Part shown: one piece after another, positions 1 through 64,000 of the stretch | How positions within the stretch are numbered: position 1 is the stretch's first letter | How the letters are laid out: the number at the start of each line of letters is the position of its first letter | NCBI GenBank assembly: GCA_047495785.1 | Contig: JBLDXI010000007.1 | Location: 3,906,001 to 3,970,000, forward strand | Direction: 5' to 3' | DNA: 64,000 nucleotides | Source of the DNA: Lepidodermella squamata | Lineage: Eukaryota > Animalia > Gastrotricha | Position numbers and translations under genes: made by a program | Notes under the pieces: generated by a model | Seen by the model: the letters and a program-made list of their open reading frames with translations, nothing else | Database searches by the model: none | Told to the model about the DNA's origin: nothing

Positions 1-234
1 TCGCTTGCTGCTACAAAATGGCCTCAGAAGAATCTTTCAAGTAAGTTCTGGTTTTCACCGATTAGCTTCTCCAAATGAATATTCAGAGATCGAAAAATAT
101 GTCTTTGGAATGTTATCGACGATTTTCTTTAGAGCGGAGATCCTGAATTTCGGGGTCCACAACGAAATACCTTTGTTTCCCCGAAATGCTTTTATTCAGG
201 TTTAATACATATCTGAAATAAAATCCGTCTTCGA

Positions 235-508
235 TCTAGTTTTAGACAGCGTATCTAACACAGAGAACTAATCGCGGGTGGAACAGTATCGCCGGTTGAG
301 CCCCCAGCCAGCATATCACTAGCTCGCCTTTTCTGTTGAATTGATCGAACACGGCTGTAATGTTGAAGTGCCTGGACAGACCGATGACCTGTGACCTATT
401 TAATAACAAAAATTGAATCAATCGACGAGAAAATTATTGAAAATTATTACTTGAATAATGGCTAATCTTGCATAATGAATAATCGGCCTAGCGCTGTCTA
501 AAACTAGA
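235..508. mobile_element. Small non-autonomous element (MITE-like) with 17-bp inverted termini
   Basis: TCTAGTTTTAGACAGCG (235-251) is the exact reverse complement of CGCTGTCTAAAACTAGA (492-508); no coding capacity between them. Confidence 0.55.
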
Positions 509-1615
509 ACTCGGTCGCTATACTATACTTAAGATCTAAATTCGTCTATTATCATGCCCAAACGATAAACCTCCCGGTGACACCTGATTTGCGCTATTTA
601 GCGATAATTAATTTTACAAATTACCGATATCCGGAGTTTTGACATCTAGAAATTGAAAAGGAAGGAAGGAAGAATGCGGAGATCGGAATTTTCCAAGCTT
701 CTAAGTTCTTCTAGAAAAATCGTACGAGGGGCTTATTGGTTCGCCTACCTGTGAAGTTGGCAGAGCGCAGTTGCGTAGAATCGAGAAATGAGCAGACCCA
801 AACAGTGAAACCAGTGATCTTCTGGAAACCAATCAGCAGTTGAAGCAGAAAATGTCATGCTATCTATCGTATTGGGTCCCTTTTCTGCGACAGAAGTTCA
901 TGCGAGCCAACAAACTGCGGACCCAAGCTTTGCCCAATCCGACGGTTCCACCCTGCGAAAATAATACATGGGGGCACTCTATAAGATACACCGTCCACGG
1001 ATATTCCTGGATATTCCGAAAATTCAATATTTTGAGGTTATATTGGGGAGCTAATTCTCGTCAAATTATCCAGAAAAACCTGATTGATCTTTTCTGTGAG
1101 CTTGACCATTTCCGAGGTTCACATCTGGATCGTCAGGATTCGGAATTGAAGTATTTCAGCTGCCCATGAAGGAATTGCATTTATTGAAAATGTAAAAGCG
1201 TGGACAATAGGCGCCGACTAAGTATTGCTGGTACGATGCCGCAGCAGTAGATTCGGAATGATTCAGAAACTGTTCTATTATTTTAATGCCGGCGTCAAAT
1301 CACGTACTCGAATATTTCGGAATGCAGTTAGCAGTTAGCATCACGTTTCTTTGCACGGAAAACTTGAATGAAGTGACATTATTGGGTCTTTCTGATGCAG
1401 GCAGGAACCTGTCCCACAAAGCATTACATGTAACTGATTACTCTTCCATCGTAGAATATGCATCAAACCACATCATACCCAGTCTCATTTCCTTCCGAAT
1501 CCCCCGCTTTTTATGCTGAGACAATAATTTGCGGATATCAGTCATCTTATCATGAAGCATGACTTGCCACCTTCTGCAATAACTTACTGGCTAAAAATAT
1601 GTAATTCTCTTTCTA

Positions 1616-1940
1616 GCCGATGTCTCGCAATCTTGAAAATTGCGCAAAGCCGTGGCTCAACAGTTGGTTCACGCGGTGTTTGTTTCGCCGGCATGCTAGC
1701 TCTGAAAGTCCATAAACCAGCCGTGTGTCTAGAAATTCTTGGTCTGCGGCCGCGAAGCCTACGCCCCACCCCACTCAACAACCTCCGCGCTATGGCTTTG
1801 GCCGAGCTTGGCCATGTTGAAGACGCTATCCAGATTCTGCGTTTCGTAGCGCATCAGGACGAACCGAAAAGCCGAAGCTCTGGACCGATCGCTCGCAGCA
1901 GGCCGACAGTTTTCGCAGACACGCTTGACCGAATAAATTC
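1616..1940 (+). CDS. Exon of a PTCD2-like (mitochondrial pentatricopeptide repeat / MRP-S27 family) protein; remaining exons not resolved
   Basis: Acceptor ttctag near 1615 and donor gtgagt at 1941. RGVCFAGMLALKVHKPAVCLEIL...NLRAMALAELGHVEDAIQILR resembles the C-terminal half of invertebrate PTCD2 as I recall it. Confidence 0.45.
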
Positions 1941-2060
1941 GTGAGTTTTTTTTTTAATTTTTACTTCAAAGAAGTCGAAACAGATTCCAAAACACGCAAA
2001 AATGAATCGGCACTGAACGGCAAAAATTCATGTCTGAAACATTGTAAAGGTTGTTATAAG

Positions 2061-4224
2061 TTATCGATCACCGGCTGCAGATGGCGGGGGTCGGAACATG
2101 CCCCCGTGGGCAGTAGAATTTGCCGACATAGCCCAAGCTGGCTGGCGAGCGACTCCGCTAGATGGCATCGCACTGCCATCTCTGTTGTCATAAGCGTAGT
2201 AATTTCCCCCGGGAAAAGCAGTTGATGCAGCTGAAGAATAGCGGAACATGTTTGGTGGCGGCATATGGGCGCTGGGCAGCGTTTGCCGTGGTACTGCGGG
2301 TTGCATCATTGGAACAGCCGTAGGCATGGTATTCATCATAACTGGCTGTTCTAACTGCTGGAAACTCGGCATTGGCCGATGAGAGAAAGGCGCCGCGCTC
2401 CACTGGCCGGGCCCGTAGTAGGCGCTGTAAGCTCCCGTCATAGCTCGCCCATTTCCACCATCGTCATCATCCGATGAAGTTGAGTTGCCATCGCTACTTG
2501 ACGAACTGTCATCTTCTCCCTTCTTACGATTGCTGAATTTCTCCATCAGTGCTTTGATCTTAATTACAAGACCCAGTTATCTAAAGTTCATTCCAGATTT
2601 AAGAACTAACCTGTTCAGAAACGCTTTCTTGAATCATCTGTAGGCAAGTTGATAGCATAGCCATTCCCAAGAAGCAATAGAACCATGTTAAGCCGAATTT
2701 CCAGTTTACGTGCGTTTCAGTGTTGGTATTCACGAGCCCTGGCACCAGGTCGCCAAATCCGATTGTCAGAGTCGTGATGAACTGAAATTTCTTGATTAAA
2801 GCTGACTTTCAAGATAAAGGAATGACTCACCGAAAAGTAGATGGCGTCTAAGAACGACCAGGCCTCGGTGAATGTGAATATTACTCCACCAAATAGTACG
2901 ACACTTAACAGTAGCATAAGCGAAACTGCGACGGGCATCCTCTGTGTCATAGTTAGCTCATCTTCGGCATCGTCTTCGCTCGAGTCGCCGCCCGAGTCGT
3001 CCTCGAGCGCCTCGAGAAACGCTGCGTTTGGTGCGTCCGGCTGAGTTCGCCACTGCGCGACCATTCTAGCAGCCATATTTTTCCTTGAATCCCCATTAGT
3101 TTTAACCGACCGGCACGATCCGCAGCAACACACCATGTGATAGGCGTAATGAGCTACTTCGGACAAAAAGTTACCTAACTTGGCTAGGCTGGTCAAAAAC
3201 ATCGGCATTCCGACTAGGGCGTAGCAAATGAGAACGATCCGGCCCCAGCTTGTCGAAGGGGCGATGTGGCCGTAGCCGATAGTTGTGACAACAGTGACGC
3301 AGAAGAACGTCGCTGACATGAAGTGCCATGTTGGAAGCATGGTCTCGCAATCATCGCCAGTCCACGTTGAGTTGTTGAACGCGAATATGAATGTGTTCAT
3401 CGTCTCGCGGTACTGCACGAGCCGTTCATCTTGATTCAGCTGGAAATTGCTGGACGCGGAAATAATAGCTTCACGGGCTTTATCCATAGCGTTGTGGTAC
3501 TTGCCCCGATTCTGATCACGAGAGTAAAACAAGAGTAAAAAAGAGAATTCAAGGAATTAATTTCGCCGCATTGTCAATTCTGGCTGACCTTGAACCTAAG
3601 ACCAGACGAGCTGTGACAAGTCAATAAGAGTTCAGGATAACCCAGGTTTAGGGTATAACTTCACTGTAAATGATATCAATCTCTAACACATTCGTATAAG
3701 GGTTCTATAATTCGAGCTTAAGCTGCCCAAACATCCCGATTTCGGCCTGATTTAAGTGACCCTCCCAATCTGAGTCAGTGCTACAGAGCGAATCTCATTC
3801 TCTCCTGTTGGTGCTCGTTACATGGTGAACAATGACGGAAATCTTACCGTTTTACAACTCTGGACTTCGTTGTAAACCTCCATGGAGCTGAACATGTATC
3901 CGCCCAAAAAGCAGAAACTGATAACTCCAAGTAGAATTCCTACGTTCGTCCCAAACCATTTCAACATTGTTCGGTAGTGCTCCTTTTTCCATTTTTGCTT
4001 CAAATACTTGATTAAGAAACAAGATTAGCAAGTCTATATCTGTACGGTATTCATTTTAGGCTTACCTGGTCGTCAAGGTAAAGATGCACCACTTCTTCAT
4101 CAGCGCCCGGTGTGAAATCTGCTTTACCCTTGCTATCGTCACCTTCAAAGTCTGGATTCTCGCCAAATGCAGTTGAGTCTTCAAACTCGTGGAACAAAGC
4201 TTTGTTTTGCTCGGAATCGCCCAT
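2061..4224 (-). CDS. Two-pore-domain (TWIK/K2P) potassium channel; exons 4224-4066, 4006-3848, 3511-2831, 2781-2611, 2558-2061
   Basis: Pore 1 FFCVTVVTTIGYGHIAP, pore 2 YFS|FITTLTIGFGDLVPG, four TM segments. All introns are GT-AG and keep frame. Start ATG at 4224 is tentative. Confidence 0.9.
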
Positions 4225-4867
4225 TTTAAGAGGCTGTACTTCCCTTGTAGACACCCTTTCACCGTTTGACGGTTGACTTATCAAACGATTAGTAACTCTT
4301 GAATAATTGATTCAACTCCATGACAGACGAGAAAAGTCAATAAGCGCAGCTAACATCACCGTTTCGATTACTGCATGTAATGAAAGCCGTTAATTTTATA
4401 CCCATTATTTATCACTCTACACTCCTTAATTATTAATTTGGCGCTATCTATCATCATCTAACTTGCCATTTTTATGCTAGCTGGGCCTTCTTAATCGACC
4501 ACTATGATCCAAACTGATCCTTGGAAATGAAGTGGGGTTGGCGAAATTTTAGATTTCAGAAGCATTCAACGCCAATTAATGAGGAAGACGATAGCGTAAG
4601 GGACTTGGTCCAATCAAAAATCGAAGGTGAATTGGTCATTGCTAGCGCGTTGGCGCGATAGCGAGGCGCAACTCGCCAAAATTTGCGAAGTCTTGTTCAA
4701 GAAATGTTAGCGATTGAGTTGAATGTGAATATGAAGGCTCATTTGCTAGGTCTACTATGGAAATTGGAGAATCCATAATTTTGACCAAAAATATTAAGGC
4801 GAATAAACCAATTATATTTATTTGTATATTAATAATTTTCAATTATATCTGTTGAATTTGTTGACAG

Positions 4868-5195
4868 GGCTGCTTTCAAACTGGATGACAGCGCGGTTGC
4901 TCAGCGCATGAGAAACATTGAGAACGCTCTGCGAGACGGGGGTCACGTGATTGCAGGGCAGCGATTCGACGACTTTTTGCAAATGGCGATTAAACTGCCG
5001 CGAAAGGCCACGCCGATATCTGCGTCTTCGCGCTACTCATCCCGCAGCAGCAGTCCCAACTCTAGGCGCTACACTTCAGGCCGGCGTGATGAAGAAGAAT
5101 CCGCTGAGCCGAGTGAAGATGAAGACGTTGTCGAGCTATCCGATGACAGGCTGGCTGGCAGTGATTCCGCGGTTACTAGTCGAAAGCGAAGGTGA
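4868..5195 (+). CDS. Terminal exon of a small uncharacterised protein with a Ser/Arg-rich then acidic C-terminus
   Basis: Acceptor gacag at 4867, open frame to TGA 5195, AATAAA near 5211 and 5274. Upstream exons not resolved. Confidence 0.4.
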
Positions 5196-5325
5196 AAAAA
5201 AATAGAACGAAAATAAATGAAGAAGTGGTTTGCCTACTCACCACCACCCAGTTGTGCCTTAAAATAGCTCAAAAATAAATCAATCGACTTTTTTAATTTT
5301 ATAGTATTTATTCATATTTTCAATC

Positions 5326-5832
5326 ATGGACGCTTTGAGGAATCGAGACGAAAATTCGAAGTTCGACATTGTCGATTCTGCCTTCGAAAAGATGGCCTTG
5401 ACCAATTCGGTTGAGCAAACCGTTATTACCGAAATCACGTCGGATCCTTTTTCATCTGAAAGTTGCCCCATCAAATCGTTGACTAAGCGACTTGAATTGG
5501 AGGGCGATCAACCGCTAGATGTTGCGATCTCAGTATTCCCGAACCGTGTCGTGTTGGTCGCGAGCCAGATCAACGGCGCTATTGGAAATTGGGTTTTGGC
5601 AAAGGCTGTTGATGCCGTAGTTTCAACCCGAGTGATTTTTGGTGCAGATGAGCCTTGTTTGCATGTGGTAGCAAGGCGCGTGGCTATTGCCCTTGGATCT
5701 ACCCGTCCGCTGTTGTGTAGCTTTACATTCCGTGATCGCCACAGCATGGAACATGTCAACCGCGTCTCAGCTGTGCTGGTCGAGTATCTCAGTCAACTCA
5801 GAAATGAGCAGTCGCTATGGTTTGGGGCGTGA
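5326..5832 (+). CDS. PSMG3: Proteasome assembly chaperone 3 (PAC3), single exon, with an N-terminal extension
   Basis: VFPNRVVLVASQ..GAIG and TRVIFGADEPCLHVVARRV match the PAC3 pattern (human TKVLLGQDEPLIHVFAKNL); RPLLCSFTFRD..SME also matches. Confidence 0.8.
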   Translation: MDALRNRDENSKFDIVDSAFEKMALTNSVEQTVITEITSDPFSSESCPIKSLTKRLELEGDQPLDVAISVFPNRVVLVASQINGAIGNWVLAKAVDAVVSTRVIFGADEPCLHVVARRVAIALGSTRPLLCSFTFRDRHSMEHVNRVSAVLVEYLSQLRNEQSLWFGA

Positions 5833-6002
5833 CGATTTAACACTGTATTGCTACGGAAACTAGTGATAACTATTGGATTATTTTGAAAATAAAAATATAT
5901 CGAATGCTATACTTATCCGCTTTTTGCTATGTTCCATTTTTTGTAATTTGGGGGTGCAATGACTTGGGAGATGGGAAAGCTGAATTATAAATAGACACTT
6001 AT

Positions 6003-6413
6003 AGAGGACGACCCCGAACTAGATGGATCCACGGAGTGCATAGAAGTTTGATTAAAGTATGACTGACTAAGGAATTACGCCGGAAAAAGAAAAAGAGCAC
6101 TAAGAAAAAGGCCAAGGATAAGAAGGGCAAAACGCCAAAGAATAAAGGTAAGGAAAAATCCGGCGAAAAGGAGTTTGAAATCAAAATTATACCCGATTTC
6201 CAACTAGCTGAAATGGTGTCTTTTGAAAAAGATGAATGGAGCATGATTGTTAACTCGATTGAAAACTATGCATTTTTCGGAAAAAGCAAGATCTTCAACT
6301 GTGGGGGTGGGTAAGAATTTCTCTTTGCCTGCCTTCCCCTCTTCAAAACCGGAAACGGTAAATGACGCTCAGTCTAGAAGAGGCTTAAATAAAACTATTA
6401 TTATTATTATTAT
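6003..6413 (+). mobile_element. 5'-truncated RTE-type LINE 3' end with (TAT)n tail
   Basis: Nearly identical to 34299-34710 on the opposite strand; encodes RGRPRTRWIHGV...EWxMIV; TAT repeats at ~6396-6413. Confidence 0.85.
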
Positions 6414-7101
6414 ACTTTAACGACGTTCGAATGTTTTTTTCGCTTTCGAACATGGCGAGGTAGAGCATTCCATGCGACTACATGAGGTAGATTGAGCCTG
6501 TTTGCTGGTGCAGAATGGAACTTATAGGACTTTTGCTCACATGGGCTGAGCAAGATTCTGAATCTTTGGAGCATTGCTTGGATCGTTGCAAGAGCTTCAG
6601 TTTGGATGGATTGGCTAGACTTAAGGTTTTACTGTCGGCAGCTTGTTCCAAGATAGCATCGCAGTAGTTAAGGTAGCTCATAAATAGTTATCTGGGAGTT
6701 TTGGTTAATATGTGCTTAGAAGCTAGTTTTGAGCTTAGGCACCACGATTCGCCTTCGCTGTTTTTCAAGTAGCAGTGGCTCATCCAGAATGACCCCCAGA
6801 ATTGTGATCGCTTTCAGACAAACGAGTTTCACCCTCTTTGACCTCAATTTCGGTCGACAAGCCGCCGCTTTTGGAATTTCTTAGCGGCTAAGAGCTGCAT
6901 CCCTGTCGCATGCCCTGTCGTTGTCCCTCAACATGCTTTTACCACGGTTTAAGGACAGATAAAGAAGTCAAAATGATTTTGATTGATAAGAAGTTTGATT
7001 TCTATAAAATCGACGTCTTTATTTTTGATCATTGATATGGATGAAACTTCAAATAGTACGTATATTTTTGGAATAGAATCATGTCTGGGGTCTCTATGTT
7101 T

Positions 7102-7781
7102 TTACACAGATCTGTAAATGAGGTAAGACACCGCTGAAAGCATCGCCGTCGAGATGGAAAATTTCTTATTATTGGCTGAGTTACAAAGATCACTTTGACA
7201 GCATCGGCTCATAATATATGGCTCTAAAATAATCAACAGATCATTTTAAAGTCAATTAATTTCACACTCGGTTTTAGGAACATACCAACATTAGCTCCAA
7301 CATCGGCTGGGCAAACGAAATAACAGTACCTGATAAAAACCATATTTTAAATTTGATTTATTTAATACCATTTTTCTTATTACCTGTCCCATTTCCACGG
7401 ACCGATCGGTGGGGCGTATCGGGTCTCAACGCAATATCGGCCCATTCCATGCGGACATTCCTGATAGAACCCATAGTCCGCATAGCACTAATTTTCCCCT
7501 GAAATTTATTTAATTTTACCTGAATTTGACCACGGTCTTGACAACCGGAGCATACGTAACAGGATCTGTGAATGCTGAATCCTTCAGGTCGGAATTAAAA
7601 CCATAAATTATTTAGCACATTAATAGGGGAAATTCCTACCCCACGCCAATTCATACATGTTTATATTGGATAACTGCGCTTCTGGAGGAAAAACAATAAG
7701 AAAAATGCAAGCAATTAATTAATTGGGCTAACCTGTTACAGGCGCAAGTAGCACGGCTAGAGCGAGAACGGTGAAACCCAT
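7102..7781 (-). CDS. Ly6/uPAR (three-finger) GPI-anchored protein, 131 aa; exons 7781-7733, 7681-7640, 7581-7520, 7460-7384, 7329-7286, 7223-7102
   Basis: Spliced product MGFTVLALAVLLAPVTEA...SCYVCSGC...ECP...YCVE...RYCYFVCP...RCCQSDLCNSA...AMLSAVSYLIYRSV. Signal peptide, 10 Cys, CCxxDLCN, hydrophobic tail. Five GT-AG introns keep frame (396 nt total). Confidence 0.85.
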
Positions 7782-9598
7782 TTTCAGTATTAAAGCTGAG
7801 GAATACTTCCAATTGAAATATGGATGCATGTTACCTACGCGTAAAAAAGAAGAAGAATATTTTCGTATAAGCGATCAATCCTCAAATTCAGGAGCTGATG
7901 TAAATACTCGAACGAAAGAAAACCGGATATAGATGGACGTATATTGCGAGACTTGCCTCGGGAGCATTTAGTCAAGGTTGGAATCTTTGTTATACATAAG
8001 TCTCACTTGCTGCATGCTCGCTTTATGATGATGTCTCGTCCATCTCTGCAGTGTTTGACCAGGTAAAACACAAACTGGTCTTCCGTTGTGGCGTTTGCGG
8101 ATCATCGCAGTTACTTAGCTATTCCGGCTGCCATGCGTTTTATGATTTACGGGCGCAACGTAAACAACGAGCGCGCTCGTGTGACGGGAGACAACGAGGC
8201 GGTAATATTTATAGCAGGATGCGCGCACAAGATACCGCCCGGTCCCCGCTCACAAAATCCCACCGTCCATCTTCATCAGCACTTGCTTTGTGTGCGAGGA
8301 CAACAAGGCCACAAATCAAGAGCCACTAACAATGCAAACATGTCACCAATGCACAACGCTTCGGCAAAAATGAGAGTAACCACGGTATTCAGCGTATTTC
8401 ATCTTGATGAGATACATTCAACATTTCTCGCTGACAGCTTTTTTGAAGAATCTTTGTTTCTGAATGCCCGCCTGAAACCTGGACTCGAAATTTATCGCAT
8501 TACAGCTTTTATCCAGAACTAACTACCTAATTACGTTACGCTAATTACCGAGTAGCTTGATCATTTTCGATGAATTATGGTCGAATATCGCTGATCGATC
8601 ACATCAATAGTGTTATTTATTCCGCTTGTTTGTTAAGTGTGAAGTCATTGCAAAGGCCGGCAATCAGGTTTTTCCTGGGATCTGGTAGGGACTCGAGCTT
8701 TAATAGTTCTCAGGGATTTCTCCTAGCGAAAACCGAAGACGGAGTTTGACCTTACAAAAAAGAATTGCCAATATTTCAGAATTTTCCGAATGTGTCGGTA
8801 ACTCGCTATTCGCTATCCAGAATTTTTGCTACACCTAATCTACTGACCTCTGAAAATGCAAGAAATCGTTGTTTTGGAATCTTCCAGGAGCTAGTTCGAA
8901 TCAAGTTCCGTCATTTTCAATTTCCACTTTGTCACGAATTCTTTTCATGAGAATAAAAAAATCCGAAGCAATTCGAATTACAAATCAGTTCACTTTTTAT
9001 TAGACTCGTGAGACGAGAATCAGCCATAAGGTCGCATTCGACGACCGAGAAGAGGTGCATATTACTGCTATTATCATGTGGTTGTAGCCGAAATTCGCAC
9101 AAGGACAGAATACAAGAGAGAAAGCACTTGCAGCACAGTCAGACCTTACTGTTTCCAATTATTTACCGCGCATTTTACACAATCAAAGAGACATATTTTT
9201 CAAAAACAAATTTTGTTACCCAGAGAGCGATCAAATTTTACATCAAATACTACATTTTACGTGTAAAGACAAACAAAATTTAGAGAGGGAAATAACAACG
9301 AATTCAGAAGAGCGAAAAATTATCTGCGATTTGAAAACAAAACAATTTTTAATCGAATTTTGAGGACGAAGGAAACAACGCAAAAATCGAATGAGCATAC
9401 CCAAAAGTTATTTTTTTACCTGCTTTCAACAGGAAAATATCGACATTTTATTTCGAAATTTTTGTAAAAAAAAACGATCCGCGACAAATAGTATTTCTTC
9501 TCAAATTATTAATACCGGTTTAAGTAGCAAATTAAATGCGAAAATTTTGGAGGGCAAGAAATAACCGAAGTGGCGTTGGCTCAATTTGATTCGGGCAC

Positions 9599-12500
9599 TC
9601 AACCGTCGAGATATTTCTGGAAAAATTTAAGCACGTGCAGGGGCCACTTCTGGCGCACCTCCTTGTAAGGCAGCACCTCGGGCGTCGAGTCGCCCTGCCA
9701 TTTGACCAAAAATCGCCACTTGTCGACTAGCGAGTACAGGTCGCGATGCGGCGCCTCTCGCGAGCCTTCCAGGTAGAAGCACAACAGTTTCTGCGGCCGT
9801 TTCGATACCGGTAACACAGCAGCCTGCACAAGTGAAAAAATCAGGATGGAGATCCAGCTGTGAAACTTAAAAAACTCACTTTTTCATTTTTGGAATTTGC
9901 AGCAGTGGCAGCGGCGCCTTTTTTCTTTTTGCGAGGGTCGCCTTCAGGCCGAGTCTCCCAGAATTTATCGAGCAGATCCTGGCAGTTCAAGCTGTCCTCA
10001 GGCTCCCAAGTGTTGTCAGCTCTGAAACCACACGAAATGTTTCATAGATTATACAAACGTCCAGAATAATCAGTAATATCGTTCAATTTGACATGCATCA
10101 TGAAAAACATTGCGAAATGCTGCTTCAAACTCGTAAATGAGCCCCGCAAAGCGATTTCGGCGCCATCTAGTCATTTGAATAGACAACAAAATCCTTATTA
10201 CGCATAATCCTTATTACACAACACCCTATTTTCGAATGACTGAAGACAGAAATGGGACCGAAATCGCTTGGTGGGTCTCAAATACATTTGACTGCTAACA
10301 AGTGATAAGTGGGGTTTGGTGTATTTTCCAGCAAATGGCAGAACGGGTGTTGACTTGAAGAAGGACGATTCTTGGATTTCTAGCTATACATACGCATTTA
10401 TTTTTGATGAGGATTTTGAATTATAAAAATTCAGACCTCCAGGAGGCTCCCATCCACCTCAAAAGACACGAGACCCAAAAAGGCTTATCAATTTAGGTTG
10501 GCGTGGAAGCATTAGCTTGATTCTATCAAAATTTTTGAACATCTGGCAAGATTCCTCACCACAGATTACCCAAAAATCTAGACTGCGCATAAGAAAATAA
10601 CGTCAGAATTCCGAATTTAGCGCGACACATTTTTCAGAAATTCGCCATTTTTAGCCGTAAACTGTGAAGCCCATTTTCTCCGAAACCCTGATGACTGTCT
10701 ACCTCTTTTTGATATCGTTTGACTCCTCGTTCATTGATCTTGAAAGCAGCATCATAATCTCACAAAAACTTCGCCAAATCCAACTTTTCACATGTTAACG
10801 GTTATTATGAAAATTTGACAAATGCCTTTAGATACAATTGAGAATCATTCGAAATGCGAGTTTTGACCGACCTAAACTCACGTTCTGTACAATGACAATA
10901 TTTCAGGGGTTGACTTCAATCAATAAATTTTGATTTAAATGCCGCGATGGCTTGTAGCTTAGTTAATACAATTGTTTGAACTTATGCGACTTACTCGTCA
11001 TAGCCGACCCATTTCAAGAAGTAGAACCGCTTGCTGCCGCGGTACATGACGTCGACGACCTTCTCCACCTCAAACTCGTCCTCCTCGCTGCTCTCGCCGT
11101 CCTCATTGTCGCCGCCGCCGCCATTCTCATCGCCGTTCTTCTTCTTATCATCCTGCTCCTCGTCATCAGAACCGCAATCACTAGCCGCAGCCCGAGTCTT
11201 CTTACCATTACTCTTCTGCTCGCTAGCAACCGCTTGCTGCGGCGGCTTTTCCAGGGTCTCGAAGCACCCATTTGCCTGGACAGCCCTTTCGAAGTAGTCA
11301 AGCGCGTGCAGCGGCCAGAGTGTGTCGAAAACTTGTGACGACACAATTTGCATACCATTGATGCCGTTCCCACTCGCCAGATTATCGCTATTCGGCGTTT
11401 CATCGAGGCATTTCCGCTCGATTAGGTAGCACAGATCGCCCTCGGACTCGCGGTACACGGCTAGAATGCGCTGCGGTTCAATGTTGCCGACGACTTCGAG
11501 CGATTTCGCCCGATTCGCTGCTACAGTTGCGTTGCTGCTACCCGTTGTTGTTGTTGTCGCTGTAGAATTTACTGCCGCTGGAGCTGCGGGTTGGTGGTTC
11601 TGCTCGGCGCTAGCTTTTAGTGGCGATTCCGCGGCGGAGTGGTTGTGATTGCTGGATTTGGCGGGTTTCGACGGTTGTTCCGGCGCTGTTTTCGAGTCGT
11701 CCTTCTTCGCTGCACTGTTTACACTGGTTGTCGCTGATTGCGATTTCCTCGCTGTTGTGGCCTAGAATTAATGGAAATATCCTGAATGTAACAAGCTGTC
11801 GGCAAATCAATGTTATACAAGTGAACGATTTCTTGGGAAATTATTTTGCTATAATACTGCATCTTCAATCACAGAGAGGCTTCGAAGCTCAAATCTAAGT
11901 CATTACATAATGAATATGAGTGACAGGAATTGGCTATCTGAAGACTTTCATCCATACAACCTGCTTTACTCGGCCTTTGGTGTTTCTCAATTCTCTATTC
12001 CTATCAATTTTTCTTCCGCAAGTGAAGTAAATCATCGAACTAGCTGTAAAAGGCCAACATTGGAATTCATAAAAATAAAGCATAAAGGCTTATTCCGCAT
12101 ACATAATTACTTTTGATACTTGAAAGTAATGCAAATATGTATTTCTCATACGAGATACTTGCAATAACTTATTCTAATCCAAGTCACTAAAAACTTGGTA
12201 GAAAAAACGAGTTTACAGGGTAGCAAAAGCTTCTAATCCTCGTATCTATAATTGGATTGATTAATATGTGTTGGGGAAACTTCATTTCTTCTGACTCAAA
12301 AAAGTAAGTTCATCATTAAAGCGCTGCTTTCTAGGACGTCATTCGACTTCTTTCAATGATAACTTTTCCAAGTAACCGCCGAAAGGAACCCAGGCGACGT
12401 CTTTTCGCAAATCACACGAGGGGAGAAAAGCGCATAGTTTGCTACCCTGGGCTTAGCATGAGACTTATACAACCATTAGAGAACTCAAATTTCTTGATTT

Positions 12501-13432
12501 TTCCAAAAAAAAACAGACGTTCTGCAGAATTATCCTGCCTAAACTTCAACTCAACAAGGCATTATAGCGTTTTGACGAGCGATATAACTTTTTACATGGA
12601 AAGTCATCCATAAGTTTTGTTTTTCGCGGCGTATTCATCTATTATTGATGCAACAGGAAGTGCTATCTCAAATTTCCGATTGTAATTACGTTGATATATA
12701 TGAAAGCTAGTTCTTGGGAATTATCGATTGTCCCTCCACTCTTGACAGCTGAAAATAGTTAACAAATTTCACGCCTTTTTGATTGCATTCTTGCGTTACC
12801 CAACTTCGAAAAAAGCCGTAGAAATATGTATTTATATGCACCTGAAAGCTTTGGGCAATGGTTAACTGGTGCGTGCTGGACGTCGACTGCCGCGCCGCCG
12901 GCTTATCCTGCGACTTGTCCCGCTTCCGCGGCGGCGCTGCACTGCTGCTGCGACTACGCGGCGACGTCGAGTGATTCCGCTTACGATTGCCGCTTTTCGC
13001 CGACTGCTCCGGAGCCGCCACCGACTGCCGACTCGCAGACCGCGACGCCGACCGGTTGTTACTCGCCGGCGCGTCATTCGCAGCCGCCTCGCGGTCCCAC
13101 TGCACGACCAAATCCGGCGACAAGTTCGACTCGGGCTCCCACGAGTTCTGGCTAGACGGGTAGTTGAGCCATTTCACGAAGAAGAACCGCTCTGCGCCCG
13201 GGCTCGTCGGCTCTCGAACCTTTAGAAGGGCTTCGACTACGTAAATATCGCGATCTGGGTCCGGCTCGCTTGGCAAGTTGTTGTTGGCCGCCGATTTCGA
13301 GTTTGGGTTGCCTCCTCGCCGGCCGATGCGCGAGGCGACGTTCGACTGGACGGCGGCTTGGAAGGTGGCGCTCGAGTTGGACGCGCGAGACGACGGACGG
13401 CCGCGGCTTCTCGACTTGGCAGCGTGGCTCAT
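9599..13432 (-). CDS. Tandem 'double HP1' chromobox protein (CD-CSD-like-CD-CSD-like), 574 aa; exons 13432-12842, 11761-10995, 10021-9880, 9823-9599
   Basis: CD1 YVVEALL..FFVKWLNYPSSQNSWEPE; CSD-like 1 EPQRILAV..LCYLI..WPLHALDYFE; CD2 FEVEKVV..YFLKWVGYDE|ADNTWEPE; CSD-like 2 PQKLL..FLVKWQG..KWPLHVLKFFQ. Junctions are GT-AG and in frame (1725 nt). Confidence 0.78.
10125..10291. mobile_element. Small imperfect inverted-repeat (MITE-like) element in an intron of the double-HP1 gene
   Basis: TGAGCCCCGCAAAGCGATTTCGG pairs with CCGAAATCGCTTGGTGGGTCTCA. Confidence 0.45.
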
Positions 13433-13850
13433 TCACAGACAACAAGGCCGGTTTATTCCCGTTTGTTAATTCCAACCAAAACAAAGCAAAAAACTAGCAG
13501 GGAAAATTCAAAAACAAGATATATTTAAAAAATGTTTTCAGTACGATTTGTTTATTCAAAGATTATTATATCGAAGATGGACAGAAAATTTCATAGCAAA
13601 AAACGCGGTTCAGAGCTAACAACTACTCGCAGCAATCAAATGGCTTGCATGCGACCTGTGATCGGAATTTGAGCAATTATCACCGAGAAACACTTCTGAA
13701 CGTCGATTTTTCTTCTCCTGATCGAATTAAAGCATTGAATGCTTCACAACAAAACATCAATATCAGCCTCTGCTAATCAAATTCTAGTTGCATATATGTA
13801 CAATTTCGAGAATGTTAAGAGATAAAATGTAAAGACGTTTGCAAAAAACG

Positions 13851-14616
13851 TTAGATTGCAGGCGCGTTTTCGATGTTATCCTCGCCGCCAACTCGAGTTT
13901 GAGCCCCACCAGCCGCCGCGTTCTCTTCACGCGTAATCCAAGTCAAACGATCTTCGTAAAACTTGATTACCACCTTGAAATAACAGAAAAATGACAAATG
14001 GCTAAAAATCAGATCGAATTCCATACCTGTGGGCATTTCACGTTGGCCTCTTTAGCAGGGACAAGATCGACCTCGTCGCAACCACGCCATGAAATGAGGA
14101 AAAACAAAGATCCGCTCGAATCGGTTGCGCCCAGAATTTTCTCAGCTGGAAGACCTCGCGCGAATCCGACGGCTTTGCCTTTTTCACTGCCACCTTTTTC
14201 GGAGTCTTCCTTCTTACGCTTCGCAGGGGTATCATCTGCAGTAGATTTCGAACCTCCTTTCTTTTTGCTGCTTTGAGATGAAGTGTCATCGGCGGCTAGG
14301 GCGGCTGCTTCTTTACGTTTCTGTTCGAACTCCGCGATCAAATCGTGGCAAGAAGTGCAGTTTTCTTCGGGTTCCCAAGTATTTTCCGAGCTAAAATTTC
14401 AAAAATGATTGCAGTGTTAGAAAAAAAGCAAAGTACTTACTCGGGATAATTTTTCCACTTGATGAGGTACTCGCGCTTGCCCTTGACAACTTTGACATCA
14501 ACAACCTTCTCGACAACAAATTCCTCTCCCTCCGGCTCGCTAGCTTCGCTCTCGTGGGTCTCGGATTCGGCTCCCGATTCGAAGGCGTGTTGAGTCGCTG
14601 GCTTAGCTCGAGGCAT
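13851..14616 (-). CDS. Heterochromatin protein 1 (HP1/CBX1-3-5 family) paralog B; exons 14616-14441, 14390-14027, 13973-13851
   Basis: Chromodomain [18 protein letters not shown]|SENTWEPE; chromoshadow [35 protein letters not shown]|[12 protein letters not shown]. Confidence 0.92.
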
Positions 14617-14829
14617 GATTATCGAATTAAATCAATAAACAAACTGTCTAAATCAAATGAAGTCAGGCATGCAGTCAGAAAACAATGCAAAAAATTTATT
14701 AACGTATAACAATGATCTAGCAAAGAAGACTGATTCAGCTAAGGTCATACTGCACTGGGCCATGATTACAATTCAGGGGAGTACAGAATAAACGTTTCAA
14801 AAAACGGAACGATATTCCGCGGGATTACG

Positions 14830-15506
<677 letters not shown>

Positions 15507-18482
15507 GGTCGAAAGTTCAATCAATTGTTCAAATGCTAAAGTAACAAATCCGACAAAATGTTACACGCAGAGCTCTCGTGAGATCGCTTACGCTTACGAT
15601 TCCCAAATTGAGGTTTTACAGTTTGCAATTTTGCAGAGTAGCAAAAAATTACAAAATCCCAATGTTTATCCCATCCTAACGTTCTTACCCTCAACTTTGA
15701 ACGATGTGGATAGCGAAAAAACTTGGCCTCTACTGCTTCTTGCAGTTTACCGAGTATGCTTAGAATGAAAAAAGATCGCATGCAGACTTTGAAAGCACGA
15801 ATTTAGTTACTAACTGCGTGTTTCAGAAAAACCGAGATTGAGTTTTATCCCAATAAAGCTGGGAGGATTATAAATTTTGAATATTTTTCCGACCCTGCGA
15901 CTTTGACCATAACATGGGCGTTTGGTGTTTGGCTGTTGCCAATTGCCAATACACATATACAAGCACCTTTAACTGGACTGACGAAACCGATATTACCAAT
16001 ACTTGAATAGAAAATTGAGATGTCATTTTCAATTTTAGACGTTACACCTCACGTAATAATGACTCAATTCGCGGATGAAAATTCTCCATCAAAGAAAGTG
16101 ATATAACAATGGACATAGTGCTAGCTCCAAAAATCGTTGGCTATATTTGTTGTCTAAATCGCTCAAATCACTAGTTTATATTATTTGCAAAATTGTGTCC
16201 CTGATTTAGTACCAATAAGCTGAATCAACTGAGGCACTATCGCTGGACTAAAAAATTACATCTTAAGTTCCAAGTTCTGATCGGGCAATTTAGCGAAAAA
16301 GTTAAGGAATCCTCCTAATCTGTCAAATCATCAATATCCATCAAGGGAGTGGAATAAGGTTAACGAAACTCAGTCACAAGGCTTCACCGTCAAACTGGCG
16401 AAAAAACTGGAAGCGGCAAGACATAGGTAACCGAGGAAGAGAAGAATTTGCGCGCGAATTTTGAAAATTTTTGCTCAAAATAAATAAATTTGATTCAATA
16501 AATACCAAATCTATTCTGAGTCATATAATGTATTTTGTATAAATAAATGTCGCAAAAGTTTTTAAATTTTTGGCGCTATTTTTTCGAATGCATTTTTTGG
16601 CAGCGGAGAGTGCACGCCTTTTTTCTGTCAGCTTGCCTATATCTACGGTTCATGGAATTATGCGTGCGATACCGGCCTTCCGCTATTCAGAAAGTGACTA
16701 AATGCTATGTCTGTTTGATTATACTTATACGCATAATCTATTGCTGCCTGACACAGGGTAACTGTCGCATTATCTATTCAATTTAAGCTGTCGGGTTCTA
16801 TGCTGTGTGCTCTGACATGTCATTCAAAATAATATGTAACCTATTCTCGCAAGGACGCTGATTTTTAAATGATACCTGATTTTTTATAATCTTCCATTTT
16901 CGAGTTATATGCGCAGATGTAGAATGTTGAAAAACTTCATTAGATGAAAGATTCCGACCCATCTCGTGAAGTTGGTAGTTGTTTCAAGACAAGGCTTGAG
17001 TTATGATGCCTTTTAATAAGTAGGTGCGAGAGTTTATTTCTTTATCAGAAATTAAAGCGCTTCATTATCTGAGTTGATTGATTCTACTACATATTGATTG
17101 TAATGTTCCAGGTTTCGCGCATTACTACGTCAGCTTTCTAAAAGCGTGTTGATGCTTCGTAGAGCGAGCGCATGAATTAGGCTCCCCGCTTCAATTTCGC
17201 TCTCTAACTGCTTCCTTTTCTTAGGGTTTCGAACGCAAGTTCGGTATTATTGATAACTGCTTCATGCTTCATCAATGAATATTCTTGTCAATAGTTTTAT
17301 AATAGTGCATTAGTGACAAACGGCAGTTCCGCAAAGATATCTTCTTTACGTGCAGTGAAGTGCGATGAGATTGAAAATTAGATTAATGGTGTTGTTCATA
17401 AATTGCTGTCGCTGTTTTTAGGTAATAGTTACACAATTCTACATGCTAAGACTTTAATTCTCTATCGACTAGTTAACTTGAATTCAAACTATGTCTATTA
17501 TTTTCTACATCGATACACCATACTCAATTGGGCCGATTTTCAATCTTTTTGCTTATCGCTTATTGGCTTTTCACTGGAAATGGAAATTGTGCATACTTTG
17601 TGTGCTTATAACTAATTAACGTTAAACACGTCATTTTCGTTATCACGATAGTATAACGCTATTTGTTGATGAATTAACAAATTCAGGCCGACCAAAATCA
17701 CACCTCTTTCCTATGCCAATCGTGCTATATTATGACGAGTGTCTTATTCTTATTCAGGCCGATTTGTTTTTTTATTATATTTTATTGCCATAAATGCAAT
17801 CTTTTATGGACTATCGCTTCTTGTTGTGGTAGTTTATTCCCGATAGTTGAAGATTTCACAGAGAGCAATTATGAAGGGTTTACCGACAAATTTATTGCGC
17901 CGTCGTTTCATGACCATTTTATATTGCTCTTTCTGCTAAAGCACTAACCGATCGCACATATTGAAAGCCATATCTTGATAGGTCATAAAGAGCGCGTGTG
18001 CGTAATTTCTCGCGCGTATGCTTGAGAAAACTCCACGTGTGCGTATGTCTACACCGCGCCCTTTTTATACTTCTTAGTAGTTTTTTCGATAATAATCTCC
18101 CTTTACCGCGACAACCGCATGTGCTTATTTACTCACGTGTAGTGTGTATACGGCCTCAATGCACATGCGCCACTTTTCCGCCCAATATGTAGGTAGGTCT
18201 TTCAAAAACGCGCTTAGTTTCGAGAGCTAATTCACACAATATATGTTTGACTGGTGATTATCACACGCGCACACGAGCAATATCATAGCGAGACCAAGAG
18301 TAGTCAATGCAAATACGATAAATTACACGGGCTCGTAACTTCATTGGATTTGCTACGCAATTGATATTTGATCATGTGAAAATACTAGGCCCGATAATTC
18401 AATAAGAAAAGAGTAACACAACAAGATGCTCTAGGGACACGACGTCTCGCAAAAATCGAATTCTCCTGCAACAACAAACATA

Positions 18483-23626
<5,144 letters not shown>

Positions 23627-23673
23627 AAGAAAGCGTGATGCGATCAAACCGAGATCTGTTATAATTATTTAGT

Positions 23674-23807
23674 CATGTTTTGCGATAAAAATGTGATCAA
23701 AATTTGATTCGAGTGAGTTTGATCCGAATTTGATCAAATGATTTTATGAATATTATAAGGTCGCATCAAGTTGATCCGGGGTTGATCCAATTTTCTCGCA
23801 AAACATG
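23674..23807. repeat. Short inverted-repeat element just downstream of the PKC stop
   Basis: CATGTTTTGCGATAAAATGTGATCAA pairs with TTGATCCAATTTTCTCGCAAAACATG; internal TTGATC repeats. Confidence 0.45.
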
Positions 23808-24754
23808 TCTGGTATTTCGTGGTGTACCAACCCCTGCCTCAAACTCTGTTTTATGCCTCTATTTTTAATTTATACCCAGATTCCTGGATTCCACTGTCTG
23901 TAGACTATATTTCTTGGGAAACATAGCTCCGAAAAATGAATTGATGACTATTTTTGTACATGCAATGTTTCCGATGAACGCAAAACAAACGCTACCTGCC
24001 AATTTTAAATTATCGTGGCGATCAATAATTGCGGTTAGGGTTGAATGAATACTACTTGAACCCCTTAATACTTACAGCCAACTTATGAATTTTTCGCTGC
24101 AAAGCGCTTGCCGTTTGATATTTTACTGATAATTGAAGCAGAAAATGTGTTCATGTCTGCGCATTTTTGTCGCTGATTTCGCAAAATCAGTGATTGTTTT
24201 AAATGGTATTTATTTATTGTGCTGCAACTGATTGCGTCTCGCGAACTTTGTTGATGGTTTTTGTCTTGTATTCGAGCCGCGAGCTTATGTAATATTGCTA
24301 TTTATTGTTGTTATGAAAGTCAATGGACGAGGCTCGTGCTGATATAAAATGTTTGTTGCTCGTTGAAGAAAAAATATATTATACTGAATAAAAGAGAAGT
24401 ACGTGGATCTGGGGTTGATTTTTTTTGAATCCTCAACTTGCGGGTGCCGCCTTTCACAAAATCGAAGCAAAAAGATCCCATTAGTCGTGTATTGTTCCTC
24501 TAAATCACATATATACACACATATATTTTGTCAAGGTTTTGCTGATGCGGAAACTAATGCGGGCCCGGAAACATCATGCAGGGCAAAAATAAATTTTATT
24601 TCCAAGAGAAAAAACAACATCGTTATCCATTATCCATTTGGTTTCCATTTGTTTCAATGTTTGAATGCAACATGGAACATTACGAATCACCTTGTGGTTA
24701 AATCGTCTTGTTAGATCTGATGTTAACTGATAGAGTTGGTCAAAGTCTTAATCA

Positions 24755-27700
24755 TCACAGTATGATGCACTTGGATTCCTTCCTCGCCGCCCGAGGCACA
24801 GCTGCGGGAGGCTCAAGTCTTCCCGGTGGAGGTGCGGGTGCAGGACGTCGCAAGAGATCGTCAAAATAACCGCCAACTTCCCTGCCGATCTGCATGTGCA
24901 ACGGCAGCTCGTGTCTAGCTTGATTGGCCAGTCGGTGAAGAATCTCGTCACCGTCGTAGTACTGAGCATCGTATGCCGCTGGTCGTTGCACCTGAACTCG
25001 AACCGGTCTATCCTCAGGTTTGCGTTCGACAACACTGCTCAAATTGATTTCAATGCCGTTATCCGCTAGGTCCTGTTGAATCGACTGAAGAACGTTCATG
25101 CGAACCTGCTCGTCACTCAGCGTCTTCAGATAGGCGATCACTGCCTGCGACTTGTTTTGCTTTTGAATCCGAAGAAACTCATCGGCTGAACAAAAGTACT
25201 CGTTCGGCGAAGGGTTGAATTCGCAGGTCCGGACGTGAGCATGAGCATCTGCTCCGCAGTCGACAAGGCAAAACCCGCAAAATTTGGCCTGGCAGTTAGG
25301 GTCTGCGCAAGTTAGAGCGAGGCAGCCGTCGAAGTCGAAAAACACCTAGAGGAAAGCGCGAAAAAGATATAATTTGCAGCGGAACTCCTGCTCATATTTG
25401 CGTTTTCCCCATTAAATCATAGACTGTAGCGAAAACGTTGTATACGGCACTACCCGCAAATATTATGATCGTATTAAACCCAGAGCTGGAAATAATTCCC
25501 TCAAATTAAAGTTAGCGTCTCAGCTTTTTTAACTGTGCCTTTAAATGACAACAGCTGAGCATCCCGCAAATACCCTCTCTTTCCTGGGAATGAATAATAA
25601 ACGTCGAAACTGCATACTTTTTTGCAGCGGGGGCATTTAAGGTTGAGAATTTCATTGAGGATATGCGCACAGTGTCGGTGGACGCTGCCGTCCGCAGATC
25701 GAAACCTCACAGCTCGGCAGTAGTAACCTCTGTGGGCAACTCGAGCTGTTTTTGCGTGGTCACTGCAGGACAGGCAGTAGAATTCCTCGCATTGATCGCA
25801 ATAACCAACAGATTCACCGCCATTACGCGTCTCCTCCTCTCCCGCAACCGGCTTTTTGGAGAAGATTATCCTGTACAATAAAACATTTTTTCGTTACGTT
25901 TCGCGTTTCGTTTCGTAATTTTGATTTCAAAGCTTCTCACGCGACTTGGCAAGTCAAAATTACCATGGTTGCACTTGTATAAACACCTGTGTTAAAACAG
26001 GCTGTTTAAACACATGTTTAAACTGTATAAAGTCCGAGGGTTTATACATGTGTATAAAGTCCTAATAAAAATGCCCCAAATTACTTAAAAAATCAGGAGG
26101 ATTCCGCCATAATCGTGAATCTTTTATAGCACTGATGCAAATCTGGATTACTCGCTGCAATTTATCGTATTTGATGATGTGCTGATGTTGCATATCCCTG
26201 AAATTTTTATCATTCACGAAAAACGAATAAGTTTAATTATTCACAAGAGCGCCATACAAACTAATTCTAGGCCTCGTGAGCGTTGCTCTGAAATTTAACA
26301 TGTTTTCGTTAAGATTAAAATGTTAGTGCACAATTAACTTCAAATTCAGATTAAAAATTAGGCCGGCCTGGACGCACGTACCAGAAAATTTCAATTTTGA
26401 AACAGCCTATTGAAAGCCGCCCTATTTTTGTGCGTGCATTTCGTTAGAAGGACTGGAGCATTAGCGCGTGCATCTTCCGTTACAAAGCATTGAATTTTGG
26501 GCATTAGGGCGCGCACCTACGAATGCCTCACTATTTCAAATCAGACCCTTGGCAACCAAAAGGAGTACTGGGATGAACGAAGTACTCACCCGTCACAGCC
26601 TTCTTTTACGCAGCGCCTGTGCCTTTGGGAATTATCCTTCAAAAAACAATCGATCATTTGCCGCTTCAGCTTTGGCATCTCCTTGTCAGTACAGAATGTT
26701 GTAATGTCATTCGTGACCATAAACGCACCGCAGTTTTCCTGCAAGCATTTGATTGGAAGCTGAATGATCTCCTGCTGGAACATGCTCGATAAGCACTCCC
26801 TATGGAATGAATGGCCACACGACACGAGAACCGCATCTGTTTCGTCGCACAGACAAATAGGACAGTTGGAATCGTCCTTTGTCAGCAGTGACTTCTGCTG
26901 AGGCGCCACGTGAACGAGACCAACCTTCAACTGCTCAACAGCACTCTTATCTCCGGTGGCCAGTAGCTTGTTGCCGCTGAAAATTAAATGCAATAGTTTG
27001 TGAGTCTTTTGAAGGGAAGCCGTGGTATCCTGAATTCTCTGCCGGTGTTTAACGGCTATCAATATCGGCTCGTCTAGTACAAGTCCCTCCAGAGTAGCGA
27101 TTAAACGATTTAGTTTGCCCTGCTCCCGATCTTTGCATGCTTCTGACCCAAAAATTTTGATGACCCTGGTTGCGTAGTCCACATGGATCGTTCTTGAAGT
27201 TTTGCAAAGCTCAGAAAGGCGAATAGAGCCGTAATTTGTGAACAATTTGGTCTTTGACGGGTGCTGGAAAACAACGGCTGTCATCATTGGCTGGAACCTG
27301 GATCTAGCGTCGTCGATGTCAATTTCGCCCTTCGAAGTTCGGAAAAACAACACAGCTGGCCTCTGCTTCTGCTCATAATGAGCTTTAACATTAACCTTTC
27401 CCTCGTTGTTAATTTTCGAGACCAAGTCGACGAATTCCGCTTTGCGACTCTCCCAAAGGAATCGTTCGATAGACATTCGCTGCGTGAATTCAAGTTCCAA
27501 CCTAATCGGCTGATAGAAGTTCGGAGGCAGGTGGCAGCGCCGTAGTGCATCCATCACGACCTGAGCATCAGCTGCTTGATCGAACGGAATGTAGACGCAA
27601 CCACGCACAGCTTTTTCCTGGAAAACAATGTCGACGTCATCCTCCTCGCAATCGAAGGGGAGTTCTCCGTTATTCAGCTCTGCGAGGGTATAGACGAATT

Positions 27701-30700
27701 CCCTCGCAGCTTGGGGTGACGCGCCGTTCTTCTTTCGCTTGATGTGGCAGAAATCTGGCTCTGGCAAATAGTTCACTCGAATGAATGACTTGATGTCTTG
27801 CTCGTCGACTTCTTGAGGTAATCGGCCAACGAAAACTAGGTATCGACGGCTTGGATCGGCTGATGGCGTGAATCTTGCACGATGGTATGGCTCATAGTCA
27901 TTAGCCTTAACATCCAACGCCTTCGAAAAAATTTTGCCGAACCTGTTACGCAATGGCCTGAAGCTGTGGTCCAGGAATCTGTTGCCATCAGCAGCTGTTT
28001 TGAAGGCGATAGTACACCCTCCCAGCGATTCCCCTAAAGCGAACGAAATGACGACCTTAACAGTCCTGTTGAGAACAGCAGACGGCTGTGTGGCGCCTCC
28101 AGGGATAGCACGTACTGGGAAACCTTCAATAGTCAAATCTCTCAGATTTTCAAAAGCGAGCCGAGCTTCTTCTCGATTATTGAACATTATCGTCGCTTGT
28201 TTCAGACCTTTGTCGCTTGAAATGCTGCAGTAACGAATTTCGTGGTAGTTCTGTTCCATCAGCAGCTTCAACGAGCTCTCCGTCATCTTGCTGGGAAGCC
28301 CTTTTAACACAATACTGATAAATTGCTCGCCAAGCAGCAAATCGAGAACGCGGCCGCCACCGCACCACGCCATTCGGACATTGCCAACGCAAGCCTCTTC
28401 CACAACATTGCGACACACGTCCTCTTTGTGCGAGTCGATTATTTTCTCGATTTCTTTTCGAACAATCACAGCCGCGGATGGTATGCACCAAGCCAGAAGC
28501 GTACCGCTCTCGTAATCAGCCAGCATATCTTTTATATCTGGGATTTGTTGCATGAATAAATGTTTCTCTGTGCAATTTTCACCCAGTATAATTCGAAGGA
28601 GTACCACGGAAACAGCCATCTTCACCTCTGGCTGCACGAGATTATTACGCAGTTGGTTGTACTTTGAATGCCAAAACCAATAGTCGACTTTCAAGTCTTC
28701 AAAGTCAACGGGCTCTGCCAGGTGGATGTAACACTCGCCAGCACTTTGGAAGTAATCAAGGACAACAATGCAACCGGGCAACTGTTCCCATCTATGAAGC
28801 ATTGACGAGGTGCTTATCTTGGCAGAAATTTTCCCGAGGCCGATTTGGTATTGGCGATTCGGTAGCAGAAAAGCAATGTTGTTAACAAGGGCTTGTAATG
28901 CCATCAAGCGTAGAGCCTTCAAATCATGGGTTACCACCTGCGAGTGTGACCACAAGTCAGAATTTCGGAGAATTCGCTTCAGTTCCTGGGAAAGCAGCCA
29001 AGTATTCACGATCGCTACTGAATTCAGTCCCTTTGATTTAAGCCATTCTCTAAGTTCGGGGGAGTGCGGTTCTTCGAGGGCGAGGAAGGCTTGTAAAATA
29101 TTGACATCGTCTTTGAAAACAGCACGTATCTTCTCGGCCCAAAGATTGATCAACTCGAGCATTGTAATTAGATCACCACATGCGCTGCTATCATTTTCCA
29201 ATGGTTGAAATGCAACTGGTCCTTTGAGCTGCTTAGCCGTGGTCAAAAGGGCGACAAAGAGAACTGCAGATTCACCGAAACCTAAAATGGGAGGGAATCT
29301 TATTACATTGAAGTTTGAAGTGGACATGGCTTTTCCCGGAGATTCCGAAAAATTCATGAGTTTCCAGTTTTGCCTTCACAATTTTCAATTTTCACTAGTA
29401 TAATCACTTGGTATCAACAGTAGACAGCAGTGTGTATAATGTATAATCACTATATTATCAGCTAAGAACTTACCCTGTGAACACGAATGGTGGAATAATC
29501 GGCTAATAATGGGATGGAACGGCAGGGTGGAGCAAACATCACCAATTCTGTTCAATTTTCGGGAGTCGTCAATTAGGCCAAAAAGTCGCAAGCTGGTTTC
29601 TGGTGCTATTTCTCTGAGGCGAGGGTTGACATTGAGAATGGGAAATGTGGTTTGAGCGGGAAAGTGATGCTTCATTAGCTCCAAGATGAAGGCACCACTC
29701 TTCCCATTAACATCGTTCTGCGCTGGAAATGTTTCATATTCTTGAGTTGAATAAAGCCTAACACATAGCCCGCCTCGCTTTGCTCTGGATCGCCGTTGTT
29801 CAGCGGAAGCTTTCGATATCCATTTAGATGTGAAATCAGGTGAAAAATGGCCTTCTGAAAATGAGATTTCCTAAAAAGATTTCAACACCTGTAGTATATA
29901 CCTATGTCATTTTGTCAGGGCTAAATTCACCTCATTGTAGCCGCAATCAATGACGACAGTTAAATTTTGAAACGAAACGGTTTCAGCGCATCTTGTTGAA
30001 AAAATTACTAGCCGCTCGTTTCCAATATTTAGAAAATCTTCAACTTCGTTCAAAGTCGTTTCGTCAGTTAGAACTAGAGGCAAACATTTAGGTTGCATTC
30101 CTCTCAATCTTTCCTCGCAATGCCTCATTGTAAATTCCGCCTTAAATAAAATGGTTTATCTCACTCGAAAATGAAGGAAAATGGGACAAACCTGGGTTGA
30201 ATTGGGTAAGAAGCACAACATATTCCCGTGACGCTTATTGTTTGCGATTTCGTTCGCAAATATTTCAGCCAGTTTACAGGCAGTGATGCAACTCAAATCA
30301 GCATTTCTGTAGACGACTTTCACGGGCATATCCTGGACTCCATAGAGACGAGGTATCTCGATAACAGGGCAATCGAATAGAAAGTTCGAGGCTTTTTTCA
30401 TATTAGTGCGGTTGCACAGAACAACAACTTTTAGCTCTGAGTCGCCGGAGCACAAATCGCGAAGTCGGTGTAGCAGAAGCTCAGTTTCGAGATGACCGGA
30501 ATCCAACTCATCTAAAACAACCACGCCAATGCGAGCTATATCAGAAGCAGTATGGTCGCGCGGGGATAGCTTTTCTAACAACGAAGAAGCCGTCACGCAT
30601 TCGATTTGCATCTCCGGGCTCTTTCGCGAAAATTTCTCTGTTGTCAGGCCTATATGTTTACCGGCATCGTTGATGCCGCATTCGCGATATTGCTTGGCAA

Positions 30701-31865
30701 GATTTTCCGCCATACTCACCGCTGCGATGTCGTTTAGTTGAGTAATAACCACAGTCCTGTTGTAGAACTCAGGCATTTCAGCGAGAATCAGCGGAACGTT
30801 TGTAGATTTTCCAGTGCCACAATCGCCTGAAACGACCAAGAATTGATTGCCAGATCGCAACTTCGTACTAATCTCTTGTCGAACCAGCTGGATTTGCCAG
30901 TGTGGACTTTTCAGGTTCCTGAGGTTGCGGCGTATCATCATTTTACTCAAGTTGTGATCAGGGTGAATCAACGCCTGTATTATTGCAGTATGAACATTAC
31001 TTCTGGACGCTTCTAGAGCTACGACTTCGGCGCTTTTCGATTTCGATTCCATTTCTTGGATAATTCTTTTGAAAGCTACAAAGAAAAATTAAAATATTTG
31101 AAAAATCAAGCAATTGTAATTACAAGTATCAACAGTACTCCTGAGATCCTCGTCGAAAAAGTCGAGCGCTGACATTAGAGCTGATAAACAATATTTGGCT
31201 GCGTTTATATCAACTTTTGTTAACTCGGCTGCCAGTCCGCCATCATCTATCGGCTTGTTATCCTCCGGGTGCCGAAATCTGCACGTTGATTTATTTTCAC
31301 AGGCGCTTCCGTTGCGACATTTCCGATATTCCTTTTTCTGCGGTTTTGAAATAGTTTTTGCTGCCGAAGCTACGCGGATCGACTTGTTCTTGCCCAGCTT
31401 TTCTTCTCTCGAGTGGAGCCATCTGCAGGTCGAAATTTTTTTACATACCGCTCCAGCTTCACATTTGTTTGGCCGATTGCCTGGATGTCTCAGGGTGCAT
31501 TCCAGCTCATAGCAAACATGCGCCTTCGGGCATTGCTCAGCCAAATGACTTTTCTCACACTTCATATTGTTGCAATTGTGAGGCTTTTCGCAAAGAGGGA
31601 GCGATTCAATTTCGGGTGCTATGAAGTTATTTTCGTAAACAGGATGGATTAGCTTGCAGTAACCGTGTCGTGAGCCGCCGAGGGGGCATTTCTGAGGCCG
31701 ATTACCGGGATGCCGTTTCGGGCAGTCATAGTTGCGGCAAAGATGGCCACTGTCACATTTTTCGACGATATGGCCCAGCTGACAACTCATGTTTGTACAG
31801 TCCTTGGGCTTCTTACAGCAATTTACCCTGGCTCCATCCTTCGATATGGCTGTATTTTGTTCCAT
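24755..31865 (-). CDS. Multi-CCCH zinc finger + DEAH-like helicase (HA2/OB) + RRMs + RBR E3 ligase with C-terminal CaaX, ~1917 aa; exons 31865-31139, 31075-30192, 30140-29931, 29870-29474, 29281-26590, 25870-25618, 25345-24755
   Basis: Seven C-x5-C-x4/5-C-x3-H fingers (one degenerate); P-loop GDCGTGKST; VVLDELD; LCFLP; VVIDCG; ISKASAEQRR; RRM-like segments; RING1 CPIC..CGHSFHRECL; IBR; RING2 CPRC..DGCLALTC..FCGFC; ends KCIIL. Six GT-AG introns keep frame (5754 nt). Confidence 0.85.
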
Positions 31866-32369
31866 TTGCTAAATTTATGTCCAAATATGTTCCTATCAAG
31901 TCAAAATTTTAGAGTGTTAAATCATCAGTTGATGAATGAAATAAACATAGTTTCTTATATACCTAGATGGATTTTAAAGCCATCATTAAAAGCTCAATGT
32001 AGCATCTATGGGCCGTTCTTACAGTATAAACATGCATCTATTTACTACTGTAGAAACATATAGAAAGTCAGAAGGGTCTGTAGTATCCATGTTTAAACAA
32101 ATACCTATGCGTGTGTGAACGCATGCGAAATATAAATCCCAGCTCACTGCCATGCCGATAATATACTATGCAGCGCAGCAAAAAAAATGCAAAAAAAGCA
32201 TCGTCAATAATATGAATCATAGCTGTGCGATTAAAGCACTAATAATAAGCTTAAATAATAATAGTAGCAGTTTATTGAAAAATCGATATTCCGTCCAATA
32301 CTTAACATTAGATTGCCTAAAGACAAAGGTATTTACACCATTTAGCGATTTGCGTTGTGCAGGTGGTTA

Positions 32370-32576
32370 GCATTTTGTTTCCGCTTATCCGGGTCAAAGT
32401 CCATTGTCATTGCACTTGGTGACTTGGTCGCTTGGTCGCCTGTCGTCTCAGTCGCAAGGCCAAAAAAAGTTTCAAAGTCATTCATTAATAGCACAATAGC
32501 GTCGAAGCGGACAAGGGACCAAAAGTCACCAAGTGGTGACGATGGACTTTGACCGGGAAAAGCGGAAACATAATGC
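32370..32576. mobile_element. Foldback/MITE with ~60-bp imperfect inverted arms
   Basis: GCATTTTGTTTCCGCTTATCCGGGTCAAAGTCCAT..CACTTGGTGACTT pairs with AAGTCACCAAGTG..ATGGACTTTGACCGGGAAAAGCGGAAACATAATGC. Confidence 0.65.
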
Positions 32577-33030
32577 CCTACTATATTTTTGCACGAGTCC
32601 TTTATGCTCAATGAGATGACTGAGATGACAATTTCCGGTAGAGGATTGACTGGGGCAGGTTGAATTTCTTGTTGAATTCACGGAAAAATGTCGGAATTCC
32701 GCCGCGAGCGCCAACGATATAAGCCCAAAAAGAAAAGGGTAAAAGCCTGCATAGAAAGAAGAAAACCTAGCGAAAAGAAATTAAAAAAATCGAAAAATCT
32801 AAATTGTCCCCCATTTACAATTAACTGCTGAATTTTTAGCATTTAAGGGGTGTGATCGTGCATTCATAAATTTGCTAAATAAAAGAGTTTTTGAGTTTTT
32901 GTATTATACGCACTTGGGTTTCACAGAGCTGATAAGACTGATAAGACTGAAAATACTATTGGTGAAAATACTATATAAAATATACTAATTTTTTTAATAA
33001 ATGGCTAGTCTGACACATACGTTTTATTTA

Positions 33031-33761
33031 CCGTAAGGCGGTCTAACTTCGGACAGGGTAACTTCGGACACTTTTGACTTTGAACTGGAATTTCTCCTCA
33101 ACCCCGGTGAATATAGAGACTGTTCAAAATGCAAAAGATAGCCCTGAGTCTTGGCTTTCAAATGACACCAGAAACATTGAAAGCAGATAAGTATGCGAAG
33201 AATAGTCCAACTTCTTGGCAGTCATGTCCCGCGACCCAAAATTGCTAACTTTTCACCAGGTAGGTATTTTTGCTGGAGAGAAGCGGAAAAGATAGAGCAC
33301 CATCGATTTAGTAATGCTGTCATGTTCAAACGAATTTTTAACGAAAATTTTGATCAGGAAATACTTTAGAAAACAAATTTTGTCCCGGGTAAGTTCGGAC
33401 AGCTTCAAACTACGGGAAATTGACCTTGACATTTTTTAAACTCCATATTTTATTTAGAACAGCACTAAGCTGCGTTGGGAGCACAATGCAATATTGAGGG
33501 TTCGAATCCCTCATCATGCATTTTGGTTTTTTTTAGTTTTTTTTCTTAAATCTGCTCACAAATTTTATCTCGCTTTAATGTGAACTTTGACCCCAATCTA
33601 AATATTCACATTAAGCTGTCCGAAATTTTTCCGGAGTTGATACTAGAATATGCAGTTTTTCAAGGCGCATCTTTTGACATAAGGCCCGTCAAAAAATTCG
33701 TTCACCTCGAAAAACTAAGCCCCAAAAACACGTTTTTGTCCGAAGTAAGACCGCCTTACGG
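33031..33761. mobile_element. Non-autonomous Tc1/mariner-pogo-like DNA transposon
   Basis: TIRs CCGTAAGGCGGTCTAACTTCGGACA / TGTCCGAAGTAAGACCGCCTTACGG, TA on both flanks, internal repeats of GGGTAACTTCGGACA. Confidence 0.8.
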
Positions 33762-33807
33762 TACGTAAATCAAGTTTTTTTATATATGTACGATCACAGC
33801 CCCCTTT

Positions 33808-33950
33808 GAAAGGGCAGAATGGCGCATGATTGTAAGCACAATTACTGATTATGAATTTCACCTGCCTCTTCAAACCCGTTTATCGGTATAGAAATAAATC
33901 TTTACTTCGATTATCGCGAAGAGGCTAAACAAAAATATGATGATAACAAA
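33808..33950 (+). mobile_element. Decayed RTE-type LINE 3' remnant
   Basis: Encodes ERAEWRMIVSTITDYEF (compare EKDEWRMIVNSIENYEF in the 34-kb copy); GAAGAGGCTAAACAAAA resembles the family 3' end. Confidence 0.5.
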
Positions 33951-34298
33951 GAAAATGAAAGTGAATTCGCTGAATCGAATGGCTTTAATGAATGATGATG
34001 ATTCCCCGTCGACATTCGAGTGTGATGAATAATTTTTCTTTCACGCTACGTTCATATAATATGGGTTGGCACATCGAGTTTCCCCTGACATGTTGAAACA
34101 GGTTTCTACATGTTACAACTGTTTAATCGTGTTTAAACATGTAGAAACTCCCCAAAATATGTTTAAACGACTACCCTGCATATGTGCAATGTGATTGAAA
34201 TGTTGGTTTCTACATAAAGTAATTTTAAGTGTGTATATTATATAAACTTATCGCCCATCACTCTGGCGTCGCAAAAAATGCACTGCTAAGTTTTTATA

Positions 34299-35098
34299 AT
34301 AATAATAATAATAGTTTTATTTAAACCTCTTCTAGACTGAGCGTCATTTACCGTTTCCGGTTTTGAAGAGGGCGAAGGCAGGCAAAGAGAAATTCTTACC
34401 CACCCCCACAGTTGAAGATCTTGCTTTTTCCGAAAAATTCATAGTTTTCAATCGAGTTAACAATCATGCGCCATTCATCTTTTTCAAAAGACACCATTTC
34501 AGCTAGTTGAAAATCGGGTATAATTTTGATTTCAAACTCCTTTTCGCCGGATTTTTCCTTACCTTTTTTCTTTGGCGTTTTGCCCTTCTTATCCGTAGCC
34601 TCATTCTTAGTGCTAGTTTTCTTTTTCCGGCGTAATTCCTTAGTCAGTCCTACTTTAATCAAACTTCTATGCACTCCGTGGATCCATCTAGTTCGGGGTC
34701 GTCCTCTAGGTGCAAACCATCCCAACGGAGGCGTCCAAATATAAATTTTGTTAATTAGTCCTCCCTCGTCGTAGTCACGTGATCTAACAATGTGTCCGAA
34801 GTACCTTAACCGTTGTTTTTCAACAATGCGGCTTACTTCAATGAGACCTCCGCATCGAGCCAGCCTTATGTCTATGTTAGGAATGTAGTCATCCATTAAG
34901 TGGACACCTACTATTGATCGGAGCCAACGATATTCTATAGTATTCAATCTATTTTCTTGGGCTACCGATATGTTCCATGATTCGCACGCGTAAATGATGG
35001 TAGGTATTATAACACATGTCAATACCTTAAGTTTTGTTGCTATGGAAACCTGATTTTTGTTGCACATGAATTTATTCATGGCTCCGAAAACACTGCCC
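34299..35098 (-). mobile_element. 5'-truncated RTE-type LINE with (TAT)n tail and 14-bp target-site duplication
   Basis: ORF 34396-35079 (YACESW..RLRYFGHIVR..RGRPRTRW); TSD GCTAAGTTTTTATA at 34285-34298 and 35099-35112. Confidence 0.9.
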
Positions 35099-35859
35099 GC
35101 TAAGTTTTTATATTATCTTTATATTATGACTGCGTCTGCCCATTGCTAATGAATCATTCATTGATGGTTGGGCTATTTTTGGACTTGAACTTTGGCCAGA
35201 CGACACGCGATTGATGATAGCGACTTGTCCACTTTGAACATCCTTGTCGTTTTACGCCTAGTCGAGCTGAATTTCTGAGTTCATTTTCCACTTCTAATTT
35301 GAACATTTTTTAGCTCTTCGTATCGCGTGTGCCGAAAGAAGTGAAAGAAAGAAGTCAAAACGTTTATTGTTACCGATTTTACGATGGGCCTCGCAGATTT
35401 GTCTACAGGCCGGGTTCGGAGATATTTACTTTCGGGCCTGGTCAGGACTCGATTTTTCGACTGGTAGACAACCCTGCGTCCTCATACCTCGACATGGTAG
35501 AAAATCTTAAACGTTTAGTGGCCGCAAAGAAGAGCCGAAATCGATAACGAATCTGTTTTCATGCACGAACACCCGCTCGTCGCATTTCCCGCCAATAGCA
35601 AGCTGTTGCTGTACCTATCTAGCATTTATAAGCCGAAAGATGCAAAACTCAACTTTAGTAAGTCTCGTAAGTCGATGAGCAAGTTGATGAGTGAAGTTGA
35701 TGACGACAAGTACTACTAGAAATTCCTCAGTCGGGTGTGTCTTTTTTCATCCGACAACCAAAAATGTGACTAAAATCATCCGACATGAAAATATCGATTT
35801 TCTCGATTTTCCAGAGTTCGATCGTGTTCTAATCAGATATTTCATTTTCCCCAAAATAA

Positions 35860-36180
35860 TTATGAATTTATTTTCGCCAAGTAGTTCTATCCTGAGCAAA
35901 ATTTGTAATCCCTATTTTGTTCAAGTAATTTTTGATGCAATCAATCCACGTCGATCCTGGCCGCCCTTGAGGTCTACTCCAAGTATCATGCAAGTACCGC
36001 ATCTCGCTTGCCAGCCTTACTGGGTCCATGCGAGCGACGTGCCGTACCAGCGAAGTTGACACCTATCAATTTAGATTGTAATTTGTTCCGTGCCACACAT
36101 ATTTCTAGCGACCTCATTGCGAATCCTGTCCCTAAGTGTTACGCCGCATATTTTCCGCAAATACCGCATATAGCCAACAT
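35860..36180 (-). mobile_element. Degenerate RTE-type LINE fragment, a distinct lineage
   Basis: MRYLRKICGVTLRDRIRNE..QLRW, then a frameshift to HVARMD..RPQGRPGSTW..AQDRTTWR; also an in-frame stop. Confidence 0.7.
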
Positions 36181-38380
36181 CTATTAACCCTCACTATTAA
36201 CCCTCATGAATTTAGTTTTTGGAACATTAATTTTCAAGCCCAAGCGTCCACACGCCTCAACCTGAGGTTGTAGCTATTATTCAAATCAAAGAAATTATCC
36301 TGATTTTCTCAAAAAGCGAAAGAAGCCCAACAAGCCGGCTCGAAATTTCTGTTGCAATTTTCAAAGCGGTCACTATTTCTGAAAATACGGGGAAATTTAA
36401 AATTTTAACATGTTCATGCAACTGATGCTCAATTCAGATAAATACGTCAAGTATGGACTTTATTATCCTGATCACGGGATCAACGTTCTAAGGAAAAACT
36501 TGGAATAATTTCGCGAAATTTGGTTTCAACCTGAACATTTTGTGGCATATGGCATTAGCGCAAAATTCTGAATCCTAAGTTTCGCGGAAACGTTGCCGTA
36601 TTTTCCCAATTTTTTCCTCAGTGAAACAGCTCATAATTCCTGTTCATAAATCAGAAGTTTTCAATAGCACCTACGTGTTTACAATCGACTGTTAGTCATT
36701 CCAGTCCGACTTAGTCGAGCTGTTTTTGTATCCACGATCAAATCCTTTCCAGATTGTTTCTGCGTGAGTGACCATCAAGACAATCATTATTTTTGGTAAG
36801 GAAAGCGCTCAACGTGACATGTTTGCTCAGCCCACGCTACAATAGCCTTGTATCGCCGTCATCTTTTATCGCAGCAAGCAAACCGGTATCAGCCTTGTAA
36901 TATTGTTTTGATAAGGCTGAGCGAGCGAGTAATGATGACCATCAGATCCTCAAAAAAACACGATTTCTCGGCAAACATCAAATTTTTTTATTGTTTATTG
37001 AAAAATACAGCGTCTCTGCTTTAAAAGCGAATTTCGAGTTTTAATTTAAGACAGCCGAACAGAATGCACAAAGCCACGTGACGTAGAACTTGAATAATAG
37101 CTGATGATGAAAAATTGATTCAACACCGTTGAAACCATAGCGGATGCTTCCCATCAACCAACAGCCAGAACCAAACTAGTTTTTCTACTATCACGAAAGA
37201 TGAAGATTATAAATAGAAGACAGCGAGACGCTAGATGATTTTAGCAAGAATTTCATTCATGTTATTACATATACAATCCAAGTCTGTACAACAACAAAAT
37301 CGGTACAAAAAAGGGATGCGGATGAGTTGTCAGTTCTTCACGATTTCGCGCACTAGAACCATAATAGCATCAATGGAAAGCGCCGCCATGTCACCACGTC
37401 ATCGCTGCTGAATCTGCGAAAAAAAATAAACAAATTTGAGACGAATGAATATGAGATGACACACAAAAATGAAATTAGAAATAAATAAAAGAAATCATAA
37501 TTGTATGATATAGCACGAGTAAAGAGTCTATATCTGAACGGAGCCGGCCGAGATTTACGAATCGGAACGAGTCGCAGACGAGTGGAGATGAGTAAATCGA
37601 GTACGGCGAGTTCAGATATAAACGATTTACGAGTGCTGTATCAAAAAATATTGCACGAGCACATGTACTCGATCTATATTTTTGAAATATTTACATCGAA
37701 ATTTTTGAAATTTTGAAACGAATAATAAATTCCTATCGCATCCCAATGGTTCAAGGATCGAATAAAACTTCAAACTATTCGACTTGCGATGCTCATAAAC
37801 ATGCGAAACCAGGAGAATTACATTCAATTTCGAACAACCTCATTAGATAAAAAGAATAATAATAATCTGGCAGGTTTGAGACGCTAAGATTGAAACTAAT
37901 TTTCAATTCCAAACTCTGGAGAAATAAAAATACCAGAAGACGCGGCAAAAATCGGAAAAATGAGAAATCGACAATTTAGCCTTAATTTTTGGAAAATTTC
38001 ATCTTTTGGCTTGATTTTGATTTCTGAATTTTTAGGTAGAATAATGGGAAAGTTTTGAAAATTTCTCCCTAAAATGGCAAATAAATCAGGCAAAAATGGC
38101 AAAAATGGCAAAATATCAAATTCACCTGAGGTGTTCGTACCGATTCCCATCAGGAAAATCAATTTATTAGAACTTAATCCCCTTTAATTAAATTATTCAT
38201 CTCATCAATCTGATGTTTTTCAAAGCGGAGCAACTCTTAAATCAACAATTGCTAGGATGCTATAGAGGGCATGAATTCACTCAGTCAAGCTTATTACAAA
38301 TTTAGATTTGAATCGAAATGACAGCATTTCAAACTAGCCCCAGCCCGCATTGGAAAATTCAGTTGGCCATTTCTCACCTG

Positions 38381-39189
38381 CTACGCCTGCTTGTTTTTCA
38401 CCGCATCGTCGTAGGTAGGCAACCGCGGCGGTTCGACATTCCAGCCAGGACCGTTCGGCTGTTGCTGCTGGAACACCTGCTGACTGGGCGCGGAGGGCGC
38501 GTAGACACCCGGATACGGCGGCGGGCTTTCGTACAGATAAACGTCGTTCTGCGGCGGCCGCTCGTTGAAAATCGGTGAAACAAAGCCGTACTGCGGGCTG
38601 GCGGGCGGCGTGTAGGCGGGTGGGGGCGCCATGACAATGACCTGGCCGGGCGAGATGAACACGGCCGGCAGGGCGGAGGCGTGGCCTGAGGCGAGGCGGG
38701 CCGCTTTCATCAACGACTCGGCGAATTCGATGGCGCCGCCGTGCGTGAAGTAGAGCTTGAAACGGGCGCCGACGCTCGGAAGACCGCCGCCCTGTTCGGC
38801 GACCAACCGGCCTTTAAGGTAGTTGGAACCGAATACCGGCTGTTCGACGTCGATTTCTTTCAAACAGTGGAATGGCATCGAGACGGAAACGACGTTGTCA
38901 TTGGTCTTCATATTCACGAAAATTACCTGCAAAACAATCGATTATTCGATGATTTTCCGAATGTTAGAGATGATTCAAGAGGGATTTATTACTAGTCAAG
39001 CTGCTGAATCAAGTATTGATGACTTACGCGATGAGTTGTCAGATAAATCCGTCCCTTCTTGCTGCCGTTCAAAGCCTTGTCAGCACTATCAAGATGCAAC
39101 TCGACGCCGTTGTAGTATATGAGAATCAGCTCGCCTTGATAGATACACACGCCTCCAGTTTGCGGCGCATGGGCCGTATTCAATGACAT
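38381..39189 (-). CDS. WBP2: WW domain-binding protein 2 (GRAM + PY motifs); exons 39189-39028, 38926-38381
   Basis: MSLNTAH; GRIYLTTHR|VIF; EQPVFGSNYLKG; FTHGGAIEF; PPAY, PPPY and LPTY motifs. Confidence 0.92.
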
Positions 39190-40054
39190 GATTTTTCAGT
39201 AAAAAATTATCTAATAATGACACATGAAAATAGGAATAATGTAGAACCCAGTTTTACTAAATTTCCATACTTGAACATGTTTCTCAAGTCAGCATGCGTC
39301 ACAATGAATGATAATGATCCTTCAAGAAGAATGATGCACAATTATAGATATATATGTTGACGAATAATTGGTGTTTTTGCATAGCAGACAATATATAAGA
39401 GCAGTAAGGCTACGAAACGAAACTAGCATGCATGTCAAAGCAGGTTCGCTTCGAGGCGATAACACATCTACCGGTATCGATGCTAAGCACTAGTTTGCAT
39501 ATATGTGTAATATAGTAACTGATTCAAGTAAAAAATCATGTTTTCATGGCGGTTTTAACACCAGAACACTGGTATCAAATCATCATTTTAAATGATCATC
39601 AATGACTAATATTTTTGCGTAGTTAGCTGCGTAGGCTACACAATGAGCACCTCAGCAAAACACTATATCGATATTTATTCTTCGCTCTTTGTTTTGTTTC
39701 GTTTCCAATTAGTATCAATATTTTTGGTAGCGATGTATAACACAAAACAGGAACTAGAGTGCTGGTTTCTGCATGAGCATAGAAAGCGCGCACAACTGCG
39801 TGTCAAAGTTTAGCTGTGTTGTTCACTAGCAATAGTAGCGTATGCACAGTTTCAACATAGAATAATAATACGCATGTATGAAGAAGACGACGACCAACAC
39901 ATCAACTTGATTCAGTATTGTTACAAAATGCAATATGAAATCAATAACTGGTTATCAGCGTTTAAATGCACGATAATTTTATTTTTTGAAGAATAAGCAG
40001 GGCTCACAAGAATCGCTGTATTGTATTGTCTCTTTGCCAGTGCACGAGAAGTAT

Positions 40055-40510
40055 CTAGTTCTTTTCACCTCGGATGCAGGCATCTTGGATGTTGGCAAAG
40101 CTGAGGTCGGAGAGGTCGTTGCATTGGACTTCTTTCAACGCACCTTCGAGCTTCTTCTTCAGACCGTCCTTGCTGCTAGCGTACAACATCTTCGACTTGA
40201 TGGGCGAGGTATCGGGGCACCAAGAAATGAACAGCAGCTTGGCCTTGATTTGGTTCTCGATACCGGGGTAGCTGAAATCGTAGATGGCGTAGCGGCAGTC
40301 AGAAGGAGGCAGCGCCTTGACGAATTCATTGAACTCTTCGGGAGTAGTAGATTGACCGGATCCGGTTTTTTGTCCGACTTTGTCGACGATGATGTGCTTC
40401 TTGTCATCAGACACTCGGTAGATGATGAATTTGTAGGCCTTGCCCATCTTGATCTTGGCAAACTCATCGATGCAGACTTGATCAACTTCAACACCAGATG
40501 CGGACGACAT
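40055..40510 (-). CDS. Cofilin / actin-depolymerizing factor
   Basis: MSSASGVEV; YKFIIYRV; DCRYAIYDF; KLLFISWCPDTSPIKSKMLYASSKD. Confidence 0.95.
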   Translation of the reverse strand: MSSASGVEVDQVCIDEFAKIKMGKAYKFIIYRVSDDKKHIIVDKVGQKTGSGQSTTPEEFNEFVKALPPSDCRYAIYDFSYPGIENQIKAKLLFISWCPDTSPIKSKMLYASSKDGLKKKLEGALKEVQCNDLSDLSFANIQDACIRGEKN

Positions 40511-41292
40511 GGTTTTCACAAAGGTGAGTGGAAATAGGATAAATTATTAAGTGCAACTAGACTGTATTAAAAAATAACAATGTCTTGGAGTTTCCTTGGG
40601 CCTAATAAGCCTTCGACTTATTCCTTACAAGGTAAGAGGTAAGAGGCAAAAAGTTCAAAGGACTCATCGAGCGAAAATGCGACAGACGATAAGTTCAATG
40701 CAAAGACAACCGTTTTTTCCATATATGGCAATTGCTCAACAACGAATGAATCGGCGAATGTGTGCATTTTTTACGACTTCAACCGGATCAGCATATGATT
40801 AAGCAAAGATTTTACCGCGCTTAAACGGCCTTGACAAACGTTAATGTATTAAAAATACGTAATGTTTTATTGTACTTTAAACTGCAGTTATCGAAATACA
40901 CCAAAAATCTTTCTGGAATCTACGCTCAATCATTGATTTCTTGAGAGAAAATCTGCGGGGGTGTAAAAACGCGAGCCGGCTTTTGTGGCTTTTGGCGTGG
41001 TACGTGGGAACGGGGTAGGGCACATCCGGAAAATCGGCTACCCGTTGTCGGCTGCTGCCCGTGAACTGTTTTTTTGCATCTTAATGCTATTTAGGTCATC
41101 AGTCACCATTCACCATGCTCACCATGCCATCAACTTTGGGTTCTTCCATGAATGTATGTATGTCAGTGCTGCATTTTATGAGATCTAGCGCTTACTGTGA
41201 CTCACTGTTACGTGTTTGTCGACAATACGGTCATGTTTTATATTTATCATGCTTTGATGATAGATTCATTTATTGTTTTATTTATTTGAATT

Positions 41293-43063
41293 ATGCGTGC
41301 CGTTTGGGTGAACGGTCGCCTTGTTTGGCTGCTCACCTTGTCGCTGCTTCTTTTATCCGCAGCGATATCAGTGAAATGCGCGAGTGATGAAGATGATGGA
41401 GACGTTCAAGATGACGAAGATACTGCTGAAAGCTCGAAAAAACCGGAGACCAAGCAACAGAAGGAAGTATACAAGCCTCCCACAGTGCCAAGTGGGGCGC
41501 TGATGGCCGAGACGTTTGACGGTTCAGCGACTGATGTTTTCAATCGCTGGTTAAAGTCAAAGGCAAAGAAGTCTGGCGGCGAACGCTACGATGGCCAATG
41601 GGGCGTTGAGCAGCACGAATCATCAGCTATTGACGGCGACGTTGGTCTCATTGTCAAAACGAAGGCCAAACACCACGCCATTGCTTCGAAATTGTCATCA
41701 CCATTTGATTTCAATCAATCCAAGCAGCTAGTTGTTCAGTATGAAGTAAAGTTTGCTCAAGGCATGGATTGCGGAGGCGCTTACATGAAACTGCTTAGCA
41801 GCCCGTTTGAAAATGCCGACCAATTCTACGACAAATCGCCTTTCACTATCATGTTCGGACCAGACAAGTGCGGCAATGATAACAAGCTTCACTTCATCAT
41901 TCGATTCCAGCATCCGAAAACTGGCAAATTCGAGGAGAAGCATATGAAAAAGCCTGATAGCTTTGATCTTTCCAAGCTGGTCGGAGATAAGAAGACTCAT
42001 TTATTCACGCTGGTGTTGTCAGCCGATGGTGCTTTCGAAGTTCTAGTCGACCAGAAGCGTATCAAAGCCGGTTCGCTGATGTCACTGGAAGATTTCGACC
42101 CACCTCTCGTCCCACCCGCTGAGATCGATGACCCCAAGGACAAGAAACCGAAAGAATGGGACGACAGGCCGAAAATTGCCGATCCCGAGTCTAAGAAGCC
42201 CGATGATTGGGACGAGAATGAGCCTGAGTTCATCATTGATCCTGAATCGAAGAAGCCTGATGATTGGCTTGAGAAGGAAGAAAAGATGTGAGTTATTACA
42301 ATTGATTTATGAGGCTCATAATTATTATTTTATTGTAAACAGGATCAAAGATCCGCTAGCAACGAAACCTGATGATTGGGAGGATGATATGGACGGAGAA
42401 TGGGAAGCTCCTTTGATCGATAACCCGAAATGTGCCGGCAGGTCTGGTTGTGGCAAATGGGAGGCGACCAAGCTCAAGAACCCGAAATACAAGGGTAAAT
42501 GGTCTGCGCCTTTGATTCCAAACCCTGCCTACAAAGGCGAGTGGAAACCGCGTCGCATTCCTAACCCCGATTTCTTCGAAGAGAAGGACCCCTACTCTAA
42601 GCTGACCCCAATCGCCGCGATTGGCTTCGAGCTTTGGACCATGACGGACCAAGTTGTGTTCGATAATATCTTAGTTGTTGACAACAAAGCCGCGGCTGAG
42701 CAATTCGCTCGCGAATCTTGGGTTCCCAAGTCGCGGGCTGAGTCAACCGGGGCGTTGTCTGTCTTACAAGCCGCGTTAGACGCGCTAACTGACCGACCAT
42801 GGCTCTGGATTGTAGTCATCGTCGTCGTCGCCATTCCATGCGCTCTTCTCATTGCGTATTGCTGCTTTTCGGGATCAAGTAGCGGCGATTCGGCTCGTCT
42901 TCAGGCCGAAGCAGCTGCTCGTCGCAAGAAGACGGACGCGGCTGCTGAAGACGATGCAATTGTCGAAGACGACGATGAAGATGACGATGCTATGCCAGAT
43001 TTGGAGCCGCAGGATGCTGGCGATGACGAGAATGAACAGGAGGTTCGCCAACGTCCGAAGTAA
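41293..43063 (+). CDS. CANX: Calnexin; exons 41293-42287, 42343-43063
   Basis: Signal peptide; QYEVKF..MDCGGAYMKLL; IMFGPDKCG; P-domain repeats KPDDWDE and GEWEAPLIDNP; TM RPWLWIVV; acidic cytosolic tail. Confidence 0.96.
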
Positions 43064-43702
43064 CTCATCAACAAAGTGCCTTAATCGAAATCTCTCTGTG
43101 CCGCGAGTGAATTCTAGTGTTGACTTAATAGTACTAAATGTGATGATTATTCAAAACCGATTGCCTGCGCTTCTCATGCTATAGTCATTTCTTCTACTCA
43201 GTCGTCAGTGTTTTTACTCGAGAGAAGGAGGAATCAAGTCCTGATTTTATTGCCTAGGAATTACTGAAACTTTTTCTTCAATAAATATTCAAGCTGATGC
43301 AAAAAGCATGACCTGAATGGTGTTGTTATCAATATGGCTGTTGTGCGTGCTCAAAACGAAAATCACTCTTGCGAAACTACTGATGAAGCTATCGATCAAG
43401 ATTCTTATTACGTCTAAATTATAAATGTCGTTTGTTTCAGCGTTCGTACTGTCGGGTCTGTTTCAACTATGAAAATGCGTTTCTTTCTGAGAAAAGATGC
43501 CTGCAAAAACAAACGATGTCATAGCCATTTTCATTCAACCTATTCATTTCTCTCTCGGCGATGCATATATTTGTTCGTTGGTTGATGTTTGACTACTGTT
43601 GGAAAATACAAAACAAGTAAAAAACGAGTCTACGTGATTGACTGGAGTTCTTTTTGCTAAATCTTGAAGTTTTTGGTGTCTTGATAGGGTTTGATCGTTA
43701 GA

Positions 43703-45445
43703 ATGTCGCAGGCTGTTGACGCGTTTCTTAGACGAATTCGGGCGAGCGCGATGCGCCGGCAACACCAGCGTGTGCTCAAGCGACGACAACAGCGGCAGCA
43801 ACAGAGAAATCGGCGGCAAAACAGGGTTGACGTGATCGAACCCGAGCATGAAGACCGGCAAGAACAGAACCCCGAAGAAGAACGGCAACCGCCCCAGGAG
43901 CCAGTGCAAACTCGATCGCAGACGTTGGCTGCAAGACGTTTACAGCAAGAAGTCGCAGGTAAAAATTGAAAATTCGCGAGGATTCTACCCGCGTTTTCCC
44001 CGGAGGTCTTGATCGGATGCAAATGAATAGAAGTCCAGCGTTGTTTCATCTAGAGTGAGCGTCGAAAGTTCGATGAATATAATAAGATGCTACTGGGCTC
44101 TCAAGCTTTAAATTGACTTCGCGACTTTGAAATTTCTATTCAATTATAATTTCAAGATTGAAGATGACTTTTTTCACATTTAAAAAGGCCACTTTCCCTG
44201 CCTATTAGCGGGAAGACGTTTCCACAAGTCAGAATTTGCCAAATTTCAATTCAATTCGATTTTCAACATCTTGGCGGTAACTGTAAAATTTTTTGCTGCT
44301 GATTCTAAGCCGATTTAAAACTTGAGAACTAACTCAAGATGGGCTTACATATCCCTGTTCAAATAGTTTTATTCGTTCTTAAAAAAGTGATCGATTACTC
44401 GGATTTAATGGAATTTAATGAAATTGATGAGAATTTCTGTTAAATTCTATCGTGATCTAGCTTGAAATTATTAAAAGTCGCGTGGAATATTCAAAAATTG
44501 ACCCCGCTTCAACAGTCAATGTATTTCGCTCGAAGTAAGGCAGTCTAAAAACTCGAAAAATTAAAGCTTTTTTATTGGATTTGTTATTGATTTTTACTGA
44601 TTTTTACTGAATTGATTTGAATTATTTTAATGGAGTGCAGTTTGCGACTATTATTTATTACTTTTTATTAGTATAAATCAGAAGTCCGCTCTCGTACCAG
44701 ACCAAATGACCTCCTAACGAAATTGTTTTATTTTTCTACCTCCTCGAGGCATGAAAATGTGATGTTAACATATAGAAAAAAGCCTTACCTGTGAGGTTTA
44801 GGGGACGGTTGACGGCAGGCGATCGGATTCAGTGGCCGACAGATCGGTCGCGAACAACCTGCTTTTACCCAAAAATTCATAGTTTTCGATGCTATTACAC
44901 ACTAATTGCCATTCATCCCGATCTCTGGCAGTTATTTCCGCTAATTTTAGATCCACAATTTTGTGAATTTCAGTGCGTCGCATTACCAGGCTTGACCTAC
45001 GAGGTCTCCCGCGTCTAACTGGCTCATTTGGGTTTTTAATTTGTTTAACATGAATTTCGAACAGACCAACTTTAAGAAGACTCCTTTTCAAGTTATCGGT
45101 TCAGTGGCCGGCAAGCACCAACTCGGGTCGACCGCTTTCCAATAATACATAGCATTTGTGACCAGATCGTACCAGATCACACTGATAAATTTTAACTGGC
45201 CAGCTTATACATTTTTTGTTTATGTTTTTGCAGAAACGCATAGGCTAAATGACAGGTTACGCATGTCTGTGGACCGGCTCGACGCTCTGGTGACGCGAAT
45301 GGAAGCGTTCGCCGACGCGTTCCAGCAGCGCGCCCATCAGCAAATACTCAACGAGCGCAACCAGTCGGAGCTGACGAATCTCGAAAACCGGCTCGAACTC
45401 GTCGAACAGTGCCTCGCCGACCAGCGCCTGCTGCTGCACCGCTAG
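43703..45445 (+). CDS. Orphan two-exon protein (~155 aa), Arg/Gln-rich basic N-terminus and Leu-heptad coiled coil; exons 43703-43958, 45234-45445
   Basis: ATG 43703, donor G|gtaaaa, acceptor ttttgcag; the phase-1 junction joins both ORFs in frame; GC-rich coding texture. Confidence 0.55.
44720..45093 (-). mobile_element. Diverged RTE-type LINE 3' fragment in the intron of the orphan gene
   Basis: RRGRPRR..DLKLAEI..DEWQLVCNSIENYEFLGKSRLF parallels DFQLAEM..DEWRMIVNSIENYEFFGKSKIF. Confidence 0.7.
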
Positions 45446-47159
45446 TCAGCGCCGTCGTCGTAGCATCTCATTCTAGCTACACAACAGACAGGCCGCTTTT
45501 AGTTTTTAGACCAAAACAATCAATTCGAGTGTTTTTATAGTCATACAAATCTGTCATTATAATATGTTCAGATCTTGCTACCTAAAACAATTTACGAGCT
45601 GCTCAGGTGAAGACGGTGATGAGGAAGGTGAAAGGAGGTGGAAAATGGGCAGCCCAGCCGCTCCCGTTCTTCCACGCGAATACATGCTTTCTGCTCAACT
45701 ATTTTTTTGTCCGCTGTGATGACGGCCAACTTGGCCTGTCCGATAATCGATGATCGTGCTCAGTTTAATAAAGCTGAAAAATGCCGCTAGCGGTGATGTA
45801 TTACACACAATTTTTTGGTTTGATTGATTTTTAACTGTATAAACTGGCGTTGTCTCTTGTTTACACTTCTGTGGTAATCAATAGCGGAAATTGAAAGCGT
45901 CAGGCGGCGGCTATCATTCGCAGGTTTTGTTGCGGGGCCGCGAACAGGTGGTTCTGATTGGTACAGCATTCGATGAACACATGTTGCACCGCATTTCTCT
46001 GATTTCTCTCGGCGAAAATGTCATATAATCTTTACCCTCTGGACTGCACCTGTGACGCTTGCCCGTTATTAGGCTGCGTTTCCTTTGTCACGATGTACAA
46101 GGTTGACGATGAACTATCGTACAAGAAAACAAAATCATTCTCCGGCCCATTGCCAAAGTACAACAAAAGCTTGTAGAAGGAAGTTCCTGTGAGATTTTGA
46201 AATAAGATGTTTTTCATAATGATGAGTCATTTGCTAGTTTCGAGAGAGGTTTCAGGTACGTAGACATCCTGAAAATCCTGTCTGGATTCTGCTTGGCTAG
46301 GAATAACAAAAATACTTCCACACTCTTCATCAGCAAGTCCAGCTTCGAAATGTAGACTCTTGAAATGATCAGTCACTGCAGTCTGAATGATCAAGGTTGA
46401 CGAGAAAAGCGTCGAGAAAAGCTGCAATCTTCGGCAACAGTTGCATTGAATGATCAATGCGATCGGAATTTATCGTGTGCGAATGTGTCCAAGTTGAGAA
46501 AAATGAATCGAGGCAATTTGAATAAACATTTCTAACATTAAAACGTTTTCTGCAATTTACAATTTGAAGATAAATAATAACTAATACCTTTGAAAAATTT
46601 GTTGTCTTTGAATAAGAATTTGTTCCAATCTGTCAACTCGAGAAAAATAAGTAATATTGCATGCATTTTGCCACTTTTTAAAACTGTTGTGAAATTTATC
46701 GTTTTTTTTTCAGAAAAAGATTCAACTGAAGCAAGTTTGGCGCGGCTGGCAAGGCTATCAAACCATCGAACATCGAAAATCATCGACCACGAACCGCTGC
46801 AGCAATGACAACCCAGCGATCCTCGAGTTCGAAATCTGATGTTCGCAATCATCCATCAAACAAGCTAAATTTGGCAAAAATGACTTGATTTGCTGATCAA
46901 CTACTAATTAATTCTATATTATTCTGGCTTTCTCATCCGGCGGCTATCATACGATTAATAAAATCGAGAGCAACACAAACAGGCTTCTGACAGTATTGGA
47001 GAAATGAAATCAAGGTGTTTGATGTCTATTATCCGGATCCGGCATATCATATTTAGTAGACTTCATCGAGAGTTTAGGGCCGGAGTAACACTCCTGCGAC
47101 CCGAGAGATCAAGACCCCAAAGCCCTAAAATTTTCTGACCAGGAATATGGTCCTATGGC

Positions 47160-47519
47160 GGAGCTTGTGGTGTAGTGGTATAGCCTCTACATAGCTACGC
47201 AAGCCCTAGAGAGCGAGGTTCGATTCCCGGCGACAGCAGTCGTTGCGGAAAAAAATCGAACTGGATGAGCGTCATCTATAGTCCACTCGCTTTCGGGCCT
47301 GCGGTCGACCAAGCCGCTAGAAATTGGTACCGCTTTGCTGGAATGCTGCGAACACCTGGCCCCGGATCCAGCATGCAACCCTCGGTATGGGTTCCAATTT
47401 ACGCTCAGGGCCGAGAAAAGGATATGAGCGCCTCAGTATGTTCCGACAGGTCATATCATTTGGTCATATCCTTCCGTATTGCAGGAACGAAGTCCGCGTG
47501 GCCACATGGCATAAATACC
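47160..47519 (+). mobile_element. tRNA-derived SINE
   Basis: A box TGGTGTAGTGGT, B box GGTTCGATTCC, no intact cloverleaf; body contains GGTCGACCAAGCC..AAATTGGTACC. Confidence 0.7.
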
Positions 47520-47521
47520 TA

Positions 47522-47676
47522 CCGTCAACTGGGTCAAATACCTACCGTCAACGTTGACGTACCAAAATGGGGTGACTTTGGCGTACCAAAAATCAAAGAT
47601 GGTAGGGTAAATACCCCACTCGTGGGGTACCGTAAGTCACCCCATTTTGGTACGTCAAAGTCACCTCAGTTGACAG
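47522..47676. mobile_element. TA-flanked pogo-like MITE
   Basis: TA|CCGTCAACTG...CAGTTGACAG|TA; internal inverted arms GACGTACCAAAATGGGGTGACTT / AAGTCACCCCATTTTGGTACGTC. Confidence 0.7.
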
Positions 47677-49023
47677 TAGTTGTGAGGCGGCGGTTTTTTC
47701 GTTGTTTCGTCGTTTCAAAATGGAAGAAAAAATGAAGAAAAATGAAAGAAAAAGTAGGTATTTGGAGGGTATTGACCCATGAGGCGAGTCCACTGCGCAA
47801 TACTGCAAGATCATGGTAGTCATCCTATTCCGGCAATTTTACCAAACGAGCGATATACATATAAGCAGTTTCGGTCAATCTCGGATAGGAAGGCTCCTGT
47901 TGTATAATTGGGCAATTGCCTATCCTGACACCGCTAAATGATTTTTTACAGTATATACATTTACAAAAAATGACCCCGAATTACTACATGTTTTTACGTG
48001 TTTTTACATTTTACCACCCTGCGTATAGTGGCCTCAACCCATGGTTCTAACCCTGAAGGTCCAGAGTTCGAATCCTTCATTTACAAGGTCTTCTTTTCTC
48101 GCGGCAGTTTTTTGTGAGATGGCGAAGCGACGAAGCGACGATAAACCGTCGCCTCAGAACCTATTCATGCTATTCACGCTATTCATGCCATGTGATCATG
48201 TGGACTGTGATCCATGATCCATACGGAAGCACAAGGCACAGCATGCAGCAGTTGTCTGACTATTTGCCGGTGACGCCGATGCGTCCTGCGAATGGAAGAA
48301 ATCGAGATCTAGTGGTAATGTTGCAGAATTTTTGGTGCTCTCGAATGGCCGAATCCCACCCTGACAATGTTTAAAATTTGATCGATTTTGATTTTTGGCC
48401 AAAATCATTGGCCTGGCAAATCAAATCACAACCAAATCACGAGGAAACAAAATCAAATCGTTGTAACCTTCGTTGTCGGTGCGATAAAAAACAAATTTCC
48501 GAGCATATCATGCATGAGTGCACATTGGTGCGATTGCACGATGATGGATGGGTATAATTCATGGCCCCAATAGAGCGCCAAAGGTGACAATTAAGCGCAC
48601 GAACTGTGATGGCTCCATGGCTCATGTTCATTGCGTAATGACAGCATCCAAAATCTGCCCAATGTTTCATTGGCTGAAATTCGCTTCTGGCCTACGGCAC
48701 AGAAACATTAAACGTAAGATACGTGAAGGTGAATGCCATGTGTTCGTACCTAAAACCTAATGCCGGAGATAGCTATTGTAACAGACCGAATAATAGCAAA
48801 AGACAACGTTAAACAAAACTCTCTTAGATGGTAAATTAGTATTTAATATTGGCTTTAATAGCCTGAATGGCGTCCGAACACAGACGAGGGGCGACACGTG
48901 CTATTGCTGGCACGAACGCTAATTGAAGATTGAAGATGGAAGGGCATAGGGCCCGTGACGAACCTCTCAATACACATAGGTACGCTGTATCAGATACAGA
49001 CTCGTCCATAAACTCGAATGTTA

Positions 49024-49759
49024 CCGTAACGAGGGGTATCTTTGGACAAAACGTGTTTTTCGAACATTAAAAATCATAGCCTTTACTCCTAAATTTCTGA
49101 AATTTTCTGCAAAGCTGGGCAATTTGATTCTAGAATTTACTGCCAATTTTTCGAATTCTTCTATTTTTACTTGATTTTTTGTAAATTGAAATTTGTTTGG
49201 CTGACCTTAGAGAGGAGGGCAATTTTCGACGCTTATTTGCATGTGCAATAGCATTGTGCGTTTTCACATTTTTGTTGACTTTGAATTGGAAAAAATACGT
49301 TTTGCGGCGCCGCAGTCTTTATACAGTCCGAAATTTCCCGATTTGTCACCTGAACGCTCTGCGGAGACCAATCGTCAGATTTTCATTTTCTTTTCGAGTT
49401 ACTATGAGAATATAGTATGGGAGTGCCCATGCCAAATTTTGACCCGAGCTGATTATTTTTTAGGAAGATACGAGGGGGTCCCACATCAACATCGGATATT
49501 GCACTGCTTATAGCATTTCCCAAAAATCAATTATACTCAATTTCCAAAAATCCAAAAATCAAGTTCCGAAAAGTCAAATTCCCAATGATCACCGGCCTCG
49601 CAGCATTCGAAAGCTCGAAAAACCATGCGAAAAACGGGTAGTTTTATGCAATAAATGCCGTAATTTTGTCATTGTCATGTCTTGTAAAGCTATTCAGATG
49701 CAAAGAAACAGTGTCCAAAGTTACCCTGTCAACAATCGGTTATGGTAAACACGTTACGG
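49024..49759. mobile_element. TA-flanked pogo-like non-autonomous element
   Basis: TA|CCGTAACGAGGGGTATCTTTGGACA...TGTCCAAAGTTACCC..CGTTACGG|TA; the right TIR is interrupted. Confidence 0.6.
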
Positions 49760-51833
49760 TATTTCTTGTATCTTTTTTTGAGAGCGGTTGCTTCGAATAA
49801 AAAAACTTTCAGCGGTTGGAATCAAACCCACGTCTTTCGCAGAGCAGCTGCTGATAAGCATTGAATGCACCAATTAGCCGCCACGTTATTTTGACTCTAA
49901 TGATAATTTTTCCTACAGACAGGCATAAAAAATGAATCGCATGATCAATTGTTAAGGCTAAAGAGCCAGGAGAACTTCTTGCTCCACTTTTTTTTACGCT
50001 GCCTTGTTTGTTGAGCGTAATCATGAATAGAGCAGTGAAATTCTCACATTTTCAAACAATAAAAGAGTGATTCCCCAATAAAGTTATAGCGGTAGTTTGT
50101 TGTTCGTTATTCGTATCGCCGCGTTTGTTTAGTTGGTTTAAAGTCACTTATGTAGGCGACTCGAATCCCCGAATCCCCAATGCTGTGCTCTGTGCTACGA
50201 TTTTCATTCGGAGCAATCGCTCTCATAAAAGATACAAGGAAAAAACGGTCGGTGAACGGGTCCGATCTTCATTTTGTGTGGTATTGCATACAGGGGGAAG
50301 AGGGAGAAAAGATATACAGGAGAACAGATATTATAGCGATAAAGCGTACGAGTTTGTGTGGGCTGCTTCCCACTTTATCCACTCACGAATTCAGCATGAT
50401 GGTTCCCCAAGCTTTGGAAGTTTTGGAATGTAGAATTTCACTTTGAATTTTCTTTCTGCGGCAGTTTCGCCATCAGTGAATTTTGCAACCAATTCCTGAT
50501 CCAGAATTTGTTCCACAGTGACTTGTGTGATAGGCTCCGTCGACTCTTCCGAACAAAAAACAGAAATGGTTTCTCTGCTTCTCCATAAGTCCATTTCGTT
50601 CCGGCGAAGGGCTTCAAGGATATTGCTGTCCAAACCGGTTCTGAACTTCTTAGTTTTTCGCTGCCCATTCTCCTCGCAAATATCACAGAAATAAGCCATT
50701 GTAAAACACCTAGATAAAAACAGTATAACATTGAGAAAATTGAATATTTTGTGAGCGTCTGATGACGGTTACATGGCCAAATATGCCAAATAGTATTGAC
50801 GTCACTGGACAGTGTCAGGCAGAACAATAGCTCAGGGGCGCCACCTACGATACCAGCGGCTAACCATCATGCCTTTCTCGCTTAACGTGTTATGCCCTTG
50901 GACAGTTTATGTGAAGAACTTTGAACGCGACTATCCGCGGCTCAAATTTTAGAACACGTCATTTAACAGCTGAACGCGCTAACCAATTGCATTTGTGCCT
51001 ATAGCGCCGGCAGGTTTGTGCCTATATAAATAAAACTACGATATGCTAAAACTCATCATTTGAAACTTTTATATTGGAGCAAGTGTAAAAAATGCATGCC
51101 CGCATTCACGTTAGGATGCTGTCCAGATTGGCATTGAAAGCCCATTCATCGTTACATTACTCATGGTTTGCCATTTCACCAAGCTAGCAATGTTATTCAA
51201 TAGCCCTGATAAACGCGTTACGACAATCTAGCAAAACAAGTGATGAAACGACAATTTTGCAAAACATGACTAAAATCGAAAAAATTGCAAAAATGGCTCA
51301 TTTGACAGTAAATTATTTTTCTTCGAAACTATATAAACGACAATCGAGCTACGACAAAATTTGAAGCCGCAAATTTCGAAAAAGTAAAAGTTTCGTAAGA
51401 CATTCCCGCAAAAACAACTCCAGCTTTAATTGCAAAAAATGAAGGGGGAATTTCGATTCTCAAAACTCCCGACAAAATTGCAAAGTATAATTTAACAGCA
51501 ACATAATCGTATGCTAATTTTAATACATTACTAAACGCTAACTTCTACTTGAAAAATCCTTTATAATATGATTAACGATTAATAAAATCGAGGGCGACAA
51601 AAAGCGACTTGAATTATTACCTAGTCGTACTTCAGGAATTATTCATGATATTGCACATAACAGTTAATAAGGTTATTTCCGTCGCCGGCAAGTTTCGGTG
51701 ATTTTAAGGTTATTACCAGCTTTTTGGTTATGGAAATAGCCACTTTGGTTCCGCAAGAGAAAAAAAGGTTCCGTTAAAAGATATCCTAATGAGTATTTGG
51801 AATTGAACAATTTGGATAGTTACCGTTAAGTTA

Positions 51834-52209
51834 CCGTAATTTGGGGTGACTTCGACATGTCAAAAAATGGGTGACATTGGCCTCTCAAATATCGGAGCCG
51901 GCAAGGTAACGACCCCATGAGTGGGATACCGCTGGAGAGCCCAAGGAAAGCCAGGCCTAGAGGTTTAAAATGTACACAAATCCGACTTATTACCGAGTAT
52001 AAAATGGCTGGTGAAGTTGGGGTAATTTTTTTTAAAGTTCGATTTCCGGTAGAATTTGGATGACTAACCGAAGGAATTCATGCGGTCAAAGTCGAAATCG
52101 AATGCCATTTTCGAACCACTCAGTTCACAGGCTATCCAACGATATCCCACTCATGATATCCCACTTCACGCTGCCGGATTCGATATTTGAGTGATACAAA
52201 GTCACCCCC
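51834..52209. mobile_element. Foldback / pogo-like MITE
   Basis: TA|CCGTAATTTGGGGTGACTT start; inner arms CTCAAATATCGGAGCCGGCA..CATGAGTGGGATA pair with TATCCCACTCATG..TGCCGGATTCGATATTTGAG..AAAGTCACCCC. Confidence 0.6.
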
Positions 52210-52682
52210 ATCAGCATCTAACATGCGTTTCGGGTGACTTAGACAACTGTTACCTGTCCACTACAATTCATGCTTGTACCTGATAACAACTTAGGATGTC
52301 TATTGTACATTTTTCGAACAGTATAAGCAGTATCACCACTCACATTTTAGGCAGGGATACTGCAAACATCTGAAGTTGCAAGTTCTGATGTTTTGAAAAA
52401 TGAAAGGTTCAAGATGGCATCTTTTCATCCTTTATCACGGCATATTACTGAGTAGTGAGTGTAAAAAACACGAACACAATCTATTCAGTTCAGCTTTTAT
52501 TCGCAACTCAAATAAGACAGTTCAATCACATGTTGTCATTCAGTTTTAACGTGCTTGAAACACACACTTTTTCACCTAGAATATAACATTGCTGTAGATA
52601 TCATTAAAGAGAGAGCAAAATGGGAGCAAAATTCACAGTTATTTTCCTCGGTCGCATATCACTGGGCTGGGAATGTTTTACG

Positions 52683-55441
52683 TTAGACGGCGCCCTGGGC
52701 AACCGCGGCCGCAGTCTTCGCCGCACCGGGCTGAACAGCAGTCGTCGCATTCGCCGCCTGCAGATGCACCATCTGCTCCTTGGCGATCAAATGGCAAGCG
52801 TGGTTCACCAGCGACGTCAATTTATTGACGTTAAACGACCACTCATTCAACGTTTCATCCGGGCTGGCACGACGCGCTTCGGAACCGAACGCAACCACGC
52901 CGGACAAACGATCCAGCTTGGCGTCGACCGTCTTCGAAACGACCAGATCACACAGGAAACGCTCAGTCTCCTCCGGGGCGAGGTCCAACAGCTGGGCCAT
53001 GCGCGGCAGACGAATGGCGGTGTAGTACTTGGACATGACGCGAATGTTGTGCTCGACCACGCGGTTTTTGAAAATGCCAAAACGGCGCTTACCGTCTTCG
53101 GTGGTGGCGGCGAAGACCGCGGCAACTGCCGGGTCGGCGCGAACACCGGTGTCGAGTTTCGGCGCCAGCTCAGACCAGACGATCAGCTCGTTGGTCGTGA
53201 ACAGGGTCAGGAAATCGGCGTACAACGGCAGTCGCTCGAATTCCGGGTCCGCCTTGATCCTGGCGACCAGATCCGCCTGCTCGTTGTCGTAGGGGGCGAG
53301 CAGCGCGTACAGGACAATGTGTTTCAGGACGTTGAGCCGCTTTTCTGGGTCGGCCTGCACGCCCGTTGACTCGTAGACGGCGCGGTAGTGCTTGCAGACG
53401 GTGAGGGCGCGGTCTTCGTGCGAGTCGAGCCGGATCATGAGGTCGTAGAAGTTGAACTTCAGGTCTTCGGTGCCTTCCTCTTTGAAGTACTTGACGTTGA
53501 TTTTACGCGAGATCATGCTGGTTTTCAGGTATTCGCCCGTTGCGAGCGTCAGGCGCATCTGCTCGAGTAAGAACTCGGTCTTTTCGCGCTTCTCCATCGT
53601 GCCATACGTTTCAACCTTGAAAAATCAATAAATCGATTAGAAATTCAACGAACTATGCCTATAATAATGAAGCTACCCCGTAGTAAAATTAGAAAATAAA
53701 AAAAAATAAAAATAAAAAAATGAACCGCATGCCACTTGCTCGAGTTCAATGTGACTCTGCCACGGCCTGGAGTCGAACCAGGGTCACCTCGGCCACAACG
53801 AGGAATACTAACCACTATACTACCGTGGCTAACATCGCGGTATGAGAGAGGGCGCGCAAAACGGCTCTTATTACGGGCCTATCCTCGTGTATATAATTTC
53901 AGCTGGGCTGCACTTGTATTTATCAGCAAACAACATACTTATACATTAATGATACTAGTGGCTGGAAAGATAAATTAGCTCACATCACGCAGCATAGGAA
54001 CTGCGGATGATTCATCAGGTTGCATGATTCATCATCTAATTTATTGCTATATTCCATGTCAATAGGGAAATATCGAAAAAAATTCGAATAATGCGCTTGA
54101 TAGAAATTTCGGAGTCTTAACATCCATCCAAATAGGTAAATAAATTTTTCCAAATTTTCATTTCAGAAATATTTTACTGGGAAAATATAATACATACTTG
54201 CATAAAGAAATTAACAAGGTACTCGATATTTACTTGTTTTTTCACCTAGAAGTTCTCAGTTGTATTTCGTCACAAGAGTAAGAGTTCAGTAAGAGAATTT
54301 TACATTATGGCATTCTAAAATTGGGAATCAAGGGCTGTAAATATCCAGTGTGTTTCAAGGTGTGTAAGTAAGCGGACAAGTTTACACACCAACATTTTAG
54401 AAATTTTCAATTTTTGTATTTCCTCACCTCCCCAATAGCTTGAAATTACACACCAATAGTACCTAATTTACACACCGAAGCGGTCCTTAAAAAATACATT
54501 TTGTTGATTTTTCCATATTATTCATAATTTTGGTTTTTTGAAGCTCCGATTCAAAATTATTCATGCTCAAATCGTATGTTTCATTTCGGTAATTTCGTAG
54601 ATTGCGAATCGCTACAAATTATACTACTTCACTCAAAAAATTTTGGTAGATCAGAAAGGGGCTGCGATTTGCAAATACACTAGGCTGGTTAACAATGAAT
54701 ACTGACGGAATATTTTTTCAAAGCCCAATTTTAACAATAATTTTCGACAAAAGGACCGGCCGCTCGATTTCTCTCATTTCTTTTCACTCATTTTTTTCAA
54801 TTTCAGCTTCAAATTCAATATTCTTAGAGTCAATCTTACAACAGCCATTTTTTCAAAAAATATCAACAAAATCAGTGAAATTAACGAATATGAATGTCAC
54901 CAACCTGAAGTTCTTGCATGAGAGTCGACGCCTCCTCCATTTTTCCCTCGTTCTCGCGGTACGTCGCCAGAATCTTCGTCAGCCGCGCGCGTTCATTCTC
55001 GACGTAGATCTTGCCAAGCGTAACCGTCCGCAGCGTGTCAATCAGCCGCAACTTCTCCGTGATATCCGCATCGGCGAACTTCGTCGTGACATACTCGCAA
55101 ACCTCCTGGATCATTCGCGTCACAGACTGCTTGATGAGGCCGCGTTTCTTCGTCAACAGCACAATGTTGTCGTTCAACGCGTCGAAGCAGCGATTTTCGA
55201 AGCAGATGCGCACGATGCCGAGCAGGACTTTGGTGGTCGAGTGCGTGTCGCAGCCAGTTCGCGTCTGCTTCTCGAGGCCGTGCAGGATGGCGAGCGCCTC
55301 GTCGAGTCGCGCCTTGTTCTCTTTCACCATCTTCTCGCATTGCGGGATTTTCTCGTCGACGACCGACGAGAAATCGACCTCCATTTTCTGGAGACGACCG
55401 TCCGAGGCGTACATAGGCTCATCTTCGTCATCGGCGACCAT
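52683..55441 (-). CDS. PSMD12: 26S proteasome regulatory subunit Rpn5; exons 55441-54905, 53615-52683
   Basis: LEKQTRTGCD; TLGKIYVENERARLT; QELQ|VETYGTMEKREK; PCI domain RVVEHNIRVMSKYY..LAQ-type helix, AKLDR; HLIAKE. Confidence 0.96.
53758..53829 (-). tRNA. tRNA-His (GUG), inside the PSMD12 intron
   Basis: GCCACGGTAGTATAGTGGTTAGTATTCCTCGTTGTGGCCGAGGTGACCCTGGTTCGACTCCAGGCCGTGGCA. Acceptor stem GCCACGG/CCGTGGC, anticodon stem CCTCG/CGAGG with GTG, T-loop GTTCGAC, oligo-T downstream. Confidence 0.95.
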
Positions 55442-56420
55442 TTTCACGAGGAATAGGAAGGCTTAAAACTTAGTAATAAATACGACCTAAGGATTGAAAA
55501 AGAGCGAGATAAAAATTAGCAATGAAATTAGGGAAATAAGGAAGGATTGAAACATTCATGAAATTTATCAAATTACGTCAAAATCAAATCATTTTCCCTT
55601 ATTTGACAGCTAAATTTTTACCTTATTTTTACCAAAGTTCTTCTACACATCCAAGCTTATGAAGTTGAATGAATAATTTCTGAGGCTTCCCGATAATTCA
55701 ATAATTTGAAATTTCTTGAAAATTCATGAAATTTAGTATTGCCTGGAAAATATGAATTTGACTCAACAATAAAACATAGGTAGTAAAAAAAGAAGCAGTT
55801 AATGCCCTCATTTTGCCGTGAAATGTTTAGAAAATCTACAAAAATTAACTCATTTTCAAATTCCAGAAAAAATAAAAAGATCAAGCGACCATTTTGAGCA
55901 AAAATCGAAAGATCGACTCGAAATCTAATCAAATTTAGGAAATATCAAATGAATTTCGTAAATCAGGAAAACTTCTAGCAAAAAAAAAGAATTTTTAAAT
56001 TTTTTAAAATTTGGAAAATGGGCAAATTTCAGAATTTATTAAAAATTAAGTACGAAGAAATCAACGCATCTCGCTTCCTTTCCAACATTTCAAAATAAAA
56101 AGACCAATTTCTCTTGATAAAACATTTTGATTGTTGTCTTCATTTCACTGTTTTGCTTTCACGCGTCAACCAAACACATTATAGAATAGTTTTTTTTCAT
56201 AAAACAAAATGAAAATAATTCCAAGTAATAATAACTGTATAGTATAGTAATATTAAATTGGGTCGTTGCTCATCAGTATCGTCGAGAAAATATAGCAGTC
56301 GAAAGAGAGAAGAAGTAGTAGAAAAACTAAGCACAGACAGCGCCAGAAATACCGACTAGTTGCTGAGGTGTTTTCTTTCAATACATCGGAAGATTTGGCT
56401 AATGAAAAAAGGCAACCGCA

Positions 56421-59400
56421 TCAGACCAATTCGCGGCCGTCGTTAAGACACAACACGCCCAGTTGAGCATGACTAGCCTCGTTGTAGGCCCGAGACGCGA
56501 CGCACGACCGATACCTCGCGTTGCCGATATCCCCCGCGTCACACGTTTTCTTGTGGTACAAATGGTAGATGCCCGGATCGACGGCTCGAACAACAAGCAG
56601 GTGACTGGCGACGAATTTGCGAAACAACGCCACGTCCTCGTAGCCCCAGCCTTTAAGCGCGAGATTCGCCGAGCCGAAACCGCCTATCGCGTCGTAGTCT
56701 GCTTTGTAGAAACACGCCATGCCGTAGCCGAAATCGCGCCACCACCCCGTTTCGTCGTGGATATTCAACCGGTCTTTCACGAGATTCGGGATCGATCGGT
56801 TCAGAAACACCGGATACACGATTTTTTCGTTGTATAGCGAGAAGACGAGGGGGAAGTAGACCCGGCGGTTCTTCTCGGCCTGTAGCCTGCAGCGATTTAC
56901 GAACAGCGGGGTGACTACTACGTCGACATCGGTCGTGAAAATAAGCGAATTCGGGTTTGACAGCCGCTGAATTCCGGTGTGGAGGCCTAAGCCGCGGGAA
57001 AAATTGCCCTTAATCGCTACAACGTCGACTTTCAACCCGGCGATTTTCGGTAATTTTTCGATTTTCTCCCGAATTTGAGCCGTCAATTTCTCGGCTGATT
57101 TCGGTGTTTTGTCGAACAGCGCGATCGTTAAGTCGTAGTTCAGCTCGGTAGGACGGCCGAGAATTTCGGCGTGGTTTTCGAGGAACAGCATTAGCTGAGG
57201 TAGGCGGTCGGGTGTTACGGCTAGTACGAAATGAACCGGCGTTTCAGTCATGCGGAATGAACTCGTGAAAGTGGATTTCGGCGGCGCGTCCGCACTCCGA
57301 ACCAGGCTGAGTTGGCCGAGGGGCCGCAGGAATGTCATTCGCCGCACTATTGTCTCATCGCCAGGTCGTTTTTCCTAGCAGGAATATACGATCAAGTTAG
57401 GGTTGATATCATGATTTGCATGAGCAAATTTTATTTGCCATAGAGAAAAGATGACCAGAGTAAGCACTCAAGGTAAAATTTCTGAATCTTCATTTTTATT
57501 CAAAGTTGACTTTCTCAAAGTTGATTTTCACCAAATTTTGCATTAGAACGCGAGTTGCTCTTTCACGTGGTATAAGATTTGAGGTGGGCAATTGCTGATC
57601 AGTCTTGATCTCTTCAAAATAAATGAAACCATAGTGAAAACGAGGTTTTTGTATCATAACAACGGTTGGGTTGCCCACCTCAAATCTTGTACCACGTGAA
57701 AGAGCAACTCGCGTTCTAATGCAAAATTTGGTGAAAAACGGAGGATATCCGTTTTGAGAAAGTCAACTTTGAATAAAAATGAAGATTTGGAAATTTTACC
57801 TTGAGTGCTTACTCTGGTCATTTTTTCTCGATGATTTTAGCCCAAATCAGCTTTTGCAAAAAAAAAATCGGAAATTATAGTTAGGAATTCTGAAATTATT
57901 CCTCTCCACAACAACCAAAACATCAGCCCTCGAGGCATTATATATATTTTTAGCTTTTAACCCGTTAATTATTTAACCCGTAAGCTAGAAGATGACCAGA
58001 GCTGAGTTGAGAATCTTGGAGGAAACGGGGCAGGCTCTCCGAACATCACGGCCTTAGCCTTGCTGCGCCACAGTCTCATCAAGCAGCGGGGGAACGAAGC
58101 AGCTTCGGATGCCTGGCGAGCGAAGTATGGCGCCACGTCAGTCTGGGACTTGGGGGCAGCCTAGGACTGACGATAAGAAAGTTAAGGCAGAATTCGCAGC
58201 CAAACACCCATGGGCAGAGGCTGAGAAGCTGCTTTCCGAGAACGTTTCTCCGGTTAGCGATACTATTATTGCACATAACATTTAAGCATCAAATAATCCG
58301 TCTGAAATTTGATTTATTATCCCAAGGCATTGTTAACCCCATGTTTTGTTTTTCAAACACGTGTAGATTGGCAGCGTTGTCGGCGGACCTCGATGCCGCC
58401 AATAATCGCGGCCATGCAAACGAGGCGAGAGCGGTCGTCGCAGAAAATTCCCTTCGGGCACTTGTCGATGGGCTTAGGCGAAACAGCGAACACCACAATG
58501 AAGCAAATTATCTCAAGTACACCGAGAAATGCCAAGTGCACGTAGCTCAAGCTGTAAATCCGTTCTAACACACTTCTGGGAAGAACAAACACATTTTTCT
58601 CCGGCATTTGGCTATGTTGAACTCACATTCGGTGGAAATCGATCGGCTGCGGCTCGTATTTCATTCGCAAAGTTTCGTTTATATGCCGGAGAGCCTCTGC
58701 CAATCAGAGTGCCAACTCCTCAAACGAACTGCAAGTGAGAGTGGACCAGGAGGAGGCTGCCAAGCTGAGAAGGGAGATGAGAAGTCCTGGTACCCCGATT
58801 GATTGTGCTTATCTTTCCCTATCAGTTCTACGTTTTAGAGTAGGCTTATTCTTAGGTTTAGTTTATCGTTATCGAATCGCTGAAAAATTGATTCTCTCAG
58901 AGTCGAATGAGGCTTAGCGGGTAGTACAAGCAGGCAGGTTCTTCTAAAGCTGGTAGTTCACAGGCTGCAAAGAAGATCGCCACTAAGGCTGCGACGACTG
59001 CTAAAGCCCTCAATACTGTTATCGAGAAGCCAATTCCAAAGGGTCTGCACTATCGGAAGACATCCGATTTGGAAACATCAACGAATACATTACGAGCAGT
59101 TCCTCGTCATGTTTTTCAATAGCCTCTTCCATGCCAGTAGTGGCTCACGAGCTATTATTGAATCCTCGAGGAATTATCACTATTTCAGCTAAAACTGAAA
59201 AATTAATGCTCTCAGAGTCGAGTAAAGGTTGGCGGGTCACTTGCGACGCTAATGATAGTATCATATTATCAAGGAGATGAAGCAGCTAAATGTATCGTTC
59301 TCGAATGCAGCAAACTATCTCATTTCAAACGGCTTTAAACGGTCAAATTTTCTATTGCAGGAGCCTAACGGGTAAGCGTCACAGGCGCAGCCCATAGGGC

Positions 59401-60554
59401 AGAGCTTGCCAACGGGTCTTCACCCACAGCGGCATCACCCTCGACAACAACCAAATAGCCAGTCTCCACTTCGAAGCCGACCTACAAGTAGTGTTCAAGA
59501 ACAGCTAGTGCCATCAATGAAGCTCATGTACGAGGCAGCAGTCGGTGAAAAAGCAGCCATTCACGTGGCACCACCATCTATGATTTCTGGACTGAATCTT
59601 AACGCACCTCTGGAAACTCGCTGTTTTGCCAAGACTCATCAGTATGGGCCCGCTTCTGTTTCACACTGAAGCATCAAATGTCCAAGCCGCAAACAAGTGT
59701 TTATATACAAGCTATTCCAAATGTTCGAGTGTACTCGAAATCGAGCATTGTTGGTAAGTTGAAGGAAACTCATAACATTTTTGTTTTCAAAACTTTTCAA
59801 ATAATAAACTTTGATTCTTCCATTTTTCCAATCTTTGCCGCTTTTCTATTGATACTATTAACCTCTCCTTCCCCTTCTTGTTCTATTATGGCATATCGAT
59901 TTTAAAAACCGTTAAATATGACAATAAATCAGGCACTTGTCGCCTCCTCTCTCCGAAAGGGGATAATTTCTTGTGAAAATTGATGATTTTTACCTTGTAA
60001 ACAAGTTCGTAATGCGTGCCATGCCGCGGCAGCTGTCGAACGAGGCCAAACATGAAAAACAACTGCCCCGTGACTTCCGAACTCGCGAGGGCGCGTTTGT
60101 TGCCCGCAGCCATCACCGCTTGGTACTCGTCCCGCTTCGAGCCATACAACCGCTCAACAACGCGTTTACCCAGCCCAGGCTCGACTAGATACGTCCACTC
60201 CGAGGTGAACATCGAAAAGCGCGGCATGTCCATTTCCGTCGAATACGATTTGCCATTCAACAATTCCGCATTTTCGGCTAGATTTTCCATAAAATTAAGG
60301 CTAGGTTTCGTCGTAGTCGGCGATGATGAGGATGCGACGGCGGCTCTTTGAGCTGCGACTACGATTTCAGCGCCCAGAGTTGCCGCCTGGTGCAGCAGCC
60401 GTTCGTTATCTGCTCGCAGGTGCTCGAGCGAGGCGGCTAGGCGAAGATTGGCCAGCCATAGGTGCAGGACCAGGGTGACTAGGAGGAGGAATGCGAGCGG
60501 CCGGGCGTAGCGAACCAGCAACTGGCCGGGTTTCAGTACGCGCCAGTCGAGCAT
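56421..60554 (-). CDS. Chondroitin sulfate N-acetylgalactosaminyltransferase-like (CHGN family); exons 60554-59994, 57374-56421
   Basis: N-terminal TM anchor plus coiled coil; KRDE..GTHYELVYK|..FLRPLG; FSRGLGL; DVD; YFPLVFS; WRDFGYGM; GWGYED. Confidence 0.88.
57443..57829. mobile_element. Foldback element with ~150-bp near-perfect inverted arms
   Basis: 57443-57590 is the near-exact reverse complement of 57671-57829, with an ~80-bp spacer. Confidence 0.85.
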
Positions 60555-61031
60555 GAACCATGAGTTTACCACATCACGATATAAATTCTAAAATTTATAA
60601 AAATATTCAAAAAAATCAATAAATCGAATATGAGGCAGAATAGTAGGATCAAATTTGTGAGACAATTTTTTTAAAAAGAATTTTCCCCATTTTCTGGAAT
60701 TTTTGAAAAAAAAATTGATCGATTTTTGAAATTTTAAAATCGAAACAAATCGACCCGATTTGCCAAAAATTTTCGTCACTCATGTCAGCAAATAAAACAA
60801 TAAATTCAGCCAATTTAATAGGGAATCAAGCAGTAATATTGGCGCAAATATTGTCCGGAAATCACCGATACAAGTCGAATTCACAACGAAATTTCTCAAA
60901 TGAAAGTCAAGTAGATTTAACGGTTATACAAGCTAGGCAACAGCGAAAGAAGGTGATGCACGTGAGTTCGATATATGCAGAAAATAAGCAGCAATTATTT
61001 TGTTTCGTTTGAACAGCTATATTTCGTCGAT

Positions 61032-61328
61032 TTATGCCAGGTTCTTATCGATGAACGCCTTGATCTTGGCTTCATCGACCAGGCCAGAGAACTGGTCAAC
61101 GATTTTGCCGCCCTTGAAGCAGCACACGGTCGGCAGGGACTCAATCTAACCGAACAAACGTGAACAGTATTTAGAAGTATTTAGGGTGCGAAAATAAAAC
61201 TGACGCCGTATTGCATAGCAACATCCTGCAGCTCATCGACATCGACCTTGGCCAACAGGATTTTGCCATTGTATTGGCCAATCACCTCCTTGATACGTGG
61301 GTCCAGCATTTTGCACGGACCGCACCAG
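61032..61328 (-). CDS. Thioredoxin, last two exons (61328-61205, 61145-61032); 5' exons presumably beyond the LINE or window edge
   Basis: WCGPCKML..LLAKVDVD..YG|IESLPTVCCFKGGKIVDQFSGL; the acceptor falls just before WCGPC. TXN2-like, but subtype is uncertain. Confidence 0.88.
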
Positions 61329-61394
61329 CTAGAAAAAAAACAAAAAATAAAGATCAAAATTGTAGCAATCAATACTTTATTCTGTGAGCTAGGG

Positions 61395-64000
61395 CATCAT
61401 CATCATCATCATCATTTTATTCGTAAATAAATATTTACAGGATTAGAAGGGCAGGCCACTTACACTAACCCGATTAGTTGTCATATAGTGTACTATTTTT
61501 TGATATTAAGTTTCCTTTACAGTATTGCAATAAATTTACACGATTAAGATTATTTTTAAATAAAGCATTCTTCGTAGTAAGAGGTAGGCTATCATCGAAG
61601 TCAAAAATATGAGGCGGTAAACGATTCCATATATTTACAATACGATTTAAGAAGTAATTTTTATATATAGGCTTCGTAGGATTTTTAAAGTTATTATTAG
61701 GGTTAAGTACATTAAATCTGAACCGATGACCACGATTATTATTTTGCACAACAATTATATTATTTTTGATGGTTGTTTGCACGGACCCGTTAATAATTTT
61801 AAATAAGAAGCAAAGGTCGTAGATAAGGCGTCGTTCTTCGAGGGATTTAATATTCAGAATATTGAGGCGCTGTATATAATTCGGCCTAGAGTAGTTAATA
61901 GTTGAGAATCCAAGAGCACGGCGAGTGAAATTAGCTTGTACTTTCTCAATAAGATCAATTATTGTTTTCAGACAGGGTGACCATACAGTTGTGCAATATT
62001 CCAATAATGGCCTAACATATACACAGTAGGCCCATTTGAGGATATGAGGAGGTTGGCCTTTCAGGGCCCTGAGAATAAGGTTAGCCCGATTGTAGGCTTT
62101 AGAAATTATATCATTGATGTGAGATTTAAAATTCAACCTATCATCAACTATCAGACCCAAATCTTTATAGCTTGAGCACTTTTTAAGAGGTGAGCCACCG
62201 AGGACGTAAGTAGAATGAGGATTTTTTGGGCCCAGGTGCAGTACGGCACACTTTTCCAGCGATAACTTTAGTTGCCAAGTTGTGATCCACTTGAATAAAT
62301 TATTGAGCGATAAAGATAGGCGTTTAGAGGCGGAGTCATCGTCACGATAGAAAAGAACGTAAAGCTTACAATCGTCAGCGAAGAGTTTGATCGAGACACC
62401 TTTCGGTAGGGAAGAGGTGAGATCATTTATATAGATAAGGAATAATAGAGGACCAAGTACCGAGCCTTGAGGTACCCCACTAGAAACAGAACTTTCACTA
62501 CTTAACGTGCCATTAACGTTAACTTGCTGAGAACGTTCGGTAAGATAAGAAGACAGCCAATTTATAAGGTTTCCGGAGACACCTAGCGATTCAAGTTTCA
62601 TAAGCAGTTTTCTGTGGCAAACAGTGTCGAAAGCTTTAGCTAGGTCAATATATACTATATCCACACAATTCGAACTTTCAATGGCGAAAGACCAGTCGAG
62701 GAAACATTCTAACATTTGCGTTGCAGTGGATTTAAGCCTCATGAAGCCATGTTGTTCAGCTGAAATAATATTATGGTAAAGAAGATAGTCTAATAAGTTA
62801 TTACGAATAATAGTTTCCAATATTCTACATGGCGTAGGAGTAAGCGAGATTGGCCTGTAATCAGCAGGATTTTTTGAGTTTCCTTTTTTTGGAATGGGCG
62901 TGACGAAGGCTTTTTTCCAAGACTTAGGAACGTGACCTTGAGACAATGAGAGGGAGAAAATATGAGTCAGAGGTTTAGCTATAGAAGAGCCTAATTTTTT
63001 GAAGAAGACAGTAGGAAGGCCATCTGGGCATATCGAATGAGAATCAGACAGGTTTAGAATAATTTCAAGAGTAGAGTCTTCGTTAAAATTCAAAGATGCG
63101 AGACAGTCATTAATACTACTCGTAAATTGAGGGGTCAAATTATCATCAAGAGTGAAGACAGAGGAGAATTGGTCATTTAGAGCCTCGGCTTTTTCGCGGT
63201 TTTCAACACATAGAACACCAGAGCTATTAAGAAGAGGAGGAATTTTTGAGTGATCGCCTAATTTAGAATTTACAAAGCTGTACATTTTAGATACATTTTT
63301 CGAAGAAATCATATTTCTCACATTATCATTTTCAAATTTTTCAACAGCAGTTTTATACTGAGAAGCAAGTAGATTGAAGGTGTTAAGAGCAGCACAATAA
63401 TTAGGTGAGCTAGTTTTTAAAGATTTCAATTTGCGCCACGCATTGAGCTTTTTATTACTAAGTTTACGGATGTTCTTTGGATATTTGAAACGTTTTTTGA
63501 TGTTTGAGCGAGGAGGAACCCATTTATCAACAAGAGATAGAAGAAAGGAATTGAATTTGATGTAAGATTTTTCAACATCATGGTCACAATCGAGGAAGAA
63601 ATCATCCCAATTTACTTCATTCAGACTTTTACCGATCTGGAGAAAGTCAGCCTTGTGAAAATTATAATTGGATATTTCAGGGGTTTTCAGCGAGTGAGGA
63701 GAAAATGAGTTCACATCGATATCAAAGAGAATAGAATAATGGTCGCTGGTGGAGAAAGGTTCAGACACACATAAATTGAAAATACTGCGACTGGAGTTTG
63801 AAAGCACAACGTCAAGAATGGATTCACTGTCTTTTTTAGTAGGTTCGAACACATGTTGTAGTAACGAATTTTTTGAAAAGCAGTCTAGAAATAGAGTTTC
63901 CATTTTATGATAAGATTTGTTCAGATTTTCCCAGTCGATTTTTGGCAAATTTAGATCGCCAACTACAAAAATCGGATGAGAGCAGTCGGATAGGTAAGAT
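61395..64000 (-). mobile_element. CR1-type non-LTR retrotransposon (APE + RT ORF), runs off the window edge
   Basis: Stop-free ORF ending at 61474: GDLN, SDH, YRPISL, QHGF, DLAKAFD, GVPQGSVLGP, FADD, RPLLEY..WSP, SLEERR; AATAAA then an (ATG)n tail at 61395-61415. Confidence 0.93.

Follow-up and report, generated by a model that had tools for sequence, protein, structure and literature searches.

The function of HP1 proteins depends on dimerisation through the chromoshadow domain (CSD), which sets the number of methylated H3 tails read per complex and forms the pocket for ligands; nucleosome bridging and condensate formation depend on it as well. The canonical members, including CBX1/3/5, Drosophila HP1a/Su(var)205, and the two neighbours (HP1-A and HP1-B) of the gene described here, consist of a single unit, in which a chromodomain (CD) with an aromatic cage is preceded by an acidic stretch and followed by a basic hinge and a C-terminal CSD. 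In these proteins, PxVxL ligands are bound by the Trp of the LTW motif together with the C-terminal tail. More than one chromo-fold domain per polypeptide is found in CHD1 and CHD4; their tandem chromodomains, however, form one packed block joined to an ATPase, and the whole CD-hinge-CSD unit is not repeated. Tetrahymena Pdd1p carries two chromodomains and a shadow-like domain, and is not known to repeat the whole unit. Rhino (HP1d), a diverged and lineage-restricted HP1 paralog, is built from a single chromodomain and a single shadow domain. For Diptera, Helleu and Levine (2018, PMC6188558) describe HP1 genes as frequently duplicated, in tandem and with altered domain structure, and the 121 gene births of their survey fall into three classes only: full (CD + CSD), CD-only, and CSD-only. 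A doubled architecture is not reported for these young paralogs, and our literature searches returned no description of a chromo-shadow-chromo-shadow protein.

The window analysed here (the whole stretch of 64,000 nt from Lepidodermella squamata) contains a gene, referred to as double HP1, which shares the caged CD, the basic hinge, the C-terminal CSD and the acidic stretch ahead of a CD with canonical HP1, but probably has two CD-CSD units per chain, and both of its CSDs are devoid of the LTW Trp and the tail. Like Rhino, it appears to be a diverged, lineage-restricted paralog, and, like the CHD proteins, it has several chromo-fold domains in one polypeptide. We estimate at about 0.7 the probability that double HP1 is genuine and expressed, belongs to the HP1 family as a lineage-restricted member, and carries two HP1-type units per chain, most likely derived from a fusion of tandem paralogs.

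Gene model and transcription

The exon coordinates, phases and GT–AG sites proposed in an earlier sequence-only reading of this DNA proved correct and yield one continuous ORF (Table 1). In exon 2, no in-frame start-type codon occurs before position 11458; thus, an upstream exon is required. The stop codon TAG (11764–11762) is located directly 5' of the exon 2 acceptor. From acceptor to donor, exon 2 is open without a stop, and the connection of CSD1 to CD2 is contained in this one exon, just as that reading had it.

Table 1. Coordinates of the double-HP1 gene, its parts and the neighbouring HP1 genes in the window.
Feature	Position	Strand	Description
Double-HP1 gene	13432-12842, 11761-10995, 10021-9880, 9823-9599	minus	1725-nt, 574-codon ORF
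Exon 1	12842-13432	-	aa 1-197; ATG at 13432; from ORF and splice sites; basic S/R-rich N-terminus, CD1, first part of the long hinge
CD1 (chromodomain 1)	13097-13246	-	aa 63-112; no internal intron
Intron 1	11762-12841	-	1080 nt, phase 0, GT..AG
Exon 2	10995-11761	-	aa 198-452 + 2 nt; single open frame, stop-free; S/T/A-rich hinge, CSD1, acidic linker, N-terminal half of CD2
CSD1	11279-11482	-	aa 291-358; diverged chromoshadow-like domain
Acidic inter-unit linker	11075-11278	-	aa 359-426; 19 D/E of 67
CD2, N-terminal half	10995-11074	-	aa 427-453 start; Pfam Chromo profile positions 1-27, 15.2 bits
Intron 2	10022-10994	-	973 nt, phase 2, GTAAGT..TTTCAG
Exon 3	9880-10021	-	aa 453-500; C-terminal half of CD2 (to 9958) and basic hinge (RKKKK)
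Intron 3	9824-9879	-	56 nt, phase 0
Exon 4	9599-9823	-	aa 501-574 and stop TGA at 9601-9599; carries CSD2
CSD2	9608-9799	-	within exon 4; Pfam Chromo_shadow 37.7 bits, cutoff 22.4
HP1-B	13851-14616	-	canonical CBX1-like HP1; gene model
HP1-A	14830-15506	-	canonical HP1; gene model

The removal of intron 1 (junction 12842|11761) is seen in two RNA-like contigs, one of 800 nt from run X1 and one of 244 nt from run X3, which carries a different organism label from X1. Within intron 1, the depth of X1 is zero. The phase-0 GT–AG joining of the CD1 exon to exon 2, predicted from sequence, is thereby observed in both runs. The removal of intron 3 (junction 9880|9823) is seen in a 524-nt contig from X1 only, and X1 contigs span positions 11134–11760 of exon 2. 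The other junction singled out for checking, 10995|10021 between exons 2 and 3, lies in a gap in X1 coverage (positions 9920–11133 are uncovered) and was found in no RNA-like contig; we infer this junction and the CD2-coding mRNA from the splice consensus and the position of the paralog intron. Intron 2 coincides in position and phase with the intron that interrupts the chromodomains of HP1-A and HP1-B, and joining of exons 2 and 3 results in a gapless HP1-type chromodomain. Intron 2 also holds high-copy repeats, with the X2 depth reaching up to 4800 at 10264–10839.

Double HP1 occupies the downstream end of an array of three HP1 genes on the same strand. HP1-B, the adjacent gene, is 53–54% identical to CBX1 of many animals, and its X1 contig terminates at 13524 with 17 extra T, i.e., at a poly(A) site that precedes the ATG of double HP1 by just 92 nt.

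Chromodomains and shadow domains

CD1 was detected with Pfam Chromo above the cutoff of 25.1 (40.1 bits; E-value, 3.4e-10) and has the chromodomain of Drosophila HP1 (1kna; E-value, 1.2e-6) as the top sequence match among solved structures. The C-terminal half of CD2, encoded by exon 3, matches Pfam Chromo profile positions 30–52 (22.7 bits), and CD2 across the junction scores 58.6 bits with a custom HP1 chromodomain HMM. Among solved structures, the spliced CD2 is aligned without gaps to the HP1 chromodomains 6asz and 1kna (E-value, 1.1e-15). The three aromatic-cage positions (Y/F, W, Y) expected from the sequence-only reading are retained in both domains, as Y64/W88/Y91 in CD1 and F427/W448/Y451 in CD2. 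The basic hinge typical of the HP1 family is present in each unit: the one between CD1 and CSD1 is 177 aa long, S/T-rich, with 26 K/R and RKR motifs, while that between CD2 and CSD2 comprises 37 aa with 10 K/R, including RKKKK. The acidic linker between the units resembles the acidic N-terminal tail of canonical HP1.

CSD2, the C-terminal chromoshadow domain, exceeds the Pfam threshold and is matched to CBX1 shadow domains by hhalign with a probability of 94%. In sequence searches of solved structures, the best match of CSD2 is the Rhino shadow domain (5xyw; E-value, 2.4e-4), followed by CBX1 shadow domains. In the Rhino structures (PDB 5xyw, 5xyv), YPLQVIEFFQ aligns with WPLHVLKFFQ of CSD2, a weak, local match that is no evidence of orthology.

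In contrast, CSD1 is the weak point of this gene reading. The copy in the window has no Pfam match at E-values up to 10 (threshold of Chromo_shadow, PF01393, 22.4 bits). Of the chromo-shadow-chromo-shadow polypeptide proposed earlier, a single ORF with a CD–CSD-like–CD–CSD layout thus stands, and CD1, both halves of CD2, and CSD2 are recovered by Pfam, but CSD1 stays below threshold. The C-terminal part of a distant ortholog (contig L001) matches Chromo_shadow at 19.6 bits (E-value, 9.8e-4; profile positions 23–50), again below threshold. A CBX1-only shadow-domain HMM barely detects CSD1 (1.8 bits), phmmer found no shadow-domain match to it among solved structures, and a phmmer search of 1.84 billion representative proteins returned only one true relative (P0001); another hit, P0002, was rejected as a repeat-protein false positive. 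A weak tblastn match of CSD1 at 54938–54976 is situated within a proteasome lid subunit gene and was attributed to chance.

In hhalign comparisons, CSD1 has a P of 4.8e-4 with shadow domains, compared with 0.44 for chromodomains. In a MAFFT alignment, CSD1 is colinear with shadow domains, and the cage aromatics are absent; the possibility that it is a chromodomain was rejected on the hhalign value and the missing cage residues. Both of its nearest Atlas feature clusters, derived from a language model, are Chromo_shadow (0.88, with 174 shared features, and 0.86, with 162). A family-guided AlphaFold model, which leans on an alignment purpose-built with shadow domains, has a pLDDT of 72.8, with the core above 90, and a strand-strand-strand-helix-helix order; an 18-aa disordered loop separates strands 2 and 3. 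The top structural match of this model is the HP1a shadow domain (Z 8.4; rmsd 1.8; 60 residues), nearly equalled by chromodomains (Z 7.8), with CHD1 and CHD4 among the matches. When AlphaFold was given CSD1 and the ortholog pieces alone, the model had a pLDDT of 51, and Foldseek returned no meaningful match to it and no shadow domain. Taken together, the weaker lines of evidence agree on a probable diverged chromoshadow fold for CSD1.

Canonical shadow domains share 27–37% identity with CSD1 and CSD2. Both domains contain the anticipated WPLH(A/V)L motif (WPLHAL and WPLHVL), and GATD of the neighbouring HP1s is indeed missing from the two of them. The hydrophobic positions of the dimer helix are retained in both. 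At the position equivalent to I165 of human HP1-alpha, each has Leu, whereas Ala (CSD1) or Gly (CSD2) takes the place of W174; the numbering is that of the established HP1-alpha mutants I165E and W174A. CSD2 terminates 2 aa past the helix. Since the Trp and the C-terminal tail of the PxVxL pocket are absent from both CSDs, recruitment of partners is expected to differ from that of canonical HP1. No PxVxL-type motif able to bind the protein itself was found within double HP1.

Sequence constraint and origin of the two units

In total, 27 variants were listed, 20 of them synonymous. The seven non-synonymous ones are confined to linkers or loops, so that structured parts carry synonymous changes only, and in CD2 and CSD2 all variants are synonymous. 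All indels preserve the frame, every indel of exon 2 being a multiple of 3; in the acidic linker, a 6-nt in-frame indel polymorphism was found at 11109. The ortholog contig L001 stops just past CSD1, and the comparison covers the portion up to there, with pN 0.195 and pS 0.634 for CD1, and pN 0.24 and pS 0.77 for CSD1, where synonymous divergence is saturated. Based on this comparison, CSD1 is under purifying selection. Word-index protein searches with exons 2 and 4 gave no match, which is of little weight because their length window omits full-length kin, and no exact record was found for the protein encoded by the exon-1 ORF. L002, the sole return of a metagenome scan with exon 2, was rejected as an unrelated environmental chromodomain gene.

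The sequence-only reading had explained the shared WPLH motif by an internal duplication of one diverged paralog. This explanation is not supported by pairwise identities, intron positions and the ortholog, which reads WPTVAL and thus does not retain LH. CD2 is closest to the chromodomain of HP1-A (28/48 identical; 20/46 with CD1), and CSD2 is no closer to CSD1 (19/53, ~36%) than to HP1-B (19/51). The phase-2 chromodomain intron is common to CD2, HP1-A and HP1-B and absent from CD1, and both intron positions of HP1-A are found in unit 2. Internal duplication was rejected as the preferred origin on the pairwise identities. Given that CD2 is nearest to HP1-A and shares its intron, and in view of the CSD identities and the WPTVAL of the ortholog, a fusion of two already diverged tandem HP1 paralogs appears at least as likely. 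An in-frame fusion of this kind would be the most likely origin of the double gene, with unit 2 probably retaining the ancestral intron positions and an HP1-A-like chromodomain.

Proposed mode of action and alternatives

In the proposed arrangement, unit 1 would consist of CD1, the long basic S/T-rich hinge and the diverged CSD1, and an acidic patch would connect it to unit 2, formed by CD2, the short basic hinge and CSD2. Both chromodomains are putative HP1-type methyl-lysine readers; as both cages are intact, one molecule could bind two H3K9me-type tails. CSD1 and CSD2 could pair either intramolecularly, giving a covalent asymmetric pseudo-dimer, or between molecules. Tentatively, double HP1 may be a single-chain HP1 heterodimer that evolved in an invertebrate lineage, in which CSD1–CSD2 pairing would create an asymmetric non-PxVxL groove, and the two different H3K9me-type chromodomains would form a nucleosome bridge of fixed stoichiometry, independent of concentration. 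Pairing of each CSD with its counterpart on other molecules would instead produce open-ended chains cross-linking chromatin. This arrangement is somewhat unlikely: the hydrophobic dimer-helix residues of both CSDs and their limited mutual identity, which permits self-preference, are in its favour, but the ~150 residues between the CSDs should suffice for intramolecular contact, which would be entropically favoured.

It is rather improbable that, within a real ORF, CSD1 does not function as a shadow domain; the product would then be a CD-long linker-CD-CSD chain that dimerises via CSD2 only, with four chromodomains per dimer. The lack of Pfam and solved-structure sequence matches for the window copy, the low pLDDT with the shallow alignment, and the poor separation of shadow-domain and chromodomain Z scores would agree with such a protein. 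On the other hand, the core of CSD1 is conserved at saturated synonymous divergence, polymorphism in structured parts is synonymous only, the hydrophobic helix positions are kept, the ortholog matches Chromo_shadow in register, and the nearest Atlas clusters belong to this family. Even less probable is the dominance of shorter products, either an intron-2-retaining CD1-CSD1 with a truncated CD2 or a separately started or trans-spliced CD2-CSD2, with the full protein rare or absent. X1 contigs end at 11134 and restart at 9919, leaving a gap in the middle of the mRNA, and retention of intron 2 gives an immediate stop (TAA, 10993–10991). However, each of the contig breaks (13304, 11135 and 9919) falls on a polymorphic site, the pattern expected of assembly breaks, and coverage is also missing over the first 129 nt of the CDS. 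The stretch between CSD1 and CD2, moreover, contains no ATG in frame (the nearest are M333, inside CSD1, and M436, inside CD2), variants in CD2 and CSD2 are synonymous only, and intron 2 has consensus splice sites at a position common to the paralogs.

If the two units are truly joined in one protein, double HP1 would offer a ready-made test of covalent, concentration-independent, asymmetric dimerisation in heterochromatin binding, and a doubled form would be added to the full, CD-only and CSD-only domain repertoire of the fast-evolving HP1 family. Its position in a dense array of genes on one strand may also make it informative on how fusion genes are born from closely spaced, operon-like paralogs.

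Gene structure and transcript evidence

Based on the reading of the minus strand at 9400–13700, the four proposed exons of the double-HP1 gene splice to 1725 nt, i.e., 574 codons ending in TGA at 9601–9599, which confirms the chromo-shadow-chromo-shadow reading frame (chromodomains CD1 and CD2, chromoshadow domains CSD1 and CSD2) claimed by the sequence-only reading. As the sequence-only reading stated, one coding exon links the CSD1-like domain to the acidic linker and to CD2 (its first half): exon 2 is open for 255 codons up to its donor. As a TAG stop (11764–11762) lies immediately 5' of its acceptor and frame reading revealed no start-type codon in exon 2 before 11458, this exon cannot be an independent first exon.

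Features of the double-HP1 locus and its surroundings (slashes mark exon boundaries)
Feature	Position	Strand	5' end	3' end
Exon 1	13432–12842	minus	ATG at 13432	donor CAG/gtgcat
Exon 2	11761–10995	minus	acceptor ttctag/	donor GA/gtaagt
Exon 3	10021–9880	minus	acceptor gtttcag/	donor AAA/gtgagt
Exon 4	9823–9599	minus	acceptor tgtgcag/	stop
Repeat in intron 2	10264–10839
HP1 array (HP1-A, HP1-B, double HP1)	13432–15560	minus
Proteasome lid subunit gene (Rpn5/PSMD12-like)	52683–55447	minus

Contigs of three sequencing runs (X1, X2 and X3) were compared with the locus. X1 behaves as RNA, with zero depth inside intron 1. An 800-nt X1 contig joins 11427–11760 to 12841–13303 (1080-nt intron removed), a 524-nt one joins 9400–9822 to 9880–9919 (56-nt intron removed), and one from the upstream gene, HP1-B, carries 17 additional T at its end (13524), which on the minus strand correspond to a poly(A) tail. 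A 244-nt contig of X3, a run with a different organism label and about 5% divergent, has the same exon 1–2 junction as X1; the predicted joint at 12842/11761 is thus found in RNA. X1 contigs run without a break over 11134–11760, taking in the hinge, the whole of CSD1 and the greater part of the acidic linker. X1 coverage is absent at 9920–11133, a stretch with the exon 2–3 junction and the CD2 message, and at 13304–13432. Since X1 contigs terminate at 13304, 11135 and 9919, each time on a polymorphic site seen in X2, a DNA-like run from a separate study, these ends are read as assembly breaks. The exon 2–3 junction is indirectly indicated by the restored chromodomain, consensus splice sites and an intron position common to the canonical neighbours HP1-A and HP1-B, where a phase-2 intron interrupts the chromodomain identically (GYSD/ADNTWEP and NYPD/SENTWEP vs. 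GYDE/ADNTWEP in CD2). X2 depth is present in every bin of the locus, so exon 2 is no assembly chimera.

The repeat in intron 2 is high-copy: X2 word depth rises to 1400–4800 there, against a flanking level of about 70, and partial contigs, loose ends and internal joints are numerous. It probably represents a small family of transposable elements.

Assignment of the four domains

Pfam analysis revealed Chromo in exon 1 (CD1; 40.1 bits) and Chromo_shadow in exon 4 (CSD2; 37.7 bits). A second Chromo match (CD2) is split by intron 2, with profile positions 1–27 encoded at the 3' end of exon 2 and positions 30–52 at the 5' end of exon 3. The window copy of CSD1 had no Pfam match at E-values up to 10. 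Spliced CD2 scores 58.6 bits end to end on a chromodomain HMM from 115 CBX1-type sequences and aligns without gaps to the Drosophila HP1 chromodomain (6asz, 1kna; E-value, 1.1 × 10−15). CD1 best matches HP1 (1kna; E-value, 1.2 × 10−6); the chromodomains of Clr4 and Chp1 come next, and Polycomb-type CBX chromodomains score below these. Both chromodomains retain the aromatic cage ascribed to them (Y64/W88/Y91 in CD1, F427/W448/Y451 in CD2).

CSD1 (aa 291–358) is the weakest element of the architecture. Phmmer searches yielded only chance matches among solved structures and, among 1.84 billion representative proteins, no true relative besides P0001, encoded by a 1895-nt Logan contig (L001) of a related species. 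A 13-residue tblastn match to CSD1 (KILATYRENEGKM) within the proteasome lid subunit gene was rejected as chance. The C-terminal part of the ortholog CSD1 matches Pfam Chromo_shadow in register (profile positions 23–50 of 52; E-value, 9.8 × 10−4) at 19.6 bits, below the 22.4-bit threshold. The two ESM-Atlas feature clusters nearest to CSD1 are Chromo_shadow families (0.88 and 0.86; 174 and 162 features in common), and hhalign of the two-sequence CSD1 alignment gave P = 4.8 × 10−4 (probability, 32%; same starting column) against shadow domains vs. P = 0.44 against chromodomains. In MAFFT, CSD1 is colinear with canonical shadow domains apart from a single insertion of 18 residues, which lies between strand 2 and strand 3. 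The AlphaFold model from this analyst-built alignment, on which it depends, has a pLDDT of 72.8 (32 residues at ≥90), strand-strand-strand-helix-helix topology and a disordered inserted loop. In structural comparison, it is closest to the shadow domain of Drosophila HP1a (Z 8.4; rmsd 1.8 over 60 residues), with chromodomains close behind (Z 7.8), and shadow domains fill the first 28 Foldseek ranks except for ranks 1–2, taken by two GEN1 chains. From CSD1 and its ortholog alone, the model was poor (pLDDT 51) and its structural search found nothing. Overall, CSD1 probably has a chromoshadow-type fold.

Contig L001 comprises the 3' end of the HP1-B ortholog, a spacer of about 380 nt, and the beginning of the double-HP1 ortholog, which starts at its ATG and includes CD1, a hinge of reduced length and CSD1. 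A single uninterrupted ORF runs from CD1 across the hinge into the N-terminal portion of CSD1, which independently supports the CD1–CSD1 link. The CSD1 loop is split by a GT..AG segment of 99 nt that contains a stop (L001:1645–1743). The contig breaks off 20 residues past the CSD1 helix, in an open frame and ahead of the region where a CD2 would lie. L001 (including 1–469) has neither the double-HP1 hinge intron nor the KCPQ/VVIKFY intron of HP1-B; either it derives from polycistronic RNA that was processed only in part, or the two species differ by intron loss and gain.

Between the window and L001, non-synonymous (pN) and synonymous (pS) differences per site were 0.195 and 0.634 for CD1, 0.244 and 0.766 for CSD1, and 0.468 and 0.823 for the alignable hinge. 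With synonymous sites essentially saturated, CSD1 is a protein domain under constraint and not a linker in decay. Of 27 single-base substitutions that distinguish the X1/X2 contigs from the window, 20 are synonymous when mapped to codons, and the other seven lie in the hinge, CSD1 loop, acidic linker or just after CD1. Within the structured regions of CSD1, CD2 and CSD2, every variant listed leaves the amino acid unchanged, and the five indel events all have lengths divisible by three. The CSD1 loop region (11291–11422) has two versions, both in X1 and X2, one identical to the window and the other with seven substitutions (six synonymous) and a 3-nt deletion. With a divergence of about 5%, they may represent a pair of alleles that are both expressed, or else homoeologous copies. 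The probability that all four domains belong to one expressed chain is put at roughly 0.7.

Origin within the HP1 array

Internal duplication of one diverged paralog, proposed by the sequence-only reading partly from a WPLH motif, is not preferred. CSD1 and CSD2 (19 of 53 aligned residues identical) are no more similar than CSD2 and the HP1-B shadow domain (19/51), CD2 matches the HP1-A chromodomain at 28 of 48 positions vs. 20 of 46 for CD1, and CD1 shares 35–43% identity with all other chromodomains compared. The CD2–CSD2 unit has the introns of HP1-A (phase-2 in the chromodomain, phase-0 in the hinge; both ancestral), the CD1–CSD1 unit the hinge intron only. In addition, the acidic stretch before CD2 resembles the N-terminal tails of HP1-A and HP1-B, and WPLH reads WPTV in the ortholog. 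The reading preferred on these features is that two tandem paralogs, diverged beforehand, became fused in frame, and the evolutionary part of the earlier interpretation is modified. Read-through fusion would be easy at such short spacing, as only 92 nt separate the HP1-B poly(A) site (13524) from the double-HP1 ATG.

The three HP1 genes follow one another on the same strand, separated by very short spacers. AATAAA occurs near 14690, about 70 nt before the HP1-B ATG (14616), and an unpaired acceptor-like site lies within about 40–60 nt 5' of each ATG (ccctgctag at ~13494, gatttag at ~14655, ctttag at ~15545). The array looks operon-like with trans-splicing; no spliced leader was seen in the contigs.

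In the full-text literature searched, nothing relevant was found on doubled, tandem or single-chain HP1, or on two shadow domains in one protein. A Diptera-wide survey of 121 HP1 gene births reported full, CD-only and CSD-only structures only (PMC6188558). HP1-B is only 53–54% identical to any annotated CBX1, so the host lineage is poorly represented in protein databases, which limits any claim on the spread of the double layout.

Predicted pairing of the shadow domains

Shadow-domain positions are numbered after the human HP1-alpha mutants I165E and W174A. According to the alignment, the I165-equivalent on the dimerisation helix is Leu in both CSD1 and CSD2, and the adjoining aromatic/aliphatic positions (Y/F, then F, then V/L) are retained in both. 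At the W174-equivalent, CSD1 has Ala and CSD2 has Gly, CSD2 terminates two residues past the helix, and no PxVxL-like motif was found within the double-HP1 protein. With the hydrophobic helix positions kept, the W174-equivalent lost and the CSD2 tail missing, the residues make dimer-type pairing of the shadow domains plausible and canonical PxVxL recruitment not plausible. The spacing of about 150 residues would allow an intramolecular CSD1–CSD2 pair. Double HP1 may act as a closed pseudo-dimer, a chain-former, or a dimer via CSD2 alone.

Follow-up and report, generated by a model that had tools for sequence, protein, structure and literature searches.

A helicase-RBR ubiquitin ligase gene of Lepidodermella squamata ends in a putative geranylgeranylation signal that recurs among tail-bearing relatives

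Results

Gene organization and domain content

The sequence analyzed was a 64,000-nucleotide stretch of the Lepidodermella squamata genome (GCA_047495785.1, JBLDXI010000007.1:3906001-3970000), here named the window. Its minus strand carries a gene of seven exons, from about 31865 to 24755, with 5,766 nt of coding sequence (1,922 codons). Exon boundaries were placed by GT..AG sites and frame arithmetic, and searches were run exon by exon; the junctions seen in RNA are that between exons 4 and 5 (run X3) and the last intron (run X1).

Exon 1 (31865-31124, read from the first ATG, with a further 5' exon possible) encodes an array of CCCH fingers of the C-x6-C-x5-C-x3-H type, for which Pfam matches were sub-threshold only. 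Exons 2 (31075-30192), 3 (30140-29931) and 4 (29870-29474) together encode an SF2 helicase core (29474..31075), with predicted Walker A (GDCGTGKST), motif II (DELD) and motif VI-like (QRRSRAKR) sequences; taken singly, these exons gave only sub-threshold Pfam P-loop matches. Exon 5 (29281-26590) contains the helicase-associated region, an RRM (RRM_1, 1.7e-10), linker domains and RING1. The latter is a C3HC4-type RING with a Pfam score above cut-off (zf-RING_UBOX, 27.7 bits with a cut-off of 25.2; zf-RING_2, 26.9 bits). Exon 6 (25870-25618) encodes an IBR-like Cys/His module with the spacing CDQC..CLSC..H..C, which had a weak B-box-like Pfam match and no PF01485 match, followed by the first CxxC of RING2. 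The IBR was matched in the relatives P0011, P0155 and P0086.

The last intron (25346..25617, 272 nt) has its donor GT at 25617-25616 and its acceptor AG at 25347-25346. Downstream, the coding part of exon 7 (25345-24758) comprises the second half of RING2, with the DGC catalytic-Cys motif, and a post-RING2 helical domain (..DLADNGIEI..), both within 25040..25345, and then a tail. RING2 is assembled across the intron, since the start of exon 7, VFFDFDGCLALTC.., continues the ..KCPRCKK that ends exon 6. The intron-split pattern has CPRC on one side and FDGC-x4-C..C-x2-FC-x2-C..H-x-H..C on the other, and its Cys/His columns are near-invariant in the alignment of relatives (A2). No Pfam match was obtained with the terminal exon. 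Its AlphaFold2 model has pLDDT >90 for residues 5-115, covering RING2 and the helical domain, and neither a PDB sequence-profile search nor a Foldseek PDB search of the model returned anything significant for the post-RING2 domain.

Three other coding regions of the window were recorded. A multi-exon gene on the plus strand (20982-23626) encodes a classical-PKC-like protein, with a C2 domain, a kinase domain and a C-terminal tail; this gene and the helicase-RBR gene are convergent, with about 1 kb between their 3' ends. Upstream of the helicase-RBR gene, in an AT-richer stretch, a 227-aa ORF on the minus strand (34396-35079) resembles the C-terminal region of a retrotransposon protein and has a Lys-rich tail. 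Another minus-strand ORF (38381-38932) combines several PPxY-like motifs (PPPAYTPP, PPPYPGVY) with a Gln-rich end; its product is a possible adaptor of WW-domain (NEDD4-type) ligases.

Assignment to the helicase-RBR family

By sequence, the window protein is assigned to the helicase-RBR ubiquitin ligases, the "Helicase/Plant I" RBR subfamily of Marín, which is ancient, occurs in unikonts and bikonts with a patchy distribution, and was lost in many animal lineages (PMC2904391). Exon 5 gave a collinear BLASTP match to the 1,801-residue protein P0072 over 869 columns (E=1e-37), and the helicase exon matched the DEAD region of the same protein (E=7e-18). Helicase plus RING and/or IBR domains were found in P0072, P0155, P0011, P0002 and P0003; of these, P0072 and P0003 also have HA2 or OB. 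The first-pass annotation had named a helicase-RBR protein, and the helicase core, RING1 and RING2, collinear with full-length members, bear that name out. A word-index search with residues 1500-1801 of P0072 returned the query itself as sole hit. The same type of search with the terminal exon by itself returned nothing, as its length filter would predict, and has no bearing on the existence of relatives.

A phmmer search of the terminal exon against 1.84 billion representatives detected 1,567 relatives at E<=1e-3, 437 of them at E<=1e-10; the C-termini of the best 150 were inspected. Homology is limited to residues 1-100 of exon 7, that is, to RING2 and the helical domain, whose last residues form a motif resembling DLxDLGIxL. 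About two thirds of the best 150 relatives have at most 12 residues beyond this conserved domain. In P0011, P0155 and P0008 the RING2 plus helical end domain occurs twice in tandem, ahead of a repeat-rich tail and a terminal CCIL. Such a duplicated catalytic module, as in these sciarid helicase-RBRs, is unusual among RBR ligases.

The C-terminus of the window protein

Past the conserved domain, the window protein has a Pro/Ala/Arg-rich tail of 94 residues (24758..25039). The minus strand at 24790-24755 reads GCG GCG AGG AAG GAA TCC AAG TGC ATC ATA CTG TGA, for A (24790-88), A (24787-85), R (24784-82), K (24781-79), E (24778-76), S (24775-73), K (24772-70), C (24769-67), I (24766-64), I (24763-61), L (24760-58) and stop (24757-55), with a second in-frame TGA directly after. 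The box Cys-Ile-Ile-Leu (24758..24769) closes the terminal ORF (24755..25345, 196 codons); its Cys, at codon 24769-24767 and residue ~1919 of the ~1,922 in the model, lies exactly four residues from the C-terminus and is the sole Cys of the tail. Directly upstream is a basic patch, R-K-E-S-K (24770..24784); the ten residues preceding the Cys include four K/R and one E, so that the patch is mild and interrupted by Glu. In the AlphaFold2 model the tail has pLDDT 52-75 (residues 120-196), falling to 52-56 with no secondary structure in the last 30 residues, which predicts an exposed, flexible C-terminus. The C-I-I-L-stop end after basic residues, as described in the first-pass annotation, is present both in the genomic sequence and in RNA contigs.

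Transcript evidence for the 3' end

The RNA evidence consists of Logan contigs, not reads, from the runs X1, X2 and X3. In X1, where the SMART cDNA oligo was present as a loose end and depth was zero within an intron at 25892-26488, a joint at 25345/25618 skips 272 nt; its CT..AC on the plus strand corresponds to GT..AG on the minus strand (cut +2). Two X1 contigs (24736-24863 and 24629-24750) show zero differences over the CaaX codons and the stop, and X1 contigs were also found within exon 6, at 25622-25810. X3 was recognized as RNA by a spliced contig at 29279/29472 (GT..AG placement 29281/29474), the junction of exons 4 and 5, and an AATAAA (24600-24595) lies 11 nt before the end of its contig 24584-25206. 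A 3' UTR of 24584..24754 was accordingly annotated, with this contig ending at 24584.

Contigs of all three runs pass uninterrupted through the tail and stop and cover the box without differences, and no skip joint inside the terminal exon (24584-25345) was found among the contig joints listed. The X1 and X3 contigs of this exon therefore speak against a different terminal exon, and the last intron, the CaaX codons and the stop are confirmed in cDNA-type contigs from two studies or runs.

X2 also contained a second contig population at 24919-25061, at about equal depth and with many differences in the tail-coding region; none of the variants of this type listed falls on the CaaX codons. Two of its variant positions, compared by eye, differ from the paralogue described below, and the population may represent a second, diverged haplotype or a copy missing from the assembly.

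CaaX ends among tail-bearing relatives

Canonical CaaX ends were found in 7 of the best 150 relatives: Pseudolycoriella hygida P0011 (2,161 aa, CCIL), the sciarid-fly Logan contig P0008 (374 aa, CCIL), Pythium oligandrum P0002 (2,258 aa, CTIA), Heterococcus P0117 (382 aa, CCIM), the metagenomic P0049 (230 aa, CCIS) and P0086 (323 aa, CLIQ), and P0150 from an ENA assembly (130 aa, CMIN). A follow-up search added P0155 of Bradysia coprophila (2,162 aa, CCIL), whose last 512 residues share only 56% identity with P0011. CCIL was kept in P0011, P0155 and P0008 despite divergence of the fly tails (..RPLQPQKKSECCIL vs ..PAPQPPRRDCCIL). These ends share a pattern of Pro, basic residues and then C-a-Ile-X, to which the window end, VPRAARKESKCIIL, conforms. 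Conservation of the CaaX end is observed at the family level (CCIL in flies, CTIA, CCIM, CCIS, CLIQ, CMIN); the nearest relative, like most of the family, has neither the tail nor the CaaX box.

A single CIIL is little proof of function, because C-aliphatic-aliphatic-Leu ends are expected a few times per proteome by chance. Against whole-protein composition, Cys at -4 was non-significant (9 observed, ~7 expected). Helicase-RBR proteins are rich in zinc-finger cysteines, and the test was therefore redone on tail composition, using 51 representatives (50%-identity clusters from the best 150) with a tail of at least 20 aa past the conserved domain. Cys makes up 1.2% of tail residues, yet it stands at -4 in 7 of the 51 (P=2e-6); a C-x-I-x end was found in six, where 0.02 were expected (P about 1e-13). 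Tail cysteines in this set accumulate at -3 and -4, with none at -1, -2 or -8 to -12. The a2 residue is Ile in 7/9 Cxxx ends of the best 150 relatives (P=8e-9), or in 6/8 with the flies merged (P=1.5e-7). Ends of the same type are enriched in tail-bearing relatives far above chance.

Other recurrent ends were noted among tail-bearing members of the best 150, namely UBA-like ends (..GGDVMAALELLT) and aromatic ends (..GYNRFF, ..GYNRLF, ..GLGNFF, ..VRGFW, ..FGFGWW), which suggests that C-terminal targeting modules are interchangeable in the helicase-RBR family.

Distribution of the trait and an in-genome paralogue

The nearest relative found, P0005, is 54% identical in the domain and ends in ..EVGC right after it, with an AATAAA of its own. 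The Pythium insidiosum relative has no CaaX box. On a domain tree built by a quick method from 103 columns, CaaX ends are scattered, with seven changes, at least five of which are forced by supported branches. The first-pass annotation had proposed convergent membrane targeting; the scattering fits this idea, but the tree is too poorly resolved to set it against an old trait with many losses, and it is compatible with repeated gain as well as with a single gain and later losses.

A paralogue (L002, G000:C7:4316353-4319937) lies on the same contig, about 387 kb away, and is ~85% identical in the last exon. Its tail is homologous and lacks the CaaX box. It has three in-frame TAGs, its tail carries insertions of 15 and 32 nt, and its large exon is frameshifted; it is probably a pseudogene. 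It was dropped as a conservation test for its in-frame TAGs, 32-nt insertion and frameshift, and the loss of CaaX in it is uninformative because the paralogue is broken. A retroelement-like ORF adjoins it (L002 16-243).

Prenylation and CaaX-processing genes

The genome contains three Prenyltrans beta-type genes (PF00432), two PPTA alpha-type loci (PF01239), one ICMT (PF04140) and one Rce1-like gene (PF02517). This set would match FTase, GGTase-I and RabGGTase plus CaaX processing, at the level of the set and not of individually assigned beta subunits.

Discussion

A lipid-anchored ligase as the preferred reading

The window protein terminates in a box that agrees with the GGTase-I rule: a1 and a2 are aliphatic and X is Leu (Ile or Met being also accepted), in line with CaaL/I/M as the targets of this enzyme (PMC11152559). 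CIIL, the box of human G-gamma-12, belongs to a set of four sequences for which geranylgeranylation by human GGTase-I was complete in a yeast Ydj1 reporter, and it was modified there even without FTase (PMC11152559). The description of CaaL as a geranylgeranylation signal in the first-pass annotation is thereby upheld for the exact tetrapeptide, and prenylation of the window protein in vivo appears likely from its sequence.

Our preferred reading, with a probability of roughly two in three, is a helicase-RBR ligase that has acquired a ~94-residue tail, is geranylgeranylated, and has its catalytic end held on membranes. GGTase-I would attach a C20 geranylgeranyl group to the Cys at -4, Rce1 would cut off Ile-Ile-Leu, and ICMT would methylate the new C-terminus. 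The lipid and the nearby Arg/Lys would then hold the catalytic (RING2) end on the cytosolic face of membranes, with the flexible tail of ~94 residues acting as a leash. As in CaaX proteins generally, the single Cys and the weak basic patch of the window protein would favour endomembranes over stable plasma-membrane binding. In the flies, the CC pair could add palmitoylation.

The main alternative is that CIIL is the chance end of a fast-evolving, low-complexity tail, either unmodified or modified without consequence, on a ligase that is soluble like most of its family. The scattering of the trait, with at least five changes, would be expected under it, as would the termination of most relatives at the DLxDLGIxL domain, the tail-less nearest relative and the few chance CaaL ends of any proteome; the paralogue tail without the motif would also fit, but that copy is broken and hence uninformative. 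What such a chance end leaves unexplained is the strong C-a-I-X enrichment in tail-bearing relatives, the retention of CCIL across sciarid genera despite tail divergence, the position of the only tail Cys exactly at -4, and the identity of CIIL as an optimal GGTase-I substrate, and we regard it as rather unlikely. It is very improbable that the CaaX form is one isoform of several, alternative splicing or polyadenylation also giving a tail-less or CaaX-less soluble form so that targeting is regulated and not constitutive: the same switch exists in ZAP-S/ZAP-L and OAS1 p42/p46 (PMC8568172, PMC8357416), and minor isoforms are compatible with evidence made of contigs and not reads, but there is no skip joint inside 24584-25345 among the joints listed, and in three runs the contigs are unbroken through the tail and stop.

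Comparison with known systems

The geranylgeranylated, membrane-held ligase of the preferred reading has partial counterparts. The Helicase (Plant I) RBRs, such as those of the Arabidopsis DEAH11/DEAH12 type, share the DEAD/DEAH-type helicase core and a RING1-IBR-RING2 far downstream (PMC2904391), whereas the window protein adds the N-terminal CCCH array, DELD in place of DEAH, and the 94-residue CaaX tail.

The long isoform of PARP13, ZAP-L, is a CCCH-finger protein that is CaaX-farnesylated and resides on endomembranes, its CaaX box being essential for antiviral activity (PMC8568172). It is like the window protein in its CCCH fingers and C-terminal CaaX, a comparison of features and not of homology, and differs in its PARP-like domain, in the lack of both helicase and RBR, and in recruiting E3 ligases without being one. 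The ZAP-L box is CVIS and is farnesylated. OAS1 p46 has a CTIL box, through which an RNA sensor is targeted to endomembranes in a geranylgeranyl-dependent manner (PMC8357416). Its box is of the CaaL type, CTIL and CIIL behaving alike in the GGTase-I reporter (PMC11152559), but OAS1 p46 is a nucleotidyltransferase, neither ligase nor helicase, and its CaaX is isoform-dependent. Both precedents had been invoked at first pass, and both hold according to the respective papers (PMC8568172, PMC8357416).

Among ubiquitin-ligase components, FBXL2 also uses a CaaL membrane anchor, and its geranylgeranylated CVIL was tested beside CIIL (PMC11152559). FBXL2 is a substrate adaptor of SCF, not a thioester-forming RBR, and has no RNA-related domains. 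The RBR ligases RNF144A/B and RNF19A/B are held on membranes by a C-terminal transmembrane helix, not by a lipid, and lack a helicase. A literature search returned no paper joining RING-between-RING with CaaX and prenylation, none on a prenylated or lipid-anchored RBR ligase, and none addressing what helicase-RBRs do in animals. The ligase subfamily and the targeting signal are known parts; what is new is their combination, which recurs across eukaryotes.

Implications for the helicase-RBR family

From the recurrence of these ends, some members of the helicase-RBR family are probably membrane-tethered. That the window protein serves RNA surveillance or immunity at membranes is a reading that we hold to be unlikely at present, and an antiviral role of the window protein is speculation. 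A still broader and likewise improbable proposal is that tail-bearing helicase-RBRs form a eukaryote-wide class, unrecognized so far, of lipid-anchored, RNA-directed ligases. A disordered leash with basic residues and C-a-Ile-X at its end would have arisen several times, or been inherited from an ancient ancestor, in animals, oomycetes and algae, and would place a helicase-coupled E3 on endomembranes, where RNAs associated with membranes, for example viral replication complexes, might come under its surveillance. If true, the class would be a one-polypeptide analogue of the ZAP-L/TRIM25 arrangement.

Should the motif be unmodified, the finding would shrink to an ordinary lineage-specific tail. 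The recurrent CaaX end provides a first concrete cell-biological prediction for helicase-RBRs, that their catalytic end would be tethered to membranes, in parallel with ZAP-L and OAS1 p46, in which CaaX-dependent positioning decides antiviral potency.

Follow-up and report, generated by a model that had tools for sequence, protein, structure and literature searches.

The locus examined here lies in the gastrotrich Lepidodermella squamata, within a window (the whole stretch of DNA that was analysed) of 64,000 nucleotides, and raises the question of whether its unusual domain combination is a local invention or an inheritance. CCCH zinc fingers, a DEAH/RHA-type helicase core, RRM-like domains and a RING1-IBR-RING2 (RBR) ubiquitin ligase module follow one another along the minus strand. 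The original prediction saw in this a lineage-specific RNA-triggered innate-immune or RNA-surveillance ligase, in which a CCCH array and a lipid anchor had been added to a DEAH-RBR fusion. The reading favoured here, with a probability of about 0.7, is that the seven-exon gene of ~1922 residues is a divergent type A member of the ancient eukaryotic helicase-RBR family (“Helicase/Plant I”, DEAH11/12-like) and not a lineage-specific immune invention.

Gene Model and Splicing

Seven exons with GT-AG borders and matching phases are predicted by sequence reading between positions 31865 and 24755 of the minus strand. Single exons were used as separate queries in all searches, and the RBR exons entered the family alignment as three separate rows. 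The exons and the acceptor upstream of them are as follows:

31869..31873, minus strand: TTTAG acceptor, ending 3 nt upstream of the start codon (sequence reading)
31124..31865, minus strand: exon 1, ATG at 31865; 247 codons plus 1 nt; GT donor at 31123
30192..31075, minus strand: exon 2, linker and RecA1 of the DEAH/RHA helicase (PDB phmmer; alignment to 18 relatives)
29931..30140, minus strand: exon 3, first half of RecA2 (alignment)
29474..29870, minus strand: exon 4, end of RecA2, winged helix (WH) and start of HA2 (DHX15 PDB match, 2.5e-4; alignment)
26590..29281, minus strand: exon 5, ratchet, OB, RRM/KH-like units and RING1; 896 full codons (junction compared with relatives; HMMER)
25618..25870, minus strand: exon 6, IBR and first Cys pair of RING2, CPRC (family alignment)
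24755..25345, minus strand: exon 7, rest of RING2, DAHxHVxxC, helical end, tail and stop codon (alignments)

The predicted coding length is 5766 nt, or 1922 codons, with no internal stops. A single spliced frame of ~1917 aa had been proposed, and such an open frame is indeed found; the discrepancy in length arises mainly from intron 4 (29473-29282), which takes out 26 codons at the start of the long ORF. Coding use of 29357-29282 was rejected, as the phases do not fit and relatives show an intron. The exon 4/exon 5 junction is backed by relatives (HHSCSQ / G / FGESAV in L. squamata versus YHSCRQGMGEAG in its kin), and both this junction and that of exons 6 and 7 are exact when compared with them. 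The TTTAG at 31869..31873 is probably a spliced-leader acceptor.

The same stretch could also be read as two operon genes, namely a 258-residue CCCH protein (31865-31089, with its stop inside “intron 1”) followed by a helicase-RBR gene that starts at ATG 31052 behind a spliced-leader AG at 31077-31076. The second ATG is suitably placed, 23 nt past this acceptor, but there is no room for a 3′ end, because only 12 nt separate the stop codon from the acceptor AG and AATAAA is absent nearby. The 48-nt GT-AG intron 1 preserves the frame, and in relatives, to which exon 1 aligns, a single polypeptide contains both the array and the helicase. These points make an operon improbable. As a predicted gene model, the seven exons make up a genuine animal gene whose putative product is a large ubiquitin ligase that binds RNA.

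Relatives and Family Membership

Exon 5 matches 149 relatives at E<=1e-3, the best at 5e-65 (HMMER). These carry the Pfam domains DEAD, Helicase_C, HA2, OB_NTP_bind, RRM_1, KH_DEAH11_2nd, RBD_DEAH11, RING and IBR, and the neighbouring cluster in the Atlas combines IBR, KH_DEAH11 and OB_NTP_bind. The kinship with plant DEAH11/12 that had been suggested is borne out by these domains. Named members include Lithocolla, Gefionella, Saprolegnia, Pythium, Balamuthia, Mastigella, Acrasis and Chlorochromonas; the architecture is found in single proteins of amoebozoans, heteroloboseans, malawimonads, stramenopiles and a relative of fungi. Exons 1, 2, 4, 5, 6 and 7 are collinear with single relatives. 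In the Balamuthia protein P0150, for example, exon 1 is placed at residues 80-144, exon 2 at 266-553, exon 5 at 914-1767, exon 6 at 1785-1850 and exon 7 at 1852-1947. Exon 3 has a phmmer match to P0028 only and nonetheless aligns as RecA2. Of the features expected of a helicase RBR, the gene model has a DEAH/RHA core on the N-terminal side, HA2/OB (in the structural model) and a collinear C-terminal RBR.

The L. squamata gene falls inside a clade termed type A here (SH-aLRT 96), for which there is seemingly no published description. Its RING2 reads FxDFxGC-A, not GGC-H-M, and the motif is followed by a conserved DAHxHVxxC. Within the clade the gene has a long branch and a weak placement (SH-aLRT 84), its best relative being merely 27% identical. 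The sole animal type A protein among the named relatives is that of a fly, which groups with oomycetes in the tree. Exon 5 also matches members with a canonical RING2, from krill (P0099) and a spider (P0136).

Other searches returned little. A word-index search with the long exon recovered no relative in the 507-1615 aa range, the index being too coarse at 25% identity. With the Lithocolla P0004 RBR as query, the same kind of search recovered only P0004 and a single partial match that spans 22% of the query and has Pfam domains unlike those of the helicase-RBR family, and a scan of metagenome contigs with exon 5 found no relatives.

The CCCH Finger Array

31269..31820, minus strand: CCCH finger array (regex), with six canonical fingers (aa 17, 37, 92, 112, 135 and 183) and one degenerate finger (aa 60-74)

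Six of the seven fingers originally counted have the canonical form C-x5/6-C-x4/5-C-x3-H by regex, while the seventh, CPLGGSRHGYCKLIH, is degenerate and one Cys short. A motif, RHPGNRPxKC, is common to two triplet units of the array. The match of exon 1 to zf-CCCH_2 (Nab2-type) is weak, at E 0.02 and under the Pfam cut-off.

The array had been regarded as an addition specific to this lineage. This does not hold, since the same architecture, array included, occurs in single proteins of several supergroups. N-terminal CCCH arrays are present in Lithocolla (4 fingers), Balamuthia (3), Chlorochromonas (6) and Pythium (3), with up to 7 in others, and exon 1 aligns to those of P0030, P0120, P0150 and P0006.

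The Helicase Module and Its Decay

30801..30827, minus strand: Walker A/motif I, GDCGTGKST, with GxGKST intact
30501..30512, minus strand: motif II, reading DELD and then SG (alignment to 18 relatives)
29775-29798, minus strand: motif VI, QRRSRAKR, in exon 4, with its arginines present
28710..29279, minus strand: helical ratchet (exon-5 aa 1-130) and OB-like beta domain (aa 135-190) (AF2 model)

The DEAH/RHA-type core that had been predicted is confirmed. RecA1 (exon 2) matches Prp22/Prp43/DHX36 at ~4e-15 by phmmer against the PDB, the RecA2/WH exon matches DHX15 at 2.5e-4, and 18 family members align with the core. The start of the exon-5 model matches the HA2/OB region of DHX15/Prp43/Prp2/DHX8 (5e-7 to 1e-4, Foldseek). 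OB_NTP_bind is detected in 16/24 rows of alignment A1, the L. squamata row not being among them.

Several motifs on which DEAH-box activity depends have changed in the L. squamata copy. Motif II is DE[AV]HER in all 18 aligned relatives (17 DEAHER, one DEVHER) against DELD here. For motif Ia, the copy has TQLND where 17/18 relatives have TQPRK/Q and one has VQPRK; for motif III it has NRT where 17/18 have SAT and one has SSAT. Motif V, in exon 3, reads TRCAET where TDVAETS would be expected. Walker A and the arginines of motif VI are retained. Counted over near-invariant positions, the helicase core keeps 28/62, 10/25 and 15/26, or 40-58%, against medians of 0.96-1.0 in the relatives.

By this alignment, the ATPase core of the L. 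squamata copy has lost roughly half of its conserved positions. Translocation and unwinding have probably ceased in this animal. ATP hydrolysis may persist, because the Asp-Glu of motif II and Walker A remain.

The Middle RNA-Binding Region

28113..28313, minus strand: RRM 1 (exon-5 aa 323-389), Pfam RRM_1 at 1.5e-10, over the cut-off; beta-alpha-beta-beta-alpha-beta in the model
26910..27842, minus strand: second RRM-like unit with an insert (aa 480-605) and two KH/RBD-like alpha/beta units (aa 606-790) (model, Foldseek)

The RRM-like domains of the original prediction comprise one firm RRM and further RRM/KH-like units that appear in the AF2 model of exon 5 (pLDDT 78). A second RRM_1 match is partial (1e-3, Pfam), and in Foldseek the additional beta-alpha-beta units of the model pair with the multi-RRM proteins Prp24, SFPQ/NONO, SHARP and HuR. 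In the aligned relatives the same stretch carries KH_DEAH11_2nd in 8/24 and RBD_DEAH11 in 5/24; the counts of aligned relatives across the three models KH_DEAH11, KH_DEAH11_2nd and RBD_DEAH11 are 8, 5 and 1, and the L. squamata sequence reaches none of them. With single L. squamata exons, the IBR, OB_NTP_bind, HA2 and KH_DEAH11 families all stay under the Pfam cut-off.

The RING1-IBR-RING2 Module

26730..26867, minus strand: RING1 (CPIC..CGHSFHREC..PIKC..C), Pfam zf-RING_UBOX at 2.6e-6, over the cut-off; alignment
25322..25324, minus strand: codon of the Cys at the RING2 catalytic position (DGC), aligned with the ARIH1 catalytic Cys and near-invariant (at least 90%) in the family

A full RING1-IBR-RING2 with the DGC cysteine had been proposed, and the module keeps 43/46 near-invariant positions, together with all Zn ligands. 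The eight ligands of RING1 align, the fifth being His for Cys, as it also is in P0011 and P0015. The IBR pattern C-x4-C-x25-C-x2-C-x4-C-x2-C-x10-H-x4-C is present, its CVKEGC part ending exon 5, and every near-invariant Cys/His of the family is retained in the IBR and RING2 exons. Pfam IBR_1 on exon 6 alone is not significant (E 2.5); the relative P0016 matches IBR at 7.5e-5. The PDB phmmer matches of the IBR exon, to formylglycine-generating enzyme, were dismissed as chance. In the RBR model of the relative P0004 (pLDDT 85), the first 43 Foldseek matches are solved RBR ligases.

The general base of HHARI, Parkin and HOIP is a His that lies two positions past the catalytic Cys. At this position, that of ARIH1 His359, the L. 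squamata protein has Ala, as do nearly all type A relatives. Judged from the alignment, the Ala is a trait of the clade and not peculiar to this copy.

The C-Terminal Tail

24758..25048, minus strand: tail of ~97 residues, Pro/Arg-rich, ending RKESKCIIL, with the CaaX-like CIIL at 24758-24769

The tail is missing in 20/20 aligned relatives, whose ends fall a few residues past the DLGI motif. It closes on a CaaX motif (RKESKCIIL before the stop codon), and a Leu at X points to geranylgeranyl transferase I. Of the lipid anchor that had been proposed as an addition, what stands is a CaaX-ended tail that none of the 20 aligned relatives has; the CIIL end may be geranylgeranylated, and the ligase may be membrane-tethered. 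In the sequences compared, then, what is particular to the L. squamata copy is the worn helicase core together with the added CIIL-ended tail.

Origin and Competing Explanations

Three features speak for a lineage-specific immune or RNA-surveillance ligase. The terminal branch of the gene is long (2.35 versus a median of 1.39), which would fit fast evolution, the CIIL tail is unique among the 20 aligned relatives, and the pairing of RNA-binding modules with an E3 recalls sensor-ligase pairs, by analogy only. However, the CCCH array and the entire architecture are common to protists of several supergroups, and the conserved orthogroup against which the proposal was to be judged therefore exists at the level of architecture. 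A sensor-type helicase depends on a functional ATPase, and it is in the ATPase motifs that this copy has decayed. No paralogue was found within the 64-kb window. The one functional study found for the helicase-RBR family concerns a developmental regulator in cotton (PMC13407882), and a literature search found no published function for any type A member. With nothing pointing to an immune role, this explanation is unlikely, and the locus is weak as a candidate immune gene.

Horizontal transfer from a protist is less likely still. The nearest rows of the tree are P0005, Balamuthia, Lithocolla and P0001, with no named animal near, but this placement has weak support (84) and lies on a long branch. 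Six spliceosomal introns of local type interrupt the gene, and a leader-type acceptor precedes it. Ancient origin and repeated loss in animals have already been described for the helicase RBR subfamily (PMC2904391). Vertical descent with losses is equally possible, because Lithocolla is an opisthokont.

That the gene is decaying towards a pseudogene is very improbable: about half of the conserved helicase-core positions are gone, but the 1922-codon frame is open, its six GT-AG introns are intact, and the conserved positions kept in the RBR (43/46) and in exon 5 (39/48) indicate selection on most of the protein.

Proposed Function and Significance

As a divergent type A helicase RBR, the protein is most likely an RBR E3 associated with RNA, in which the helicase has become a binding scaffold and which is possibly membrane-tethered. 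RNA or an RNP would be held by the helicase-shaped module together with the fingers and the RRM/KH units. RING1 would recruit E2~ubiquitin, and the ubiquitin would form a thioester with the RING2 Cys before its transfer to a bound substrate. The helicase module, its motor function probably gone, would act as a binding or regulatory scaffold. It may still bind nucleotide, since Walker A and the motif VI arginines are retained, as is the D-E of motif II. Geranylgeranylation of the CIIL end would tether the ligase to a membrane.

A more speculative extension, which goes beyond the preferred reading and is itself rather doubtful, is that the gastrotrich ligase is a membrane-anchored “pseudo-helicase” E3, with the motor, its coupling motifs lost, turned into an RNA/nucleotide-sensing clamp that gates an intact RBR. 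As part of this proposal, type A proteins may ubiquitinate non-lysine targets (hydroxyl, nucleic acid), because the general-base His of RING2 is absent and an extra DAHxHVxxC is conserved.

Few RBR subfamilies are thought to reach back to early eukaryotes; the helicase-RBR ligases are one of them, and their function is nearly blank in the literature searched. The CCCH-helicase-RRM/KH-RBR layout is widespread and no local invention. What the locus offers is a natural example of a ligase part retained while the ATPase core decays, from which it can be argued that a helicase-shaped module can serve a ligase without being a motor. It also points out a distinct type of RING2 without the usual catalytic His.

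Comparison with Known Systems

Type A relatives such as Balamuthia mandrillaris KAL6067145.1 (P0150, 1952 aa) and Lithocolla globosa EP00732_P000298 (P0004, 1900 aa) have the same CCCH-helicase-OB-RRM-KH-like-RBR order as the L. squamata gene and are 25-27% identical to it over exon 5. The RING2 is near-identical, CPRCKKVFFDFDGCLALTC in L. squamata and CPRCRTVFFDFDGCLALYC in Lithocolla. Both relatives keep DEAHER, TQPRK and TSAT, unlike the L. squamata copy, and both end soon past DLGI, without the tail.

The Helicase/“Plant I” RBRs (Arabidopsis DEAH11/DEAH12 and the animal “DEAH12-like” proteins; Marin 2010, PMC2904391) likewise begin with a DEAH/RHA helicase that includes HA2/OB, continue with some 750 residues of middle region and end in RING1-IBR-RING2. 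The L. squamata gene differs from them in belonging to the separate type A clade, in its RING2, which has no His after the catalytic Cys and is followed by DAHxHVxxC, and in its decayed ATPase core and extra CaaX-ended tail.

Among spliceosomal/ribosomal DEAH helicases, Prp43/DHX15, Prp22/DHX8 and DHX36 have the same RecA1, RecA2, WH, ratchet and OB folds and the same motif order. They lack the CCCH array, the RRMs and the RBR, and their motifs Ia, II and III are intact, unlike those of L. squamata. The fingers resemble those of the Nab2/ZC3H14 type in their C-x5-C-x4-6-C-x3-H spacing and tandem layout; zf-CCCH_2 matches are weak in the L. squamata gene and its relatives, all being under the Pfam cut-off, and poly(A) binding is putative.

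Among RBR ligases, ARIH1/HHARI, HOIP, HOIL-1, RNF216 and Parkin are like type A in their RING1-IBR-RING2 fold, as seen in the P0004 model, and in the position of the catalytic Cys. Compared with the Ariadne type, the L. squamata gene has no Ariadne domain and carries Ala for the His after the catalytic Cys, and the Trp of FCWxC is replaced by Gly/Ala.

Gene structure

The gene belongs, as a divergent variant, to a ligase family that is known and ancient but poorly studied, the helicase-RBR (DEAH11/12-like) family; it is not an immune invention specific to one lineage. The gene is real and well formed, and in the ORF list a chain of long minus-strand ORFs from 31865 to 24755 carries it.

Exons of the gene (E1-E7), from DNA reading with a scripted check of borders and phases
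31865-31124, minus strand, exon E1
31075-30192, minus strand, exon E2
30140-29931, minus strand, exon E3
29870-29474, minus strand, exon E4
29281-26590, minus strand, exon E5
25870-25618, minus strand, exon E6
25345-24755, minus strand, exon E7

In the scripted check all introns are GT...AG, the phases are consistent throughout and the exons hold no stop codon. The coding length is 5766 bases or 1922 codons, close to the ~1917 residues first estimated, a figure that the checked model replaces. Intron 4 (29473-29282) takes away the first 26 codons of a 923-codon ORF, and the E4/E5 junction matches the relatives residue by residue (..HHSCSQ/G/FGESAV.. in the gene, ..YHSCRQGMGEAG.. in the relatives). 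A TTTAG acceptor at 31869-31873 (minus strand) ends 3 nt 5′ of the ATG.

At the other end, a tail of ~97 residues extends past the usual end of the family. It is rich in Pro and Arg, terminates in RKESKCIIL and is found in none of the 20 aligned relatives. Judging from its sequence, the CIIL end may be geranylgeranylated. A plus-strand entry of the ORF list (23168-23626), resembling the C-terminal end of an AGC kinase, is convergent to the ligase gene's 3′ end at a distance of ~1.1 kb.

Domain architecture

Single exons were used as queries, one at a time. In E1, six fingers follow the pattern C-x5/6-C-x4/5-C-x3-H, while another is short of one Cys; thus six of the seven CCCH fingers originally described are canonical. 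The sole Pfam match of this exon is a Nab2-type finger, below threshold. The array (31269-31820, minus strand) consists of two similar triplet units, in each of which two fingers precede RHPGNRPxKC and a third comes after it; the third finger of the first unit is the one with the lost Cys. The likeness of the two units suggests that the array arose by internal duplication.

E2 is the RecA1 domain of a DEAH/RHA helicase and matches Prp22, Prp43 and DHX36 at ~4e-15. E3 and E4 span RecA2, the winged helix and the beginning of HA2; the DHX15 match there is at 2.5e-4. For E5, a model built on an alignment of 23 relatives (mean pLDDT 78) predicts a helical ratchet plus an OB-like domain, which Foldseek pairs with DHX15, Prp43, Prp2 and DHX8. 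After the OB-like domain come an RRM (Pfam 1.5e-10), a second RRM-like unit and, in the model, further alpha/beta units that Foldseek pairs with multi-RRM proteins. RING1, at the end of E5, is over the Pfam cut-off, and E6 and E7 encode RING2 and, ahead of it, a probable IBR. The RBR ligands are intact, and the DGC of RING2 lines up with ARIH1's catalytic Cys.

The RBR of P0004, a relative from Lithocolla globosa, was also folded, with three exons of the gene in the alignment as separate rows (pLDDT 85). Foldseek matches 1-43 of this predicted structure are all solved RBR ligases, and an Atlas shape search with it returned mostly RBR clusters. The exon model, Pfam, alignments and folds uphold, with small corrections, the proposed combination of CCCH fingers, helicase, RRMs and RBR.

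Relatives and family membership

A word-index search returned no relatives. An exhaustive HMMER search with E5 returned 149, the best of them at 5e-65 and only 27% identical, and the collections searched contained none closer. Full-length relatives have 1600-2200 residues, and their domains include DEAD, Helicase_C, HA2, OB_NTP_bind, RRM_1, KH_DEAH11_2nd, RBD_DEAH11, RING and IBR. Named members come from Lithocolla globosa, Gefionella okellyi, Saprolegnia, Pythium, Chlorochromonas, Balamuthia, Mastigella and Acrasis.

The CCCH array had been regarded as a lineage-specific addition. N-terminal CCCH arrays are frequent among the relatives (four fingers in Lithocolla, three in Balamuthia, six in Chlorochromonas, seven in the relative P0030), and E1 can be aligned to several of them. 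The literature already knows the “Helicase” or “Plant I” RBR subfamily as an ancient one that occurs in both unikonts and bikonts and has been lost repeatedly in animals (PMC2904391; PMC3904995). A lineage-specific addition is therefore unsupported, and as far as architecture goes the relatives show the conserved orthogroup that the original prediction named as its own refutation. In clams, a DEAH12 gene has served as a single-copy nuclear marker (PMC8765752). In the only functional paper found for the family at large, cotton DEAH12 is described as binding a NAC transcription factor and acting as a developmental repressor (PMC13407882).

The family hits fall into two groups by RING2 sequence. 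Type A, which includes the gene, is a supported clade in the tree (SH-aLRT 96). Within it the gene has a long branch (2.35; median 1.39) and is placed weakly (84) next to a group of Lithocolla, Acrasis and Amoebozoa. Acquisition by horizontal transfer is a minor possibility, given the long branch and the small share of relatives with a named organism.

The sole named insect protein in type A, P0023 (KAJ6638803.1, Pseudolycoriella hygida), is located on a 137-Mb contig. It nests within the oomycete clade of Saprolegnia and Pythium (SH-aLRT 98-100), shares their duplicated RING2 and ends in CCIL. It could be a horizontal transfer or an assembly contaminant.

Ligase retention and helicase decay

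The retention counts cover positions that at least 85% of relatives conserve, or at least 80% for the whole of E5.

Conserved positions kept by the gene, with the median fraction kept by relatives
RecA1: 28/62; median 0.97
RecA2, first half: 10/25; median 0.96
Rest of RecA2 and winged helix: 15/26; median 1.00
RBR: 43/46, one of the three differences being an artefact (a first GTG codon that the tool rendered as Met); median 0.98
All of E5 (at least 80% positions): 39/48; median 0.92

Helicase motifs in the relatives and in the gene
Motif Ia: TQPRK; TQLND
Motif II: DEAHER; DELDSG
Motif III: TSAT; CNRT
Motif V: TDVAETS; TRCAET

The positions lost include hallmark helicase motifs. Still present are Walker A (GDCGTGKST), the motif II Asp-Glu and the motif VI arginines (QRRSRAKR). 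High retention in the RBR and E5, against low retention in the helicase core, indicates constraint on the ligase and on the RNA-binding middle, and decay of the motor.

This bears on the original prediction of an RNA-triggered immune ligase, for which there is little support: a sensor would depend on its ATPase, which here is what has decayed, and the 64-kb window contains no paralogue. It is also unlikely that a CCCH protein and a helicase-RBR gene lie here as a two-gene operon. Six of the seven exons are collinear with single relatives, which is the best evidence arguing for one gene, and E3, whose phmmer match is to the relative P0028 alone, can nevertheless be aligned as RecA2. Relatives carry the CCCH and helicase-RBR parts in one chain; the stop codon within intron 1 lies only 12 nt from the acceptor, and no poly(A) signal is found there. 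A pseudogene is unlikely, as the frame is open and the RBR conserved.

Proposed mechanism and comparison with Ariadne ligases

For this divergent helicase-RBR ligase, the fingers, RRM/KH units and helicase-shaped module would bind RNA or RNP. RING1 would recruit E2~ubiquitin, and the ubiquitin would pass by way of the RING2 Cys to a substrate. The helicase module has probably lost unwinding, and nucleotide binding may persist. In the literature searched, no measurement of such activities was found for any type A member. The gene is of moderate interest for its decayed helicase, its added CaaX tail and the undescribed RING2 of type A.

The RING2 of type A reads CPxC..F.DF.GC.A..C...FC..C and is followed by a conserved DAHxHVxxC, which may form a further zinc site. 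The position of ARIH1 His359 is Ala in type A, and this Ala-for-His substitution after the catalytic Cys holds clade-wide (columns about 221-254 of alignment A2, in the RING2 region of type A relatives). The second group, which includes a krill and a spider protein, has a RING2 like that of Ariadne, GGC.HM.C..FCW.C.
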